64,000 nt of DNA from positions 260,468-324,467 of the forward strand of contig JAWAEV010000001.1 in assembly GCA_038891095.1 (NCBI GenBank). Reading direction: 5' to 3'. Source of the DNA: Candidatus Altiarchaeota archaeon. Lineage in GTDB: Archaea > Altiarchaeota > Altiarchaeia > IMC4 > QMZM01. Below are positions 1 through 64,000 of this stretch, piece by piece. The notes beneath the pieces are model-generated. The model did no database searches. It was given only the letters and a program-made list of their open reading frames with translations, and was not told the DNA's origin. Within the stretch, counting starts at the first letter, position 1, and every line of letters starts with the position of its first letter. Position numbers and translations under genes: made by a program.

Positions 1-246
1 ACCTGTAATAAAAATAGAGGAGGCGTGTGGATTCCGTGCGGAACCCCCCCATGTGACTGCCGTGTGCAGGTACCTGTCCATCTAGACCCTGGTAGTATAT
101 GGTTAACACCAAGGTACACAAATTGTGAACCCTTAGTTAAGGGAGAGCAATTTGAAGTTTATATTACTTTTGAATATCAGGAAAGAGCAGGTAAGGACTG
201 GATAACAAAAAAAGATTCTGGAGTTATAAGAGGTTATGCAGAATGA
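1..246 (+). CDS. Pilin-like protein, 5'-truncated by the window edge
   Basis: Frame 1 is open from base 1. The C-terminus FEVYITFEYQERAG...KDSGVIRGYAE parallels the C-termini of the two pilins that follow. Confidence 0.65.
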   Translation, partial: TCNKNRGGVWIPCGTPPCDCRVQVPVHLDPGSIWLTPRYTNCEPLVKGEQFEVYITFEYQERAGKDWITKKDSGVIRGYAE

Positions 247-761
247 AAACAAAAAAAAGCCAGGCAGCAGTTGAATATCTTCAAAACTATGGTTTTGCAA
301 TTTTAATAGTTCTAATTATGGGTGTTGCTCTGTGGCATATGGGAGTATTTAATGTTGCACCAAAAACAAATATTGCAAGAGGATTTAACACTATAAAGGT
401 TCTTGAGCCAAGTATTAAATATATAAAAAAGACAGGTACTGCAAGCGAGAGAGTTACTAATAATCTCAACTTCGTTATCGTAAATACTGGTAGCGTTTAT
501 GTTCACGACCTTTCTCTTACTGTTGGTGGTGACTGCAATTTTAGTTACTCAAGTGGGGACGAAATTTTATGCTCTGGAACATATTTTAAAAAAACAATAC
601 TTGGACCCTCAGAGACTACAGATATAGCGAATATATGCTGCAAGGAATACGCGCCAGGTGATCCATTCTGGGTTTTAGTAAATATTACATACTATGAACG
701 AGTGGGGGAACAAAAAATACAGAAAAAAGAAAGTGGCGTACTTCAAGGTTTTGTTGAATAG
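243..761 (+). CDS. Type IV pilin-like protein with class III signal peptide
   Basis: N-terminus KKSQAAVEYLQNYGFAILIVLIMGVALW: basic leader, then QxxxE, then a hydrophobic helix. Confidence 0.85.
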   Translation: MKTKKSQAAVEYLQNYGFAILIVLIMGVALWHMGVFNVAPKTNIARGFNTIKVLEPSIKYIKKTGTASERVTNNLNFVIVNTGSVYVHDLSLTVGGDCNFSYSSGDEILCSGTYFKKTILGPSETTDIANICCKEYAPGDPFWVLVNITYYERVGEQKIQKKESGVLQGFVE

Positions 762-841
762 CTAAAAAACAAAAAAAGAAAGGTATTTATACTCAAAATT
801 GTAATTTTATATTACAAAAATAAAAGAGGTGAGAAACAAAA

Positions 842-1315
842 ATGGAAATAAAGAAAAAGAAGGGTCAGGGTGCTATGGAGTACCTGATGACCTATGGATG
901 GGCAATTCTGGTTGTGATGATTGTCGGAGTTGTCCTTTGGCAATTGGGAATTTTTGGGCCAAGCAGCACGGTTAACACATGTAGAGGTTTCTCAAAGGTG
1001 AAGGTGTTTGATAATAGCATTAGGTTTGCACCAGCTATAGAAACAGATAATTTTAAATTTACTATTATGAATGGCGCTGGGCAGACAATTACTGGCACAA
1101 ATATTTCAATTGGTGGGTGTGACTGTATTACCTGTACTGACTTACAAATAGGTGCTGGTGATACTTATGCTGTTACTGCAAGTTGTTCTCCAGCAAAAGC
1201 TCCAGGTGAAAGTTTTTCTATACCAATAAATATCACATATGTTGAAACTGTTGTTGGGACTCCGGTAGTAAGAGTAGAAACAGGCACATGCAGAGGATCT
1301 GCCGAAAAGGCATAA
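842..1315 (+). CDS. Type IV pilin-like protein with class III signal peptide
   Basis: KKKGQGAMEYLMTYGWAILVVMIVGVVLW; GAGGTGA RBS upstream. Confidence 0.88.
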   Translation: MEIKKKKGQGAMEYLMTYGWAILVVMIVGVVLWQLGIFGPSSTVNTCRGFSKVKVFDNSIRFAPAIETDNFKFTIMNGAGQTITGTNISIGGCDCITCTDLQIGAGDTYAVTASCSPAKAPGESFSIPINITYVETVVGTPVVRVETGTCRGSAEKA

Positions 1316-1319
1316 ACCT

Positions 1320-1352
1320 ATTTTCTTTTTTTTCTTTTTCTTTTTTCTTCTT
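1320..1352 (+). terminator. Oligo-T archaeal terminator after the pilin cluster
   Basis: Long T-rich tract directly after the stop codon. Confidence 0.55.
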
Positions 1353-1422
1353 GCTAAATTACTTAATTTTTAATCCTTAATTTCTAAATTAGATATTGCA
1401 TTCATTTTGCTCTAAACTTAAA

Positions 1423-2052
1423 ATGTATAAAATTTTAACTGTAACTGAGACTGTAAGAGTTCCGCCAAAGAGATTTAATGAAGAGCTAAAAGAAGTTATA
1501 AAATCTGAATTTGCAAATGCCTATAATGGTAAAGTTGTTAAGAATGTTGGTATAATTCTTGATGTTTTAAATGTTAATGAAATAAGTGATGGTAAGATAA
1601 TAATGGGTGATGGTGCAATTTATTATGATGCAGAACTTGAAATTTTGGTTTTTCAGCCAGTTTTAAATGAAGTCATTGAAGGTACTGTAACAGAATTGGC
1701 AGAATTTGGAGCATTTGTAAATTTTGGTCCCTTAGATGGTTTAATTCATCTCTCACAGATTACTGAGGATTTTATGAGTTATGATAAAAGAGCTTCAGTT
1801 ATTCTTGGCAAGGAAACAAAGAAGGTTTTAAGAGTTGAAGATCAGGTAAGAGCAAGGATTGTTGCAATTTCATTGAAAAATACAGTTAGTGATTCAAAGA
1901 TTGGCCTAACAATGAGACAGCCATATCTAGGAAAATTTGAATGGCTTGAAGAAGAAAGAAAAAGGTTGGAGAAGAAAAAGGTTGGAGAAGAAAAAAAGAA
2001 AACAACTGAAGAGAAAGAAAAAAAGAAAAAAACAGAAAAGAAGGAAAAATGA
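1423..2052 (+). CDS. rpoE1: DNA-directed RNA polymerase subunit Rpo7 (E')
   Basis: VRVPP, S1-domain FGAFVNFGPLDGLIHLSQI and IGLTMRQPYLGK motifs; ATG at 1423 preferred. Confidence 0.96.
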   Translation: MYKILTVTETVRVPPKRFNEELKEVIKSEFANAYNGKVVKNVGIILDVLNVNEISDGKIIMGDGAIYYDAELEILVFQPVLNEVIEGTVTELAEFGAFVNFGPLDGLIHLSQITEDFMSYDKRASVILGKETKKVLRVEDQVRARIVAISLKNTVSDSKIGLTMRQPYLGKFEWLEEERKRLEKKKVGEEKKKTTEEKEKKKKTEKKEK

Positions 2053-2228
2053 GAAAGGCATGTAGAAAATGCAAACAAATTTTTGATGCAGACATCTGCC
2101 CAAATTGTAAAGAGCCAACAACGCAATATTGGTCTGGCTATTTAGCAGTTATTAACCCAGAAAAATCAGAAATTGCAAAAAGAATGAACATAAAAATTCC
2201 TGGGGAGTATGTGCTAAAAATAAGGTGA
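2049..2228 (+). CDS. spt4: Transcription elongation factor Spt4 (RpoE2), missed by ORF track
   Basis: Manual translation MRKACRKCKQIFDADICPNCKEPTTQYWSGYLAVINPEKSEIAKRMNIKIPGEYVLKIR; conserved position after rpoE1. Confidence 0.93.
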   Translation: MRKACRKCKQIFDADICPNCKEPTTQYWSGYLAVINPEKSEIAKRMNIKIPGEYVLKIR

Positions 2229-2713
2229 AACTGAAGATCTCAGAAAAAACAAGGAAAAAGCTAAAAAGATTTTCAGTTCCGATAGTTAAAAATTTAAGAA
2301 ATTTAAATCTCAAGGATAAGTTAATTATTTGCATTGGTGATGAAACCTCAAGAGAGATATTGAAACTTGGCATAAAGCCAAAAATTTGTGTTTACGATTG
2401 CAAAATAATGCGAAAAGAAATTCCAATTCCAGATGAAATAAAAAATTTTAATGCAAAAGAGATAGAAGTTAGAAATCCAGCAGGTGAGATAACTGAAGAA
2501 CTTTACAATGCGATAAAAAAGAGTTTACAGAGCAATTTAAATGTAAAAATTCATGTTATTGGGGAGGAAGATCTTTCAGCATTGGCTGCGATAAATTTAG
2601 CACCATTAAACTCTTTAGTGCTTTACGGTCAACCAAAAAAAGGTGTTGCAGTAGTTGAGGTTAATGAAAAAATAAAAAAGAGGGTTAATAAAATTTTAGA
2701 AGATAAAAACTAA
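2225..2713 (+). CDS. GTP-dependent dephospho-CoA kinase family (DUF359)
   Basis: IGD, NPAGEI, GEEDL and VLYGQP motifs; canonical synteny between spt4 and rps24e. Confidence 0.88.
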   Translation: MKLKISEKTRKKLKRFSVPIVKNLRNLNLKDKLIICIGDETSREILKLGIKPKICVYDCKIMRKEIPIPDEIKNFNAKEIEVRNPAGEITEELYNAIKKSLQSNLNVKIHVIGEEDLSALAAINLAPLNSLVLYGQPKKGVAVVEVNEKIKKRVNKILEDKN

Positions 2714-2732
2714 AGGACTTAGAGTTGATAAG

Positions 2733-3059
2733 ATGGAAATCAAAATTTTAAATGAGAGAGAAAATCCCTTGTTGAATAGAAAAGAAGTTAAACTTAGGGT
2801 CTATTTTGATAAGGTTATTCCAAAATTTAAAGAAGTAAGAAAAGAGGTAATTTCTTATTTAAAAATAGATGAAAATTTAACTGTTATGAACTCTATAAAG
2901 ACTGAATTTGGAGCTAAATATGCTGATTGCTATGTAAAAATTTACAAAGATTCTGAAAGCATGAAAGTTGAACCAAAATTCAGAATAAAGAAAAACTTTG
3001 AAGAAAAGAAAGCTGAAAATAAAAAAGAAGAAGAAGTAAAAGAAAAAAAACCTGAGTGA
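2733..3059 (+). CDS. rps24e: 30S ribosomal protein S24e
   Basis: [10 protein letters not shown] and TEFG...YVKIY motifs. Confidence 0.93.
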
Positions 3060-3061
3060 AA

Positions 3062-3256
3062 ATGGCGGAAAAAGGAGAAACAGAAAAGAAAAAGAGGAAT
3101 CCTACAAAAAAATGGAAAAAATATGAAATCTCTGGGGATAAAATTAAAAGGAAGGATAAATTCTGCCCAAAGTGTGGAGTTGGTGTTTTTTTAGCAAGAC
3201 ATAAAGACAGAATTTCTTGTGGTAAATGCGGTTATACTGAATTTACTAAGAAATAA
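3062..3256 (+). CDS. rps27ae: 30S ribosomal protein S27ae
   Basis: [27 protein letters not shown] zinc finger. Confidence 0.96.
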
Positions 3257-3813
3257 TGGCAAAAGTTGTTGTAGGAATTGACCTGGCAGGAAATCCAAAG
3301 AATGATACTGGGTTTTGCGTGCTTACTGCTACTGAAACTCTAAAGGATGTTTCAACTGAAATTTTGCACTCAGACCAAGAGATAATTGAAAAGGTTGAAA
3401 TTGTTAAACCTGAAGTAATTGCAATAGATGCTCCCCTAACATATTTTGGAGAAAATAGAAAGTGTGATGAACTTCTCAAGGAATATGGCACATTGCCAGT
3501 AACACTTCGTGGTATGGAAGTTTTAGCAATTCGTGGTAGAGAATTAAGGAAAAAACTTGAAAGTAGAAACTTTAATGTAATTGAAATTTTTGCAACAGCA
3601 TCTGCAAAAATTCTTGGCTTATATGCAGAAACTGAAAAAGAAATGCAAAAAAATTTGCTTAACTCGAATATAAAGGGCGCTATAGAGAGAAAATTTTTGA
3701 ATAAGGATGAATTAGATGCAATATTTGCTGCAATTACAGCTTATATGTATACTGAGAATTTAGTTGATTTCGTTGGTGATGAAAAAGGAAGGATAGCAAT
3801 TCCAAAAGTTTAG
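3256..3813 (+). CDS. DUF429 family predicted RNase H-fold nuclease
   Basis: GIDLA, IAIDAPL and DELDA motifs. Confidence 0.78.
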   Translation: MAKVVVGIDLAGNPKNDTGFCVLTATETLKDVSTEILHSDQEIIEKVEIVKPEVIAIDAPLTYFGENRKCDELLKEYGTLPVTLRGMEVLAIRGRELRKKLESRNFNVIEIFATASAKILGLYAETEKEMQKNLLNSNIKGAIERKFLNKDELDAIFAAITAYMYTENLVDFVGDEKGRIAIPKV

Positions 3814-3856
3814 TAAAATATTTATGTTATAAAACATAAAATATTAAAGTGTAAAA

Positions 3857-5236
3857 TTGAAAGATTATGATGTTGTTATTATCGGCTCAGGACCAGCAGG
3901 TATGTTCTCTGCATATGAACTTGTGAATAAGAAAGAAAATTTAAAAATTTTGATTATTGATAAAGGCAAGTCAATAGATGAAAGAAATTGCCCAATGGTT
4001 AAAACAGGGAAATGTGTAAATTGTGAGCCATGTAACATAATGTGCGGAGTTGGTGGCTCAGGAACTTTTTCAGACGGAACTCTAAATTTAAGACCTGATA
4101 TTGGTGGTGATCTAACATCTATAACAAAAAATGAGAGATACTCTTGGCAACTAGTTGAAGAAGTTGACAAAGTATTTCTAAAATTTGGCGCTCCTGAGAA
4201 AATTTATGGAAATAGCAAAAAAGTTGATGAACTTAAAAGGAAGGCGGCATCAGTTGGCGTTAAATTTGTCGATATAAAACAAAGGCATATTGGCTCAGAT
4301 AATGCTCCAAAAGTTATAAAGAAATTTTATGAATACCTGAAAAAAAAGAAAGTTGAATTTTTGCTGAATACAAATGTTAAGGAGCTGATTGTGAAGGATA
4401 ACAAATGCCTTGGTGTTATTACTGAAAAGGAGGAAATTAAAGCAAAAGTAACACTTCTTGCTCCCGGAAGAGTTGGCGCATCATGGGTTGATTCAATTGT
4501 TAGAAAATATAAGCTAAGAGCAGGATTCTTACCAATTGATGTTGGCGTTAGAGTTGAAGTTCCATCAATAATTATGGATCCTATAATAGAAATTAACAGA
4601 GATCCAAAGTTTCATATTCGTAGCAAGAGATATGACGATTTTGTTAGAACCTTTTGCACAAATCACAGAGGTTTTGTTGTTAAAGAAAATTATAATGGAA
4701 TGATTGGTGTTAATGGTCATTCTATGATAAACGAATTTTCTGAAAATACAAATTTTGCTTTTTTAGTTAAAGTTGCTTTAACAAAACCAGTGGAGAATAC
4801 AATAGAATATGGAAAATCAATTGCAAAATTAGCAACAACAATTGGTGGAGGCAAACCAATATTACAAAGAATTGGCGATCTTAGGAGAGGAAGAAGATCT
4901 CATCTAGAATCAATACAAAAAAATCCATTGCAACCAACATTGCAAGAATTTACTCCTGGAGATATTTCAATGGCATTGCCTCATAGAATAGTTATGGACA
5001 TTATCGAAGGTTTAGAAAAACTAAATGATGTTATCCCAGGAGTGAATGAAGATTCAACTTTACTATATGCACCAGAAATTAAATTTTATGCCACTAGCCT
5101 TGAGATTGATGAAAATTTAGAAACCTCAGTAAAAGGACTTTTCGCAGCAGGAGATGGTGTTGGTTTATCAAGAGATCTTGTTAATGCATCAGCAACTGGA
5201 ATTTTAGCAGCAAGGGGAATTTTGAATTTTATATGA
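3857..5236 (+). CDS. NAD(P)/FAD-dependent oxidoreductase
   Basis: GSGPAG Rossmann motif, [14 protein letters not shown] and AAGDG; TTG start. Confidence 0.85.
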
Positions 5237-5745
5237 AAATCTCTGTGCTTAGATTAGGGCATAGATTTCATAGAGACAAAAGAACAACAACTCATCTGGC
5301 TTTAGTTGCAAGAGCTTTCTGTGCCGATGAATTAATTTTAGATTCTGAGGATAATGAAATTGAAAAAAGTGTTAAAAAAGTGATCACTACCTGGGGAGGA
5401 AATTTTAAAATCAAAGTAGAAAAAAACTGGCGAAAATTTATTGAGAATTTTTCTGGTGAAAAAATTCATTTGACAATGTACGGCATTCCAATTGATGAAA
5501 AAATTTCAGAAATACGAAACTCAAAAAAAGACAAACTTGTTATTGTTGGTGGCAAAAAGGTTCCTTCAGAGGTTTATCATCTTTCTGATTATAATGTTGC
5601 AATAACACAACAACCACATTCTGAGATTGCCGCATTAGCAATTTTTCTTCATGAATTTTTTAAAGGAAAAGAGCTAAGAAAAGAATTTAAAGGAAAAAAG
5701 AGGATAATTCCTCAGGAAAGAGGAAAGAAAGTTATAAATACTTAA
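5233..5745 (+). CDS. trm56: tRNA (cytidine(56)-2'-O)-methyltransferase aTrm56
   Basis: [20 protein letters not shown] and [13 protein letters not shown] motifs. Confidence 0.95.
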
Positions 5746-5764
5746 TACCTAATAAATAAGGAAA

Positions 5765-6034
5765 ATGGCTGAAAGAAGTGAGGCAATTTTAAGGTTATTT
5801 ATATGGATATGCTGCTCTATAATTGCAGCATTTTGGGAAGTAATAGCATGGGCTGTTTCAGTAGTGCATTTAATATATGTGCTAATATTTGGCAGAAGGC
5901 ATAAAGGAATGGCAGAATTTGCAAACAATTTTATTAGCTATATGTATTCAGTTTACAGATACCTATATTTCACAACAAATGAAAGACCTTGGCCTTTTGG
6001 AAAAATTAAAAAAGTTGAAAAAGTTGAAATTTAG
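5765..6034 (+). CDS. DUF4389-like small membrane protein
   Basis: Hydrophobic N-terminal half; C-terminal Y..F.TNERPWPF. Confidence 0.7.
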   Translation: MAERSEAILRLFIWICCSIIAAFWEVIAWAVSVVHLIYVLIFGRRHKGMAEFANNFISYMYSVYRYLYFTTNERPWPFGKIKKVEKVEI

Positions 6035-6682
6035 CTACCAGCCTTCTTTACCTATTAAAGGCACGAAAATACAACCACCAAGATTACTCTCTTTTATTTT
6101 TCCTTCAGAATTTTTTTCAATTAGAATTAAATCTTGATATCCTCTATTTCCAACAGGAATAAGCAACTTTCCATCCTCTTTTAATTGTTCAATTAAGGGT
6201 TTAGGTATTTTTGGAGCAGCGGCAGTTACAATAATTCTATCATATGGCTTTTCTTTTTCATATCCAAGAGTTCCATCACCAATAATAACTGAAACATTCT
6301 CATAGCCACATTTTTTTAAATTTTCTTCTGCAAATTTTGCAATTTCAGCTATTCTCTCAACAGTAAAAATTTTTCCACTTTTTGCAATTTCAGCAAGTAT
6401 CGCTGCTTGATATCCTGAGCCTGAACCAACTTCCAAAATTTTATGATTTTTCTTTACATCCAAGGCTTCTGTCATTATAGCAACCATGTGCGGAGCTGAA
6501 ATTGTTTGTCCATAGCCTATTTCAAGAGGCCTATCATCATAAGCATATCTTCTCTGCCACTCAGGAACAAATTCTTCTCTTGGAACTTTTTTCATTGCTA
6601 TCAAAACTTTTCTACTTTTGATATAACCATGCTCAAAAAGTCTTTTGATTAATTCTTCTCTTTCTTTTTTTCTGTTCATCAT
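6035..6682 (-). CDS. pcm: Protein-L-isoaspartate O-methyltransferase
   Basis: VPREEF, GQTISAPHMVA, LEVGSGSGYQAA and FVPLIG motifs. Confidence 0.96.
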   Translation of the reverse strand: MMNRKKEREELIKRLFEHGYIKSRKVLIAMKKVPREEFVPEWQRRYAYDDRPLEIGYGQTISAPHMVAIMTEALDVKKNHKILEVGSGSGYQAAILAEIAKSGKIFTVERIAEIAKFAEENLKKCGYENVSVIIGDGTLGYEKEKPYDRIIVTAAAPKIPKPLIEQLKEDGKLLIPVGNRGYQDLILIEKNSEGKIKESNLGGCIFVPLIGKEGW

Positions 6683-6706
6683 TAATAATTAACAATAAAA
6701 TCAAAA

Positions 6707-7069
6707 ATGCAAAAAAAAGTAAAATTCTTGGCAGATTTAAAAGAGAATGAAAAAGCAGTTGTAGAAGTTTTTATTCCACAAATTTATGGGACAATGGAAT
6801 ACTATTGTAAAAACTGCAAAAAATTTTCTGGAAAAATCTGCGATTGTGGAAAATTCCCTGAGCCAATTTTCAGGATTTCTGGAATTTTAACAGACGGTAC
6901 AAAAACTTTACAGTTTAGAACTTTGTCAATAGAAGCATCAGAAAGACTTTCTGGAGTTAAAAAAGATTTTGCTAAGGATATTGACATTAAAGCTATCATG
7001 AAAAAGCCGCATGTTATTTTTGGCTATTTAAATAAGGGGAAATTTTTGATTGAGAAAGTTTTAGAATGA
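6707..7069 (+). CDS. Zn-ribbon OB-fold protein resembling the RPA large-subunit C-terminal domain
   Basis: YYCKNCKK...CDCG zinc ribbon followed by FRISGILTDGT. Confidence 0.55.
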   Translation: MQKKVKFLADLKENEKAVVEVFIPQIYGTMEYYCKNCKKFSGKICDCGKFPEPIFRISGILTDGTKTLQFRTLSIEASERLSGVKKDFAKDIDIKAIMKKPHVIFGYLNKGKFLIEKVLE

Positions 7070-7686
7070 ATATATTACTGCTCAATATTAAGGATTTGAA
7101 CAATGCTGAATATGAAAGAAAGGAAAGAAAAAATTTGCTAAGAACAGAATTTGGAGTTTGTGATACTGTAGCATTTTGTGGTAAACTTGAAAAAGTTGAA
7201 AAAACTGATTACGGACCAAGATTTACAATTAATGATACAGATATCATAACTGTGATAATTGGAACATTCAATAAAAATGTTAGAGAAGATGCTGAAAAAA
7301 TTATGAAAGAATTTGATAAGGATAAGGAGCAATATGTCTTGATATATGGAAATCCCTATAAAGCAGATAAGTTGTATATAAATGTGAATAACGATAATGG
7401 TGTTCTTCTTGTTGATAAAAGGGTATATGAAAAATTCCATGAGATTAGAGAGAGAAGTAACAAATATTTGTTAGAGAAAAATAAAGAAAAAATTGATAAA
7501 AAACAAAAAATTCTTAGTTCAGAAGAAATTTTAAATTTCATTAAAAAGAGAAAAACTGCAAAAATTGAAGAAATTGAGGAGGAGTTTTCAAATTTTGATA
7601 AAGAATTTATCTATGAAAAAATTCTTGAGCTTTTAGAAACAGGAAAAGTTTATGAACCAAAAGCAGGACTTATAAGCATTATATGA
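7066..7686 (+). CDS. RPA32-like protein (OB fold plus C-terminal winged helix)
   Basis: C-terminal LLETGKVYEPKAG is a wH signature; overlaps the previous gene. Confidence 0.55.
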   Translation: MNILLLNIKDLNNAEYERKERKNLLRTEFGVCDTVAFCGKLEKVEKTDYGPRFTINDTDIITVIIGTFNKNVREDAEKIMKEFDKDKEQYVLIYGNPYKADKLYINVNNDNGVLLVDKRVYEKFHEIRERSNKYLLEKNKEKIDKKQKILSSEEILNFIKKRKTAKIEEIEEEFSNFDKEFIYEKILELLETGKVYEPKAGLISII

Positions 7687-7687
7687 A

Positions 7688-7806
7688 TGGGCCCGACGGG
7701 ATTTGAACCCGCGACCCCCTGGTCTCTCCTACAAATGAAAATCCATAATTTAGTCAAAACATATGGATTAAAAGCCAGGTGCTCTGCCAAACTGAGCTAC
7801 GAGCCC
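7688..7806 (-). tRNA. tRNA-Lys(UUU) with 45-nt intron (7724-7768) at position 37/38
   Basis: Minus strand reads GGGCTCG..GCTCAGTTTGGCAGAGC A CCTGG CT TTT A [intron] A CCAGG..GGTTCAAATCC..CGGGCCC A. Confidence 0.93.
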
Positions 7807-7856
7807 TTCTATATGAGTAAAATATTATTATCCTCAGTATATAAAAAAGAAATCAA

Positions 7857-8021
7857 CTAAACAAAAATGCTGAATAAAATTTCTATTAATATAAAAGTAA
7901 AAACTACTGCTAATACTATCTTTGGATCAACTTTTGGGCCACCCTCATCAACATCGAAATATCTTATAAGACCTGCACCGCCTGCAAGACCAGGTACATT
8001 TTTCCTTTGCAAAATTGGCAT
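7857..8021 (-). CDS. secG: Preprotein translocase subunit Sec61beta, missed by ORF track
   Basis: Manual translation MPILQRKNVPGLAGGAGLIRYFDVDEGGPKVDPKIVLAVVFTFILIEILFSIFV. Confidence 0.9.
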   Translation of the reverse strand: MPILQRKNVPGLAGGAGLIRYFDVDEGGPKVDPKIVLAVVFTFILIEILFSIFV

Positions 8022-8054
8022 TTTCAATAGAATATTAGCATTAAAATTAAAAAA

Positions 8055-9455
8055 TTAATATGTTTTTGCAATTCTCACCTCTTTACCTTCTTTTTGGCAA
8101 ACTACACATTTTTGCATTTTATCAGAGACATTTAAAAAACTAAAACCTGATATCTCAATTTTTTCTGCACAACTCATGCTGCCACACCAACCAGTAGTTA
8201 CAATACCTTTCGAAAGATATTTTTTCAATTCTTCAAAATTTTTTGCATTGAAAAGCATTTCATTAAATTTTTTCTCTGCTCTCTCACGGAGGCTTTTTTC
8301 AATTTCAGATAGCAAAAAATTTATTTTCTTTTTTGATAGTTCAGAGAAGTTAAATTGCTCTCTTTTCAGGTTATCTCTTCTGACAATTGTTATTTTTTTC
8401 GCATCTAAATCTCTTGGGCCAATTTCAATTCTCAGTGGTACACCTTTCATTTCCCAGAAATAATATCTTGCTCCAGGTCTTTCATCAGTTATATCAACAT
8501 ATGTCCTAAAACTACTTTTTAATTTCTTCTCAACTTTTTTTGCATATGCTAAAATTTCTTCCTTTTTTGATTTTTTATAGAGTATTGGAATTATGACAAT
8601 TTGTATTGGCGCAACTCTTGGCGGAAGAATAATGCCATGCTTATCAGAATGAATACAAATTATTGCAGCAAGTAATCTCCCAAAACTAGGAGCATAGGAA
8701 CTTTGATATGGATACTGCTTCTCCCCATTTTCATCTTCGAATGTAAGGTTAAAAACTTTTGAAAAATTTTGTCCAAGATTGTGCCATGTGGCACATTGCA
8801 ATGTTTTTCCATCTGGCATTATCACATCAAAGGCATATGTCTCATTCGCTCCAGGAAATTTATCCCACTCTGGTCTTTTATTAAATTGAAATTTTAAGCA
8901 GAGAAGTTCTGTTATAAGCTTTGTATAAATTTCTTTAATTTCTTCATGATTTTTTGCTAATGCCTCTTTTGAAGGATATGCTGTATGTCCCTCGTTCCAT
9001 AGAAACTCTCGACCTCTTATTAATGGTCTTGTGTGTTTTGTTTCATATCTATAAACAGCGGAAGGATGATGAATTTTAAAAGGTAAATCTTTATGGCTTT
9101 TTATCCATAATTTGAACATCTCATATAGTGGAGTTTCTGATGTTGGTCTTAATGCTAACTTCTCTTCTAATTTATTTTTTCCTGCATGAGTAACCCAAAA
9201 TACTTGGTCTTCAAAACCAGCAATATGTTTTGATTCCTTTAGCAATAACCTTTCAGGAATTAGAACAGGCATGAATAATGGCTCATGTCCATTTTCTTCA
9301 AGAAGAGTTGTAAGGAAATTGCTCATTTCTCGGATAATTTTAAATCCCCAGTCTCGATAGATTAACATTCCCTTTACAGGATATCTCTGATCAACAATTT
9401 TTGCATCTTCTAGAATTTTGTGATACCACTCTGAGAAACTATCTTCTGCCTCCAT
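8055..9455 (-). CDS. proS: Proline--tRNA ligase (archaeal/eukaryotic type)
   Basis: LALRPTSET, YRYETKHTRPLIRGREF, GVPLRIEIGPRD and C-terminal AKTY. Confidence 0.97.
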   Translation of the reverse strand: MEAEDSFSEWYHKILEDAKIVDQRYPVKGMLIYRDWGFKIIREMSNFLTTLLEENGHEPLFMPVLIPERLLLKESKHIAGFEDQVFWVTHAGKNKLEEKLALRPTSETPLYEMFKLWIKSHKDLPFKIHHPSAVYRYETKHTRPLIRGREFLWNEGHTAYPSKEALAKNHEEIKEIYTKLITELLCLKFQFNKRPEWDKFPGANETYAFDVIMPDGKTLQCATWHNLGQNFSKVFNLTFEDENGEKQYPYQSSYAPSFGRLLAAIICIHSDKHGIILPPRVAPIQIVIIPILYKKSKKEEILAYAKKVEKKLKSSFRTYVDITDERPGARYYFWEMKGVPLRIEIGPRDLDAKKITIVRRDNLKREQFNFSELSKKKINFLLSEIEKSLRERAEKKFNEMLFNAKNFEELKKYLSKGIVTTGWCGSMSCAEKIEISGFSFLNVSDKMQKCVVCQKEGKEVRIAKTY

Positions 9456-9558
9456 TTCTTAAAAGTATAGAAATTAAAAAATAAAAGAGAAAAAGAAAAA
9501 ATCTCAATCTTTTTTTCCAAATCATTAAATCCTTAGAGGATTTATGATAAGGATAGAA

Positions 9559-9708
9559 TTAGAACCTTTTAGGTCTGTGCTTTTGATAGCACTCTCTGCA
9601 GTATACAGGCCTATCGCCTGCTGGCTTGAAAGGAACCTCTGCCTCTGCTCCACAATCAGAGCAGGTAATTTTGTAGGTTTTCCTTTCATAGCCCCTATTT
9701 TCTGCCAT
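9559..9708 (-). CDS. CxxC-x17-CxxC domain small protein, missed by ORF track
   Basis: Manual translation MAENRGYERKTYKITCSDCGAEAEVPFKPAGDRPVYCRECYQKHRPKRF; GGAGGT RBS upstream. Confidence 0.9.
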   Translation of the reverse strand: MAENRGYERKTYKITCSDCGAEAEVPFKPAGDRPVYCRECYQKHRPKRF

Positions 9709-9772
9709 TCTATATATACCTCCATATATATTTTATGTGTCAGTATTTAGATTACTTGCTTAAAAATGCAAC

Positions 9773-10336
9773 TTATTCAATCCATTTTAAAATTTTAACT
9801 TTTCTTTCAGGTATTGGCTTCTCTTCAGCAGGATAACCAAATATAAGAAATGCAGTAATTTCATGATCATCTGGAATTCCGAGTTCTCTTCTTGTTTTTA
9901 TGTCTTTATTTATACCATCAGCTAAACCAATCCAGCAGCTTCCTAAACCAAGAGAATGAGCAGCAAGGAACATATTCTGAACAGCAAGTGCTGTATCTTC
10001 TCTACGCCATTTCAAATTTTTTTTGCAGGTTATTATAATTAGCAATGGTGCATTATAGAAAATTAAGTCGTCTTTACTTGTTATTCTCTCATAAAATTTC
10101 ATCCCTAATCCAATTAAATGTAAAGTTTTTTTTGCTTTTTCTGAAAGTTCTTTTATCTTTTCTTTATTCTCAATAACAATAAAATTCCAGGGAAATTCAT
10201 GCATTGCAGACGGTGCATAAACACCACATTCTAAAATTTTTTTAATTACTTCTTTTGGAATTTTTTTGTTAAGATATTTACGGATACTTCTGCGTTTCTT
10301 TATTGCATCAATTATAGGGTTATCTATGTTTTCCAA
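9773..10336 (-). CDS. Nitroreductase family protein
   Basis: RRSIRKY, APSA and QNMFLAAHSLGLGSCWIG motifs. Confidence 0.92.
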   Translation of the reverse strand: MENIDNPIIDAIKKRRSIRKYLNKKIPKEVIKKILECGVYAPSAMHEFPWNFIVIENKEKIKELSEKAKKTLHLIGLGMKFYERITSKDDLIFYNAPLLIIITCKKNLKWRREDTALAVQNMFLAAHSLGLGSCWIGLADGINKDIKTRRELGIPDDHEITAFLIFGYPAEEKPIPERKVKILKWIE

Positions 10337-10337
10337 T

Positions 10338-10535
10338 TTAAGAGCTTATTTTCCACAAAAATTTTAAATTGAGCTTTGAGGATAAAAACCCAGTGAAAAA
10401 ATAAATTGCTATTAAGTAAAAAACTGCAAATTTTTCAATTTCTCCTTTGAGAGTTAGCAATCCAAACAAAAATAAGATGGCTCCTAAAACTCCTATTGCA
10501 ACTGATCTAAAAAATTCATTTACTAATTTTTTCAT
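10338..10535 (-). CDS. Small hypothetical membrane protein
   Basis: Two hydrophobic segments; tightly packed in the operon. Confidence 0.65.
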   Translation of the reverse strand: MKKLVNEFFRSVAIGVLGAILFLFGLLTLKGEIEKFAVFYLIAIYFFTGFLSSKLNLKFLWKISS

Positions 10536-10537
10536 AA

Positions 10538-11710
10538 CTATAAAAAATTTTTAACTAATGTTAATAACTTTGGATGCTTTAATGCTTTCTTGAAAACTTC
10601 AACATATGCGCCTCTTGAGAGTTGTGCTAAATCTTCACCATTCCAGACTTTTGCAAGATAGTTCATATCTTCATCACTCAGCTTTTCTGCAAAATTTCTT
10701 ATCTTTAAAACTTTACTTAATCGCTCTCCATGAGATGCCCACCAATCTCTTTCATATTCCTTCAAAATTTTTATATCATTTTCAGCAATTGCTTTAGTTA
10801 TTTTTTCACCTGCAATCCTCCCAGCAGACATTGCTTCATAAATGCCTCCGCCATGTATTGGGTTTACTTGGCGAGCAGCATCTCCAACAACAAGCAAATT
10901 ATCTCTTACAAGTTCCTTAAGGAGACCACCAACTGGAACAGCACCAACATTCACCTCTAAGATACTACCATTCCTTAAACCTTCGTTCTCGTTTATAAAT
11001 TTATCAAGATAAAATTTTGCATTTTTTTCCTTTGATGTCCCTGAAATTCCAATGCCAACATTCGCTCTGTCGTTATCCTTAGGGAATACCCAACAATATC
11101 CACGAGGAGCAACTTCATTACCTAAGTAAATATGAATTAAATCTGGCTCATCTATTGCTATGTTAGCCATTTCATATTCCATACAAGAATCCAAATGCAC
11201 TTGTGCTAATGTTGAGTTTATTCCTGCTTCTCTTGCAATTACAGAATCAACACCATCTGCAGCAACAACAATTTTTGCCCTTATTTTTATCTCTTCACCA
11301 AATTGTATTGCGTTCACACCAACAATTTTTCCATTTTCTTTCCATAAAGAAGCTTTTGTGTCTGCAAAGACATCTGCCCCAGCTCTTGCCGCCTCAGAAG
11401 CTAAAAATTTGTCAAAAATTTTTCTCTCAATAATATAGCCTGAAATTTCATCATATCTCAGCTTTATTTTTGTTTTATCAGGAGCATATGCTATAAAACC
11501 ATAAATTTCTTTATTTATAAACCTCCTGTCCTTTGGTATATTTAATTCATTAAATAGCCTTACACCAACACCTTCACCACATCTCTTTGGTGAACCAATT
11601 TCTGTATGTTTATCAAGTAATAAAACATTAGCATTCTTTGCAGCATAAATTGCAGTTGTTGCTCCTGCCGGACCTGAGCCGATAATAACAACATCGTAGC
11701 TATCATTCAT
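10538..11710 (-). CDS. Digeranylgeranylglycerophospholipid (geranylgeranyl) reductase
   Basis: GSGPAG, PKRCGEG, PRGYCWVFPK and VGDAARQVNPIHGGGI motifs. Confidence 0.92.
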   Translation of the reverse strand: MNDSYDVVIIGSGPAGATTAIYAAKNANVLLLDKHTEIGSPKRCGEGVGVRLFNELNIPKDRRFINKEIYGFIAYAPDKTKIKLRYDEISGYIIERKIFDKFLASEAARAGADVFADTKASLWKENGKIVGVNAIQFGEEIKIRAKIVVAADGVDSVIAREAGINSTLAQVHLDSCMEYEMANIAIDEPDLIHIYLGNEVAPRGYCWVFPKDNDRANVGIGISGTSKEKNAKFYLDKFINENEGLRNGSILEVNVGAVPVGGLLKELVRDNLLVVGDAARQVNPIHGGGIYEAMSAGRIAGEKITKAIAENDIKILKEYERDWWASHGERLSKVLKIRNFAEKLSDEDMNYLAKVWNGEDLAQLSRGAYVEVFKKALKHPKLLTLVKNFL

Positions 11711-11880
11711 TTTTCAATTAGCTTGTCAATGTCTATTAAACCTAATGGACATGCTTTTTCACAAATTTTACATGAAATGCATCTCTTCGGATCAATTTCA
11801 GCACAACTTTCTAAGGTTATAGCCATTTTTGGGCATACTGCAACACAACCGCCACAAGAATAGCATCCTTTGATTTTCAT
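11707..11880 (-). CDS. 2[4Fe-4S] ferredoxin, missed by ORF track; likely electron donor for the GGR
   Basis: Manual translation MKIKGCYSCGGCVAVCPKMAITLESCAEIDPKRCISCKICEKACPLGLIDIDKLIEK; two CxxCxxCxxxCP motifs. Confidence 0.92.
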   Translation of the reverse strand: MKIKGCYSCGGCVAVCPKMAITLESCAEIDPKRCISCKICEKACPLGLIDIDKLIEK

Positions 11881-11933
11881 ATTAAAGCTTTAATTATTTT
11901 GCTTTTTTTATTTAAGAATTATTTAGCTAAATT

Positions 11934-12620
11934 TTAAGAATCAGAAATTATCTTACCATCCTTAAGTTTAATCAGCCTTTTTGCTTTTTTTGCTATAAGC
12001 GGATCATGAGTTATAATGATAAGAGTTTTATTTTCTCTCTTGTTTAACTCCCATAAAAGTTCAATTATTTTCTCCCCTGTTTTTGTGTCAAGGTTTCCAG
12101 TTGGCTCATCAGCAAGAATTACCTCAGGATTATTAGCAAGAGCTCTTGCAATTGCAACTCTTTGTTGCTCACCACCTGAGAGTTCAGTAGGTTTATTTTT
12201 TTCTTTATCTTTAAGATCAACCAATGAGAGCAACTCTCTCACTCTTCTTTTCCTATCTTCCTTTGGAATTCCCTTAAATCTCATAGGTAGCTCTATATTC
12301 TCAAATGTTGTAATTCCTGAGATTAAATTAAATTGCTGAAAAACAAAGCCAAATTTTTCTCTTCTAAGTTTTGCTTTCTCAAATCCATTTAGTTTAGAAA
12401 CTGCTATGTTCTCTATATAAATTTCACCACTTGTTGGCGTGTCAAGACAACTTATTAAGTTTAACAAGGTTGATTTTCCAGAGCCACTTGGGCCGGTTAT
12501 ACTAAGAAATTCCCCAGAAAAAATTTTTAGATTTATTTCCTTTAGTGCAGTAAATTCATTTGCTTTGCCTATGTTATATTTCTTAGAAACATTCTCACAA
12601 ACTATTTCTGTTTTATTCAT
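11934..12620 (-). CDS. ABC transporter ATP-binding protein (LolD/MacB type)
   Basis: [24 protein letters not shown] and ADEPTGNLD; start at MNKTEIV. Confidence 0.95.
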
Positions 12621-13845
12621 ATCTAAGCACCTCAATAGGGTCAAGTCGTGAAGCATTCCATGCAGGATAAATTCCTGCCAAAATTCCAAGAATAAGAGCA
12701 AATCCTAAGCCAAGAACTATTAAATCTAAAGTTAAAATTGCGGTAAATTGTGTAAATTTTGGTATCAAAAAAGTTGCGATGTAGCCAACTAACACACCTA
12801 TTGCCCCACCAAAAAAGCTAATTATTGCTGACTCTTGGAGAACTTGTATTAGAATTGTGGTTGTTGTAGCACCTATTGCTTTCATTATGCCTATTTCTTT
12901 CCTCCTCTCCATTATTGACATTATCATAGTATTCATAACTCCTAAACTACCAACTATAGCAGAAACAGCAGCAATTCCAAGAACAGCTAATTGTATGGTG
13001 CTAAGAGTAGACTCAAGTTGTCTTATCATAGTAACAATTGAGAATGCCCTTACATCATCAAAAAAATTATTTATATCCTCAGTAATTGACTCCACTAAAC
13101 TTATATCAGAAACCCTAACTTGTAATGAAGAAATTGTATCGTCATTTTCAATTTCTTGCATTGTTTTTAGTGGTACATATGCTGCGTTGTCTATGTTGCT
13201 ATCTCCTGTCTGTTCAAGAATGCCTATAACTTCAAAGAAAAAACTCTCTATATCTGTAGAATTTTCTGTTCTCCTTTGATATTCTATTTCATCTCCAATG
13301 TTAAGGTTCTGTAATTCTGCTTGGTTATAGCCTAAAAGAACAACTTCTTTTCCATTATCAGTCTCGTCAAATTTTCTACCCTCTAAAGTTATTGTTTTTT
13401 CACCTATTATATAATCCAAATCCTCAGGATTTATTGCAGTGAAAGTCAATGTTGTTGCTCCTATACCACCACTTGTGCTTGGAAGAAGTCTACCTATTCC
13501 ACCGCCAGAAAATAACTGTCTTCCTGACATGAATCCAAACTCTCTGCCACGAAAAACTCTTGTTATTCTGTAGTTTGCTATTGGCACAACTGCCTCAACT
13601 CCTGTAATATATTTTATACCTTCAATTGTATCCTCTGAAATTCCTATGTCATTGTCTGTTGCCCTGACAGTTATAATTGCTGCAACACTTCCAACCTGTT
13701 TTTGAATTTGAGCATTAAGTCCTGCACCAATTGAACCTAAAATTAATATTAAACCTATGCCAAGAGTTATGCCAAGTATTGTTAGAAAACTCCTTACTTT
13801 GTGCCTAAGGATATTTTTTATAGCTATGTCAAGCATTTCAAACAA
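12613..13845 (-). CDS. ABC transporter permease (MacB/FtsX family)
   Basis: RSFLTILGI, ERRKEIGIMKAIGA and [17 protein letters not shown] motifs. Confidence 0.93.
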   Translation of the reverse strand: MFEMLDIAIKNILRHKVRSFLTILGITLGIGLILILGSIGAGLNAQIQKQVGSVAAIITVRATDNDIGISEDTIEGIKYITGVEAVVPIANYRITRVFRGREFGFMSGRQLFSGGGIGRLLPSTSGGIGATTLTFTAINPEDLDYIIGEKTITLEGRKFDETDNGKEVVLLGYNQAELQNLNIGDEIEYQRRTENSTDIESFFFEVIGILEQTGDSNIDNAAYVPLKTMQEIENDDTISSLQVRVSDISLVESITEDINNFFDDVRAFSIVTMIRQLESTLSTIQLAVLGIAAVSAIVGSLGVMNTMIMSIMERRKEIGIMKAIGATTTTILIQVLQESAIISFFGGAIGVLVGYIATFLIPKFTQFTAILTLDLIVLGLGFALILGILAGIYPAWNASRLDPIEVLRYE

Positions 13846-13851
13846 TGGGCA

Positions 13852-15540
13852 TTACTTATTTGAAAATTTTTTTGATATAAAACCTGGAAGTATAGGCTCG
13901 CTCTTTAATTTTCTATATATTATGAAAATTAGTATCAAAGCTGCTATGACATAAAAAGCATAAACTAAAAAATCGTTTGTACCTCTACTGCCTCTTAAAC
14001 TACTTGTATTACCTGCACTACCAACTAATGCTTCCCTGATGGTTATTCTCTCTGTTTGTGTTATTCTCTGATTATTTAATCCTGTGTATTCCAAAGTTAG
14101 TAATGCCTGCCCATAATTTTGAACAGAAAAAGTGAATGTTGCTTGCTTTCCTGGCTTAATATCTGATTTATAAGAAACAAAAGATTGCTGACTTATCTGT
14201 CTTGAGAAATTTCCAAATTGAGTTCTATTAGAAAATCTTGCCCTTCTTTCAGAAATTTGTTGTTGGGAGAAATTCTGTTCTTGTGATATTTGCTGGAAAT
14301 CCTCTGGAATTGTATAGAAAGTTAGTGTTGCCTTTACAGCTTCTGCAGTTCTTGTACCTAAATTTGCCACATCTATTGTTATAGCGCCTCTACTTGTTGC
14401 TACATTTATTACCTCAAGCAAAACCTTGCCACTTACATCAATTCCTATATCTTTTTCAGCAATATAAGAAATGCCACCAACTTTATATAGAATTTTTAAT
14501 GGTATGGAATAAACTTTTGTTTCTGCATCCCAACTAATAGCAATGTCAAATTCCACTTCAAAAATTTCACCAGGGAGAACTTTACTGATATACCTTTCAT
14601 TTGTGTTAACTGGAACAAATGGGCTAGTTAAAGAAAGTAAAACAGTAACATCATCAGCTTCTGTCTTACCAACATTCTTTAAAATTAATTTTATTTTTAC
14701 ATTATCTCCTGGACTTGGAGATGAATAACTAATGTTCAGTATTTTAAAATCAACACTGGTGTCTTCTATGTTGAGTCCTATGGATAACTCATCAGATGCT
14801 ACTTCCCCTGAGGCATCAATATATGAGAGTGAAAGCAAAGCAACACAAGTACCTGCTGTATTTGGTTTTATTTTATAATCTACCACAAAATTTTTATTTG
14901 GAGAGATTTCACTTATATACCTCCTTGATGAACCAATTATTGTCATGCAATTTGAAGTTGATGATAAACCTAAAGTTAAATCTTTTAGATAGTCTCCAGA
15001 AATTACAACTAAGGTTAGATTATCAACATTGCCTCTTATATAATCTGTCTTTTGTGCTGAAATTTGAAAATTTGGATTTGAATAGATTCTTATAGGAATT
15101 TCCCAATTAGTGTATAAATTTTCTTTTTTTGCGCCATAAGAGTCATAACCATCATAATATATCGTTACTGGTATTGAAGTAAGTCCTGTTTTAGCATCAT
15201 TAGCTATTGTTATCATAACTTGCAATTTTTTGCTCTCTTGAGCATCCATTGTACCTATGTAAAATTTTTTATTTACTTTAACATAAGTAGTTTCTTTAAT
15301 CCAAATTTCAACCTTTTCTGCTTTTTGGCTGCCAGTATTTTTAACAACTAAGGTTAGAAGCCCGGTATCTCCTTTTCTCAAATTTGAGTCAATAGATGTA
15401 GCGCCTATGTCAACCATAACATTTGTTGGTGCAGTAGTATTAGTTCTGGATGTTGCAGAGCTTACAGTATCAACACTAGTAATCAAAAAAATAGTTACAA
15501 CTACAACTGCAAAAAATATCTTTTCCAAATTATCTTTCAT
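13852..15540 (-). CDS. COG1361 S-layer-family protein (CARDB-like repeats, C-terminal TM)
   Basis: Signal peptide, repeated KNxGxxxA strands and C-terminal anchor; adjacent to MacB ABC genes. Confidence 0.8.
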   Translation of the reverse strand: MKDNLEKIFFAVVVVTIFLITSVDTVSSATSRTNTTAPTNVMVDIGATSIDSNLRKGDTGLLTLVVKNTGSQKAEKVEIWIKETTYVKVNKKFYIGTMDAQESKKLQVMITIANDAKTGLTSIPVTIYYDGYDSYGAKKENLYTNWEIPIRIYSNPNFQISAQKTDYIRGNVDNLTLVVISGDYLKDLTLGLSSTSNCMTIIGSSRRYISEISPNKNFVVDYKIKPNTAGTCVALLSLSYIDASGEVASDELSIGLNIEDTSVDFKILNISYSSPSPGDNVKIKLILKNVGKTEADDVTVLLSLTSPFVPVNTNERYISKVLPGEIFEVEFDIAISWDAETKVYSIPLKILYKVGGISYIAEKDIGIDVSGKVLLEVINVATSRGAITIDVANLGTRTAEAVKATLTFYTIPEDFQQISQEQNFSQQQISERRARFSNRTQFGNFSRQISQQSFVSYKSDIKPGKQATFTFSVQNYGQALLTLEYTGLNNQRITQTERITIREALVGSAGNTSSLRGSRGTNDFLVYAFYVIAALILIFIIYRKLKSEPILPGFISKKFSNK

Positions 15541-15621
15541 TTTAATTTTTCACCTCGTAGTTTGATTGTTCTTTTTGATTATTTGTTATTTTATTTTGGA
15601 CATTCTAGCAGTATCTGAGAG

Positions 15622-16002
15622 TTACATTCCTCTTTTTTCGCGAATTTTTTGTAAAGCTTCTTGTACTTCATTTTCAGATGCATTACTAGATAGATTTAAC
15701 CTTCTTCTCAATCCAAAAAGTCTGTTACTGATATTACCAGACCAATTATGCTCTTCTCCACCAAATTGTGTAATATTCCACATACTTCTTTTTCTATGGT
15801 CTATGCCCATCCGTGGCCATCCACTTCTGTTTTCCATGCTACCGTTAAAAGGACGACCAAAAATTGGTTTGTTTTGAGTAAGCTGATTGTAACTTTCCAT
15901 ATTGCTAAGAGAGTTAGAATTATTGGAACTATTATTGTTGATACACCCAGATATTAAAATGGAGCAAACAACCAAAAATATTTTGGTTACTTCTTTTTTC
16001 AT
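15622..16002 (-). CDS. Hypothetical lipoprotein-like exported protein
   Basis: MKKEV..ILISGC lipobox-like signal; Asn/Ser-rich. Confidence 0.6.
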   Translation of the reverse strand: MKKEVTKIFLVVCSILISGCINNNSSNNSNSLSNMESYNQLTQNKPIFGRPFNGSMENRSGWPRMGIDHRKRSMWNITQFGGEEHNWSGNISNRLFGLRRRLNLSSNASENEVQEALQKIREKRGM

Positions 16003-16095
16003 TTTTTCGATTCTTATTTTTATTCTCTGAAACCAAATATAAACTGCTAATGAAACAAACTGAAACAAGTAACAAATTGAAACAATAAAAACAAA

Positions 16096-16656
16096 ATGTA
16101 TAGAAAATATAGAATTTTAATGGTCTTATGTCTAGCATATGGTGGTTTTTTATTGATGACTTATATCTTTATGGTATACTCTATACTAACAAAAAATGAG
16201 GTTATTGGGATTTATCCTTTTCAATCTAGAAGATTTGGAAGAGTTTTTGGAAATGAGAGTACGAGGCTTGAAAGATTTTTGATTAATGAAAGCAAACAGA
16301 ATATTATGATAGAAAGGAGAGAGCCAATAGAGCTACTTTTTTCACCATTGCTTCTTGCATTTCTGATAGGTGGTTTGCTTTCAATAACTAGTGGCGTTGC
16401 ATTGTGGCAACTAACAAGAGTAAAGGAATTAAAGGAATTTAAAGAAAAATTAACATCAACATTGCTTACTGAAGAAGAAAAGAAGATACTAAATGAATTA
16501 GAAAAAAATAATGGTGAGCTAACACAAAAAGAACTAACAGATAGGACAGGATTCTCAAGAGTAAAAGTACACAGACTAATTGAAAAATTAAAAGCAAAAA
16601 AACTTGTGAAAAAATACGCATATGGCCAAACAAACAAAATTATTATTGAGTCTTAA
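16096..16656 (+). CDS. Membrane-anchored MarR-like wHTH transcriptional regulator
   Basis: Two TM segments followed by LTEEEKKIL..GELTQKEL..GFSRVKVHRLI..GQTNKI. Confidence 0.8.
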   Translation: MYRKYRILMVLCLAYGGFLLMTYIFMVYSILTKNEVIGIYPFQSRRFGRVFGNESTRLERFLINESKQNIMIERREPIELLFSPLLLAFLIGGLLSITSGVALWQLTRVKELKEFKEKLTSTLLTEEEKKILNELEKNNGELTQKELTDRTGFSRVKVHRLIEKLKAKKLVKKYAYGQTNKIIIES

Positions 16657-16669
16657 AGATAATTTTAGT

Positions 16670-17896
16670 TTATTCGTATCTCAATGCATCTACAGGCTTA
16701 AGCTCAGAAGCTTGTTTCGCAGGTAAAATTCCTGAAATAACTCCAACAAAAAATGAAAACGCTAATGCTCCAATGATAAGCTCTAAACTTATGTAAGCTT
16801 CTAACAACTTTCCCTTTAATGTTTGCTCGGCAAAAATTTCAACAATTTTGCTTGTTGTAATCCCGATCATACAACCAATTGCTCCACCTATCATACCAAG
16901 AATCCCTGATTCAATTGTGAATAAAAGTAATATGTCTTTATTTTTAGCTCCAATCGCTTTCATAACACCAATTTCTTGAGTTCTTTCCAGAACAGAGGTA
17001 TACATAGTGTTCATAATCCCGACTCCACCAACAATGAGAGAAATTGCAGCTATTCCAATTATAACCCATGTAACAGCATCAAGTATAGAAGTAATTGACC
17101 TTCTTATCTTCTCAAAAGTCTGAACTGAGAAATTTTCTTGACCTTCTTTCAAATTTCTATCTTTCCGCATTTCTTTTTTTATTTTCTCTGCAATTTTATC
17201 AACATCATAGCCATCTTTTACCTTTGCATAAATTACCATATACTCTTCCTTAGTATTGAAAATCTCTTCAGCTGTTTTTATAGGTATATACATCTGTGAG
17301 TCATCATCTGGATTTCCAATTTGGCTAACCCTCGCGACAACATCAAATTCTCTGCCATTTATCTCGATTTTATCTCCTATAGCTACTTTCTTTTTAAAGA
17401 ATCCGTCTTCCTCGCCAAGAAGATAGCCAACTGCTACCTTATACTTATCTGTAGATTTAAATTTTTCTTGACCTTCTATTATTTTTATTCCTGTGCCTTT
17501 GAGCAAAATATCTTGAGTGTCATCAGTAGGAAACGCAACAATTGAACCATATTTGACTTCGCCTTTAAATTTGACTTGAGCAATTCTCATAAAGAAACCA
17601 GCTGCATTTTCTACACCATTAATCCCTTTTATCAACTCTAAATCATGCTTTTTTAGTTTTTCAATTGAGGTTATTGAAGAAAGTCCGCTATATGACTCAG
17701 CACCTGGGAGAACTATTATTATATCTGAGCCCAAAATTTCAAATTGTTCATTTATCGCCTTTTGCATTCCTTGACCAAGAGAAATTAAAGAAACAACTGC
17801 TGTGATGCCAATAATTACTCCAAGAATTGTGAGATAACTCCTTATCCCCTTTCTTTTTATTCCATTTAGAGTTATGTTGAATAAATCTTGAATCAT
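16670..17896 (-). CDS. ABC transporter permease (MacB/FtsX family)
   Basis: RSYLTILGVIIG, GIMNTMYTSVLERT and PVDALRYE motifs. Confidence 0.93.
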   Translation of the reverse strand: MIQDLFNITLNGIKRKGIRSYLTILGVIIGITAVVSLISLGQGMQKAINEQFEILGSDIIIVLPGAESYSGLSSITSIEKLKKHDLELIKGINGVENAAGFFMRIAQVKFKGEVKYGSIVAFPTDDTQDILLKGTGIKIIEGQEKFKSTDKYKVAVGYLLGEEDGFFKKKVAIGDKIEINGREFDVVARVSQIGNPDDDSQMYIPIKTAEEIFNTKEEYMVIYAKVKDGYDVDKIAEKIKKEMRKDRNLKEGQENFSVQTFEKIRRSITSILDAVTWVIIGIAAISLIVGGVGIMNTMYTSVLERTQEIGVMKAIGAKNKDILLLFTIESGILGMIGGAIGCMIGITTSKIVEIFAEQTLKGKLLEAYISLELIIGALAFSFFVGVISGILPAKQASELKPVDALRYE

Positions 17897-17897
17897 T

Positions 17898-19130
17898 TTA
17901 AAGTTTATATCGCAATGCATCAACTGGGTTCATCATTGCTGCTTTTCTCGCAGGCATTAGGCCAGATATACATCCAACCATAAAAGAGAATAGTAACGCT
18001 CCAAAAATTAGTTCAAACGAAAAGTAAATTTTCACAAATTCTATGTTGTTTGCTTTAAGTATATGCTCTACGCTGTAGCTAAATATCATTCCAATCATAC
18101 AACCAATTGCTCCGCCTATCATGCCAAGAATTCCTGATTCAATTAGAAAAATTAGCATTATATCAGAATTTCTCGCTCCAACTGATTTCATGATTCCAAT
18201 CTGCTTTGTTCTTTCCAGAACAGAGGTATACATAGTGTTCATAATCCCGACACCACCAACAATGAGAGAAATTGTAGCTATGCCAACTAAAAGGATTTGT
18301 ACAATAGCAAGGACATTCTTGAAGGAACTTACAATGCTTTCAGCTGTTTCAACCAAAAAATCCTCTTCACCCTTTTTGACATTTCTTTCTTTTCTTAATT
18401 CTTTTTTTATATCATCAGCAACTTCTTTTGGGATAAAACCATCTTCTACTTTTACATTTATTGATGAAAACTCTTCGCTCTTATTGAATAATTCTCTTGC
18501 TATATCTATAGGGATTATAATTCTTCTTTCATGCAATGGATTGCCAGTTTTTTTAGTAATACCTATGATCTCAAATTCTTTGTCTTGAATTTTGATTTTC
18601 TCCCCAATTTTAAGTTCTTTGTTAAAGTAATGCTTTCCTGTTTCATATCCAACAACTACTTTGTACAGATCACTGCTCTGTAAAAATCTTCCCTTCTCAA
18701 TATCAAAGAAATTTATCTCTTTAACAAACTTTATATCTTCAGCATCAGTTGGTACTGAAAAAACCAATGGCATAACTCTTTTTTCTTTAAATTCTACATC
18801 TGCTCTTCCTGCAAGAATTCCGATAGCATTCTCAACTCCTTTAACTTTTTTAACAGCATCTAAATCTTTCTTAGTTAATTTACTTGTAAATAGTTCTGAA
18901 GCTCCAAACATTGCTGTTGCTGCACCAAAATTACTACCAGGGGAGATAATAATTCTATTGCCGCCTACCTGCCTGAATTGATCATCAATATATGCTTGCA
19001 AACCTTGGCCAAGAGATATAAGAGCAACAACTGCAAATATGCCAATAAAAATTCCGAGCATAGTAAGCCATGTTCTCAGCTTTCTGTGCTTTATGCTATC
19101 TATTGCAAATTTTACATAGTCCGCTATCAT
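17898..19130 (-). CDS. ABC transporter permease (MacB/FtsX family)
   Basis: RTWLTMLGIFIG, GIMNTMYTSVLERT and NPVDALRY motifs. Confidence 0.93.
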   Translation of the reverse strand: MIADYVKFAIDSIKHRKLRTWLTMLGIFIGIFAVVALISLGQGLQAYIDDQFRQVGGNRIIISPGSNFGAATAMFGASELFTSKLTKKDLDAVKKVKGVENAIGILAGRADVEFKEKRVMPLVFSVPTDAEDIKFVKEINFFDIEKGRFLQSSDLYKVVVGYETGKHYFNKELKIGEKIKIQDKEFEIIGITKKTGNPLHERRIIIPIDIARELFNKSEEFSSINVKVEDGFIPKEVADDIKKELRKERNVKKGEEDFLVETAESIVSSFKNVLAIVQILLVGIATISLIVGGVGIMNTMYTSVLERTKQIGIMKSVGARNSDIMLIFLIESGILGMIGGAIGCMIGMIFSYSVEHILKANNIEFVKIYFSFELIFGALLFSFMVGCISGLMPARKAAMMNPVDALRYKL

Positions 19131-19132
19131 AC

Positions 19133-20776
19133 TTATTTCTTAAAAAATTTTTTATCTAAGTAGTTTATTGTTAACTTAAAAATTTTGTATAATAACCAAA
19201 GGACTATTGCAAAAATGAATGCTCCGGCTAAAAGGGCAACTATGCTTATTACATTAGCAACCGTAGTAGAAGGTTTCATTGCTCCATAAACTGAAGAAGA
19301 AAGCACTTCTAATGAAATTTCCTTAGTTTCGATATATTTTTCATTACTGCCTTCTTCTCTATAGGATAATTCAAATTTCAATGGAATTTTACTTCCTTCT
19401 TTAACATTATCTGAGAGTTGAATTGTAAATTCTTCTGTATCTGTGTCATCTGAATCAAGATTTCCTACATAAATTTCACTTGTTGACAAAACTTTATATT
19501 CATCAGTCTGTAACAATTTTAATGTTAGGAATTTCACATTTGTGAATGCAGAGTTTACAATATCAACAAAAATCTTACCCTTAGATCCTTTTGTAAATAG
19601 ATCTGAATTTTTTCCAAGAGAAAGATAAATTTCAGGCTTTCCAGAAATTTTTATTCCAATTGTCTTATCAACTGATTGTTTAGAGTTGCTTGCATCGTAA
19701 TAGGTAAGCGCCAATGGGAGTTGATATGCAACATTTTCTGCACTCGTATCAAGCAAAATCTCAAATGTTACATCCTTAGTTTCTTTTGGTAGGATATCAC
19801 CAATGTGCTTTTCTGATGTCTTCAAAGCAGTGAATGGCTTCGTTAATGTCAACTTAGCAATAACATCCCTTGCTTTTGATGTTCCAAAATTTTTTAATGT
19901 TATTGTTAAATTTTTTACATCTCCGTAGCTTAATGTCTCAGGATATAAATTTACAACATTCAGCATTATATCAGACGACTGAACATCTATTCCAAAAGAT
20001 ATCGAATCTGTCATTAAAATTCCTGAAGAGATATCATAGTAATCAATTGACAATGTTAAAGTACATATTCCTGTTGATATTGGCTTTATAGTATAGTCAA
20101 TATTAAACTCGCTATCTCTTTCAATATCACTCATGTATCTTTTACTTGAGCCAAGAACTGTGGCACAATTTGAATTTAAAACAACAGACACATCTTTCGC
20201 AGGATTTTTTGCATGAGCTGAAATCTCTAATTTCTGCTCAACATCTTTAAAAAATTCTTTTTTAGCTATAGATACTTGAAAATTTGGATTAGCATATATC
20301 ATCACAGGAATTTCCCATCTTCTTTGGACGTTTTTTGTTCTTTTGTTATTTGTGTCTACACTATCAAATACTGCAACAACTGTCAATGTGTAAACTCCTG
20401 GGAGAGCATTCTTCTCAACTTTTATTACTTTTGATATTGTTTTTGAAAATCCACCCTCAATAGTACCAAGCTCAAACTTTGCATTTGCTTTTATCTCTGG
20501 TGAATCATAAATTAAAATTTCTATATTTTCAGCAGGCTTTGTACCAGTGTTCTTAAAAACAATTTGTAAAACTCCTGAAGAGCCTGGTCTTAAGTTTTGT
20601 TCAATTTTTGTAAGCTCAAAATCTATAACCAAATTTGTTGGTGTTTCCTTCGGTACATTTTCAGGACCATAAACAGATGCTAAAGAAACTGCGCTGACAT
20701 AGCTAACCAAGCTAATTAATGCCAAAAACAAAAAAAATATTAAAAACCTTTTCCTAAATTTTATTTTACTTTCCAT
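19133..20776 (-). CDS. COG1361 S-layer-family protein
   Basis: Paralog of 13852-15540 (shared WEIP..IY.NPNFQ); YVGNLDSDD; C-terminal TM. Confidence 0.8.
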   Translation of the reverse strand: MESKIKFRKRFLIFFLFLALISLVSYVSAVSLASVYGPENVPKETPTNLVIDFELTKIEQNLRPGSSGVLQIVFKNTGTKPAENIEILIYDSPEIKANAKFELGTIEGGFSKTISKVIKVEKNALPGVYTLTVVAVFDSVDTNNKRTKNVQRRWEIPVMIYANPNFQVSIAKKEFFKDVEQKLEISAHAKNPAKDVSVVLNSNCATVLGSSKRYMSDIERDSEFNIDYTIKPISTGICTLTLSIDYYDISSGILMTDSISFGIDVQSSDIMLNVVNLYPETLSYGDVKNLTITLKNFGTSKARDVIAKLTLTKPFTALKTSEKHIGDILPKETKDVTFEILLDTSAENVAYQLPLALTYYDASNSKQSVDKTIGIKISGKPEIYLSLGKNSDLFTKGSKGKIFVDIVNSAFTNVKFLTLKLLQTDEYKVLSTSEIYVGNLDSDDTDTEEFTIQLSDNVKEGSKIPLKFELSYREEGSNEKYIETKEISLEVLSSSVYGAMKPSTTVANVISIVALLAGAFIFAIVLWLLYKIFKLTINYLDKKFFKK

Positions 20777-21482
20777 TTTCTTTACCTCCATAATTTATTT
20801 TACCATCTTTCAAATGATATGTTTTATCTGCAAATTTTGCAACATTTTTATCATGAGTTACAACAACTATTGTTTTATTTTCATTTTCATGCAGATCAGA
20901 GAGCATTTCCATTATTTCAGTCCCTCTTTTTGAATCTAAATTTCCAGTTGGCTCATCAGCAAGAATTACCTCAGGATTATTAGCAAGAGCTCTTGCAATT
21001 GCAACTCTTTGTTGCTCACCACCTGAGAGTTCAGTAGGTTTATGCTCTAATCTATGGCTTAAGCCTACTTTCTCTAACAAATCCTCTGCAATTTTGTATC
21101 TTTTATCAAATGGTACACCTTGGAATATCATAGGCAGCATTACATTCTCAATTGCAGTTAAACTTGGTATTAAATTAAATGTCTGAAAAACAAAACCTAT
21201 TTTTCTTCCACGAATTTGTGCTAATTCACTTTCAGTTAATTTTGTTATATCCTGTGAATCAAGAAAAACTTTTCCCTTTGTTGGTATGTCTAAACAGCCT
21301 ATCATATTCATTACTGTTGATTTTCCAGAGCCACTTGGACCCATAATTGCTATAAATTCTTCAGGAAATACTTTCAAATTTAGACCTCTTAGAGCATGAA
21401 CTTCAACTTTGCCTAAGGTATAAATTTTCCACACTTCTTCAAGCTCAATAATTGGTTTATTTTCCGACTTTACTTTCAACAT
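20766..21482 (-). CDS. ABC transporter ATP-binding protein (LolD/MacB type)
   Basis: [18 protein letters not shown] and DEPTGNLD motifs. Confidence 0.95.
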
Positions 21483-21954
21483 TTTGAATTTTTCTAAGTT
21501 CGTCTAGCATTTTTTCCATAACAAAATGAAATTGCTCTATCTGTTTATAATAACTTTGTAATATCTGTAATTTTTTCTTTGTTTTTTCATTATTCTGCCT
21601 GTTGCTGTGTTTTTTTATTATACTTGGTAAAACTTCGATTATCTGTTTAATCTGCTCATTTGCAAAATTTATTTTTTGTATATTTAGCTTTACAATATCT
21701 TTTTCCATATAGAAAAACACTTTATGGCTCTTCGGCTTACGAATTTTTTTTACAACGCCTATGTTTACTAAAGTTTTCATTGTATTTGAAACTGATGCCA
21801 AACTATAGTTTGTTTCTTTTGCCAAATCTTCAAGAGAAATTTCATATGGTTCAAGATAGAGGATAGACATAATATTGCAAAAGGAATCACTAAAGCCTAA
21901 TGGTTTCCATAAATTACTCATAAGTTTAGAGATTTCTTCATTTAATTTGTCCAT
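21457..21954 (-). CDS. GbsR/MarR family transcriptional regulator
   Basis: LYLEPYEISLEDLAKETNYSLASVSNTMKTL wHTH motif. Confidence 0.8.
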   Translation of the reverse strand: MDKLNEEISKLMSNLWKPLGFSDSFCNIMSILYLEPYEISLEDLAKETNYSLASVSNTMKTLVNIGVVKKIRKPKSHKVFFYMEKDIVKLNIQKINFANEQIKQIIEVLPSIIKKHSNRQNNEKTKKKLQILQSYYKQIEQFHFVMEKMLDELRKIQNVESKVGK

Positions 21955-22047
21955 TATTTTTACAACTTTTAGTATATAATGAAAGTTGTGAATATAATAT
22001 ATTCTTTCTATTGTATAAAAAGCAAATTCAAAAAAGCAAATTCAAAC

Positions 22048-23538
22048 CTATTTTTTGGTATTTAATTCAACACCCTTTGAGAATTTTTCTTCAACAATTT
22101 TTCTATGTAGAGTGTTATATGAGCAAAAAGGGATTAATCTGCCATCTGGAGTTGCATAATGTATTGTACAATTTTGGACCCTTTCGACATCATAATTCCA
22201 AGGATCCATAAAATGCATTGAACCTATCATTACCATTCTCTTGTGAAATTTTGCTGTATCTTTGTATTGACCAAATTTTAGAATTCTCATTATCATTTCT
22301 CTCCTTTCTGGATCATGAATATGCTTTAGGACATTACTAAACAATCTTGCTTTTAATTTAAATTTAGCAAGACTAAATTTTTTTGATATATCGCCTTCTT
22401 TCTTTAAATCATTTGTTCCTTCTCTAACTGCGTTAAGAAGGTTATTAACATCTAAGAGCTCTGTTATTGGTCTATAATCTCTACCATTTACAACAATGTA
22501 TGTCCCAAGCCCGCACACTGGATGACATGTTAAGGAGGTTGTTGGGTTCTTTACAACAGCTTCAACAAATTTTGAGAAGGGAACAGTTACAGTCACAGGA
22601 TAAAAATCTTTTGCTTTTATTTTTCCATTAGTTTGTTTCTCAACAAGGGTTATGAAGTCATAATTTGTTATCCTACTCTTCTGAATTTCCATTTTTGAAG
22701 CATTCCCAGAAAAAGAAATTGGCTGAAAATTTACACATCTTATAATGTCAGAATTTTCAACTGCAAATTTTATTATTCCGCCTATTTGAGAATCATTAAC
22801 ACCTTTAATTAGAGTCACAACTAAAACTACACTAATGCCAACTTTTCTGCAATTTTCTATTGCATGAATTTTATCTTTTAGCAGTGGTATGCCACGAGTT
22901 TTTTTGTAGATACTATCATCTAAACCATCAAATTGCAAGTAAAAGCTATCTAAACCTGCATCTTTTAATTTTTTTAAATAGTTAATATCACGAGAAATTC
23001 TTATTCCATTTGTATCAACCATTATATATAAAAAACCTAAGTCTTTTCCAAGTTTAACTAAATCTGGAAGATCGTTCCTTAAAGTTGGTTCACCACCAGA
23101 AAATTGAAATGCATAACATGGTACTGGTGAATTTTTTCTTAGAGAGATTAGCATTTCTCTTATTTGCTCGTATGTTGGCTCATAAATTTTTTCACTTGAG
23201 TTAGCTGATGCAAAGCAAACGGGACATGAAAGATTACATCTGTTGGTTATGTCGACTATTCCTAAAACAGTATGACTTTTATGCTCATTACAAATTCCAC
23301 AATCAAATGGACAACCCAACTTTCTTATAGTTTTGGGATTATTCACACTATAGCCACTTTCATAGAAAGACATTATCCAGCGATAATGCTCTAAGTCATT
23401 CCAATAGATATCCTCAAAATGACCATGAATTCTACATTCTTTCTCTATTTTTACTCTACCATTATCTGCAACTAACTTCGCGGGAATTTTCCTAAGGCAT
23501 TTTGGGCATAAGCTCTCTGTATTTTTCAAAATTTCCAT
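22048..23538 (-). CDS. Radical SAM protein, tetraether lipid synthase (Tes/GDGT-MAS, MJ0619) family
   Basis: SLCPKC..C..HG, GCPFDCGICNEH, TNRCNLSCPVCFA, MHFMD and IHYATPDGRLIPFCSYN motifs. Confidence 0.85.
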   Translation of the reverse strand: MEILKNTESLCPKCLRKIPAKLVADNGRVKIEKECRIHGHFEDIYWNDLEHYRWIMSFYESGYSVNNPKTIRKLGCPFDCGICNEHKSHTVLGIVDITNRCNLSCPVCFASANSSEKIYEPTYEQIREMLISLRKNSPVPCYAFQFSGGEPTLRNDLPDLVKLGKDLGFLYIMVDTNGIRISRDINYLKKLKDAGLDSFYLQFDGLDDSIYKKTRGIPLLKDKIHAIENCRKVGISVVLVVTLIKGVNDSQIGGIIKFAVENSDIIRCVNFQPISFSGNASKMEIQKSRITNYDFITLVEKQTNGKIKAKDFYPVTVTVPFSKFVEAVVKNPTTSLTCHPVCGLGTYIVVNGRDYRPITELLDVNNLLNAVREGTNDLKKEGDISKKFSLAKFKLKARLFSNVLKHIHDPERREMIMRILKFGQYKDTAKFHKRMVMIGSMHFMDPWNYDVERVQNCTIHYATPDGRLIPFCSYNTLHRKIVEEKFSKGVELNTKK

Positions 23539-23562
23539 TCTTTTTTAAATTTATGATTTGCT

Positions 23563-23778
23563 TTACTCCTTCAAATCCATCACTCCAAGCATAAGAAATA
23601 GCAATCCAAAGCAAAATACTCCAACAACAATTCCTCCAATTAAAAATGTTTTAACTGATGCCCAAACCCAGGGAAAAAGACCTCCAAATTTCTCTGGTAG
23701 AGAAACATACAATGCCAAAATAATTAATACTACTCCAATTAGGAGTTCGAGATATTTATTCATTTGTACCACCTCCAA
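23563..23778 (-). CDS. Small hypothetical membrane protein
   Basis: Two TM helices; GGAGGTGG RBS suggests the start is at MNKYLE. Confidence 0.65.
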   Translation of the reverse strand: MEVVQMNKYLELLIGVVLIILALYVSLPEKFGGLFPWVWASVKTFLIGGIVVGVFCFGLLFLMLGVMDLKE

Positions 23779-23832
23779 TACATAGTCTCACCAATCAAAA
23801 TATAATAGAGTATTATTATATTTAAATTGAAA

Positions 23833-24849
23833 ATGTCTCGCTACTCGCTATGGTTAAGAAGTTATAACGAGAAGAGGAATATCATACTTGAAAAATTGAG
23901 AAAATATAAAGAGAAAGTGAGTGAGATAAAAAAAATGCTTTCTACAGAGAAATTTATTCTACCTGTATTTGAGTATAAAGGAGATATAAATTCTTTGAAG
24001 ATGTGTTTTGTTGATGGCGGCCAGGGTATAGATGAACTTTTAGGTTGTGTGACATATTATATAAGAGCTTCTGGTTTATTTCTCCATCAAAAAAAGAAAT
24101 TTTTTTTAAGAGCGTCAGACTTTGGGATTTTAGAATATGAAGATAACACAAATGATAGAATTGAGCTATTGCGCTCTATTATGGAAATAGAAATAGCAGA
24201 AAAGTGCATTCAAGAATACTCCCCTGGATATGTATTTTTAGATGGATCCCTACATGTTAATTTCAGTAAAAGGGAAATTCCTTGCGAAGAATATAAAATT
24301 TTTAGAAAAAAATTTTTCAGATTATTAAAAAATGCTTATGAAAATGGAGTTCACTTATGTGGTATTTCTGAAGATTCAAGGTCAAGATTACTGGTGAATA
24401 ATTTAGAGAGTAGATATGGGATAAAATTTCCATCATTTATGACTGATTCATCAATGCTTAAATTTTTTACAGGCTCAGAAAGGTTTGTAACAAAAGAATT
24501 TACTCCTGAACCAAAATTCAACTTTGAGAACTCAAATGGAATAAAACCTGTGAATTTCCCTACAGTTTATCTTCAACCAAATGCATTTTCAAATCCTCTT
24601 AGAATAGATGTGCCAAGTTGGGAAAAAAATCTTCCAGAGATAATTTCGATTATTGTAAAATTATCAAAAGGCTCTAAATGGTATGGCTATCCATATCCTC
24701 TCTACCTAGCTCACTTAGATGCAAAAATAGAGAATAAACAAGCAGAATGGAACACACTACAAATTGCACATTATGTCCTTAGAAATGATCCTGAGATTTA
24801 TGATGCAATTTTAAAAGAGAAAAGAAGGAAATTAAGGCCAAGAGGATGA
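23833..24849 (+). CDS. nurA: NurA family 5'-3' nuclease
   Basis: FVDGG, FLDGSL and GYPYPLYLAH motifs. Confidence 0.85.
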   Translation: MSRYSLWLRSYNEKRNIILEKLRKYKEKVSEIKKMLSTEKFILPVFEYKGDINSLKMCFVDGGQGIDELLGCVTYYIRASGLFLHQKKKFFLRASDFGILEYEDNTNDRIELLRSIMEIEIAEKCIQEYSPGYVFLDGSLHVNFSKREIPCEEYKIFRKKFFRLLKNAYENGVHLCGISEDSRSRLLVNNLESRYGIKFPSFMTDSSMLKFFTGSERFVTKEFTPEPKFNFENSNGIKPVNFPTVYLQPNAFSNPLRIDVPSWEKNLPEIISIIVKLSKGSKWYGYPYPLYLAHLDAKIENKQAEWNTLQIAHYVLRNDPEIYDAILKEKRRKLRPRG

Positions 24850-24931
24850 CTCTTAATTAAAATTTTTATAGATTTTATATAGCTTGGCTCTGAATATCTT
24901 ATTAGGTACTTTTTTATACTTTAGAAGTAAA

Positions 24932-27406
24932 ATGACAATGGGAAACACAACTAATGAGGACAAGAAAAAAAAGTTCGTTCTATGGTTTGATGAAGTTGGA
25001 ATGGAGGACACTGCACTCGTTGGAGGAAAAAACGCTTCCCTTGGCGAGATGATAAGAGAACTGTCAAAAAAAGGGATAAATGTCCCAAATGGATTCGCGA
25101 TAACTGCTTATGCATACAAATATTTTATTAAAAAGGTAGGGATAGATAAAGAAATAGAGGAGATTATCTCTAAATTAGACAAACAAAAAATTTCAAATTT
25201 AAAGTCATGTGGAAGGAAAATCCGTAATTTAATAAAAAATGCAAAAATGCCAGAAGAATTAGAAGAAGAAATAAAAAGAGCTTATGAAGAAATGCCAAAA
25301 AGATTTGGGTATGAAAAGAATCCAGATGTTGCCGTTCGTAGTTCTGCAACTGCGGAAGATTTACCAGATGCTAGTTTTGCAGGACAACAAGAGACTTATC
25401 TCAACATAAAAGGACCTGAAAAGTTAATAGAAGCTTGCAAAAATTGCTTTGCCTCTCTTTTCACTGATAGAGCGATTTCTTATAGAGAAGACAAAGGATT
25501 TAATCATTTTGATGTTCTCTTATCCATAGGAGTGCAGAAGATGGTAAGAGCAGACTCAGCAGCTTCAGGAGTTATGTTCTCAATTGATACTGAAACTGGA
25601 TTTAAAAATGCTGTTTTTATCACAGCTTCATATGGTTTAGGTGAAAATGTTGTTAAAGGTGCTGTAAATCCTGATAGCTTCTATGTTTTCAAGCCAACAT
25701 TAAAGCAAGGTAAGAAACCAATAATAGGCAAGAAACTTGGGAAAAAAGAGGTGAAGACGATATATTCAAAAAATGGAACAAAAAATGTGCCAACATCATT
25801 AGAAGAAAGGGAAAAATTCTGCATATCTGATGATGAGGTTCTAAAACTTGCTGAATTTGCTTGTATTATTGAGGAACATTACTCTAAAAAAGCAAATGCA
25901 TTCAAGCCTATGGACATAGAATGGGCAAAAGATGGCGATGGTAAAAAAGTAGGCTCTGGGAAGTTATTTATAGTCCAAGCAAGACCTGAGACAGTACATT
26001 CAAGAAAAGATAGCAATGCCATGAAAACTTATGTTCTAAAAGAAACTGGAAAAGTTCTTGTTGAGGGTCAAGCAGTTGGAGAGATGATAGGTCAGGGTGA
26101 GGCAAATGTCATTGAAGATCCAAAAGATATGAGAAGATTTAAAAAAGGACAAGTTTTAGTTACAGATATAACTGATCCAGATTGGGAACCAATAATGAAA
26201 ATTGCCTCTGCTATCGTTACTAATAGAGGTGGAAGAACATGTCATGCTGCTATTGTTTCAAGAGAATTGGGAATTCCATGTATAATTGGTACAGAAAATG
26301 CAACTAAAATTTTGAAAACTGGACAAAATATTACTGTCTCTTGTAGCGAAGGTGAAATTGGCAGAGTTTATGATGGTCTGCTAAAATTTGAAGTAAATAC
26401 GATAAATTTTGAAGAACTCCCAAAAACGAAAACAAAGATAATGATGAATGTTGGTATTCCAGAAAAGGCATTTGTTGAAAGTCAAATTCCAAATGATGGG
26501 GTTGGTTTAGCAAGAGAGGAATTCATTATAAATTCATATATTGGCATACATCCTTTAGCTTTAGTTGAGTATAAAAAATTAAAGAAAAGGGCAAAATATG
26601 ATAAGAAAATTAAACAACTGGTAGAAGAAATTGATAAAAGAACTCAGGGCTATGAGAACAAAGTCGATTTCTTTGTTGATGAATTAGCTCGTGGCATCGG
26701 AAGAATTGCTGCCGGTTTTTATCCAAACGATGTAATTGTTAGGCTTTCGGATTTCAAGACAAATGAATATGCAAATCTAATTGGAGGTTTTTTATATGAA
26801 ACTACTGAAAGCAATCCTATGCTTGGATGGAGAGGTGCCTCTCGCTACTATGACGAAAAATTCAAACCTGCATTTGGCTTAGAGTGCAAAGCTATTCTAA
26901 AAGCAAGAAATGAATTTGGTTTAGAGAACATAAAGGTTATGATTCCATTCTGTAGAACTCCAGAAGAAGGCAAAAAGGTAATTCAAGTAATGGAGGAATT
27001 CGGCTTAAAACAAGGAGAAAATGGCTTAGAAATTTATGTAATGTGTGAGATTCCATCAAATGTTATCCTTGCAGATAGATTTGCAGAAATTTTCGATGGT
27101 TTTTCAATAGGTTCAAATGATTTAACACAATTGACATTAGGGCTTGATAGAGATTCGGAGTTAGTAGCACATATATATGATGAACGAAATGATGCTGTAA
27201 AAAGATTAATCGCAGATGTTATAAAAATTGCAAAATCAAAAGGTAAAAAAATTGGGATTTGCGGTCAGGCACCATCAGATTATGATGATTTCGCGACTTT
27301 TCTTGTTGAATGTGGAATTGATTCAATAAGTTTAAATCCAGACACAGTTATAAAAACAAGGCTAAAAATTGCTGAAAAAGAAAAAGAGTTAGGAATTTCT
27401 CCTTAG
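24932..27406 (+). CDS. ppsA: Phosphoenolpyruvate synthase
   Basis: VGGKNASLGEM, AVRSSATAED, GGRTCHAAIVSRE and GFSIGSNDLTQ motifs. Confidence 0.97.
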   Translation: MTMGNTTNEDKKKKFVLWFDEVGMEDTALVGGKNASLGEMIRELSKKGINVPNGFAITAYAYKYFIKKVGIDKEIEEIISKLDKQKISNLKSCGRKIRNLIKNAKMPEELEEEIKRAYEEMPKRFGYEKNPDVAVRSSATAEDLPDASFAGQQETYLNIKGPEKLIEACKNCFASLFTDRAISYREDKGFNHFDVLLSIGVQKMVRADSAASGVMFSIDTETGFKNAVFITASYGLGENVVKGAVNPDSFYVFKPTLKQGKKPIIGKKLGKKEVKTIYSKNGTKNVPTSLEEREKFCISDDEVLKLAEFACIIEEHYSKKANAFKPMDIEWAKDGDGKKVGSGKLFIVQARPETVHSRKDSNAMKTYVLKETGKVLVEGQAVGEMIGQGEANVIEDPKDMRRFKKGQVLVTDITDPDWEPIMKIASAIVTNRGGRTCHAAIVSRELGIPCIIGTENATKILKTGQNITVSCSEGEIGRVYDGLLKFEVNTINFEELPKTKTKIMMNVGIPEKAFVESQIPNDGVGLAREEFIINSYIGIHPLALVEYKKLKKRAKYDKKIKQLVEEIDKRTQGYENKVDFFVDELARGIGRIAAGFYPNDVIVRLSDFKTNEYANLIGGFLYETTESNPMLGWRGASRYYDEKFKPAFGLECKAILKARNEFGLENIKVMIPFCRTPEEGKKVIQVMEEFGLKQGENGLEIYVMCEIPSNVILADRFAEIFDGFSIGSNDLTQLTLGLDRDSELVAHIYDERNDAVKRLIADVIKIAKSKGKKIGICGQAPSDYDDFATFLVECGIDSISLNPDTVIKTRLKIAEKEKELGISP

Positions 27407-28041
27407 AAAACACTAATTACTTTAATTGCTTCTGAAATTCCTTCAATTATAAATTGAACTGCCATGGCAGAAAGCATTAAGCCCATAATTCTTCTCACTA
27501 CTTTCACTCCCATATTTCCAAAAATTTTATAAACAATTTTATATCTCAGGAGAATTTCTCTTGCTACAAGAAATATTACGATTATGTTAAAAAGGAGAAT
27601 AGCAACCTTTACTATATTATCTGCATAGCTGAAGAAGACTATACCAGTAGTTATTGCACCTGGGCCTGTTAACAAGGGGATTGCTAAAGGCGTTATGCTA
27701 ATATTTTCTCTCTCTTCTGCTAATTCCACAAGTTTATTAGATGTTTCCGTTCTACTTCTCCTACCAAAAAGCATTTCTACTGAAATTATTAAAAGAAGTA
27801 TGCCACCAGCAATTCTGAATGAGTATATACTTATCCCTAAAAACTGAAATATATAGTTTCCTATTAATGTGAAGATTATCAGAGTTATCATTGCAATAAA
27901 CACTGCTCTTCTTATCATTTGCTGTTTATCATCTTCGCTAAATTTATCTAAGAGCGAGATAAATGCTGGAACATTTCCTATGGGATTTACTATTAAGAAT
28001 AATGTTACTAATGACTGAATAAAGAAAGTTTGTATATCCAT
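27403..28041 (-). CDS. MarC family membrane protein
   Basis: NPIGNVP, FRIAGGILL and PLAIPLLTGPGAI motifs. Confidence 0.93.
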   Translation of the reverse strand: MDIQTFFIQSLVTLFLIVNPIGNVPAFISLLDKFSEDDKQQMIRRAVFIAMITLIIFTLIGNYIFQFLGISIYSFRIAGGILLLIISVEMLFGRRSRTETSNKLVELAEERENISITPLAIPLLTGPGAITTGIVFFSYADNIVKVAILLFNIIVIFLVAREILLRYKIVYKIFGNMGVKVVRRIMGLMLSAMAVQFIIEGISEAIKVISVF

Positions 28042-29223
28042 TTAACTTTTTCTTGATATATATTTATCTATTATTTTCAATGCACAATATTTTCCGCACA
28101 TGCTACAACTTTTCTTATCTATATTTTTATATTTCTTCTTTATATTTTTGTCGATACTTAAACCAAAAATTTTGTTCCAATTTAATTCCCTTCTTGCCTT
28201 TGAAATTTTATTATCTATTGAAAAATCTCTTATTTTTGCTATATCTGCCGAATGTGCTGCAATTTTCGCTGCGATAACTCCTTGTTTCACATCCTCAATT
28301 GTTGGCAGCCCCAAATGCTCTGATGGAGTTACATAACATAGAAAATCTGCTCCATACATACAAGCAACTGCTCCACCAATTGCTCCAGATATATGATCAT
28401 AACCAAGAGAGATATCTGTTGTTATTGGGCCAAGAACATATAATGGAGCATTATCACAAATTTTCTTTGCAAGTTGAACATTCAGCGGAATTTCATTTAA
28501 AGGTAAATGCCCCGGACCTTCAACTATTACTGGAACTTTTTCTTTGCGAGCAATTTTTGTTAGTTTTCCAAGAGTTATTAATTCACTTAGCTGTGGGATA
28601 TCTGTTGCGTCATGTAAGCAAGCTGGTCTTAAAGCATCACCCAAACTTATAACAACTTCATACTCCTTAACAATTTCAAGAATTTCGGAAAAATTTTCAA
28701 ATAATGGATTTTCAGCTTTATTTTCTAACATCCATGCAACTAAGAAGCTACCTCCACGAGAATTTACTAGAATAAGTCTTTTGTGAATTTTATCTAAAAT
28801 TTCTTTTGTAATTCCACAATGCAATGTCATAAAGTCAACACCATCTTTGCAGTGTTGTTCTATTACCTTTAAGATACTTTCCTTTGACATATCAGTCTTT
28901 TTTTCTACAAATGCTTGATATATTGGGACTGTTCCTATAGGCACTTTTAAATTTCTTAAAAAAATTTTTCTTATTTCATTCAAGTTTCCACCAATACTTA
29001 AATCCATTATTGTATCTGCTCCGTAACTAATTGCAACTTTTGCTTTTTTTAGTTCTTCCGATAAATTAATTCTCTCTGTGGATGTTCCAACATTTGCATT
29101 TACTTTAACTCTTAAACCTTCTCCAACCATAACTCCTTTTATATTTCGCTTTGAATTTTTCAGAACTACAATGCTCCCATTTCTCATTCTCTTTTCAATC
29201 TTCTCTTTAGAAATCTCAAACAT
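28042..29223 (-). CDS. thiC: Phosphomethylpyrimidine synthase (ThiC family)
   Basis: KVNANVGTS, GVDFMTLHCG, CYVTPSEHL and CSMCGKYCA motifs. Confidence 0.9.
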   Translation of the reverse strand: MFEISKEKIEKRMRNGSIVVLKNSKRNIKGVMVGEGLRVKVNANVGTSTERINLSEELKKAKVAISYGADTIMDLSIGGNLNEIRKIFLRNLKVPIGTVPIYQAFVEKKTDMSKESILKVIEQHCKDGVDFMTLHCGITKEILDKIHKRLILVNSRGGSFLVAWMLENKAENPLFENFSEILEIVKEYEVVISLGDALRPACLHDATDIPQLSELITLGKLTKIARKEKVPVIVEGPGHLPLNEIPLNVQLAKKICDNAPLYVLGPITTDISLGYDHISGAIGGAVACMYGADFLCYVTPSEHLGLPTIEDVKQGVIAAKIAAHSADIAKIRDFSIDNKISKARRELNWNKIFGLSIDKNIKKKYKNIDKKSCSMCGKYCALKIIDKYISRKS

Positions 29224-29371
29224 TTTTATATCTTAGAGGTATCCTGTATTTGGAATAATTTTTTTTGAGGGAAAATTTAGCTGGCTTTGGTTCAAAAGTT
29301 TTTCCTTTGCAGTAAGGACAAATTTCTTTTAGAGTATAAGAGTTACATTTCTCGCATCTTAGAATTTTCAT
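29216..29371 (-). CDS. nop10: H/ACA RNP protein Nop10, missed by ORF track
   Basis: Manual translation MKILRCEKCNSYTLKEICPYCKGKTFEPKPAKFSLKKNYSKYRIPLRYKNV; canonical position after aIF2-alpha. Confidence 0.9.
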   Translation of the reverse strand: MKILRCEKCNSYTLKEICPYCKGKTFEPKPAKFSLKKNYSKYRIPLRYKNV

Positions 29372-29372
29372 T

Positions 29373-30164
29373 TCATTGAACTTCTTTTAATTCTCTATAA
29401 AATTTTCCTTCACCATGAGTTTTTTCAATATATTCAATAGCTTCATCCGTTGCACTTTTTAAAATTTTCTCAGCAGTTTTATAATCTTTCGCCTTTATTT
29501 GCACTCTATATCTTGGAGCTGAAATATATTTCACTTCAATCTCACAATCAGAGTTGTAATTCTGAACTTTTTTTAATGCTTCTTTTATATTTAGAATACC
29601 ATCTGGCTCATAACTTCTCAATTCCAAATAACCAAAAATTTCAACAAATGGTGCTTTTATATTTCTCTTTAGCAAATTCAAAAATTTTTGCTTCCAAGAT
29701 TTTTCAATTTCTATACTATCAAGGATTTTTTCATCTATTGCAATTGCCTCAAGCGCATTGTAAACATTATCGTACTTTTTCAGCAATTTTTCTGAAATTT
29801 CATCCTTAATTTTATCCTTTGGTAATTTCAATTCATTTGCTAACTGTTCAAAAAATTTCTCTACTCTCTGATTTTGCTTGACCTCTTTTAATTTTTCTTT
29901 TCTTTGATGATCTTTAACTCGCCTCAATGAAAGGTCGATATGTCCTCTTTCTGGATTTACTCTCAAAACCAATAAAATAACCTTCTGGCCTTCTTTAACA
30001 TAGTCATGTATGTTCCTGACCCATTTAAGTGAAATTTCAGATAGATGTAATAACCCTTTTTTGTTTCCATATTCATCTAAAGTTACAAATGCTCCTTGTT
30101 TAAATACATTCTGAACTGTCGCAATAACTAGCTCACCTTCATCAGGATATTCTTTTTTTGGCAT
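29373..30164 (-). CDS. eif2a: Translation initiation factor 2 subunit alpha
   Basis: YPDEGELVIATV, S1 domain, GHIDLSLRRV and YISAPRYR motifs. Confidence 0.96.
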   Translation of the reverse strand: MPKKEYPDEGELVIATVQNVFKQGAFVTLDEYGNKKGLLHLSEISLKWVRNIHDYVKEGQKVILLVLRVNPERGHIDLSLRRVKDHQRKEKLKEVKQNQRVEKFFEQLANELKLPKDKIKDEISEKLLKKYDNVYNALEAIAIDEKILDSIEIEKSWKQKFLNLLKRNIKAPFVEIFGYLELRSYEPDGILNIKEALKKVQNYNSDCEIEVKYISAPRYRVQIKAKDYKTAEKILKSATDEAIEYIEKTHGEGKFYRELKEVQ

Positions 30165-30210
30165 TTTATATGTATGTAAAGTATGTAATATTAAAATTCA
30201 ATTAAATAAA

Positions 30211-31329
30211 ATGAAATCTTCATATAAAATTTTCCAAATTTTTGGAATTTCAGTTGAGTTACACATAACTTTTATTTTGTTTTTTATGTTTTTATTTACT
30301 ATATCTTTCCTTGAAGCCGGATTTCTCTCTGGGATAGCAACAATTTTTATTTTTTTTATGATATTTACGATTGTTTTTTTGCACGAATTATTGCATTCAT
30401 TTGTTGCTATAAAAAACGGCATACCAGTCCAGAGGATAATTTTATTGCCAATTGGCGGTCTAGCAAATGTTGAAATTCCTGAGAAACCAGAAAAGGAACT
30501 TGTTATTGCTATTTCAGGTCCTTTACTGAACTTCTCTCTTGCATTTTTATCAGCTTTCCTCTTAGTTTTTCTATTTCCAAATCCGATAGATTTATTCCAG
30601 AAAAATTTACCACATGTTATTAGCCTTGCTCCAGATACAATATCTTTCATCTTTACACTACCTGGAATTCTCTCTGCTTTAATTTTCTTTAATCTCTCCT
30701 TAGGGTTTTTTAATATGTTACCTGGCTTCCCTATGGATGGCGGCAGAGTTTTTAGAGCAGTTTTAGCTTTGTGGATTGACTATGTAAAAGCAACAGAAAT
30801 TGCAGTTAGATTTGGACAATTTATATTTCTCTGCATGATGTTCTTCGGTTTTATCTCAGGTAGCTTTATGCTTTTGATTATAGGTATGTTTCTTTTCTTT
30901 GCATCTGGCTCTGAGTTGAATATAGTGAAGTTAAGTCACTCAGTATATGACTTAAAAATTGGTGCAATTGCAATAAGAAATTTTGTTTATGTGAATGAAT
31001 CAATAACAATTCCGAATTTTTTGGAATTTATAGTAAAACCTGATCATAGATATTACTTAGTTATTAACAATGATGGAAAACTTCTTGGCATTTTAGATCT
31101 TTATAAGTTGATGGAAGCTAAAAATGAGGAGTTATTTAAAAAAACTGTCAGAGATTTTATTTCAAGCGCTTATGTAGTTGATGCAGAGGCTAAATTGAAA
31201 GATAAAATTCAGGAAGTTCTTTCAAAGGATTTTGTTATTGTTGCTTTAAATGGAAAGGTTGTTGGTTATTTGACACCACAATATATTATTGATGTTGCAA
31301 ATTTATACAATATTTTACATCAGAAATGA
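30211..31329 (+). CDS. M50 site-2 protease with C-terminal CBS-like domains
   Basis: LHELLH, LLPIGG and FNMLPGFPMDGGR motifs. Confidence 0.92.
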   Translation: MKSSYKIFQIFGISVELHITFILFFMFLFTISFLEAGFLSGIATIFIFFMIFTIVFLHELLHSFVAIKNGIPVQRIILLPIGGLANVEIPEKPEKELVIAISGPLLNFSLAFLSAFLLVFLFPNPIDLFQKNLPHVISLAPDTISFIFTLPGILSALIFFNLSLGFFNMLPGFPMDGGRVFRAVLALWIDYVKATEIAVRFGQFIFLCMMFFGFISGSFMLLIIGMFLFFASGSELNIVKLSHSVYDLKIGAIAIRNFVYVNESITIPNFLEFIVKPDHRYYLVINNDGKLLGILDLYKLMEAKNEELFKKTVRDFISSAYVVDAEAKLKDKIQEVLSKDFVIVALNGKVVGYLTPQYIIDVANLYNILHQK

Positions 31330-31956
31330 CTTATCTTTTCTTTTGTAAATTTCCATAGCTACATCGACAACTTTCTTTGCTTTCTCTATTATCGCAGTAT
31401 CGGATGTTAGCACAATTTTATTTGAATTTTTTATTGAATAATCCGCTGATCTTTCTGTTTTTGCATCTCCCACAATTTTAAATTTTTTGAGTTGTTCTCT
31501 TATGTATTTTGCAAGTTCACCACTTCTTGAGATTTGGGAATCTAAAATAAAAAGAACTGATCTTGGATTATAATGTTTTAAAACTTTTAAAATTTTTTTC
31601 AATGCCTCTTTTGTTTTTTCATCAAATTTATAAGAAGAGAAAACTCCTCTAAAATCTCTTAAAAAACCATCCATACATTCAATAACTTCGCCATTAGATA
31701 AAATTGCTTCGGTTGTTATTAAAACATTATATGCATCAACAATTATGTCTTTGCCTTTAATTTCTTCTATTGGAATCTTTCTTTTTCTATGCACTCTTAT
31801 TTCCTTCTCAGAAAAAACTTTCCTGAACAAAAAATTTCTCTGTTTGTTGTTAAGAGAATATCTTGCTGCTACTAAATTTAAAGCGCTCTTTCTTTTATAA
31901 CCCCTATCAAGAAGAAATTTAAGGTCATAAATTGCATTTTCAATTGCTATTGTCAT
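31315..31956 (-). CDS. DUF434 domain protein (PIN-like)
   Basis: DLKFLLDRGY, VDAYNVLIT, DGFLRD and SRSGELA motifs. Confidence 0.85.
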   Translation of the reverse strand: MTIAIENAIYDLKFLLDRGYKRKSALNLVAARYSLNNKQRNFLFRKVFSEKEIRVHRKRKIPIEEIKGKDIIVDAYNVLITTEAILSNGEVIECMDGFLRDFRGVFSSYKFDEKTKEALKKILKVLKHYNPRSVLFILDSQISRSGELAKYIREQLKKFKIVGDAKTERSADYSIKNSNKIVLTSDTAIIEKAKKVVDVAMEIYKRKDKSFLM

Positions 31957-32001
31957 TTTTAGTATAAGCTATTTATCTTTTCATGCGTAAATTATAAAGA
32001 G

Positions 32002-32157
32002 ATGATTTCAAAAAAAATTTCAAAGAGGGATAAAGATATAAAGAGAAGACTAATAAAACTTGAAAAAATTGGAAAAGAACTCGCCTGTAGAATAAAAATT
32101 TTGGAGAAAAAACTTAACTTTAAGAAGCTAACAAAAAAGAAAAAAGTGGTTAAGTAA
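32002..32157 (+). CDS. Possible small basic coiled-coil protein
   Basis: Manual translation MISKKISKRDKDIKRRLIKLEKIGKELACRIKILEKKLNFKKLTKKKKVVK fills the intergenic gap; no family recognised. Confidence 0.4.
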   Translation: MISKKISKRDKDIKRRLIKLEKIGKELACRIKILEKKLNFKKLTKKKKVVK

Positions 32158-33211
32158 AAACATTAACTAACTTTTTTTTAATTTCACTTGGCTTGAAAAT
32201 TCCAACATTAGTTATGAATGCCGTAACAAATCTCTTTGGAGTTATGTCAAATGCAGGATTTCTTGCTTTTGCCCCTTTTGGGGCAATTCTTCTTTTTCCT
32301 AAATATAAAACCTCATCATCTGTTCTTTCTTCAATTTTTATTTCCTTGCCTGAATTGCAATTTTTATCAAAAGTTGTTAAAGGTGCAGCAACATAAAAGG
32401 GAATGGAATTTTCCTTTGCTAAAACTGCCTTCTCATATGTTCCAATTTTATTTGCAAAATCACCATTTATTGCAATCCTGTCTGCTCCAACAATGCATAG
32501 ATCAACTTCACCTTTCTGCATGAAATAACCTGCTGCATTATCAGCAATTATTGCATGTGGAATTCCCTCATTTATTAACTCCCAAGAAGTTAATTTTGCT
32601 CCTTGTAATCTTGGCCTTGTTTCATCAACCCAAACAAAAATTTTCTTTTTTGAATAGTGAGCTTCTCTTATCACAGCAAGAGCTGTGCCATGGTCAACAC
32701 ATCCTAAAGCACCTGCATTGCAATGAGTTAAAATTTTATCCCCATTCTTTATCAATTTATTTCCAAAAATTCCAATTTTTTTACAAGCAATCTCGATTTT
32801 TTTTGCATATTTCTTGCTAGAAATAATTGCAACTTTTTTTGCTTCATTCACAGATTTCGCTTTTTTTATTTTTTCTGTTATCTCATCAACAGCATGAAAA
32901 AGATCAAATGCTGTCGGCCTTGTGCTAATGAGAACTTTTTTTGCTTTTTCTAAATGCTCAAAAAATTTCTTCATATTTTCTCCTTGAAATTCTAATGCTG
33001 CCTGTGCCATTGAATAAGCAGATACTGCACCAATTGCTGGTGCCCCCCTTACTATCATATTTTTTATTGCTAATGCGGTCTTCCTGTGATTTTCTGATTT
33101 GTAAATTTCAAATTTTTCAGGCAATTTTCTTTGGTCAATAAGGAAAATAGTCTTGTTGGACATCCAAACTGTTTTATATTCTCTATGGCCTTCGCTAAAT
33201 CTTACTTTCAT
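32150..33211 (-). CDS. mtnA: S-methyl-5-thioribose-1-phosphate isomerase
   Basis: IDQRKLP, MIVRGAPAIG, LTHCNAG, ETRPRLQGA and NPAFDITP motifs. Confidence 0.92.
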   Translation of the reverse strand: MKVRFSEGHREYKTVWMSNKTIFLIDQRKLPEKFEIYKSENHRKTALAIKNMIVRGAPAIGAVSAYSMAQAALEFQGENMKKFFEHLEKAKKVLISTRPTAFDLFHAVDEITEKIKKAKSVNEAKKVAIISSKKYAKKIEIACKKIGIFGNKLIKNGDKILTHCNAGALGCVDHGTALAVIREAHYSKKKIFVWVDETRPRLQGAKLTSWELINEGIPHAIIADNAAGYFMQKGEVDLCIVGADRIAINGDFANKIGTYEKAVLAKENSIPFYVAAPLTTFDKNCNSGKEIKIEERTDDEVLYLGKRRIAPKGAKARNPAFDITPKRFVTAFITNVGIFKPSEIKKKLVNVFT

Positions 33212-33315
33212 TTTATAACTCAAATTTTTTTAATTTATATACTAAAATGTAAATTTTAATAATGATGGTTTTTCTAAAAATATGAACTGGGATTATAGAA
33301 TTCTAAACAGGAAAA

Positions 33316-33447
33316 ATGATATGCGACATCTGTGGTAAAACTGTTGATAAGGTATATGTATGCTCTGATTGCGGCTCTTTATTTTGTGTCAAATGTGGTA
33401 ATGTTGAGAAAAAACTCTGCAAAGATTGCGAAAGCTTAGAATTTTAA
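33316..33447 (+). CDS. Zinc-finger microprotein (4 x CxxC), missed by ORF track
   Basis: Manual translation MICDICGKTVDKVYVCSDCGSLFCVKCGNVEKKLCKDCESLEF. Confidence 0.8.
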   Translation: MICDICGKTVDKVYVCSDCGSLFCVKCGNVEKKLCKDCESLEF

Positions 33448-33490
33448 ATTTTTATTTTATTTTTATCAAATATTTTCTCTTTTATTATTA

Positions 33491-33709
33491 ATGGAAATAA
33501 AAGGTTTTCAAGAGTATAGAAAAAGGGAATTTTGTAATTCTGTTAAATGTCCAGTGCAATTGGAGTTGAATAAAACAAAAGAAAACTCAGAAGAATATGA
33601 AAAAATTAGAGATGAATGCAAAACAAACTGCAGATTTTCAGCAAGAGATTTTCATTATTGGTTGATTAACCATGGATACATTATTATTAAACCAAAAGAG
33701 GTGAAATAA
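33491..33709 (+). CDS. Small Cys/His-containing hypothetical protein
   Basis: EFCNSVKCPVQ...CKTNC...FHYWLINHGY; stop overlaps the lsrF start. Confidence 0.7.
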   Translation: MEIKGFQEYRKREFCNSVKCPVQLELNKTKENSEEYEKIRDECKTNCRFSARDFHYWLINHGYIIIKPKEVK

Positions 33710-34497
33710 TGGACTGGGGGATGAAAAATAGGTTGTCAAGGATAATAAAGCCTAAGGATAAGAGAACAGTTATGCTCGCTGTTGATCATGGATATTTTAT
33801 GGGGCCAACAACTGGTTTAGAAAATTTTGAAATTGTGAAAAAAATTTTACCTTATGCAGATGCCATAATGCTGACAAGAGGTGCTTTAAGGAATTATATT
33901 CAGCCAGAAGAAGATATACCAGTAGTATTGAGAGTTTCTGGCGGAACAAGCATAATAGGTAAGGAACTACTACATGAAGGTATAATAACCTCGATAAAAG
34001 ATGCTTTAAAACTGAATGTTTCTGGCTTAGCATTTTCTATAATGGTTGGTTCAGAATTTGAAAGAGATACCTTGTTAGGATTAGCAAAAATTGTTGATCT
34101 TGGCGAGGAATATGGAATTCCTGTAGTGGCAGTAACAGCAGTAGGGAAAGAATTAGTTAGAGATGCCCGTTACTTAGCATTAGCATCAAGAATTGCTGCT
34201 GAATTTGGTGCACATATTGTTAAGACATATTATTGTGAAAATTTTGAAAAAGTTGTTGATAGTTGCCCTGTGCCAATTGTTATTGCTGGTGGTAAAAAAA
34301 TTTCTGAGGAGGAAGCATTGAAGATGACTTATGATGCTATTCAGAAAGGTGCTTCTGGTGTAGATATGGGGAGAAACATCTTCCAATCAGAAAATCCAAA
34401 AGCGATGATTAAGGCAGTGAAAGCAATTGTTCATGAAAATTTCTCTGCAAAGGAAGCGATTGAAATGTTTAAGAAAGAAAAAGGGGAAACCAGATAA
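33709..34497 (+). CDS. lsrF: LsrF-like class I aldolase/thiolase (DhnA family)
   Basis: MDWGMKNRL, MLAVDHGYFMGPTTGLE, VKTYY and GVDMGRNIFQS motifs. Confidence 0.88.
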   Translation: MDWGMKNRLSRIIKPKDKRTVMLAVDHGYFMGPTTGLENFEIVKKILPYADAIMLTRGALRNYIQPEEDIPVVLRVSGGTSIIGKELLHEGIITSIKDALKLNVSGLAFSIMVGSEFERDTLLGLAKIVDLGEEYGIPVVAVTAVGKELVRDARYLALASRIAAEFGAHIVKTYYCENFEKVVDSCPVPIVIAGGKKISEEEALKMTYDAIQKGASGVDMGRNIFQSENPKAMIKAVKAIVHENFSAKEAIEMFKKEKGETR

Positions 34498-34563
34498 CAC
34501 AAGTTCGCTTTTAGCTCCAAAAAGGATTAAGAGAATAAAATGTTCGCTTAATAGTTGTTATGC
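34492..34563 (+). repeat. Degenerate attC/attI-like site at the array start
   Basis: AGATAAC (overlapping the lsrF stop) ... GTTATGC, with an internal direct repeat GTTCGCTT. Confidence 0.4.
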
Positions 34564-34897
34564 TCAATTGCGAGTCGCCCATAAACGAGATCGCCACCGA
34601 AATTCTTCTTTTGTTGCCTCGTTAAAATTCACAAAATGAAAAGGAAAAAACGAAATTGCTTCGCAAATCGTCTAAGAAAATTTTAACGAAATTTTTTCTT
34701 GTTCTTTACGAGAGAGTGCTGCCGTTACGTTTTTGATTCTTTTTTTCTGAAGAAAATAAGGTGGTTAAGAAAGGGGGTGTCGTTTCAAGTCGTTTTCAAC
34801 TTTATTAATACATTTATCAGGATTTTTTAATCTCGTGCTCCCAGAAGACACTTTACTTTTTAAGTCAAAAAAATATAATTAAAATGGAGGGATTATT

Positions 34898-36262
34898 ATG
34901 AAAAAATTATCATTTCTTTTATTGGCAACGGGTATGCTTTTAGTTGCTCAAAATTTCTCTGTACTTGCCGAAGAATCTCTATGGCCGCAAGGCGATTTTG
35001 ATTTAGTTTATCCTGTCTATAGAATGTATACTCCCTCAGATCCGGCACCAATAGATAAAGATTACAAAATTCTTTTTGCTTTTTCTCCGCTTTCAGTAAG
35101 GGATGGAAAAGTTTCTACAATTGTCACTCGTCGAACTCCTCTATCATATACTCTTGCCTCTCAACAATTTGATGGCGATGGCATTATCAAAATGGATGGC
35201 GTGTATGATAAAGAAACCGGGAAAATCAGCGGACAATATGAAATTAATTTACAGACTAAAAGTAGAGTAAGCAATTTAAATGCCGGACTACGTTATAGTG
35301 AAGGCTGGGTTGAACGGTCAGAAAGTGGTACTTTTCAAGGACAGGTGATAAAAGACCACGTGGTTTTAAATTTTGCCTGCAAAAAATCAAGTGGACAATA
35401 TTATCGGAAGTACAGAGACAATAAAGAAGAAAGCGGCTCAATAAGCAAGTGTACATATTTTTTCAATAAAGTAGCTTATCAGGTTATACCAATAGTAAAA
35501 TCAGAACCGGCAACTTACAAACAAGAACCCGCAGAAACACCTAAAAAACATGTTGATTCAGGTGTCAGAGTGGCTGGGATGACTGGTCAGTGCGATATTG
35601 AAATCGATGGAGTCAGACGTCCTCTTAAAATGGATGATGTTATTCCTGTTGACGCCCATATTATTACAGAAGAGGACAGCAAAATTATCCTTGCTTTTAC
35701 TGATATGAGCACTTTTGTGGTTGAACCTGAATCTCATATTGTTATAAGCGCTCCAGCTGAAAAAGAAAGCAAACTTAAATTAGTTGCCGGAAACATTTGG
35801 GCCAATATTAAAAAAATGATTAAAGATGGAACAATGGAGGTGGAAATGAATCAGGCGGTGGCAGGAATCAAAGGAACAACTTTTGTCTGCGAGGAAAAAG
35901 ACGGGAAATCAACCCTAAAAGTATTTGAAGGTGTGGTTGATTTTAAATCCAAGGCAAGCAGCGAGACGGTTCAGGTAAAAGGCGGAGAAAAAGTTGTGGC
36001 TGATAATAAAGGACTTTCGCCAGTCGAGAAATTTGATACATTTGAGGAAGTACAATCTTTAATGAAATTAAGAAATGAAGAAGATATTAATTGGGCAGAG
36101 GGCGAAGAAAAAGAAACACAGGATTTATCGGCAACTAAAAAACCAGAAATAACAAAAGAAAAAGCCTCTAATCAATGGCTGTTTATTGGAATAATTCTAA
36201 TTTTGGCACTAATAATAATATTAGTGGGATTAAAGATCGCTAGAAAAGCTAAAAGTAAATAA
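34898..36262 (+). CDS. Secreted FecR-domain protein with C-terminal TM anchor (cassette cargo)
   Basis: Signal peptide; FecR-like LKLVAGNIW..AVAGIKGTTF..LKVFEGVV; C-terminal hydrophobic helix plus basic tail; visibly more CpG-containing codons than the host genes. Confidence 0.8.
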   Translation: MKKLSFLLLATGMLLVAQNFSVLAEESLWPQGDFDLVYPVYRMYTPSDPAPIDKDYKILFAFSPLSVRDGKVSTIVTRRTPLSYTLASQQFDGDGIIKMDGVYDKETGKISGQYEINLQTKSRVSNLNAGLRYSEGWVERSESGTFQGQVIKDHVVLNFACKKSSGQYYRKYRDNKEESGSISKCTYFFNKVAYQVIPIVKSEPATYKQEPAETPKKHVDSGVRVAGMTGQCDIEIDGVRRPLKMDDVIPVDAHIITEEDSKIILAFTDMSTFVVEPESHIVISAPAEKESKLKLVAGNIWANIKKMIKDGTMEVEMNQAVAGIKGTTFVCEEKDGKSTLKVFEGVVDFKSKASSETVQVKGGEKVVADNKGLSPVEKFDTFEEVQSLMKLRNEEDINWAEGEEKETQDLSATKKPEITKEKASNQWLFIGIILILALIIILVGLKIARKAKSK

Positions 36263-36530
36263 AGAATTTATCGCCATAATGATATGACTAAAATCGAAGA
36301 AATTTTAAAATTTAAAATCAAGCCGAAAGAAAAGGATATAGAATTTAAGCCGCGAGAACTCTATAAACCTCAACGCTTTGTCTCCTAAATGACTAATCGC
36401 AAAATCAATATAAAGTTCGACAAATTCGGGGTTTTCCTGTGAGGCGTATTCCAGAGACTCTATCAGATGTCCCTTGGTCACTAGCAGATGCTAATTATTC
36501 AAAACCCAACGATTCCCTCAACAAACCTGT

Positions 36531-36619
36531 ACATAACAGTGGATAAACGGTCGACTCTCGCATAGTCTCACCCAAATGCTCGCTGACATTCGCACTTCTT
36601 ATGTCCGCAGCTGTTAGGC
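36531..36619 (+). repeat. attC-like recombination site
   Basis: R'' ACATAAC ... R' GTTAGGC, 89 bp; imperfect palindrome; internal CCCAAAT..CTTC shared with the next site. Confidence 0.7.
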
Positions 36620-36662
36620 GAAATGCCCAAACCCGACTTTGAAAATCGGAGGTAATAGAACT

Positions 36663-37274
36663 ATGGAAACAAAATTAGACCTGACAAAGGAATACAAAAC
36701 CTATTATACAGCAAGAACAAACCCTAATGTAGTTGAATTTGGTGAAATTCCATTTTTGACTATTGAGGGCAAAGGTGAACCCGCTGGAGAAGTTTTTACA
36801 AAAGCAGTTGAAGCTTTGTATCCTCTTGCCTATAGTGTCAAAAATATCTCTAAAAAGCAGGGTAAAGATTTTAGTGTCCCAAAATTAGAGGGATTATGGT
36901 GGGTAGAGCCTGATAGACCTGCTTTGGAGGTGCCTCGCGAAGAATGGCGCTGGAAACTTCTTATTCGTATGCCTGATTTTGTTACTTCAGATATGGTAGA
37001 GAAGGCAAAAGAAGAGGTTTTCAAAAAGAAAGGAATAACTCTGGTTAAGGAAATCAAGTTCGAAAAGATTAAGGAAGGTAAATGCATTCAGATATTGCAC
37101 ATAGGGCCATATTCAACAGAGCCAGAGTCGTTATCAAAAATGCGAAAATTGATGGAACAGAAAAATCTTGTTGAAAATGGTCTTCACCATGAAATCTATC
37201 TTTCTGACCCACGAAAGGTTGCTCCAGAAAAGATGAAAACTATTTTAAGGCAACCAGTGAAAGAAAGAGGTTAG
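36663..37274 (+). CDS. GyrI-like small-molecule-binding protein (cassette cargo)
   Basis: LEGLWW, WKLLIRMP, QILHIGPY and HHEIYLSDPRK..KTILRQPV; GGAGGT RBS before the ATG at 36663. Confidence 0.9.
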   Translation: METKLDLTKEYKTYYTARTNPNVVEFGEIPFLTIEGKGEPAGEVFTKAVEALYPLAYSVKNISKKQGKDFSVPKLEGLWWVEPDRPALEVPREEWRWKLLIRMPDFVTSDMVEKAKEEVFKKKGITLVKEIKFEKIKEGKCIQILHIGPYSTEPESLSKMRKLMEQKNLVENGLHHEIYLSDPRKVAPEKMKTILRQPVKERG

Positions 37275-37279
37275 AAAAA

Positions 37280-37966
37280 ATGCAATTTAACAACATCTTA
37301 AAAAAACTAAAATCCCTATCTAATCCCAGAGCCGTTGAAGGCATGGTTAAATACGGGATTACCGCTGAGAGAGCTTATGGCGTGTCAATTCCGAATTTAA
37401 GAAAGATTGCCAAAGAAATAGGAAAAGACCATAAACTTGCTCAACAACTTTGGAAATTAAATATTCGAGAAACTCGAATACTTGCAAGTATGATTGATGA
37501 CCCTGTATTAGTGACCGAGAAGCAAATGGAAAAATGGGTAAAGGAGTTTGATTACTGGGAAATCTGTGACCAGATCTGTCAAAATCTTTTTACTTACTCT
37601 AAATTTGCTTATCAAAAAGCCATAGAATGGAGCGAAAGAGACGAAGAATTCGTAAAAAGGGCAGGGTTTGCTTTAATGGCTTGGTTAGCTTTTAAAGATA
37701 AGAAAGCAAAAGATGAGCAATTTGAAGTATTCTTTCCAATCATAAAAAGAGAATCTACTGATGATAGAATCCTTGTTAAGAAAGCTGTGAATTGGGCATT
37801 AAGACAGATTGGGAAACGAAATATTGCCTTGAATACAAAGGCAATTGAAACTGCGAAAGAGATTCAAAAGATAGAATCTAAAAGTGCTAAATGGATTGCT
37901 CAAGATGCAGTCAAGGAATTAACGAGCAATGCAATCCAAGAAAGATTGAAAGAAAGAGGTAAATAA
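37280..37966 (+). CDS. DNA alkylation repair protein (AlkD-like HEAT repeat; cassette cargo)
   Basis: YGVSIPNLRKIAK, WEICD, EFVKRAGF and VKKAVNWALRQIGKR motifs. Confidence 0.9.
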   Translation: MQFNNILKKLKSLSNPRAVEGMVKYGITAERAYGVSIPNLRKIAKEIGKDHKLAQQLWKLNIRETRILASMIDDPVLVTEKQMEKWVKEFDYWEICDQICQNLFTYSKFAYQKAIEWSERDEEFVKRAGFALMAWLAFKDKKAKDEQFEVFFPIIKRESTDDRILVKKAVNWALRQIGKRNIALNTKAIETAKEIQKIESKSAKWIAQDAVKELTSNAIQERLKERGK

Positions 37967-38020
37967 TATGGATGGACTTGGGCACTCTGCAGTGCTTCGA
38001 ACCTTGCCCCTATCGGGGTC

Positions 38021-38102
38021 GCTTAACACAGCATATACGACTCACTTCGTTCGCCCAAATTTCGGCTACGCCGAAACTTCGTATATGACGGAGCCGTTAT
38101 GT
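38021..38102 (+). repeat. attC-like recombination site
   Basis: R'' GCTTAAC ... R' GTTATGT, 82 bp; perfect arms CATATACGA/TCGTATATG and inner hairpin TTTCGGC-TAC-GCCGAAA. Confidence 0.82.
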
Positions 38103-38245
38103 GAAATTCGAAAACCTGCCTCTCACAAAAAGAGATCGTAAATTATGACTATTTTGTTGCATTCGTAAGTTTATATAAGGAAGAGGGCACTAGATTTAAT
38201 ATTAAAAGTTCTAATAAATTTATAAGAGCTGATTTTACTTTTCTC

Positions 38246-38584
38246 ATGAAAACTTGGATTAAATGCGGTATGATGGGATTAACAATTTGGGTTTTACTCT
38301 TTTTAGCATTTTATATTAGTGATTATCTAGTAAAATGTTCATTACCAACAAATGACTCTGGGTCTCCATTAGTAGGTAGTAGCTGTTGGAATTCTATTCA
38401 GGAGTTAATATTAATGATTTTTGCAGTTTTAAGTTTTCCTTTTCTTTTAGTTGGGGCAAATCCGAATATGACTACTGTTGGTCCTTTTCGTGTTATGCTT
38501 TTTTGGATTGGTAGCATGATATCTTTTGTTTTGTGGGGAATGTTAACTGGATGGATAATTGAAAAAATACTTGAGGCAAAGTAA
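38246..38584 (+). CDS. Hypothetical membrane protein (cassette cargo)
   Basis: Three hydrophobic segments; stop codon lies within AAGTAAC, an R''-like sequence. Confidence 0.7.
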   Translation: MKTWIKCGMMGLTIWVLLFLAFYISDYLVKCSLPTNDSGSPLVGSSCWNSIQELILMIFAVLSFPFLLVGANPNMTTVGPFRVMLFWIGSMISFVLWGMLTGWIIEKILEAK

Positions 38585-38656
38585 CAGTAGGTTTAAATGT
38601 AGTCGTTTATCTTTACATTAGCATTTTAATTTCAATTTTCATATAATTTTCTTGCT

Positions 38657-39655
38657 ATGAAAGTTGCAGTTTACTATAGCAACAATGATATTCGCATAGA
38701 AGAAAGACCAATTCCAAAAATTAGCAAAGGTGAAATTTTACTTAAAGTTATTTCTTCAGGAATTTGTGGTAGTGATGTAATGGAATGGTACCGCATTAAG
38801 GAAGCTCCGAAAGTTTTAGGACATGAAGTTACTGGCATAGTTGAAAAAGTTGCTAAGGATGTGAAAAAATTTAAAGTTGGTGATAGAATTTTTGTGACGC
38901 ATCATGTTCCTTGTAATAAATGCAAATATTGTCTTCAAGGAGAAGAGACTGTTTGCAAAACTCTAAGAAGAACAAATTTTTATCCTGGTGGCTTTTCTCA
39001 ATACATAAGAATTCCAAAAATAAATGTAGAAAAAGGCACTTTTTTATTGCCAAGAGAAATTTCATTTGACGAAGGAACTTTTATTGAGCCATTAGCTTGT
39101 GTTATTCGCAGCCAAAGAAAAGCAGGTATAGAAAAAGGTCATAATGTGCTTATAATTGGCTCAGGAGTTTCAGGTTTATTACATATACAGTTAGCTAAAT
39201 TGAAGAAAGCAAAGAAAATTGCTGTTATTGACATTAATCCTTACCGCCTTAAAATTGCAAAAAAATTCGGAGCAAATTTTACAGCAAACGCAAATGAGAA
39301 TTTAGATGAGAAATTTGATAGAGTTATTGTTTGCACTTCTGCAAAGGAAGCAATAGAGAAATCATTTAAATTTGTTGATAATGCTGGAACAATTTTATTT
39401 TTTGCTCCAACAAGTCCAGAGAGCAAGATAGAAATGCCATTTAATGAGCTATGGTTTAAATGTGTTAAAATTATAAGTTCATATGCTGCTGCAGAAAAAG
39501 ACATTAAAGAGGCGATAAAAATTTTGAAGGAAAAGAAGATGAATTTAAAAGGAATGATTACGCATAAACTACCATTACAAGAAACATTAGAAGGCTTTAA
39601 AATTGTTTCTAAAGCTGATAGATCCATGAAAGTTATTATAAAACCACAAGAGTAA
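38657..39655 (+). CDS. Zinc-dependent alcohol/polyol dehydrogenase (MDR family)
   Basis: GICGSD, LGHE, CNKCKYC...C and EPLAC motifs. Confidence 0.93.
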   Translation: MKVAVYYSNNDIRIEERPIPKISKGEILLKVISSGICGSDVMEWYRIKEAPKVLGHEVTGIVEKVAKDVKKFKVGDRIFVTHHVPCNKCKYCLQGEETVCKTLRRTNFYPGGFSQYIRIPKINVEKGTFLLPREISFDEGTFIEPLACVIRSQRKAGIEKGHNVLIIGSGVSGLLHIQLAKLKKAKKIAVIDINPYRLKIAKKFGANFTANANENLDEKFDRVIVCTSAKEAIEKSFKFVDNAGTILFFAPTSPESKIEMPFNELWFKCVKIISSYAAAEKDIKEAIKILKEKKMNLKGMITHKLPLQETLEGFKIVSKADRSMKVIIKPQE

Positions 39656-39688
39656 ATTTTTATTTCTAAAATTTAATATCTATGTGAA

Positions 39689-40279
39689 ATGGATAGCAAA
39701 ACTCAAAGCAACAAAGTTATGATAGGAGATTATCTTGGCACAATAGAAGAGTTCCTATTAGGTGAAGGTACTTATGCTGAAAATGGAGAAATTTTTGCTG
39801 CAAGAATTGGAGAGAAAGTTGTTGATAAAGAAAGACATATTGTTAAAGTTATCGGTAAAAAACCTGTTGAATTACAAGTAGGACAAATTGTTTTTGGAAA
39901 AATAATTGATGTGAAAAAAAATTTCATAACTGTGACAATAAAAAAAATTCAAGGTTTTAATGAGGAGTTAGATATAAATGCAAATTTATATGTTGCAAAT
40001 ATTTCAGATAGCTATGTTAACAAACCAGAGGATATGTTTGGGATTGGTGATATAATAAAGGCAAGAGTTATAAAAATTGATATTGATCTTGTAGATATTT
40101 CAACAAAAGGCGATTTTGGAGTTGTAAAAGCATTCTGTAAGAAATGTAGATCTCAATTGGTGAAATCTGAAAAATTCAAAGAACGATTAGTTTGCGAAAG
40201 CTGCGGCAGTAAAGAAGTGAGAAAAATTGCTAGTGATTATGGAAATGTAGTAGAAACGACAACTATGATACATGTCTAA
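39689..40279 (+). CDS. csl4: Exosome complex RNA-binding protein Csl4
   Basis: EEFLLGEGTY, S1 domain and GVVKAFCKKC..CESCG...RKIA. Confidence 0.92.
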   Translation: MDSKTQSNKVMIGDYLGTIEEFLLGEGTYAENGEIFAARIGEKVVDKERHIVKVIGKKPVELQVGQIVFGKIIDVKKNFITVTIKKIQGFNEELDINANLYVANISDSYVNKPEDMFGIGDIIKARVIKIDIDLVDISTKGDFGVVKAFCKKCRSQLVKSEKFKERLVCESCGSKEVRKIASDYGNVVETTTMIHV

Positions 40280-40383
40280 TTCTCGAGTTTATCACATCTT
40301 CAGTTTTGTTTAAGATATACCTTGCAATGTTTTTCCTTGATCAACCAAGATTTTGATATAATAAAAAATTTATTTAAAAAAAT

Positions 40384-41079
40384 TTAAGGTGTAGGTACAA
40401 CGATATCTCCTTCCATAAACCAGCTATTAACTTTCCTTGTTGATATAAAAGGGTCAACAGATTTCACTACCGTAGTAGGTGTTTTAACAATCAGTTTTTT
40501 AGACAATGACGACCATCCAGCATTTTTTAAGTGTTCAGCATTTCTGGTTATGAGAAGTTCTTCTGCAGCTTCTCTAGAGGTTAAATCCCTTGAAAAACTA
40601 AAACTAAATCTATGACTAGTTGATTTAAAACTGTTTGAGAATAATTTGTTTGCAGCTTTAGGTACTGTTACTTTTGTAAACTTGATACCGCCTACCATCA
40701 TAGTGACGCTATCTAATGCATACTCCGCTGCACTATTAAACTTTTGCCTATATCTTTTGTATTTATCTTCTTTAGTTTCCCATGTAGCTCCAGCACCACC
40801 AATTCTCACAGGATTGTTACTTTTAAGGGTTGCGCTTTCGATCTTCCGTGACAACTCCTCGTTTAAGTCAATAGTTTTCTTAATACCAAGAGAACTAATA
40901 GTAAGTCCATCATCTTTTTTTGATAGCATAGAGCTTACGGTCAGTTTAGAAAGTATTAGAGAGCTATCAGAAGAACCTGCAGAAACGAGCAGAGAAAAAA
41001 CAGATAACACCAAAATCAAAAAAACAGATCCAAGAAATAATCGTATAATTTCCATATTCTCAATGCTTTTTATTTTCAT
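40384..41079 (-). CDS. Hypothetical secreted protein
   Basis: N-terminal signal peptide, Ser/Lys-rich; no family recognised. Confidence 0.65.
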   Translation of the reverse strand: MKIKSIENMEIIRLFLGSVFLILVLSVFSLLVSAGSSDSSLILSKLTVSSMLSKKDDGLTISSLGIKKTIDLNEELSRKIESATLKSNNPVRIGGAGATWETKEDKYKRYRQKFNSAAEYALDSVTMMVGGIKFTKVTVPKAANKLFSNSFKSTSHRFSFSFSRDLTSREAAEELLITRNAEHLKNAGWSSLSKKLIVKTPTTVVKSVDPFISTRKVNSWFMEGDIVVPTP

Positions 41080-41465
41080 CTTTGTAGCACCAACAGGTAT
41101 ATGTCTTTCAAGGATATAAAAACTTTCTTTCTCAGATTTACGACATTAGTATAATTTCTATGCAAAATTATCTAAGAGAACATTCGTATTTCTTTCAACA
41201 ATATTAGCTATTCAACTAAATAATAAGATAAACTTCTGTAACAATTTAGCTCATGACCTTCTCTTAATATCTTTGGGCTTTTAGACAATTGTTTTATTAA
41301 TTACTAATCTTATTATCTATCTGAGCAGAGTACCATTTAAACCTAAGGATAATTAAGTTAACTTATCGTAATATTTTTCAATAGCGCACAATAATTTTGC
41401 ATTCCCTAAAAAATTTTTAATATATTATTCCATTAAAAACGAATAATCTCCTTATGTGAGAGAAA

Positions 41466-42434
41466 ATGGGGGTAAACTTAAAAGATATTTTACCGCATGA
41501 AAGAATTGACTTTTCTTTTTTGAAAGGAAAAATTGTTGCTGTAGATGCACTAAATTCATTATATCAATTTTTGTCTTCAATAAGACAACCTGATGGAACT
41601 CCACTGATGGATTCGAAAGGTAGAATTACTTCACATCTATCTGGATTGCTCTACCGAACTGTTAGATTATTGAGTTTAGGTATAAAGCCTATTTATGTTT
41701 TTGATGGTGAAGCACCAAAGCTAAAAATGAGGGAATTAGAACAAAGAAAGGAATTTAAGAGGGAGGCAGAAATTGAATGGAAAAAAGCACTCTCTGAAGG
41801 TAGAATTGAAGATGCAAAAAAATTTGCACAAAGAACATCAAGGGTTACAGATTCTATGCTTGAAGATGCTAAAAATTTACTCAACTTTATGGGAATTCCA
41901 TTTGTTCAAGCTCCAAGCGAAGGTGAAGCGCAATGCGTTTATTTATGCAAAAAAGGTGATGCTTTCTGTGTCGGCTCTCAGGACTATGACTCATTACTTC
42001 TTGGTGCAGAAAAATTAGTTAGAGGTTTAACCCTTTCTGGTACCTTAGAACTTGAAATGATTAAATTGGAGGATGTCCTTAGAGAGTTAGGGATAACAAG
42101 AGAGCAATTAATTGACATTGGAATCTTAGTTGGAACTGACTTTAATGATGGTGTTAAAGGTATTGGCCCAAAAAAAGCTCTGAAAATTGTTAAGGAAGGT
42201 AAATTAAAAACATTGCAATTGGATTTTGATTTAAATGAAATTAGGGAAATTTTTCTGAATCCAAAAGTTTCAGACAACTATAAAGTTGAATTTAAAAGAC
42301 CAAACACTGAAAAATTAGTGGATTTCCTTTGTAATGAGCATGACTTCTCGGAGGATAGAGTTAGAAAAGCCTCTGAGAATTTAGAAAATGCTCTGACAGA
42401 ACTCTCACAAAAAAATTTAAGTGCTTGGTTTTAG
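41466..42434 (+). CDS. fen: Flap endonuclease 1
   Basis: YQFLSSIRQPDGTPL, EGEAQ, SQDYD, GTDFN and C-terminal PIP box QKNLSAWF. Confidence 0.97.
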   Translation: MGVNLKDILPHERIDFSFLKGKIVAVDALNSLYQFLSSIRQPDGTPLMDSKGRITSHLSGLLYRTVRLLSLGIKPIYVFDGEAPKLKMRELEQRKEFKREAEIEWKKALSEGRIEDAKKFAQRTSRVTDSMLEDAKNLLNFMGIPFVQAPSEGEAQCVYLCKKGDAFCVGSQDYDSLLLGAEKLVRGLTLSGTLELEMIKLEDVLRELGITREQLIDIGILVGTDFNDGVKGIGPKKALKIVKEGKLKTLQLDFDLNEIREIFLNPKVSDNYKVEFKRPNTEKLVDFLCNEHDFSEDRVRKASENLENALTELSQKNLSAWF

Positions 42435-42547
42435 CAGTTATCATTAATCTTAGTGCAATTATTTTATTATTAAATCCTTTCTTTATAAATTTAGACATTT
42501 ATTATTCAAATTTTAATGTTTAATAGGAAAATTTTTAGTTGTTTAAT

Positions 42548-43048
42548 ATGAATGTTGCTAAAATGGAAAAAATTGATAAAAATTGGAGGGTTGTAAATTT
42601 ATTGAAAGTTTTTATTTTTGTTTTTTTCTTAGCAATTTTTATTTATTCTGCCCCATATATATGGAATGCGATTGGTATAGGGACTAATGTTCCATTATTT
42701 AACATAAAACAAGAAATTTTTCTTTTTTTGTTTTCATTAATTACATTTTTTATTCTGCTCTACATAATTTGGATATATCTTTTTTATAGAAATTTTCACT
42801 ATGAATTAGCTAAGGACTTTGTTAGGATAAAGAAGGGTATTTTAACAAAGAGCGAGATAATGATACCATACAGCAAGATAAGAGATGTCAAAATTTCTCA
42901 GGGAATTTTACAAAGATTTTTTAATATATCAACTCTAACAATTGAGTTAATAAGTTATAGCGAAGCTGACATTGTTGAAAGTGAAATTCCAGGAATAGCA
43001 AAAGCTGATAAAGTTGCAGAAAAAATATTATTAAAGGTAAAAGGTTAA
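42548..43048 (+). CDS. Membrane protein with bacterial PH (bPH_2) domain
   Basis: Two TMs followed by IKKGIL...IPYSKIRDVKISQGILQRFF. Confidence 0.8.
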   Translation: MNVAKMEKIDKNWRVVNLLKVFIFVFFLAIFIYSAPYIWNAIGIGTNVPLFNIKQEIFLFLFSLITFFILLYIIWIYLFYRNFHYELAKDFVRIKKGILTKSEIMIPYSKIRDVKISQGILQRFFNISTLTIELISYSEADIVESEIPGIAKADKVAEKILLKVKG

Positions 43049-43101
43049 TTAGGAAAGTTAAAAATTTAATATATTTTCTTTTCTTCTTTAATTATTTTGA
43101 T

Positions 43102-44013
43102 ATGAAGATAATTTTTCTTGGTACTTCGGGGGCTGTGCCAACTAAGGAAAGAAACCTCTCTTCAATTTTTTTGGAATATCTTGGAAATTATTTTTTGTTT
43201 GACTGTGGTGAAGGCACACAAAGACAGATGCTTAATGCGAAGATAAATTTTATGAGAATAAATCATATTTTCATTTCACATCTACATGCTGACCACTTTT
43301 TGGGCTTAGGTGGTTTAATACAAAGTATGAATTTTTTAGACAGGAAGAAGGAATTATGTCTCTATGGGCCAAAGGGTTTTAGGAAAACAATGGAACATAT
43401 GCTCTCTATGGGTACATTTATTTTAAATTCCTTTTCTATAAAAGTTCATGAAATTTCTGGAGGTATTGTTCTTGAAGATGATCGCTATTTAATTTCCGCA
43501 ATTAAAAATTCTCACAATATTAACTCTTTAGCATATAAATTTGAGGAAAAACCAAAGAGAAAATTTTTGAAAGAGAAAGCTCTTAAGCTTGGAATTCCTG
43601 AAGGCCCACTATTCTCAAAATTGCAAAAAGGGAAAGAGGTTATTATTTCTGGAAGAAAAATTTCACCAGATGAAGTATTATCAGAACCAATTCAAGGCAG
43701 AAAAGTTGTTTATTCCGGAGATACAAAATTTTGCAAAGAGCTTATTGAATTTGCAAAAAATGCAGATGTTCTAATACATGAATCAACATTCTCTGAAAAT
43801 GAAAGAGAAAAAGCTGATGATTCAGGACATTCAACAGCAAAAGATGCTGCAACTATTGCAAAAGAAGCAAATGTAAAAAAACTTTTTTTGACTCATATTT
43901 CTCAAAGATACGTCAATCCTGAAATTCTAGAAAAAGAGGCAAGAGAGATTTTCCATGAAAGTTATATTGCAAAGGATTTTCTAAAAATAAAAATTGAGAA
44001 GCACGATATTTAG
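43102..44013 (+). CDS. rnz: Ribonuclease Z
   Basis: FLGTS, DCGEGTQ, SHLHADH, HESTF, GHST and LTHISQRY motifs. Confidence 0.96.
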   Translation: MKIIFLGTSGAVPTKERNLSSIFLEYLGNYFLFDCGEGTQRQMLNAKINFMRINHIFISHLHADHFLGLGGLIQSMNFLDRKKELCLYGPKGFRKTMEHMLSMGTFILNSFSIKVHEISGGIVLEDDRYLISAIKNSHNINSLAYKFEEKPKRKFLKEKALKLGIPEGPLFSKLQKGKEVIISGRKISPDEVLSEPIQGRKVVYSGDTKFCKELIEFAKNADVLIHESTFSENEREKADDSGHSTAKDAATIAKEANVKKLFLTHISQRYVNPEILEKEAREIFHESYIAKDFLKIKIEKHDI

Positions 44014-44050
44014 TTTTGTTTTGAAATATATTATTAATAGTTTTAATTTT

Positions 44051-44124
44051 GGGATCGTGGGGTAGTTTGGTTATCCTTCGAGCTTTGGGAGCTCGCGACC
44101 GGAGTTCAAATCTCCGCGATCCCA
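44051..44124 (+). tRNA. tRNA-Pro(UGG)
   Basis: GGGATCG..CGAGC TT TGG GA GCTCG..GGAGTTCAAATCTCC G CGATCCC A cloverleaf. Confidence 0.95.
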
Positions 44125-44141
44125 CTATGCTCATTTTTAAA

Positions 44142-45686
44142 ATGGAAGTTAAAGTCAGAACTATTGATCTAGACGCTGGTGGAAAAAATATCGTAATTCT
44201 TAATAAGAATGATGCTGAAGAGCTTGGTGTTTATCCCCTCGATAGAGTTATGTTAGAATATAAAGGAAAGGCTACGACTGCTATTGTGAATACAAGTGAA
44301 AAATTTGTAAAAAAAGGGGAGATTCTTGTTTATAATGAAGTAAAACAAGAGTTGAACTTGCGAGGATATGCTAAGGTTAATGTAAAAAGAAGGGAAAAAC
44401 TTAGCTCGAAGGAGTTTATAAGACAAAAAATAGAGGGTTTACAACTTCGTAAGAATGAATTAGAAAGTATTGTTAACGATGTTGTAGAGAAAAAACTAAA
44501 TGATCTGGAACTTGCGGCGTTTATCACAAGTTTGTATATTCATGGGATTTCAATTGAGGAGGCAGCGTATCTAAGCGAGGTAATAGCTAATGGCGGAGAA
44601 CAATTAAGATGGGATAAGGAGTATGTCATGGATAAACACAGTTTAGGTGGTGTTCCAGGAGATAAAACAACTCTTTTAGTTGTGCCAATAGTTGCTTCTG
44701 CTAATCTAACTATTCCAAAAACTTCTTCAAGAGCAATAACTTCCCCAGCTGGCACAGCAGATAGAGCAGAATGTATAATGCCTGTTAACTTATCAGTCAA
44801 AGAAATAAAAAAAGTTGTTGAAAAAACAAATGCATGTATTGCATGGGGAGGGGCATTAAACATGGCTCCTGCAGATGATCTTTTTATAAGAATAGAATAT
44901 CCATTAGATTTAGATCCACTATTTATGCCATCAATAATGGCAAAGAAAAAAGCTGCTGGCTCAACACATTTAGTTTTAGATTTGCCCACAGGTTCTGGAA
45001 CAAAAATTGAAAATCTTGAAAATGCTAAAAAAATTGCTGAAAATTTTCTTGATTTAGGACAAAAGTTAGGAATTAAAGTGCAATGTGCAATAACTTTTGG
45101 TGAGGAACCAATTGGAAATTGTATTGGTCCAGCTTTAGAAGCAAGAGAAGCTCTGATGGCATTAAAAACAGGCAAGCCAAAAGACTTAGTTGAGAAAGCA
45201 TGCTCTTTAGCAGGAATTTTATTTAGCATGGTTGGAAAAGGTGATAAAAAAACAGCTTATAAAATACTGCACTCTGGAAAAGCAGAGAAAAAATTTAGAG
45301 AGATTATAGCAGAGCAAGGAGGAGATGAAAAAATTCATTTTGAGGATATAAAAGTTGGTGAAAAAACTAAAGACTTCTGTGCTGAATGCTCAGGAGTGAT
45401 TCTCAGCATAAAGAATCATGAAATTGCAAAAACTGCAAAAATTGCTGGAGCACCAAAAGATAAAGAAGCAGGAATTTTGCTGTATAAAAAAATTGGAGAA
45501 TTTGTTGAAAAAGGTGAACCATTGTTTAGAATATATGCAAAGAAAGATGAAAAACTAAGAGAAGCTGCTGAATTTGCAACTAAAACAAATCCTTTTGTTA
45601 TTGTGAGTAAGAACAAAAATATGGTTATGGAAATTTTGAGTAAAAGAGAAAATAGCTATAGAAAAGTTTTCACAATTGAAAGGTAA
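44142..45686 (+). CDS. deoA: AMP phosphorylase (archaeal NMP phosphorylase)
   Basis: DKHSLGGVPG, PKTSSRAITSPAGTAD and GPALEARE motifs; true start at MEVKV. Confidence 0.93.
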   Translation: MEVKVRTIDLDAGGKNIVILNKNDAEELGVYPLDRVMLEYKGKATTAIVNTSEKFVKKGEILVYNEVKQELNLRGYAKVNVKRREKLSSKEFIRQKIEGLQLRKNELESIVNDVVEKKLNDLELAAFITSLYIHGISIEEAAYLSEVIANGGEQLRWDKEYVMDKHSLGGVPGDKTTLLVVPIVASANLTIPKTSSRAITSPAGTADRAECIMPVNLSVKEIKKVVEKTNACIAWGGALNMAPADDLFIRIEYPLDLDPLFMPSIMAKKKAAGSTHLVLDLPTGSGTKIENLENAKKIAENFLDLGQKLGIKVQCAITFGEEPIGNCIGPALEAREALMALKTGKPKDLVEKACSLAGILFSMVGKGDKKTAYKILHSGKAEKKFREIIAEQGGDEKIHFEDIKVGEKTKDFCAECSGVILSIKNHEIAKTAKIAGAPKDKEAGILLYKKIGEFVEKGEPLFRIYAKKDEKLREAAEFATKTNPFVIVSKNKNMVMEILSKRENSYRKVFTIER

Positions 45687-45692
45687 CTTAGA

Positions 45693-46493
45693 ATGTATGT
45701 GGTGAAAGCATCTGGTAGAAAAGAAGAATTTGATGAAAAGAAAATTTTTAGAACTTGTATTAGAGCAGGTGCGTCTAAAAAATTTGCAAATGAAGTTGCA
45801 AAATCTGTAAAAGAGAAATGCTATGAGGGTATTACAACAAGAGAGATCTTGGAGTTAACACTAAAATTTCTAAAAAAGGAAAGGCCAGGAATTTCTTCAA
45901 GATATGACTTAAAAAGGGCAATTATGTGTCTTGGTCCAACAGGATTTCCATTTGAGCAATTTTTTGCTGAGATTTTGCAGAACTATGGATATGAAACCTG
46001 TGTTAGAAAAATTTTCAATGGTAAATGTGTTGAACAGGAAGTCGACATTGCAGCAAAAAAAGATTCACTTAAGTATATGATAGAATGTAAGTATCATAAC
46101 GAACTCGGAATTTATACTGGACTAAAAGTTGCACTCTATACATATGCAAGATTTCTTGATTTAAGTGATAAATTTGATAAAGCATGGCTTGTTTGTAATA
46201 CAAAACTCACTAATGAGGCAATAAAATATTCAAATTGTGTTGGAATAAAAATAACAAGTTGGCACTATCCAAAAGATGAAAGTCTTGAAAAATTGATTGA
46301 GAAAAAAAAGCTTTACCCTATAACAATTTTAAAATCTTTAAATTTTTGTGAGAAGATAAAGGTAATGCAAGCAAATTTTTTGCTAATTGAAGATTTTCTT
46401 AGGTATAGTAAAGAAGAGCTCAGAAAGAGAACTAAAATAAAAATGGGAAGTTTAGAAAAAGCAATTGAAGAGACAAAGAATATTTTGTTATAA
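45693..46493 (+). CDS. ATP-cone plus Mrr-like restriction endonuclease domain protein
   Basis: N-terminal YVVKASGRKEEFD (ATP cone); GPTGFPFE and EVDI..MIECKYHN (PD-(D/E)xK). Confidence 0.82.
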   Translation: MYVVKASGRKEEFDEKKIFRTCIRAGASKKFANEVAKSVKEKCYEGITTREILELTLKFLKKERPGISSRYDLKRAIMCLGPTGFPFEQFFAEILQNYGYETCVRKIFNGKCVEQEVDIAAKKDSLKYMIECKYHNELGIYTGLKVALYTYARFLDLSDKFDKAWLVCNTKLTNEAIKYSNCVGIKITSWHYPKDESLEKLIEKKKLYPITILKSLNFCEKIKVMQANFLLIEDFLRYSKEELRKRTKIKMGSLEKAIEETKNILL

Positions 46494-46500
46494 TTTAAAT

Positions 46501-47100
46501 TTATTTTCCTTTCCTCTCATGAGCTTTTATACTGGGTCTTAATTTCTCTGTACCTTTACCCTTCTTTGTTAAGCCGCGAGATTTTTTTCCAGCTGGAGTT
46601 AAGCCTCGATAAACTCTTTTTGTATGCTGCTTTTCACAAATCCAGTTTATATCTTTATCTGCTTTTATTGCAGGGTGGTGTTTATCAACAAGTATGACCT
46701 CGTACCATTTATGTTTTCCATCTTCTAAAATCCAATAAGAACCAAGAACTTCCAAATTTGGAAATTTTTTTTGAGCACGTTCTTCTGCAATTCTTTGAAT
46801 TGATTTTTCTGGAGTTATCTTTTCAACACCCATCCTCTTTGGTCCTCTTCCAGAATTTGGCCTTGATTTTCTCATACCACCTTTTCTTACTCTTACCCTA
46901 GCAATAACAAAACCCTGCTTTGATTTATAGCCATATCTTCTTGCTTTGTCAATTCTTGTTGGTTTTTCTATTCTCACAACAGATGCTGAATCTCTGAAAA
47001 TTTTTTTCCTTTCAAGAAGAAGTTTTTTTAACTCCTTATTTTCCCTGCTTTTCTTTGTTATTCCACGATATAGTTCCTTAACATATTTGTAATAGCCCAT
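46501..47100 (-). CDS. rpl15e: 50S ribosomal protein L15e
   Basis: PTRIDKARRYGYKSKQG, NLEVLGSYW and RGLTPAGKKSRGL motifs. Confidence 0.97.
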   Translation of the reverse strand: MGYYKYVKELYRGITKKSRENKELKKLLLERKKIFRDSASVVRIEKPTRIDKARRYGYKSKQGFVIARVRVRKGGMRKSRPNSGRGPKRMGVEKITPEKSIQRIAEERAQKKFPNLEVLGSYWILEDGKHKWYEVILVDKHHPAIKADKDINWICEKQHTKRVYRGLTPAGKKSRGLTKKGKGTEKLRPSIKAHERKGK

Positions 47101-47106
47101 TTTTAT

Positions 47107-47147
47107 ACCCTTGTGGATTCAAGATAAGCTCACATTTCCGAACGGGT
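47107..47147 (-). promoter_or_regulatory. Putative structured 5' leader of rpl15e
   Basis: GC-rich foldable segment ACCC-GUUCGG...CUUGAAU-CCACAA-GGGU immediately before the start codon in an AT-rich intergenic region. Confidence 0.45.
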
Positions 47148-47210
47148 TTATTAATCTTTCTTCTAATATTCTTTTATATTCTCAGTTAATGAATAAAAAT
47201 AAGCATTGAA

Positions 47211-47834
47211 ATGCCACTAAGAGCAATACTAAGATTTCTAAGGAGATTTTTTTGGAGGAAAAAAGTTATAAGATTGGGCTTATATGGCCCACCTAACTCA
47301 GGAAAGACAACACTAGCAAACAGAATCTCTATTGACTGGACTGGTGAACCAGTTGGAACTGTTTCTGAAATTCCACATGAAACAAGAGAAGTTCAAAAGA
47401 AAGAGCGAATAACAGTGAGGTTTGGAAATAAAAAAATCGTGATGAGTTTAATTGATATGCCGGGAATTGCAACAAAAATCGACTATGAAGAATTCCTTAA
47501 ATATGGGCTAACAAAAGAAAATGCAAAACAAAGAGCAAAAGAAGCAACGAAAGGTGTAATAGAAGCAATAAAATGGCTTGAGCATGTTGATACTGCATTA
47601 GTTGTTTTAGATTCGACAAAGGATCCATACACACAAGTTAATATAACAATAATTGGAAATCTTGAAGCAAGAAAAATTCCAGTTATATTAGTTGCGAATA
47701 AAACTGATTTAAAAGATTCAAAACCAGAATTGGTTGAAGAAGCATTTCCACAGCATCCGGTTGTGAAAGTTTCAGCTCTTAAGGGATATAATTTAGAAGA
47801 ATTATACAACGCTATATATAAATATTCAAAATGA
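47211..47834 (+). CDS. Era-like GTP-binding protein (OapA)
   Basis: GPPNSGKTT, PHETR, DMPG and ANKTD motifs; first gene of the oap triad. Confidence 0.88.
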   Translation: MPLRAILRFLRRFFWRKKVIRLGLYGPPNSGKTTLANRISIDWTGEPVGTVSEIPHETREVQKKERITVRFGNKKIVMSLIDMPGIATKIDYEEFLKYGLTKENAKQRAKEATKGVIEAIKWLEHVDTALVVLDSTKDPYTQVNITIIGNLEARKIPVILVANKTDLKDSKPELVEEAFPQHPVVKVSALKGYNLEELYNAIYKYSK

Positions 47835-48184
47835 AAATAGAGCTCGAATTTATTTCATCAGATGTTCTTAACCCAATGGGCGAGGACAGTAAAATAGAGT
47901 ATATCATAGAAAAGATAAAAAAGGATAAAATTATCATAACAGATGATAACCTCTCTCATAGAGAAGAAGCTCGGCTTATTGAGGAAACAATGAAAAGGAT
48001 AAATGAGAATTTTCCAGGAATTGAAGTTTCAACACTTGGAGAGACAAAACAAGGGATTAGAGAAAAGCTTATAAGACTACTTGGTGGAAAAACAGGCGGG
48101 CTTACAATAATTGGACCTTCCAAGCTAATAAGAAAAATAAAAAAAGAGCCACAACAAATCTTTGTTTTAGCTGAGAAGAAATAA
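47831..48184 (+). CDS. DUF2073 protein (OapB/ArvB family)
   Basis: EEARLIEETM..FPGIEV and GLTIIGPS motifs. Confidence 0.82.
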   Translation: MKIELEFISSDVLNPMGEDSKIEYIIEKIKKDKIIITDDNLSHREEARLIEETMKRINENFPGIEVSTLGETKQGIREKLIRLLGGKTGGLTIIGPSKLIRKIKKEPQQIFVLAEKK

Positions 48185-48185
48185 A

Positions 48186-48566
48186 ATGCCTCATAAATGT
48201 GCTCGTTGCGGAGAAATTTATGATGATGGCGCTCCTGAATTAATTCAAGGTTGCAAATGCGGAGCAAGGGTTTTTTTATATATTCGTGTTGGAGAAAACG
48301 AAAGTAAAGAGGAGGTTATTGCTAAGCTGAAGGGAAAAGAAATTTCAAGTTCTGATTTAGAATGGTTAGATAAGGAATTTGGAGATAAATTACAAGCAGA
48401 AGGAAAGACAATACATCTTGATGTTGAGACATTAGAAAGAATTGATGAAGGTAAATTTAAATTAGATGTTGCCTCTTTAATGAGAGGAAAACCAGTGGTT
48501 ATAAAAGCAAAGGAAGGAGTTTATTACATAGATATCCCATATGCATTTAAGAAAAAGAAGAAATAA
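48186..48566 (+). CDS. Zn-ribbon protein (OapC/ArvC family, DUF2072)
   Basis: MPHKCARCG..GCKCG..FLY and EGVYYID motifs. Confidence 0.82.
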   Translation: MPHKCARCGEIYDDGAPELIQGCKCGARVFLYIRVGENESKEEVIAKLKGKEISSSDLEWLDKEFGDKLQAEGKTIHLDVETLERIDEGKFKLDVASLMRGKPVVIKAKEGVYYIDIPYAFKKKKK

Positions 48567-48671
48567 CAGATGAAAATTTAGTAGATAAAAAAGTCTAATG
48601 TAGGATGCCAGAATATCTCCTTCTAATATTTACTTTGCAATAGTTATGATACATGAAAGAGAATTTATAAG

Positions 48672-49499
48672 TTAAACTTTCAACTTTGAGGAAATTTCTT
48701 TTGCTTGAAAATTTGCTTTTTGAAGCAAATAAGGAATTGTTTCTTTTGTTGGAATTTCTGTATTTAATGCCAAATTTAAAGTTTCGTTATATGCTCGTTG
48801 GATGAACAACTTTACAGTGTATTTAGTATAGAAATTTAAATTTAGTGATAAATTTATTGCCTCTCTTATTGCAGAATTAATTTTTTGATTAACAACATTT
48901 TTATTAATCATGAGAACATCTCTGCTGTAGATTAAACCATTATTATAAATCGCTCTTATACTGAACGAAATTTCTTTTGGAAAAACATTTAATCTTGGTA
49001 AAATTGCTGCAAGTTCTTTTGAAATAGAACTATTTGCTTTTGCAACAACTGAATTCTCTGTGACAAAAATTTTTCCACCCTTTATCTGAGCTTTTATGCC
49101 AACTTTTTGTAGTTCTGCAAGAATAGGTCCTGCTCTCAGACTTGTTTCTCCTGCAGGAATGACTATATCATAAGGTGCTTTATCTCCAGGTTTTAGTGGT
49201 GCAAATGTTTTATTTTCTTCAATTAGACTATTTACTTGTAATGGATCTAATTCTGAGAGCAATAATGCTGTTGAACCTTCAACCTCATTTACAATTTTGC
49301 TAAGTTTTGATTTTTCAAGAGCCTTTTTTATAATGCTTTTCTTACTAACATATATCTGAAGTTTATCCCTTAACTTTTTTCTCATAAGTTGAAATTGCTT
49401 TGAAGGAATTCCTAAAATTCCAACAACTGCAACTGTTTTTGATTCAGAAATTTTCTTTGATAATTCTTCAACTTGCCTTAGTTTCCAATCTGCAACCAT
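48672..49499 (-). CDS. rplP0: 50S ribosomal protein L10 (P0/uL10)
   Basis: VADWK..VEEL, QLMRKKLR and APYDIVIPAGET; lacks the acidic C-terminal tail. Confidence 0.9.
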   Translation of the reverse strand: MVADWKLRQVEELSKKISESKTVAVVGILGIPSKQFQLMRKKLRDKLQIYVSKKSIIKKALEKSKLSKIVNEVEGSTALLLSELDPLQVNSLIEENKTFAPLKPGDKAPYDIVIPAGETSLRAGPILAELQKVGIKAQIKGGKIFVTENSVVAKANSSISKELAAILPRLNVFPKEISFSIRAIYNNGLIYSRDVLMINKNVVNQKINSAIREAINLSLNLNFYTKYTVKLFIQRAYNETLNLALNTEIPTKETIPYLLQKANFQAKEISSKLKV

Positions 49500-49550
49500 T
49501 TTGAGAAATAAAATATATAATAGCAGTTGTTATTTAAATTAGAATCTAAA

Positions 49551-50255
49551 TTAGGGGCAGTTAACAAAGTAGAACTCTACAAAATCATTATTTTTCATTC
49601 CTAAGGCTTTCCATGTACCATCTGCTAAATCAATCCCTGCCAGATTTTTAACTTTTCTTCCAAAAGTATCTAAACCATTATTATAATTCCAATAAAATGC
49701 TGCGTGTGCTTCAGGTAAGCCTCTTGGTAATGTCGTAAAGGTTTCTCTATCAAAATCCCAATAGTTATCCTTAGTATTCCAAGGCCCAGTGTCTTTAACT
49801 CTTTCGATTACACTCTTACCATTTTTTGGATTTATAACTTTAACGCACTTATTTTTTGCTTTATATGAAGGCAACGCAACAAATCTATCATTCTCCTTGA
49901 TTATATGGCCAGTTGATGTTTTTTTGCCAACTAAACCTTCTCTTGTTGCAAATACTGTAAATGGCTTTGCCATATAACTTACTGTTGGTGTAGTTAAAAT
50001 TTTTCCAGAATAAAAATTTTCTGTTTTTAATTTATTATTTTGTATACTTACTAAATTTGAAGGTTTTTTAGAGATAGTACTTATACTTAACTTTTGTTGA
50101 TTACTGTTGTATAGAACGCTATTTTTATTATTTGCTATTTTTGATATGCTAACTGAAGAAATTGGTAGATTTGAAATTTCAATTTTATCTGCACAACAAA
50201 TTTGTAAAAAATAAAAAACAAAAATTGATATTATAAAAAAACTTATGTTTTTCAT
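49551..50255 (-). CDS. Secreted protein with RlpA/3D-like double-psi beta-barrel domain
   Basis: Signal peptide; VFATREGLVG..TSTGH, FVALPS, KDTGPW and AGIDLADG motifs. Confidence 0.62.
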   Translation of the reverse strand: MKNISFFIISIFVFYFLQICCADKIEISNLPISSVSISKIANNKNSVLYNSNQQKLSISTISKKPSNLVSIQNNKLKTENFYSGKILTTPTVSYMAKPFTVFATREGLVGKKTSTGHIIKENDRFVALPSYKAKNKCVKVINPKNGKSVIERVKDTGPWNTKDNYWDFDRETFTTLPRGLPEAHAAFYWNYNNGLDTFGRKVKNLAGIDLADGTWKALGMKNNDFVEFYFVNCP

Positions 50256-50322
50256 TCTAAATTAAAAATTTTTTATGAATATTATATTAAATTCTATATA
50301 TAAAAATTGATATTATATCTTT

Positions 50323-51246
50323 TCATAAAAAATTTTTGAATAATGCGCATCTGTATGGGTCAGAAGCATTTAGGTTTTTAGTTATGGCATAAGCCCTTGC
50401 TTTACAACCTTTTCCACATATATTCTTTTTTTCACATTTACCGCAAGATTTTTCAAGACCTTCTCTTACTTTCTTTACTACATCTGAATTTAATGATTTT
50501 GAAAGTTCTCCGAAATTAAACGCATTCCCTACAATTAGTTCTCTTAGCATAGGACAAGGAGTTATTTTTCCATCTGCAAGAACAGCAACTCTTGAATAAC
50601 CAACTCCGCATGATGGCATTACAACTTTGTCATTAGAATTTAAAAATTTTTTTATTATTTTAGCATATTCCTTAGCACAAATACCATTGTTAATTGCCCT
50701 TCCTGTCGGGACAACAACATCAACTCTATAGTCAGAAACACCAAATTTCTGTAATAATTTTATCATCTTGTCAATCTCATTTTTATTTTTTTTAGAAAGA
50801 ACTGTGCTAACTCGAACAGGAATTTCAAATGAATTGCAAATTTTTATAGCATTTACCGCTTTTTTAAAAGAACCTCTTATACCACGAATTTCATCATGAA
50901 TTTTGGAAGATACAGCATCTAAACTTATTTGAACATATTTGATAAATTCTCTTTTTTTAGAGATATCTTCTGCAAATTTATAAAAAAAGAAGCCATTTGT
51001 TTCAAGCTCTATTCTCAAGCCCATCTCTGCAGCATAGTTAAAAATTTCAATAAAATTTTTATGCAATGTTGGCTCACCACCAGTTAAAGCGATTCTATTT
51101 CCTCCGATATCTGAAAACTCATTTATAATTCTCAATGCTATGTCTACTGGCATATCAATTCCATTTCTCTTTGAATTTGCATAACAATGTTCACATCTAA
51201 GATTGCATTTGCTTGTTAATTCAAGATCAATTTTTTCAAGTTTCAT
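50323..51246 (-). CDS. Radical SAM/SPASM domain protein
   Basis: CNLRCEHC and TGGEP; SPASM CGVG..DGKITPC..CGKC....ICGKGCKARAY..DPYRC. Confidence 0.92.
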   Translation of the reverse strand: MKLEKIDLELTSKCNLRCEHCYANSKRNGIDMPVDIALRIINEFSDIGGNRIALTGGEPTLHKNFIEIFNYAAEMGLRIELETNGFFFYKFAEDISKKREFIKYVQISLDAVSSKIHDEIRGIRGSFKKAVNAIKICNSFEIPVRVSTVLSKKNKNEIDKMIKLLQKFGVSDYRVDVVVPTGRAINNGICAKEYAKIIKKFLNSNDKVVMPSCGVGYSRVAVLADGKITPCPMLRELIVGNAFNFGELSKSLNSDVVKKVREGLEKSCGKCEKKNICGKGCKARAYAITKNLNASDPYRCALFKNFL

Positions 51247-51270
51247 TTTTTAGGTAAAATTAATAAAAAG

Positions 51271-51303
51271 AAGCCTTAACATTGGCGCCTCATGTTAAGG
51301 CTT
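51271..51303 (-). terminator. Perfect 12-bp stem-loop followed by a U-tract, upstream of the rSAM gene
   Basis: AAGCCTTAACAT-9 nt-ATGTTAAGGCTT; on the minus strand it is followed by CTTTTT. Confidence 0.65.
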
Positions 51304-51314
51304 AAAAATTTTCC

Positions 51315-51353
51315 CTATTTTGGAAGAACTGTTAGGATAACTTTTCTTTCCAT
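51315..51353 (-). CDS. Candidate 12-aa peptide ORF MERKVILTVLPK
   Basis: GAGGTGA RBS spaced 5 nt before the ATG; ends in TAG 11 nt before the hairpin. Confidence 0.4.
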   Translation of the reverse strand: MERKVILTVLPK

Positions 51354-51654
51354 TTTTCTCACCTCGCAAATTTTTATCTTGATGCGAATATGAAAAAAAC
51401 TTTTGCTGAACTGTAGAGAGCATAAGTAGAAGGTAGAGAGCAAAAAAAGAACACAGAACAGCAAAAGTTATAAGTAAATTTATTGCAATAAAATCAAACA
51501 AAATAAAAGCATTATAGATGTAATTATTTTAGAAATTTTAGAATTAAGCCTAAGTGAATTTGAAAGTAGTGCATTTTTATTTGCTTTCTTGGACTTTATT
51601 TCTGACATTTTAATAATGGTATAAAATTAGATTTAGTAGATTAAAAATTAGAAT

Positions 51655-52290
51655 TTATAAAACTCTAACTGGCTCTGACATTGTTCTTTTTATGTATATT
51701 GAAGAAATTTTATCTTCTGGAATTTGCCTTTCAATTGCTATCAAAACTGTATTGAAATTCTCTAAAAGATCATCAGCTGACATATCTTCTGTGCCAATCG
51801 GAACATGAACTGCTAAACCTTTCTTTGATTTTATTCTCACAGAATTTTTATACTTTGAAATAATTTGTTCTAAATCTACATTTGATGGTAAAGGCTGAGG
51901 CATTTTTCCTCTTGTTCCAAGAACAACTCCCCAAAATTTTCCAACAACTGGTAGAAGTTCTGGTTGAGATAGAAACCAATAACATTTACTTGCAATTTTT
52001 CTTATCTTTCGTTTATCTCTTGAGTATTCCTCTATTTCATGTCTGTCAAAAACATAATTGGAAAATTTTTTTGCTTTTAAATTTAAATCACCATCAGCAA
52101 AAACCCCAATTTCAGTTTCTTTCCCTCTGCTTTTTGGTAATTGTACAATAAGATTTAACTTATCTTTTGTTTCCAGATCAACACCATGCTTAAAATTTAC
52201 TATCATTTCAATACTCTGCTTGAATTTGCCTTTCTTTTTTTCTTTTTTCAAAAGTTCTTCCATTTTTTCAGAAATTTTTTTCTTATCCAT
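51655..52290 (-). CDS. rpl1: 50S ribosomal protein L1
   Basis: FKQSIEMIVNFK, LGTRGKMP, HVPIGTEDM and IYIKRTM motifs. Confidence 0.93.
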   Translation of the reverse strand: MDKKKISEKMEELLKKEKKKGKFKQSIEMIVNFKHGVDLETKDKLNLIVQLPKSRGKETEIGVFADGDLNLKAKKFSNYVFDRHEIEEYSRDKRKIRKIASKCYWFLSQPELLPVVGKFWGVVLGTRGKMPQPLPSNVDLEQIISKYKNSVRIKSKKGLAVHVPIGTEDMSADDLLENFNTVLIAIERQIPEDKISSIYIKRTMSEPVRVL

Positions 52291-52291
52291 T

Positions 52292-53032
52292 TTATTTCTT
52301 ATCTTCCTTAACTGCTTTTTCTTTTTGTTGAGATACAACATCTACTGGTAATAACTGCTCATAAATTTGCTTTGGAATTCCTTCTTTCTCTAATCTATCT
52401 ATTATTTGCTCCCTTGTTTTGCCTTGCATCTCATCAATAATTTTCTTTGTTTTTGCTTCAAGTTCTGCTCTTCTTGTTTCAATTTCCTTTCTTAATTTTT
52501 CTCTCTCCTCCTCAAGTTTTTTAAGTTCCTCTTCTGTTAATTCTGTTTTACTTGCCAATATTTTATCTTTGTATTTACCTCTATTTATTTCTTCAATTAT
52601 TTCTCTTGCATTTTTTCCTTCAACAAGTACTCCTAAGGATTGGCAAGTCCCTAAAACTTCTTTAACTTTTGCTATATTATCTTTTCCTAAGAAAGCATCG
52701 CTCTTCATTTTTGCAATTTTTATCACTTGCTCTATTGCTAAATCCGCAACTTTTTCTGTTTTTGGGTTAGATGCGCCTTTTTCTATTCCTGCCTCTTTCT
52801 TTATTAACGCTGATGTTGGAGGTGTACCAACTTCTATAGTATAGCTTTTTGTGTCACTATCAACTATTATCCTAACTGGGACTTTCATTCCAACGAAGTC
52901 TTTTGTCGCATCATTAACAGCTTTTATTACTTCATTTATATTTAAACCTAATGGACCTAACATTGGACCAAGTGGTGGTCCAGGTGATGCTTTACCACCA
53001 TCGATTAATTGCTCTACTATCTCTTTTGTCAT
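52292..53032 (-). CDS. rpl11: 50S ribosomal protein L11 with long C-terminal extension
   Basis: GGKASPGPPLGPMLGPLG and VGTPPTSALIKKE motifs. Confidence 0.95.
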   Translation of the reverse strand: MTKEIVEQLIDGGKASPGPPLGPMLGPLGLNINEVIKAVNDATKDFVGMKVPVRIIVDSDTKSYTIEVGTPPTSALIKKEAGIEKGASNPKTEKVADLAIEQVIKIAKMKSDAFLGKDNIAKVKEVLGTCQSLGVLVEGKNAREIIEEINRGKYKDKILASKTELTEEELKKLEEEREKLRKEIETRRAELEAKTKKIIDEMQGKTREQIIDRLEKEGIPKQIYEQLLPVDVVSQQKEKAVKEDKK

Positions 53033-53034
53033 TT

Positions 53035-53604
53035 TTATTCTTCTTCAATCTCATGAGAGACTTCTTTATTTTCTTCTTCTGTTTTTTGAGAAATTTCAGT
53101 TTCCTCCTCTTTTTTTATTAATTTTATATCATATGCTTTAACAATAACTGGAATTGGAACAGTTGCTTCAATAAGCTCTACAGTAATTTGATTCTTTGTG
53201 GTATCTATCCTAGCAACTCTTGCCTTTTCTCCTTTGAACGGCCCGTTAATCAATTCAACTAAATCTCCTTTGTTAACTCTCTCAACAATTGGTGTTGGTC
53301 TTAGTATTTTTTCTAACTCATCTAAGGTTATAACTCCTGCAGAATCTAAACTTCCTTTCTTTCTTAGTAAAAGTCCCTTTGTATGAGAGATCCCTCTAGC
53401 TAAATTATCAACTGCTCCTGGATTTTCAGCCTCGACTAAAACATAGCCTTTTAGTTCAGGAGCATATAAAATTGAGTAAATCCCACTCTCTGATTCATTA
53501 TTTTTCTTTCTTGCAATTACTTCCTCATACATAAGTTGGGATACGATTTTTTCCTGATTTGTTGTTACTTTAACAATATATATCTTTGTATTTTGCTCTG
53601 ACAT
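53035..53604 (-). CDS. spt5: Transcription elongation factor Spt5 (NusG)
   Basis: LKGYVLVEA and KOW motif GDLVELINGPFKGEKARV. Confidence 0.95.
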   Translation of the reverse strand: MSEQNTKIYIVKVTTNQEKIVSQLMYEEVIARKKNNESESGIYSILYAPELKGYVLVEAENPGAVDNLARGISHTKGLLLRKKGSLDSAGVITLDELEKILRPTPIVERVNKGDLVELINGPFKGEKARVARIDTTKNQITVELIEATVPIPVIVKAYDIKLIKKEEETEISQKTEEENKEVSHEIEEE

Positions 53605-53659
53605 TTTATAGTGAGAGAATTAAGATTTGGTTAAATTAAAATAAAAATAGCGCAGATTT

Positions 53660-53848
53660 TTATTTAATTAAATTTGATATGGTCTTGGATATAAGGAACA
53701 CTAAAAATCCTATAAGACCTATGACAATTATTCCAACACCTGTAATTTTTGCAATTTCAAGGTATTCATATCTTTTTGGTTTTCTTGTTAATCTAAGTAT
53801 CCTTCTAACTTCAAGAAAAATTTCAACTATCTTATTCTTTATACCCAT
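53660..53848 (-). CDS. secE: Protein translocase subunit SecE (Sec61gamma)
   Basis: RRILRLTRKP..EY...AKITGVG...IGLIGF. Confidence 0.93.
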   Translation of the reverse strand: MGIKNKIVEIFLEVRRILRLTRKPKRYEYLEIAKITGVGIIVIGLIGFLVFLISKTISNLIK

Positions 53849-53908
53849 TCTGAGAGATAAAAATAATAGAATTTTAATAAATTTATTGCCTCAGTAGTTA
53901 AGAGGATA

Positions 53909-55069
53909 TTACACATATTTAAGTCCTATGTCTGTAGCATGCTCTGTTTTCCCTTCTTCTATCATCTCTTCAAGTTCCTCTTCATATTTTGGAGTTCTAA
54001 CACCTGAAAGAATGATTAATGTCTTTATTATATTTCTATCTAAAGAATCATCAATTTGTGCTCCCCAGATTATTGCTGCATTTGGTGATATACTTTCAGA
54101 AACGATTCTTACTATTTCCTCTGACTCTTCTAGGGTCATATCTCTTGATCCAATAACATTAACTAATGCTCCAGTTGCTGTACTTATATCTGTATCAAGC
54201 AATGGGGACTTTAATGCTTTTTCAACACTCTCTCTTGAACGATCTTCCATTGGTGTGTCTTTTGTTGATGAACCCATACCAATTAATGCTGTTCCGCCAC
54301 CTGACATTATTGCTTTAACATCTGCAAAATCCAAATTTATCAATCCTGGTTTAGTAACCATTTCTGTAATTCCCTTTACAGCATTTGCAAGCAATTCATC
54401 AGCAACTTTAAATGCTGCATTTAGAGGTAAATTTGGTGCAATTTCTAAAAGTCTATCATTTGGGATAACTATTACAGTATCGGTATATTTTCTCAATTTT
54501 TTCAGTCCCATGAGAGCATTTCTTGCTCTAACTCTGCCTTCAACAGTGAAAGGCAAAGTAACAACACCAATTGTTAGAGCATTTTGCTCTTTAGCGATTT
54601 CTGCAATTACAGGCAATGCTCCTGTACCTGTACCCCCACCAAGGCCACAAGTGACAAAAACCATATCTGCTCCTGTTAGAACTTCTGCTATTTTTTTCGC
54701 ATCTGCTTCTGCACATTTCTCTCCAATCTCTGGATTATTGCCAGCACCAATTCCACCAGTAATTGAAGCACCAATTAAAATTTTTGTAGGTGTTTTTGTA
54801 TACAAAAGATCAAGAGCATCTGTATTTACCGCAATTACATCACCACCATGAATCCCCATCTCCATTAACCTGTCAAGAGTATTTGAACCTGCGCCACCTG
54901 CACCAACAACTTTTATAGCAGTTCTTATACCTTCAACAATTCTCCTAAGCTCTTCATCAGAGTCACCAAACTTTCTTTCCATTTCTCCTGTTGGATTTAA
55001 TTTTTTCTTTTCAGTTTTTTCTTCATCTAAATTCGCTCTATGAATAGCATTCTGAATAATTGCTTCCAT
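53909..55069 (-). CDS. ftsZ: Cell division protein FtsZ
   Basis: GAGGAGSN, GLGGGTGTG and INLDFAD motifs. Confidence 0.97.
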   Translation of the reverse strand: MEAIIQNAIHRANLDEEKTEKKKLNPTGEMERKFGDSDEELRRIVEGIRTAIKVVGAGGAGSNTLDRLMEMGIHGGDVIAVNTDALDLLYTKTPTKILIGASITGGIGAGNNPEIGEKCAEADAKKIAEVLTGADMVFVTCGLGGGTGTGALPVIAEIAKEQNALTIGVVTLPFTVEGRVRARNALMGLKKLRKYTDTVIVIPNDRLLEIAPNLPLNAAFKVADELLANAVKGITEMVTKPGLINLDFADVKAIMSGGGTALIGMGSSTKDTPMEDRSRESVEKALKSPLLDTDISTATGALVNVIGSRDMTLEESEEIVRIVSESISPNAAIIWGAQIDDSLDRNIIKTLIILSGVRTPKYEEELEEMIEEGKTEHATDIGLKYV

Positions 55070-55149
55070 TTTAAATCACCTTTTAAATTCTTAAACAGAA
55101 AAATTTATAGAATATAATATTGATTGCGGGTATAAAAAGTATAAAATTA

Positions 55150-56064
55150 TTAAAATCCTTTGGATGCTAAATCCAAAAGTATCTGCAATTTTTTCTTTGT
55201 TGTTTCTTGGATAAATTGCAATTCTTTCTCTTTTCTTTCAGGTCTAAAAAGATGTCTATATCTGCCCTGAATTTTCAAGTAATCTTCAACCGGTTTTAAA
55301 TTTTCAATACTTGTTGGTAGATTTACAAAATGTTTTCCATTTATAATTTCATATAAAGGAAAAACTCCTGTGAGAACAGCTAACTTTGCTATTTCAACAG
55401 TTTTTTCTGTAGGATAACGCCAACCAGTTGGGCATGGAGCAAAAAGATTTATAAAAGTTGGTCCTTTTGTTTCAACTGCTTTTCTTATTTTTTTAAATGC
55501 ATCTAATGGAAAAGCAATTGATGCCTGAGCTAAATATGCTGAGTTATGCGCTGCCAATATGTGCATTATGTCCTTCTTACATTGCTCTTTTCCTATGGAA
55601 AATTTTCCTGCAGGGGAAGTTGTTGTTGATGCAGCAAAAGGTGTCGCACTACTGCGCTGTACGCCTGTATTCATATAAGCTTCGTTCTCATAACAGATAT
55701 AGCAAAAATTATGGCCTCTTTCAAATGCTCCTGAAAGATGCCCAAAGCCTATATCATAAGTAGCTCCATCACCACCTATAGCAATAACTTTCACATCTTC
55801 TTTTCCCTTAAATTTTAAAGCTTCAGAAATTCCTGATGCTATTGCTGCAGCATTTTCAAAAGCACCGTGAATCCATGGTAATTTCCATGATGTTTCTGGA
55901 TATGGAGTTGATACAACTTCCATACAACCAGTTGCTTCGACTAAGATAGAATTCTTTCCTGCTGCTTTTGTTATTAGCCTAAGTGCTATTGCTGCTCCAC
56001 ATCCAGAACATGCTCTATGCCCTGAAACAAAATATTCCTCTTCTGGTAAGCTAAATATTGCCAT
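55150..56064 (-). CDS. porB: Pyruvate:ferredoxin oxidoreductase beta subunit
   Basis: GHRACSGCG, GGDGATYDIG, NEAYMNTG and PCPTGW motifs. Confidence 0.92.
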   Translation of the reverse strand: MAIFSLPEEEYFVSGHRACSGCGAAIALRLITKAAGKNSILVEATGCMEVVSTPYPETSWKLPWIHGAFENAAAIASGISEALKFKGKEDVKVIAIGGDGATYDIGFGHLSGAFERGHNFCYICYENEAYMNTGVQRSSATPFAASTTTSPAGKFSIGKEQCKKDIMHILAAHNSAYLAQASIAFPLDAFKKIRKAVETKGPTFINLFAPCPTGWRYPTEKTVEIAKLAVLTGVFPLYEIINGKHFVNLPTSIENLKPVEDYLKIQGRYRHLFRPERKEKELQFIQETTKKKLQILLDLASKGF

Positions 56065-56073
56065 TTTAGAATA

Positions 56074-57243
56074 TTAGAATATCCACTCTTGCTTTTTTAC
56101 TTTTCCTTCCTTTACTAATTTATAAATTTTTTCTATATTCCCAAAGGTTATATCTCTACCACCTAAGCCAACTATAAAACTGCTTATTTCTGGTTTTTTT
56201 TCATTATAAAAAGCAGACCTTATTTCATCAAATACCGGAGAATTTGCACCTAAGGAAATTGCTCTTTCAATTACAGCAATTTTTTCCATATCTTTTAAAT
56301 TTTTAACTATTTCTTCCTTTGGAAATGGTCTATAGCATAATATCTTCAAAAGCCCTACTTTCTCACCCTTCTCGCGAAATTTATCTATCATGAATTTTAA
56401 AGTTCCGCATAAAGAGCCAAGAGCAACAAATGCAACTTTAGAATCTTCAAGTTTATATGCTTCAACAACATCATAATTTTTTGGCCTTGAATTTTCTATC
56501 TTAACTGGAAATTTTTCTGAAAATTCTTTAAAGACTTCTTTTATTTTTGTTATAGAATTTTCAATAGCCTTTTGTTGAGAATATTTTATCTCCATAAAAT
56601 GTGAAGGAAAAGCTATTGGTCCAAAAGTCATTGGTTTATCAGGATCAAGATATATTTCTGCTTTATATTCTGGTAGAAATTCATCTATTTCCTCTTGTGC
56701 AGGGATAAACACTGGCTCATAAACATGCGAAAGTGTAAATCCATCTATACAAACCATTGAAGGTAGCAAAATATCTTTGCTCTCAGAAATTTTATATTGC
56801 ATTATTGTAAGGTCAAAAGCCTCTTGTGAAGTTTCAGCATAAAATTGTAACCAGCCAGAATCTCTTACAGAAATAGAATCCTGGTGGTCACCCCAAATAT
56901 TTATCGGTGCTGATAAAGCTCTATTTGCAACTGTCATTCCAATTGGTAAACGCAATCCTGAAACAACAAAAAGAACCTCAAACATTAATGCCAATCCTTG
57001 TGAAGATGTAGAAGTGTAAGTTCTTACTCCTGTAGCTTCTGCACCTAAACAAGCAGATAATGCCGAGAATTCTGACTCAACATTTATATATTTTGCATTA
57101 ATTTCATGATTTGCAACCATCTCTGAAAGTCTTTCAACGATATGAGTCTGCGGTGTTATAGGATAAGCTGCAATAACCCCTGGTTTTATCATCTTAACTG
57201 CTTCTGCTATAGCATGTGAAGTTTCCAAAATTTTTTTAGTCAT
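56074..57243 (-). CDS. porA: Pyruvate:ferredoxin oxidoreductase alpha subunit
   Basis: AYPITPQT, VESE, NRALSAP and GLGGRD motifs. Confidence 0.92.
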   Translation of the reverse strand: MTKKILETSHAIAEAVKMIKPGVIAAYPITPQTHIVERLSEMVANHEINAKYINVESEFSALSACLGAEATGVRTYTSTSSQGLALMFEVLFVVSGLRLPIGMTVANRALSAPINIWGDHQDSISVRDSGWLQFYAETSQEAFDLTIMQYKISESKDILLPSMVCIDGFTLSHVYEPVFIPAQEEIDEFLPEYKAEIYLDPDKPMTFGPIAFPSHFMEIKYSQQKAIENSITKIKEVFKEFSEKFPVKIENSRPKNYDVVEAYKLEDSKVAFVALGSLCGTLKFMIDKFREKGEKVGLLKILCYRPFPKEEIVKNLKDMEKIAVIERAISLGANSPVFDEIRSAFYNEKKPEISSFIVGLGGRDITFGNIEKIYKLVKEGKVKKQEWIF

Positions 57244-57542
57244 TTTTTCTCTTTTATCATAGTTATTGCTTTTTTTGGACACTCATTTGCACAAATTCCA
57301 CAACCTTTACAATAATCTAAATTTGCATCGAATTTCCCATTATTTTTTTTGAAAATACAACCCTCGGGACAAAAAACCCAACAAAGACCGCAAGATATGC
57401 ATTTATCAAAATCAAAAACAGGTCTATATGCTCTCCATGCTCCTGTTTTTGTTATCACTGTTGAACCATTACTTTCCAAAATTCCAGCAAGTGTTATTTC
57501 TTTTTCATTAACATTTATCTTTATTTTTTCAAATTCAGTCAT
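57240..57542 (-). CDS. porD: Pyruvate:ferredoxin oxidoreductase delta subunit
   Basis: TGAWR..RP and two [4Fe-4S] motifs including YCKGCGICANECP. Confidence 0.92.
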   Translation of the reverse strand: MTEFEKIKINVNEKEITLAGILESNGSTVITKTGAWRAYRPVFDFDKCISCGLCWVFCPEGCIFKKNNGKFDANLDYCKGCGICANECPKKAITMIKEKK

Positions 57543-58083
57543 TTTTAGATTTTATAGCTTTCTCATAAGTTTTTTCAACTAATAAAATATTTTTATTTGC
57601 AATCTCTTCTGGAAATTGTTCTTTAATAGCTTTACAAATTGATTCTTTACTTACTAAATTTGTAAAAGCAGAAAATGCTCCTAAAATTCCTGTGTTTACT
57701 ATATCTGCACCTAAAATTTCTAATGCTGAAGAGGAGACATCAACTGTAAAAATTTTTACATTTATATTTTTAAATTCGCTTGGCTTTTTTTCTGTGTTTA
57801 TTATTGCCATACCATTTTCTTTTAAGCCTTCAAATATATTTGATACATAAAACAAAGTTGGGTCCATAACAACCAATATGTCTGGCTCATAAACTGCTGT
57901 TCTCTCTTTTATAAATTTGTCAGAAATTCTTGTGAAAGCCTGTACTGGAGCACCTCGTCTTTCAACACCAAATATTGGAAATGCCTGTGAAAATTTACCA
58001 TCATAGAATGCTGCTATTGCTAAGATTGTTGCAGCAGTAACAGCACCCTGACCACCTCTACCATGAAACCTTATCTCTTTCAA
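57535..58083 (-). CDS. porG: Pyruvate:ferredoxin oxidoreductase gamma subunit
   Basis: EIRFHGRGGQGAVT and FGVERRGAPV; probable TTG start. Confidence 0.92.
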   Translation of the reverse strand: MKEIRFHGRGGQGAVTAATILAIAAFYDGKFSQAFPIFGVERRGAPVQAFTRISDKFIKERTAVYEPDILVVMDPTLFYVSNIFEGLKENGMAIINTEKKPSEFKNINVKIFTVDVSSSALEILGADIVNTGILGAFSAFTNLVSKESICKAIKEQFPEEIANKNILLVEKTYEKAIKSKND

Positions 58084-58153
58084 TTTTTTATGATTGAATA
58101 TTAATATGATTTTAAGTTTAAGTTTAAGCATATATGTAAAGTACAGAAGAAAA

Positions 58154-58417
58154 ATGATAGGCATTATAGCAAATTATCGTGGGAGTAAAAGAACTCAACA
58201 TAAAAGTCAGATTATTGTAATTCCAGAAGGGATAACAAAAAGGGAAGATGCTAAAAAACTCTTAGGTAAAAGAGTTGAATGGATAAGTAAAACAGGTAAA
58301 AAAATTTCAGGAAAAATTTTAAGAGTTCATGGTAATAGAGGTGCAGTAATAGTGAAATTTGAAAGAGGACTTCCAGGACAAGCATTAACAACAAGTGTAG
58401 AAATTTTTGATAAATAA
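58154..58417 (+). CDS. rpl35ae: 50S ribosomal protein L35ae
   Basis: GIIANYRGS and GKILRVHGNRGAVIVKFERGLPGQA motifs. Confidence 0.94.
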   Translation: MIGIIANYRGSKRTQHKSQIIVIPEGITKREDAKKLLGKRVEWISKTGKKISGKILRVHGNRGAVIVKFERGLPGQALTTSVEIFDK

Positions 58418-58418
58418 T

Positions 58419-58552
58419 GCCGCTGTAGCGCAGACTGGGAGCGCAATCGGCTGAAGACCGCAAAATTCAAAAAATTTTTAAAGTTGCAGAATAATTCTTT
58501 TCCATTGCGGTCTGTTACCGATGTGTCGTGGGTTCAAATCCCACCGGCGGCA
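58419..58552 (+). tRNA. tRNA-Phe(GAA) with 60-nt intron (58457-58516) at position 37/38
   Basis: GCCGCTG..ATCGG CT GAA G [intron] A CCGAT..GGTTCAAATCC..CGGCGGC A; BHB-like junction with CCGCAA/TTGCGG helix. Confidence 0.9.
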
Positions 58553-58658
58553 TTTTTCTAATTTAGAGTTAAAGATTTAGCTATAAGAATGCTGCGTCTC
58601 CTTCTGCATTTTTATTTAATTTATAAAACTGAAATGTAATTTTTAACAATTTGGAAAA

Positions 58659-59981
58659 ATGAAAAAGAAGGTTTTAATTTTAGGAGCTGCTGGAATGGAT
58701 TACCATGTGTTTAATACTGTTTTTCGTGATAATCCTAACTATGAAGTTGTTGGATTTACAATGGCTGCAGAGCAAAATCTTGGAACTGTTGGAGAGCTGA
58801 GAAATTATCCAAAAGAGTTAGCTGGTAAATTATATCCTAATGGAATACCCACTTATAGAGAGGAGGATATGGAGAAAGTTATAAAAGAAAAAAATGTAGA
58901 TATGGTTGTGCTTGCTTATTCTGATATTTCTCATAACTATGTTATGCATTTAGCTTCAAGGGCATTAGCAAGTGGTTCTGACTTTAAGTTAATTGGCACA
59001 AAACATGCAATGCTAAAATCAAAAAAGCCCATTGTCGCAGTTTGTGCTGTTCGTACAGGTTGTGGTAAAAGCCAATTTTCACAAAAAATTACTGAAATTT
59101 TAAAGAAAGAATTTGGTAAGAAGGTTGTTGCCATTAGAGAGCCAATGCCGTATGGAAATTTAATTGAACAGAAATGTATGAGATTTTCATCTTATGAAGA
59201 TTTAGATAAGTATAAATGCACAATTGAAGAGAGAGAAGAATATGAGGCATATATTGAAAAAGGCTTAACAATTTATAGTGGAGTTGACTATGGAGAAATT
59301 TTGAAAGAAGCTGAAAAAGAAGCTGAAATTATTGTTTGGGATGGTGGTAATAATGAAATTTCATTTTATGTTCCAAATTTACAGATTGTAATTGCTGATC
59401 CACATCGCGCAGGACATGAGTTGCTTTATCACCCTGGTGAAGTAAATGCAAGAATTGCAAATGTTGTTATTATAAACAAAGTTAATACTGCTAAAAAAGA
59501 GAATGTTAAAATTGTTAAGGAGAATATAAGAAAGATTAATCCAAGAGCTGAAATTATTGAGGCTTCTTCTGTTGTGAAAGTAGAACAACCTGAGAAGGTA
59601 AAAGGTAAAAAAGTTCTGGTTATTGAGGATGGGCCAACTTTAACTCATGGAGATATGCCCTATGGAGCAGCAACAGTTGCAGCAAGAGAACTTAACTGCG
59701 AGATAGTTGATCCAAGAGAAAATGCAGTTGGCTCAATAAAAGAAACTTATAAAAATTTCCCACATCTTGATAAGATATTACCAGCAATGGGGTATAGCAA
59801 AGAGCAAATGAAAGAGCTTGAAGATACCATAAATAAAACTGAATGTGATTTTGTTCTTGTTGGAACTCCAATAAATTTATCAAAATTACTTAAGATTAAT
59901 AAACCTGCTGTAAGAGTTAGGTATGGCCCAGATGAAAAAACAGTAGATAGATTGAGAGAAATTCTTAAAAGAGTCATATAG
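58659..59981 (+). CDS. cDPG-synthetase-like P-loop protein, probable arginine synthetase (ArcE family)
   Basis: ILGAAG.D.H.FN..FRDNP, AVRTGCGKSQ, CTIEEREEYE, WDGGNN and EDGPTLTHG motifs. Confidence 0.78.
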   Translation: MKKKVLILGAAGMDYHVFNTVFRDNPNYEVVGFTMAAEQNLGTVGELRNYPKELAGKLYPNGIPTYREEDMEKVIKEKNVDMVVLAYSDISHNYVMHLASRALASGSDFKLIGTKHAMLKSKKPIVAVCAVRTGCGKSQFSQKITEILKKEFGKKVVAIREPMPYGNLIEQKCMRFSSYEDLDKYKCTIEEREEYEAYIEKGLTIYSGVDYGEILKEAEKEAEIIVWDGGNNEISFYVPNLQIVIADPHRAGHELLYHPGEVNARIANVVIINKVNTAKKENVKIVKENIRKINPRAEIIEASSVVKVEQPEKVKGKKVLVIEDGPTLTHGDMPYGAATVAARELNCEIVDPRENAVGSIKETYKNFPHLDKILPAMGYSKEQMKELEDTINKTECDFVLVGTPINLSKLLKINKPAVRVRYGPDEKTVDRLREILKRVI

Positions 59982-60079
59982 CTGTAATTTATATACATCC
60001 AAACCCATTAATATTATACACTGAAGTTAATGCTGAAAATATAACTAAAAATTCTTTATTTTAAATGAGGTGACTCCTT

Positions 60080-60625
60080 ATGCTCAAGAAAAAAAGCAAG
60101 AAAGAGGATCTAATGCACTTATCAAAAGTTGATGAAAAATCTAAAGAGAAAACTGATGAAAAAAATTTGGAGGAAAAGTTAAAGGAGTGTGAAGATCAGC
60201 TACTTAGACTAAGGGCAGAATTTGAAAATTATAAAAAACAGCTTGATACACAATACATGGAAAATGTAAAAAATGCAAATGCTTCCCTAATAAAAGAAAT
60301 TTTGCCAGTTATTGATGAATTTGAAATTGCAATTGAAAATATAAGGAAAAAGGATGAAAAAACCGCAGAGGGTATTGAATTGATCTACAAAAAAATGATG
60401 AAAATTCTCGAGCAAAATGGTTTAAAAGCAATTGACTCTGTTGGAAAAAAATTTGATCCTTACTACCATGAGGTATTAATGAATGAAAATTCAGAAAAGG
60501 AAGATGGCATAATTCTTGAGGAATTCCAGAAAGGTTATCTATTTAATGGAAAAGTTATAAGACATTCTAAGGTTAAAATTTCTTGTCATATAGAGGATCA
60601 AAAAGGAGGTAATAAAAATGGCTGA
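60080..60625 (+). CDS. grpE: Nucleotide exchange factor GrpE
   Basis: [18 protein letters not shown] and QKGY...VIR motifs. Confidence 0.95.
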
Positions 60626-62483
60626 AAAAATTAAAAAAGAAAAGATTATTGGTATCGATTTAGGGACATCGAACTCTCAAGCAGCAGTTATTTTAGGTGG
60701 AAAACCAACGATAATACCATCAGCTGAAGGAGCAACTTATGCTGGGAAAATGTTTCCTTCTGTTGTTGCATTTACAAAAGATGGTCAAATTTTAGTTGGT
60801 GAACCAGCGAGAAGACAAGCAGTTAGTAATCCTGAAGGCACTGTAACTGAAGCAAAAAGAAAGATGGGTCAGGATTACAAATACAAAATTTTTGGTAAAG
60901 AGTATACACCACAACAAATTTCTGCATTTATTCTACAAAAGATAAAAACTGATGCTGAGACATTTCTTGGAGAAAAAATTAGAAAAGCAGTAATAACAGT
61001 TCCTGCATATTTCAATGACAACCAAAGGCAAGCAACAAAAGATGCTGGAGCAATAGCTGGCTTGGAGGTTGTTCGTATCATCAACGAGCCTACTGCTGCA
61101 TCTCTTGCATATGGAATTGATAAAGCTGAAGAAGAACATAAAATTCTTGTTTTTGATTTAGGTGGTGGTACACTTGATGTAACAATTCTTGAGTTTGGGA
61201 ATGGTGTTTTTGAAGTGAAAGCAACTTCTGGGGATACACAATTAGGTGGCACAGATATGGATAGAGTACTCATGAAATGGCTAACAAGTGAATTTGAAAA
61301 AGAAACAGGAATTGATCTGAGTAAGGATAAAGTTGCAATTCAGCGTGTTAAAGAAGCTGTTGAAAAAGCAAAAATAGAGTTATCAACTGTTATGGAAACT
61401 GAGATAAATTTACCATATATAACTGCTGATGCTTCTGGGCCAAAACACTTAATTAAGAAACTAACAAGAGCAAAATTAGAGGAGCTGGTAATGCCAATTA
61501 TCGAACGCTGCAAAAAACCAATGGAACAAGCATTGAAAGATGCAAAATTAAGTAAGGAGGAAATAACTAAGGTAATTCTTGTAGGAGGTCCAACAAGAAT
61601 GCCAATAGTTCAAAAATTTGTTGAGGATTTTATTGGCAAGAAAGTTGAAAGAGGGGTTGATCCAATGGAATGTGTTGCTATTGGAGCTGCAATTCAGGGT
61701 GGTGTTCTTGCAGGTGAAGTTAAAGATATAGTTCTTTTAGATGTCACACCTTTAACATTAGGTGTTGAAACCCTAGGTGGAATTGCAACTCCTTTAATTC
61801 CAAGGAATACGACCATACCAACAAGAAAATCCCAAATTTTTACAACTGCTGAAGATTTTCAAACAGCAGTTACAATCCATGTCGTTCAAGGTGAAAGACC
61901 TCTAGCTAAGGATAATACATCCTTAGGACAATTTAATTTAGTTGGGATTCCACCAGCTCCAAGAGGTGTTCCACAAATAGAAGTAACATTTGATATTGAT
62001 GCGAATGGAATTTTGAATGTAACTGCAAAGGATTTAGGAACTGGAAAAGAGCAAAAGATAACTATAACAGCATCGACAAAACTTTCAAAAGATGAAATAG
62101 AAAGGATGATAAAAGAGGCAGAAAAATATGCTGAAGAGGACAGGAAGAGAAAGGAGATAATTGAAACTAAAAATAATGCAGAGTCATTAATTTATGCAAC
62201 AGAGAAGACACTATCAGAATTTTCAGATAAAATTTCTAAAGAACAAAAAGAAAGCATAAATGAGAGGATTAAAGAGCTGAAGGATGCTATCTCTAAGGAC
62301 AATATAGGTGAGATAAAGAAGAAAATGGATGAATTAAGTAAAGAGGTGCAAAGAGTTGGAGCAAGTATATATCAACAAGTACAACAAACAAAAGAATCAC
62401 AAAAACAAGAAGTAGATGATGGAAAAGAAAAAGAAAAAAATGTTGTTGATGCAGAATATGAAGTTGAAGATGAAAAAAAGTAA
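60618..62483 (+). CDS. dnaK: Chaperone DnaK
   Basis: [23 protein letters not shown] and [12 protein letters not shown] motifs. Confidence 0.98.
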
Positions 62484-62494
62484 AAATTTGAAGA

Positions 62495-63622
62495 ATGGTA
62501 AAAAGGGATTACTATGAAATTCTTGGAGTTAGGAGAAATGCAACCACTGATGAAATAAAAAAAGCTTATAGAGAACTTGCAAAGAAGTATCATCCTGATG
62601 TTAACAAAAATCCTGATGCTGAGGAAAAATTTAAAGAAATTTCTGAAGCTTATGAGGTTCTTTCTGATGAAAATAAAAGAAGGCAATATGATATTTATGG
62701 TCATTCTGTTACAGAAGATTTCTTTGGCAAGGGTGGATTTTCATGGGAAAATTTCACACATTTTTCTGATATTGAAGATATCTTTGGTGAGGATATTTTT
62801 GATATGTTCTTTGGAGGTTTTGGAAGTAGATTTAAGAGAGATAGCAAAAGAAAAGGTAGAGATTTAAGATATGACTTAGAGATAAGTCTTGAAGATGCCG
62901 CCTCTGGAGTAAAAACTGAGATAAATGTTCCAAGAACTGAAATTTGTAAAGCATGTAATGGCACAGGTGCAAGTTCTTTAGAAAAGATAAAAACATGTCC
63001 AAAATGTAATGGAACTGGCCAAGAAAAACATGAAAGAAGAACGCCATTTGGATTTTTTTCATCAATAACTCTATGTAATAGATGTGGTGGTGAAGGTAAA
63101 ATAATTGAAGAAGCTTGTAAAATTTGTGATGGCTCAGGAAGAGTGCAAAAAACAAGAAAAATAATGGTAAAAATTCCTGCAGGTGTTGATTCTGGCTCAA
63201 GATTGAGAATTCCAAATGAAGGCGAGCCCGGTTATAAAGGCGGACCAAATGGTGATTTATACATTGTAATTCATGTAATGCCACATGAATTTTTCAAAAG
63301 GGATAATGATAACTTAATATGTGAAGTGCCTTTGACATTCTCGCAAGCAGCACTTGGGGATGAAATAGAGGTACCAACACTAAAGAAAAAAATTAAGGTT
63401 AAAATTCCATCAGGCACACAAACAGGGACAATTTTTAGGTTAAGAGGCGAAGGAATGCCAAATATTGAAACTAAAGAAAAAGGAGATTTACTTGTCAAGG
63501 TAAGGGTTGAAACACCAAGAAAACTTAGCAAAGAAGAGAGAGAAATCTTCGAAAGACTAAGAGAAATTGAGAAAAAAAGTAGAAAAGATTTTTTCAGTAA
63601 ATTTAAAGAGAAATTTTTTTAA
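62495..63622 (+). CDS. dnaJ: Chaperone DnaJ
   Basis: J domain HPD and four CxxCxGxG repeats. Confidence 0.98.
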
Positions 63623-63651
63623 CTTTTAACTTTAAAATTTAATTTTTTTAT

Positions 63652-63816
63652 ATGCTAAAACATCCAAGTATAAGGGGGGAGATAGAAAAAGACAACACTG
63701 ACAGAATTATTCTGATTACTGCAGCGATTTTGATATTTTTTGTTTTCTTAATATGGTTTTTCTTTGGCTACAAATATGTTTGGATTCCATCAGAGCAAAG
63801 CTTCAGTTCAATTTAG
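63652..63816 (+). CDS. Possible small single-TM protein
   Basis: Manual translation MLKHPSIRGEIEKDNTDRIILITAAILIFFVFLIWFFFGYKYVWIPSEQSFSSI. Confidence 0.5.
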   Translation: MLKHPSIRGEIEKDNTDRIILITAAILIFFVFLIWFFFGYKYVWIPSEQSFSSI

Positions 63817-64000
63817 TTTTTTTAGTAAATTCGAGACAAATGAAATTCCCTCATTAAGGATAGCCTCTCCTTTTTTTGTTATTACATAGTATCGACGAGG
63901 CCTTCCACTCTTGTCATTTAGCTTTGATGTTACATATCCGGAGCTTTGTAATCTGTATAGAACAACATAAGAAGAAATTTTTCCAATTTTAAAGCCAAAT
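63808..64000 (-). CDS. PadR family transcriptional regulator, 5' part outside the window
   Basis: Manual translation ..SYVVLYRLQSSGYV..GRPRRYYVITKKGEAIL. Confidence 0.8.
   Translation of the reverse strand, partial: FGFKIGKISSYVVLYRLQSSGYVTSKLNDKSGRPRRYYVITKKGEAILNEGISFVSNLLKKLN

Follow-up and report, generated by a model that had tools for sequence, protein, structure and literature searches.

In archaeal metagenome-assembled genomes, cassette arrays have been described that mostly lack an intI gene (Ghaly et al. 2022, PMC9668308). According to the parts of that study drawn on here, archaeal IntIs carry the specific domain and have attI sites downstream of them, the attI beside the integrase gene is semi-conserved across archaeal phyla, and the archaeal integrases have their nearest bacterial relatives among atypical enzymes of Spirochaetota. 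IntI was counted there only by a match to an IntI-specific profile, which gave six in 6718 genomes, with integrons in 75 genomes (PMC9668308). Under the CALIN definition, as given in the sections of Cury 2016 used here (PMC4889954), two sites on the same strand less than 4 kb apart suffice where IntI is missing.

The locus compared here lies in a window of 64 kb (the whole stretch of DNA that was analysed; the features below are on its plus strand), of which positions 34485-38102 most likely form a small integron-like platform, made up of an attI-like landing site and two gene cassettes. On the left is a DeoC/LacD-family aldolase gene, 'lsrF' (33709..34497; Pfam PF01791, E 1.2e-25), a resident gene with orthologues of 71-85% identity in six relatives, and on the right a Zn-dependent alcohol dehydrogenase gene (ADH, 38657..39655; Pfam ADH_N and ADH_zinc_N), also resident. 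The four co-oriented ORFs that a first-pass annotation had placed between them are indeed present (FecR, GyrI-like, AlkD-like and a 112-aa ORF). Cassette 1 (34558..36613, 2056 bp) runs from a 340-nt leader through the ORF of a FecR-domain protein (34898-36262; Pfam PF04773), with an N-terminal hydrophobic segment and a C-terminal membrane anchor, and a 270-nt spacer containing an ORF remnant on the minus strand, to site 1. Cassette 2 (36614..38096, 1483 bp) encodes a GyrI-like protein (36639/36663-37274; Pfam PF06445; the ATG at 36663 lies behind a GGAGGT motif) and an AlkD-like DNA_alkylation protein (37280-37966; Pfam PF08713), followed by site 2. Each cassette thus ends in an attC-like site of about 85-90 nt.

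These sites belong to a family recovered from at least 88 other loci in bacteria and archaea. At least 119 loci came out of a pattern scan; of the 80 examined, 57 had the same flanks. Two of these, cut by locus ends (L062 and L117), were dropped, and the other 55, all of them foreign to the window, served to build a covariance model, R1. R1 scores site 1 (36514..36622, core 36531-36619) at 55.6 bits (E 2.2e-10, over the full model length) and site 2 (38004..38105, core 38021-38102) at 78.3 bits (E 1.3e-15), both on the plus strand only, and finds no further site in the 64-kb window or the whole 958-kb assembly. Additional copies of the CCCAAAT..CTTCG repeat, for which a genome search had been proposed, did not turn up, the two in the window being the only ones in 958 kb. 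Site 1 is bounded by R'' ACATAAC (36531-36537) and R' GTTAGGC (36613-36619), and site 2 by R'' GCTTAAC (38021-38027) and R' GTTATGT (38096-38102). Site 2 has counterparts of 84-90% identity in MAGs of ANME-1, Nitrosotalea and WOR-3, among others. Site 1 is, judged by its sequence, a somewhat decayed family member, with substitutions in the L stem relative to the family consensus that result in mismatches and G-T pairs. The earlier claim of two related repeats at these coordinates holds, given both R1 scores and a global alignment with soft scoring (z 7.7, a value reached by none of 1000 shuffles or 3000 genomic windows). Under strict local scoring relatedness is not shown (174 of 1000 shuffles reach the score), the self-complementarity of site 1 is not above that of shuffles (946/1000), and MFE folding of both window sites is no better than that of shuffles (z +0.11 to -1.29).

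Across the family, for which there are at least 136 R1 matches in the 100 pattern loci listed and 31 in 25 further sources, the fold has an outer stem (TAAC...GTTA), which is joined through an asymmetric internal loop (1 nt/5 nt) to a bulge-free stem of 11 bp. The latter encloses a three-way junction in which CCCAAAT and ACTTC are invariant and from which two variable hairpins branch. In 138 sites, 85.1% of cells pair compared with 70.3% in shuffles (reached by 0 of 500), both sides change in 21 of 23 pairs, and sliding the partner columns lowers pairing to 26-43%. The first-pass annotation had regarded failure to fold as bottom-strand hairpins with extrahelical bases as evidence against its reading, and this objection applies in part, the L stem being free of bulges, and hence of extrahelical bases, in 134 of the 138. 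L-stem mismatches are equally often G-T (58) and A-C (53) and give no indication of which strand folds; by analogy with integrons, the sites may react as folded single strands.

Co-oriented family sites flank single ORFs. Forty-nine such units have a median length of 910 bp and gaps of 68 and 51 nt, and the longest ORF is on the site strand in 47. Among the matches listed, 49 adjacent co-oriented site pairs were compared for complementarity between the 5 nt outside TAAC of one site and the 5 nt following GTTA in the upstream one, which pair at a mean of 4.20 of 5 positions and perfectly in 28 of the 49. The corresponding values are 2.57 for a site's own tail, 2.57 for the reverse and 2.40 for random pairs (Wilcoxon p 1e-7), and this excess over controls of 2.4-2.6 indicates that, as in integrons, the units are cut within GTTA. 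In the window itself, tail complementarity is modest, at 3/5 (a by-eye count on aligned rows) and, between site 2 and the tail of site 1, 4/5.

At the left end, the lsrF stop codon (34495-34497) directly adjoins the attI-like landing site (34485..34563), which contains the direct repeats TTCGCTTTT (34504-34512) and TTCGCTTAATAG (34543-34554), followed by the core GTTATGC (34557-34563), the true left boundary of the array. The TAAC cores previously singled out at the stops of lsrF (34492-34498) and of the last ORF (38579-38585) do not behave as sites, R1 with filters off giving nothing there at E<1. Positions 34485-34563 align with a stretch of a Woesearchaeota MAG (L067) that extends from a recombinase start codon to the first cassette, including a 19-nt exact match, and a similar stretch is found next to the divergent recombinase of a genome (G009) of the same family as the window's organism. 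In five of six pattern loci examined, the recombinase gene and a GTTA with a 5/5 complementary tail are 66-175 nt apart; in four same-phylum platforms examined, the junction is 5/5 in two and 4/5 in one more. Where a secondary insertion site had been proposed, the comparison with L067 thus places the array at an attI-like site rather than a random secondary one. Part of the leader of cassette 1 (34557-34708) is 83% identical to DNA directly 3' of an R1 site in another locus (L151), and the homology begins exactly at GTTATGC (34557), upstream of which L151 has the body of its site.

A natural allele without the cassettes exists. In a contig of run X3, which comes from a different sample, 34556 is followed immediately by 38096, so that exactly both cassettes are lacking (3539 nt skipped, six letters common to both cores, depth 8.63); the evidence for this joint is one Logan contig with a shorter side of 25 nt, and no reads, from the study to which the probable source of the window's genome also belongs. 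In X3 and X4, contigs stop at 34561 and 34568 and begin at 38096, which is the right-hand crossover point in the R' core of site 2, and depth over the FecR cassette is 0-1 compared with about 14.5 in the flanks. In their flanks the two alleles show 6 differences over 861 nt, an identity of about 99%. Since the alleles differ exactly between two GTTATG cores, a core-to-core event must have occurred recently in the population, whoever supplied the enzyme. Cassette anatomy and the natural empty allele together show that cassettes come and go through site-specific recombination within the GTTA core; it follows from this that the FecR cassette would be the newest, inserted at the landing site ahead of an older cassette 2. 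The X3 allele may also come from a strain in which the cassettes were never present.

An empty lsrF-ADH junction is also seen in two more distant relatives (G039 and G023), where ADH stands directly next to lsrF, and R1 finds no match in the lsrF-ADH loci of six relatives. The expectation that relatives carrying the same genes without the repeats would speak against an array is realised in part, in a single relative (G014) with AlkD at the same junction and no sites. The proposed array of three cassettes stands as an array but not in its number: two are bounded, and the 112-aa membrane-like ORF (38246..38584, no Pfam family) has no site of its own, there being no R1 match downstream of it and hence no site to bound it at the 3' end. 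The X3 and X4 contigs span from 38096 through this ORF, which in the empty allele is the first gene past the landing site; tblastn against the six relatives' loci gave no match to it.

No tyrosine recombinase was found in the window, in agreement with the first-pass annotation, nor in the entire assembly (93.65% complete), and a genome-wide search for IntI was also negative. Elsewhere in the family, tyrosine recombinases adjoin the arrays at no fewer than 10 pattern loci, and also at L177-L180, L191, L030, L033 and L185. In the platform-linked enzymes the K-box and HxLRH are 56-59 aa apart compared with 100 aa in two canonical IntIs, and the region of the IntI-specific insertion measures 13 aa in the L067 enzyme compared with 57 aa in VchIntIA. 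The best solved match of the L067 enzyme is XerA (5hxy, 136 bits). Both platform types cluster with canonical IntIs (81/86) in a midpoint-rooted tree that includes only two of the latter and gives the IntI link modest support. The cognate recombinase is probably of this IntI-related, insertion-less type, to judge from the platforms in relatives, one of them in the same family. It would be a tyrosine recombinase lacking the approximately 40-aa IntI-specific insertion, its gene either lost, leaving a CALIN-like relic with a landing site, or its product acting in trans. As the enzyme is likely insertion-less, membership of the canonical integrons is not established, and the array is probably integron-like, a variant system.

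Compared with CALINs, as far as the consulted sections of PMC4889954 describe them, the window shares inverted cores of the RYYYAAC/GTTRRRY type at the site ends, imperfect palindromes 3' of compact, promoterless, co-oriented ORFs, tandem arrangement, a cut inside GTT, and the presence of two same-strand sites 1.49 kb from each other with no nearby integrase. It differs from them, within the same limits (PMC4889954), in that the family sites have no extrahelical bases and a conserved three-way junction (CCCAAAT and ACTTC) in place of a variable centre, the landing site is kept although the integrase gene is missing, and the IntI-specific insertion is absent from the linked recombinases. An array without intI, an attI-like site beside the recombinase in platforms and a Spirochaetia platform also recall the archaeal integrons in the consulted parts of PMC9668308, from which the present case differs by its insertion-less platform enzymes and by the occurrence of family sites in 33 of the 61 genomes of a single phylum; the site family may already be contained in the data sets of Ghaly et al. 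2022.

The platform recombinases themselves have no extra domains and are simple tyrosine recombinases of the Xer-like type. Elements that exploit Xer/dif include the IMEX such as CTX phage, and Xer recombination of a folded single-stranded hairpin is a known precedent. However, a dif-like 11-6-11 site was not observed, the family sites have their crossover in the GTTA core outside the palindrome, the elements are single-ORF cassettes in arrays, and in the tree the platform enzymes cluster with IntI and not with the other Xer-like proteins that their genomes encode. Short, GC-rich, imperfect intergenic palindromes in an AT-rich genome also recall REP/BIME and MITE repeats, but the window sites are not dispersed, the units they bound are genes, and their boundaries are explained without target duplications.

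A reading of the sites as terminators, REP/MITE-type repeats or structured RNA with chance TAAC/GTT ends is close to refuted: it could appeal to the conserved junction, to CTTCG-type loops, which are common in the family alignment, and to the unremarkable folding of the window copies, but it is at odds with the confinement of both copies to one locus, the absence of any Rfam match at E up to 1 and of a G-U excess over A-C, and it does not accommodate the upstream-tail complementarity or the exact-core deletion. Extrahelical attC bases are the contacts of the IntI insertion, and their absence, together with other observations, makes it unlikely that the array is an ordinary CALIN with plain attC sites served by canonical IntI in trans, the insertion-less enzymes being housekeeping Xer proteins or passengers. 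Core motifs, crossover inside GTT and cassette anatomy are all integron-type, the CALIN definition applies, canonical IntI is present in two of ten array-bearing genomes tested, and eight of nine archaeal attCs were recombined by IntI1 in E. coli (Ghaly et al. 2022, PMC9668308, in the parts used here). However, IntI exceeds the TIGR02249 cut-off in none of the 61 phylum genomes, over half of which have sites, and the matching landing junction adjoins insertion-less genes in eight of ten platforms examined. A Spirochaetia chromosome that encodes both kinds of enzyme has nine R1 matches at E<1e-3 in the 20 kb next to the insertion-less one and none in the 20 kb around its canonical IntI, the stretches compared around both canonical IntIs being without a match.

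Somewhat less improbable, though still doubtful, is that the block is a relic, inherited or swapped by homologous recombination through its flanks with no present-day site-specific recombination, X3 being an older or different strain. The lack of a recombinase in the assembly and the decay of site 1 fit such a history, as do 15 genomes of the phylum with sites but no detectable recombinase, and circles and rates are not visible from contigs. By the same hand tally, 18 genomes have both sites and recombinase, 11 a recombinase only and 17 neither, a weak genome-level co-occurrence that also counts against the platform reading. It is the exact core-to-core difference between alleles with nearly identical flanks that argues against it and for the integron-like platform. 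The claim of an integron-type array without integrase in an archaeal chromosome is accordingly borne out by the family-wide anatomy, the homology break at the GTT core and the cassette-less allele.

The suggested cross-domain acquisition of the cargo is not shown. GyrI-like and FecR proteins are rare in the phylum (5 and 4 of 61 genomes) and their nearest Atlas clusters are bacterial, so that a bacterial origin is only a lead. AlkD occurs in 20 of the 61 genomes at 50-65% identity and looks native to the phylum.

Between a DeoC/LacD-family aldolase gene ('lsrF', 33709-34497) and a Zn-dehydrogenase gene (ADH, 38657-39655) lie four co-oriented open reading frames, encoding a FecR-domain protein, a GyrI-like protein, an AlkD-like protein of the DNA_alkylation family and a 112-aa product that matches no family. 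ORF calling and family search bore out the first-pass annotation of four accessory genes at this place, and the two repeats with TAAC and GTT cores that it described are present as site 1 (36531-36619) and site 2 (38021-38102). The window is archaeal DNA with a G+C content of about 31%, rising to 0.35-0.38 at the array locus, and the neighbours include an exosome Csl4-like protein, an IF-2B family protein and a DUF434/DUF5616 member. The source assembly comprises 958,546 bp in 15 contigs and is 93.65% complete. The reported lack of a tyrosine recombinase or IntI in the 64 kb extends to this whole 94%-complete assembly, in which no tyrosine recombinase of any kind was detected, while a Xer-type enzyme was matched in 14 of 14 control genomes. 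The recombinase gene may lie in the missing 6% of the genome, or so small a genome may dispense with it.

Under global alignment with softer scoring, the two sites are clearly related (z 7.7), with a score reached by none of 1000 shuffles and none of 3000 genomic windows. A strict local alignment of the two is not significant (174 of 1000 shuffles reach the score), the complementarity of site 1 to its own reverse complement does not go beyond that of shuffles, single-sequence DNA folding of both strands of both sites is unremarkable (z +0.11 to -1.29), and a general repeat search over the locus did not single them out. Three motifs common to both sites were taken as a scan pattern, which, with one genome per species, returned at least 119 loci, a good share of which could be chance matches by a rough estimate. 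Among 80 examined pattern loci, 57 also have a 5' half that is absent from the pattern, including the TAAC core, and 23 are without it. Two of the 57 are cut by locus ends and were left out; RNAalifold on the alignment of the other 55 gives 14 pairs, 9 of them with compensatory changes. The covariance model built from these 55 foreign sites, R1, which does not contain the window's own sites, scores those at 78.3 and 55.6 bits, on the plus strand only. Nothing else scores in the window or the whole genome, even with filters off, and blastn-short had found no more copies in the genome, so neither method shows a further copy of the repeat there. Since R1 scores nothing beyond the two window sites, the additional TAAC cores that had been marked at the stop codons of lsrF and of the last ORF are not sites.

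In other genomes the family is abundant, with 136 R1 matches in 100 loci among the pattern matches listed and 31 matches in 25 further sources. Co-oriented arrays of four to seven sites are common (L054, L067, L051, L114, L092, L060, L149, L177). Archaeal hosts include ANME-1, Alkanophaga, Archaeoglobi, Methanoperedens, Methanocellales, Thermoplasmatota, Heimdallarchaeota, Nitrosotalea, Altarchaeum, Huberarchaeum and Woesearchaeota, and bacterial hosts include WOR-3, Aminicenantes, Cloacimonadota, Dehalococcoidia, Thermotogota, Spirochaetia, candidate-phyla bacteria and the isolate Desulfothermus okinawensis. Within the phylum Altiarchaeota, R1 sites occur in 33 of 61 genomes, including 16 of the 21 in the window's own family. 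A complete 1.39-Mb chromosome of the same order (G026:C1) carries one four-site array at 277-281 kb and also lone sites at no fewer than six distant positions, which suggests that single cassettes are dispersed round the chromosome as well as gathered in arrays.

The cores of attC sites follow the consensus RYYYAAC (R'') and GTTRRRY (R'). Site 1 agrees with it at 6/7 and 7/7 positions (ACATAAC, GTTAGGC) and site 2 at 7/7 and 6/7 (GCTTAAC, GTTATGT). Across 138 family sites the TAAC positions are each 88-99% conserved and the GTTA positions each 96-100%, leaving the inner 4 bp of the outer stem, TAAC/GTTA, almost invariant. An asymmetric loop comes next, with 1 nt on its 5' side in 124 of the 138 sites and 5 nt on its 3' side in 109, and there is an 11-bp L stem; at the centre, two variable hairpins emerge from a three-way junction in which CCCAAAT and ACTTC are invariant. 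Pairing holds in 85.1% of cells over the 138 sites, compared with 70.3% when shuffled and 26-43% with partners slid, and both-side changes at 21 of 23 pairs indicate that the R and L stems are kept by compensatory change. Classical attC sites differ in that the present family also keeps invariant sequence parts. In canonical integron recombination the substrate of the integrase is the bottom strand, folded as single-stranded DNA, and extrahelical bases in the attC stem mark the strand that is recombined. The extrahelical bases expected of canonical attC sites are lacking in this family, the L stem being bulge-free, with no extra base, in 134 of 138 sites.

Other readings of the repeats were considered. 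MITE/REP elements and terminators were both rejected. A structured RNA was rejected on two counts: an Rfam scan of 33000-40000 gave no match at E up to 1, and the L stem has no G-U excess, G-T (58) and A-C (53) mismatches being equally common. These equal counts carry no RNA-like signal, and give no hint as to which DNA strand folds.

The limits of the cassettes can be read from a homology break. A cassette spans one G|TT crossover to the next, so that R'' matches the start of its own cassette. Window positions 34557-34708 are 83% identical to DNA of a Methanosarcinales MAG (L151, 7156-7309) that starts at the R' core of an L151 site; the homology begins exactly at GTTATGC, and upstream of it L151 has the site body and the window unrelated sequence. 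This break at the core places cassette 1 at 34558-36613 and cassette 2 at 36614-38096. The cassette array that the first-pass annotation proposed stands, but with two units, one of them with two genes, instead of three.

A comparison of the lsrF-ADH junction in relatives, suggested at the outset, did yield an empty form, as the two genes are adjacent in the distant kin G039 and G023. The junctions of other relatives (L024, L025, L023) vary in content: a gene for a 36-aa Cys-rich peptide in two genomes of one genus, AlkD with a flavodoxin/4Fe-4S-like gene in another relative, and a small antitoxin-toxin-like pair with a membrane protein in a further one. None of these has R1 sites, and R1 found no site in six relatives' lsrF-ADH loci. 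A second line of evidence for an empty form comes from closer to the window. Four sequencing runs of one hot-spring study contain the stretch, and a contig of one of them (X3) joins 34556 to 38096, skipping 3539 nt at a joint with six letters common to both cores. Contigs of X3 and X4 end at 34561 and 34568 and begin at 38096. In these two runs the FecR cassette has a depth of 0-1, whereas the flanks, at about 99% identity, reach about 14.5; these are contig depths, used solely for what is bridged or absent. The empty allele is read from contigs of the same study as the likely source of the assembly, and the shorter side of the joint is 25 nt. An assembly chimera could in principle produce such a joint, but is unlikely to be its source because only six letters are shared. 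A second X3 contig has an L067-like landing sequence ahead of 38096, and is a loose end.

If cutting takes place inside the core, complementarity is expected between the outer part of R'' and the opening letters of the cassette to which the site belongs, which follow the upstream GTTA. Among adjacent co-oriented pairs of sites, pairing with the upstream tail averages 4.20 of 5 positions and is perfect in 28 of 49, compared with 2.57 for a site's own tail, 2.57 for the reverse and 2.40 for random pairs. The result is not built in, because R1 does not model those columns as paired. Some of the low values, for example in L067, occur where weaker intervening sites were skipped by the 1e-7 threshold. 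The longest ORF lies on the site strand in 47 of the 49 units. The median unit measures 910 bp and leaves 68 nt before the ORF and 51 nt after it.

The left end of the array resembles a landing site. The 70 nt before the first core (34485-34556) align with the stretch of a Woesearchaeota MAG locus (L067) that lies between the start codon of a divergent recombinase and the first cassette, including two direct repeats and a 19-nt exact match. A related version adjoins a divergent recombinase in G009, a genome of the window's own family. In five of six recombinase-bearing pattern loci, GTTA and a 5/5 complementary tail form a junction at a distance of 66-175 nt from the recombinase gene, and in same-phylum platforms (arrays with both a landing site and a recombinase gene) the tail is 5/5 in two and 4/5 in one more of the four examined. 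Related platforms thus have an attI beside the integrase gene, with the first cassette starting there. By alignment, the window retains an attI-like landing site with the enzyme gene absent, and the 'secondary site' first proposed for the array is replaced by this attI-like site. A Xer/dif site consists of two arms of about 11 bp around a central region of 6-8 bp where strands are exchanged; the landing sites of the tandem type, judged by eye, contain a palindrome with a gap of 2-7 nt, and their crossover is 4-6 nt outside this palindrome.

Recombinase genes adjoin arrays in ten pattern loci and in L177-L180, L191, L030, L033 and L185. Their best families are XerA_Arch and TIGR02249, mostly below the cut-offs, although L123 just clears that of XerA_Arch; TIGR02249 is matched in two pieces, below cut-off. 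The platform enzymes have 56-59 aa between two catalytic landmarks, compared with 100 in two canonical IntIs, and the L067 enzyme has 13 aa where VchIntIA has 57. The IntI-specific domain near patch III is absent from the window's genome and from the platform-linked enzymes of related loci. The recombinase ORF of L130, which is internally deleted or has an unknown residue, was dropped as evidence on the insertion. In a small, midpoint-rooted tree of 28 sequences with two canonical IntIs, the tandem-type enzymes form a clade (95/88), as do those of the L067/G009/G057 type (100/100), and the two canonical IntIs join both platform types (81/86), to the exclusion of the other Xer-like proteins.

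One Spirochaetia chromosome has both kinds of enzyme and serves as a natural control. The 20 kb around its canonical IntI contain no R1 site, whereas the 20 kb beside the insertion-less enzyme contain nine R1 hits at E<1e-3, and the array continues into L132. TIGR02249 is matched above cut-off in none of five array genomes in one set and in two of five in another, with no R1 sites in the stretches around those two canonical IntIs. Within the phylum, no IntI reaches the TIGR02249 cut-off in any of 61 genomes, and Xer-like matches in two pieces are found in 29. A tally by hand of these 61 gives sites with recombinase in 18, recombinase only in 11, sites only in 15 and neither in 17, so that co-occurrence at the genome level is weak. 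About ten Xer-like genes in several phylum genomes lie 140-800 nt from the start of a contig in the same orientation, which hints at an upstream repeat or variable region that breaks assemblies; in at least one case, L033, an R1 site lies right at the contig edge. In a Spirochaetia locus (L189, 4800-9004), near-identical repeat units of about 579 bp, each with a TATAAC motif, lie just upstream of a canonical intI and are probably a duplicated cassette set of another attC type.

For bacteria, integrons are the textbook means of gathering ready-made genes, and the IntI-specific domain, which reads the extrahelical bases, is thought essential for their recombination. CALINs are defined as two or more sites on one strand, spaced by less than 4 kb, without an IntI (Cury 2016, PMC4889954). 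The window's sites are 1490 bp apart on the plus strand in an assembly without a tyrosine recombinase, and fall under this definition if they count as attC. The reach of integrons into archaea was reported only in 2022, mostly as arrays without integrase: archaeal integrons, mostly CALINs, are given for 75 of 6718 genomes, along with six archaeal IntIs that contain the specific domain and have attIs next to them (Ghaly 2022, PMC9668308). The IntI insertion 'is not fully conserved' in an integron-like subgroup, according to Smyshlyaev et al. 2021. An incomplete literature search, which did not cover the supplements of Ghaly 2022 that may list the family, found no paper linking attC-type arrays to an insertion-less integrase and no description of a conserved three-way junction in such sites.

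The core-to-core deletion, the homology break at GTT and the tail pairing together support the original identification of an integron-type array without integrase in an archaeal chromosome, and we regard its integron-like nature with considerable confidence. The array is classed as integron-like in its working and probably a variant system, rather than as a proven member, because the family has neither the extrahelical bases nor the IntI-specific domain. More tentatively, and as a proposal that could well fail, an insertion-less sister lineage of the integron integrases may run a parallel, very widespread cassette system, of which the window would be a decayed platform that is still cassette-polymorphic. 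The attC-like sites of such a system would share a conserved three-way junction and an asymmetric loop and be free of extrahelical bases, and its landing sites would be of at least two types. It would range from ANME-1, Methanoperedens, Thermoplasmatota, Heimdallarchaeota and DPANN to WOR-3, Dehalococcoidia, Spirochaetia and candidate-phyla bacteria, and would be present in half of the genomes of the phylum. Standard integron criteria require the IntI-specific domain and would therefore pass over the integrase of this system, and its arrays would be listed as orphan CALINs or escape notice altogether; many such arrays may belong to this variant, with an enzyme that lacks the domain and sites that lack extrahelical bases. 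If this is true, integrons are at present undercounted in archaea and in uncultured bacteria, an enzyme of the 'orphan' CALINs has gone unnoticed, and experiments on living intermediates could address how integron integrases arose from Xer-like ancestors. The locus provides a clean natural example in an archaeal genome of about 1 Mb, in which two cassettes follow a landing site and a sister allele lacks exactly those cassettes.

AlkD looks native, because homologues of 50-65% identity occur in 20 of the 61 phylum genomes. The GyrI-like and FecR genes are rare (5 and 4 of the 61, window included), and their nearest Atlas clusters are bacterial, a pattern that falls short of proof of transfer. 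The cross-domain acquisition proposed for the cassettes is thus no more than a possibility, and one for these two genes. The opening 150 nt of cassette 1, the part that matches the cassette start in the Methanosarcinales MAG, are a non-coding leader with no ORF of 60 aa or more, and could serve as a cassette-borne promoter or regulatory element or encode a small RNA. A minus-strand open frame of 61 codons without a start codon (36305-36490), located downstream of the FecR gene and ahead of site 1, may be the remnant of an older gene within cassette 1. In a Methanocellales MAG (L100, 4107-5285), a Zn-dehydrogenase 55% identical to the window ADH begins some 50 nt beyond a small array's final R1 site, which made ADH a candidate cassette gene. 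This identity equals the similarity of orthologues in the window's own order, and the position could be coincidental, or could mean that insertion recurs at this point or that the ADH is mobile.
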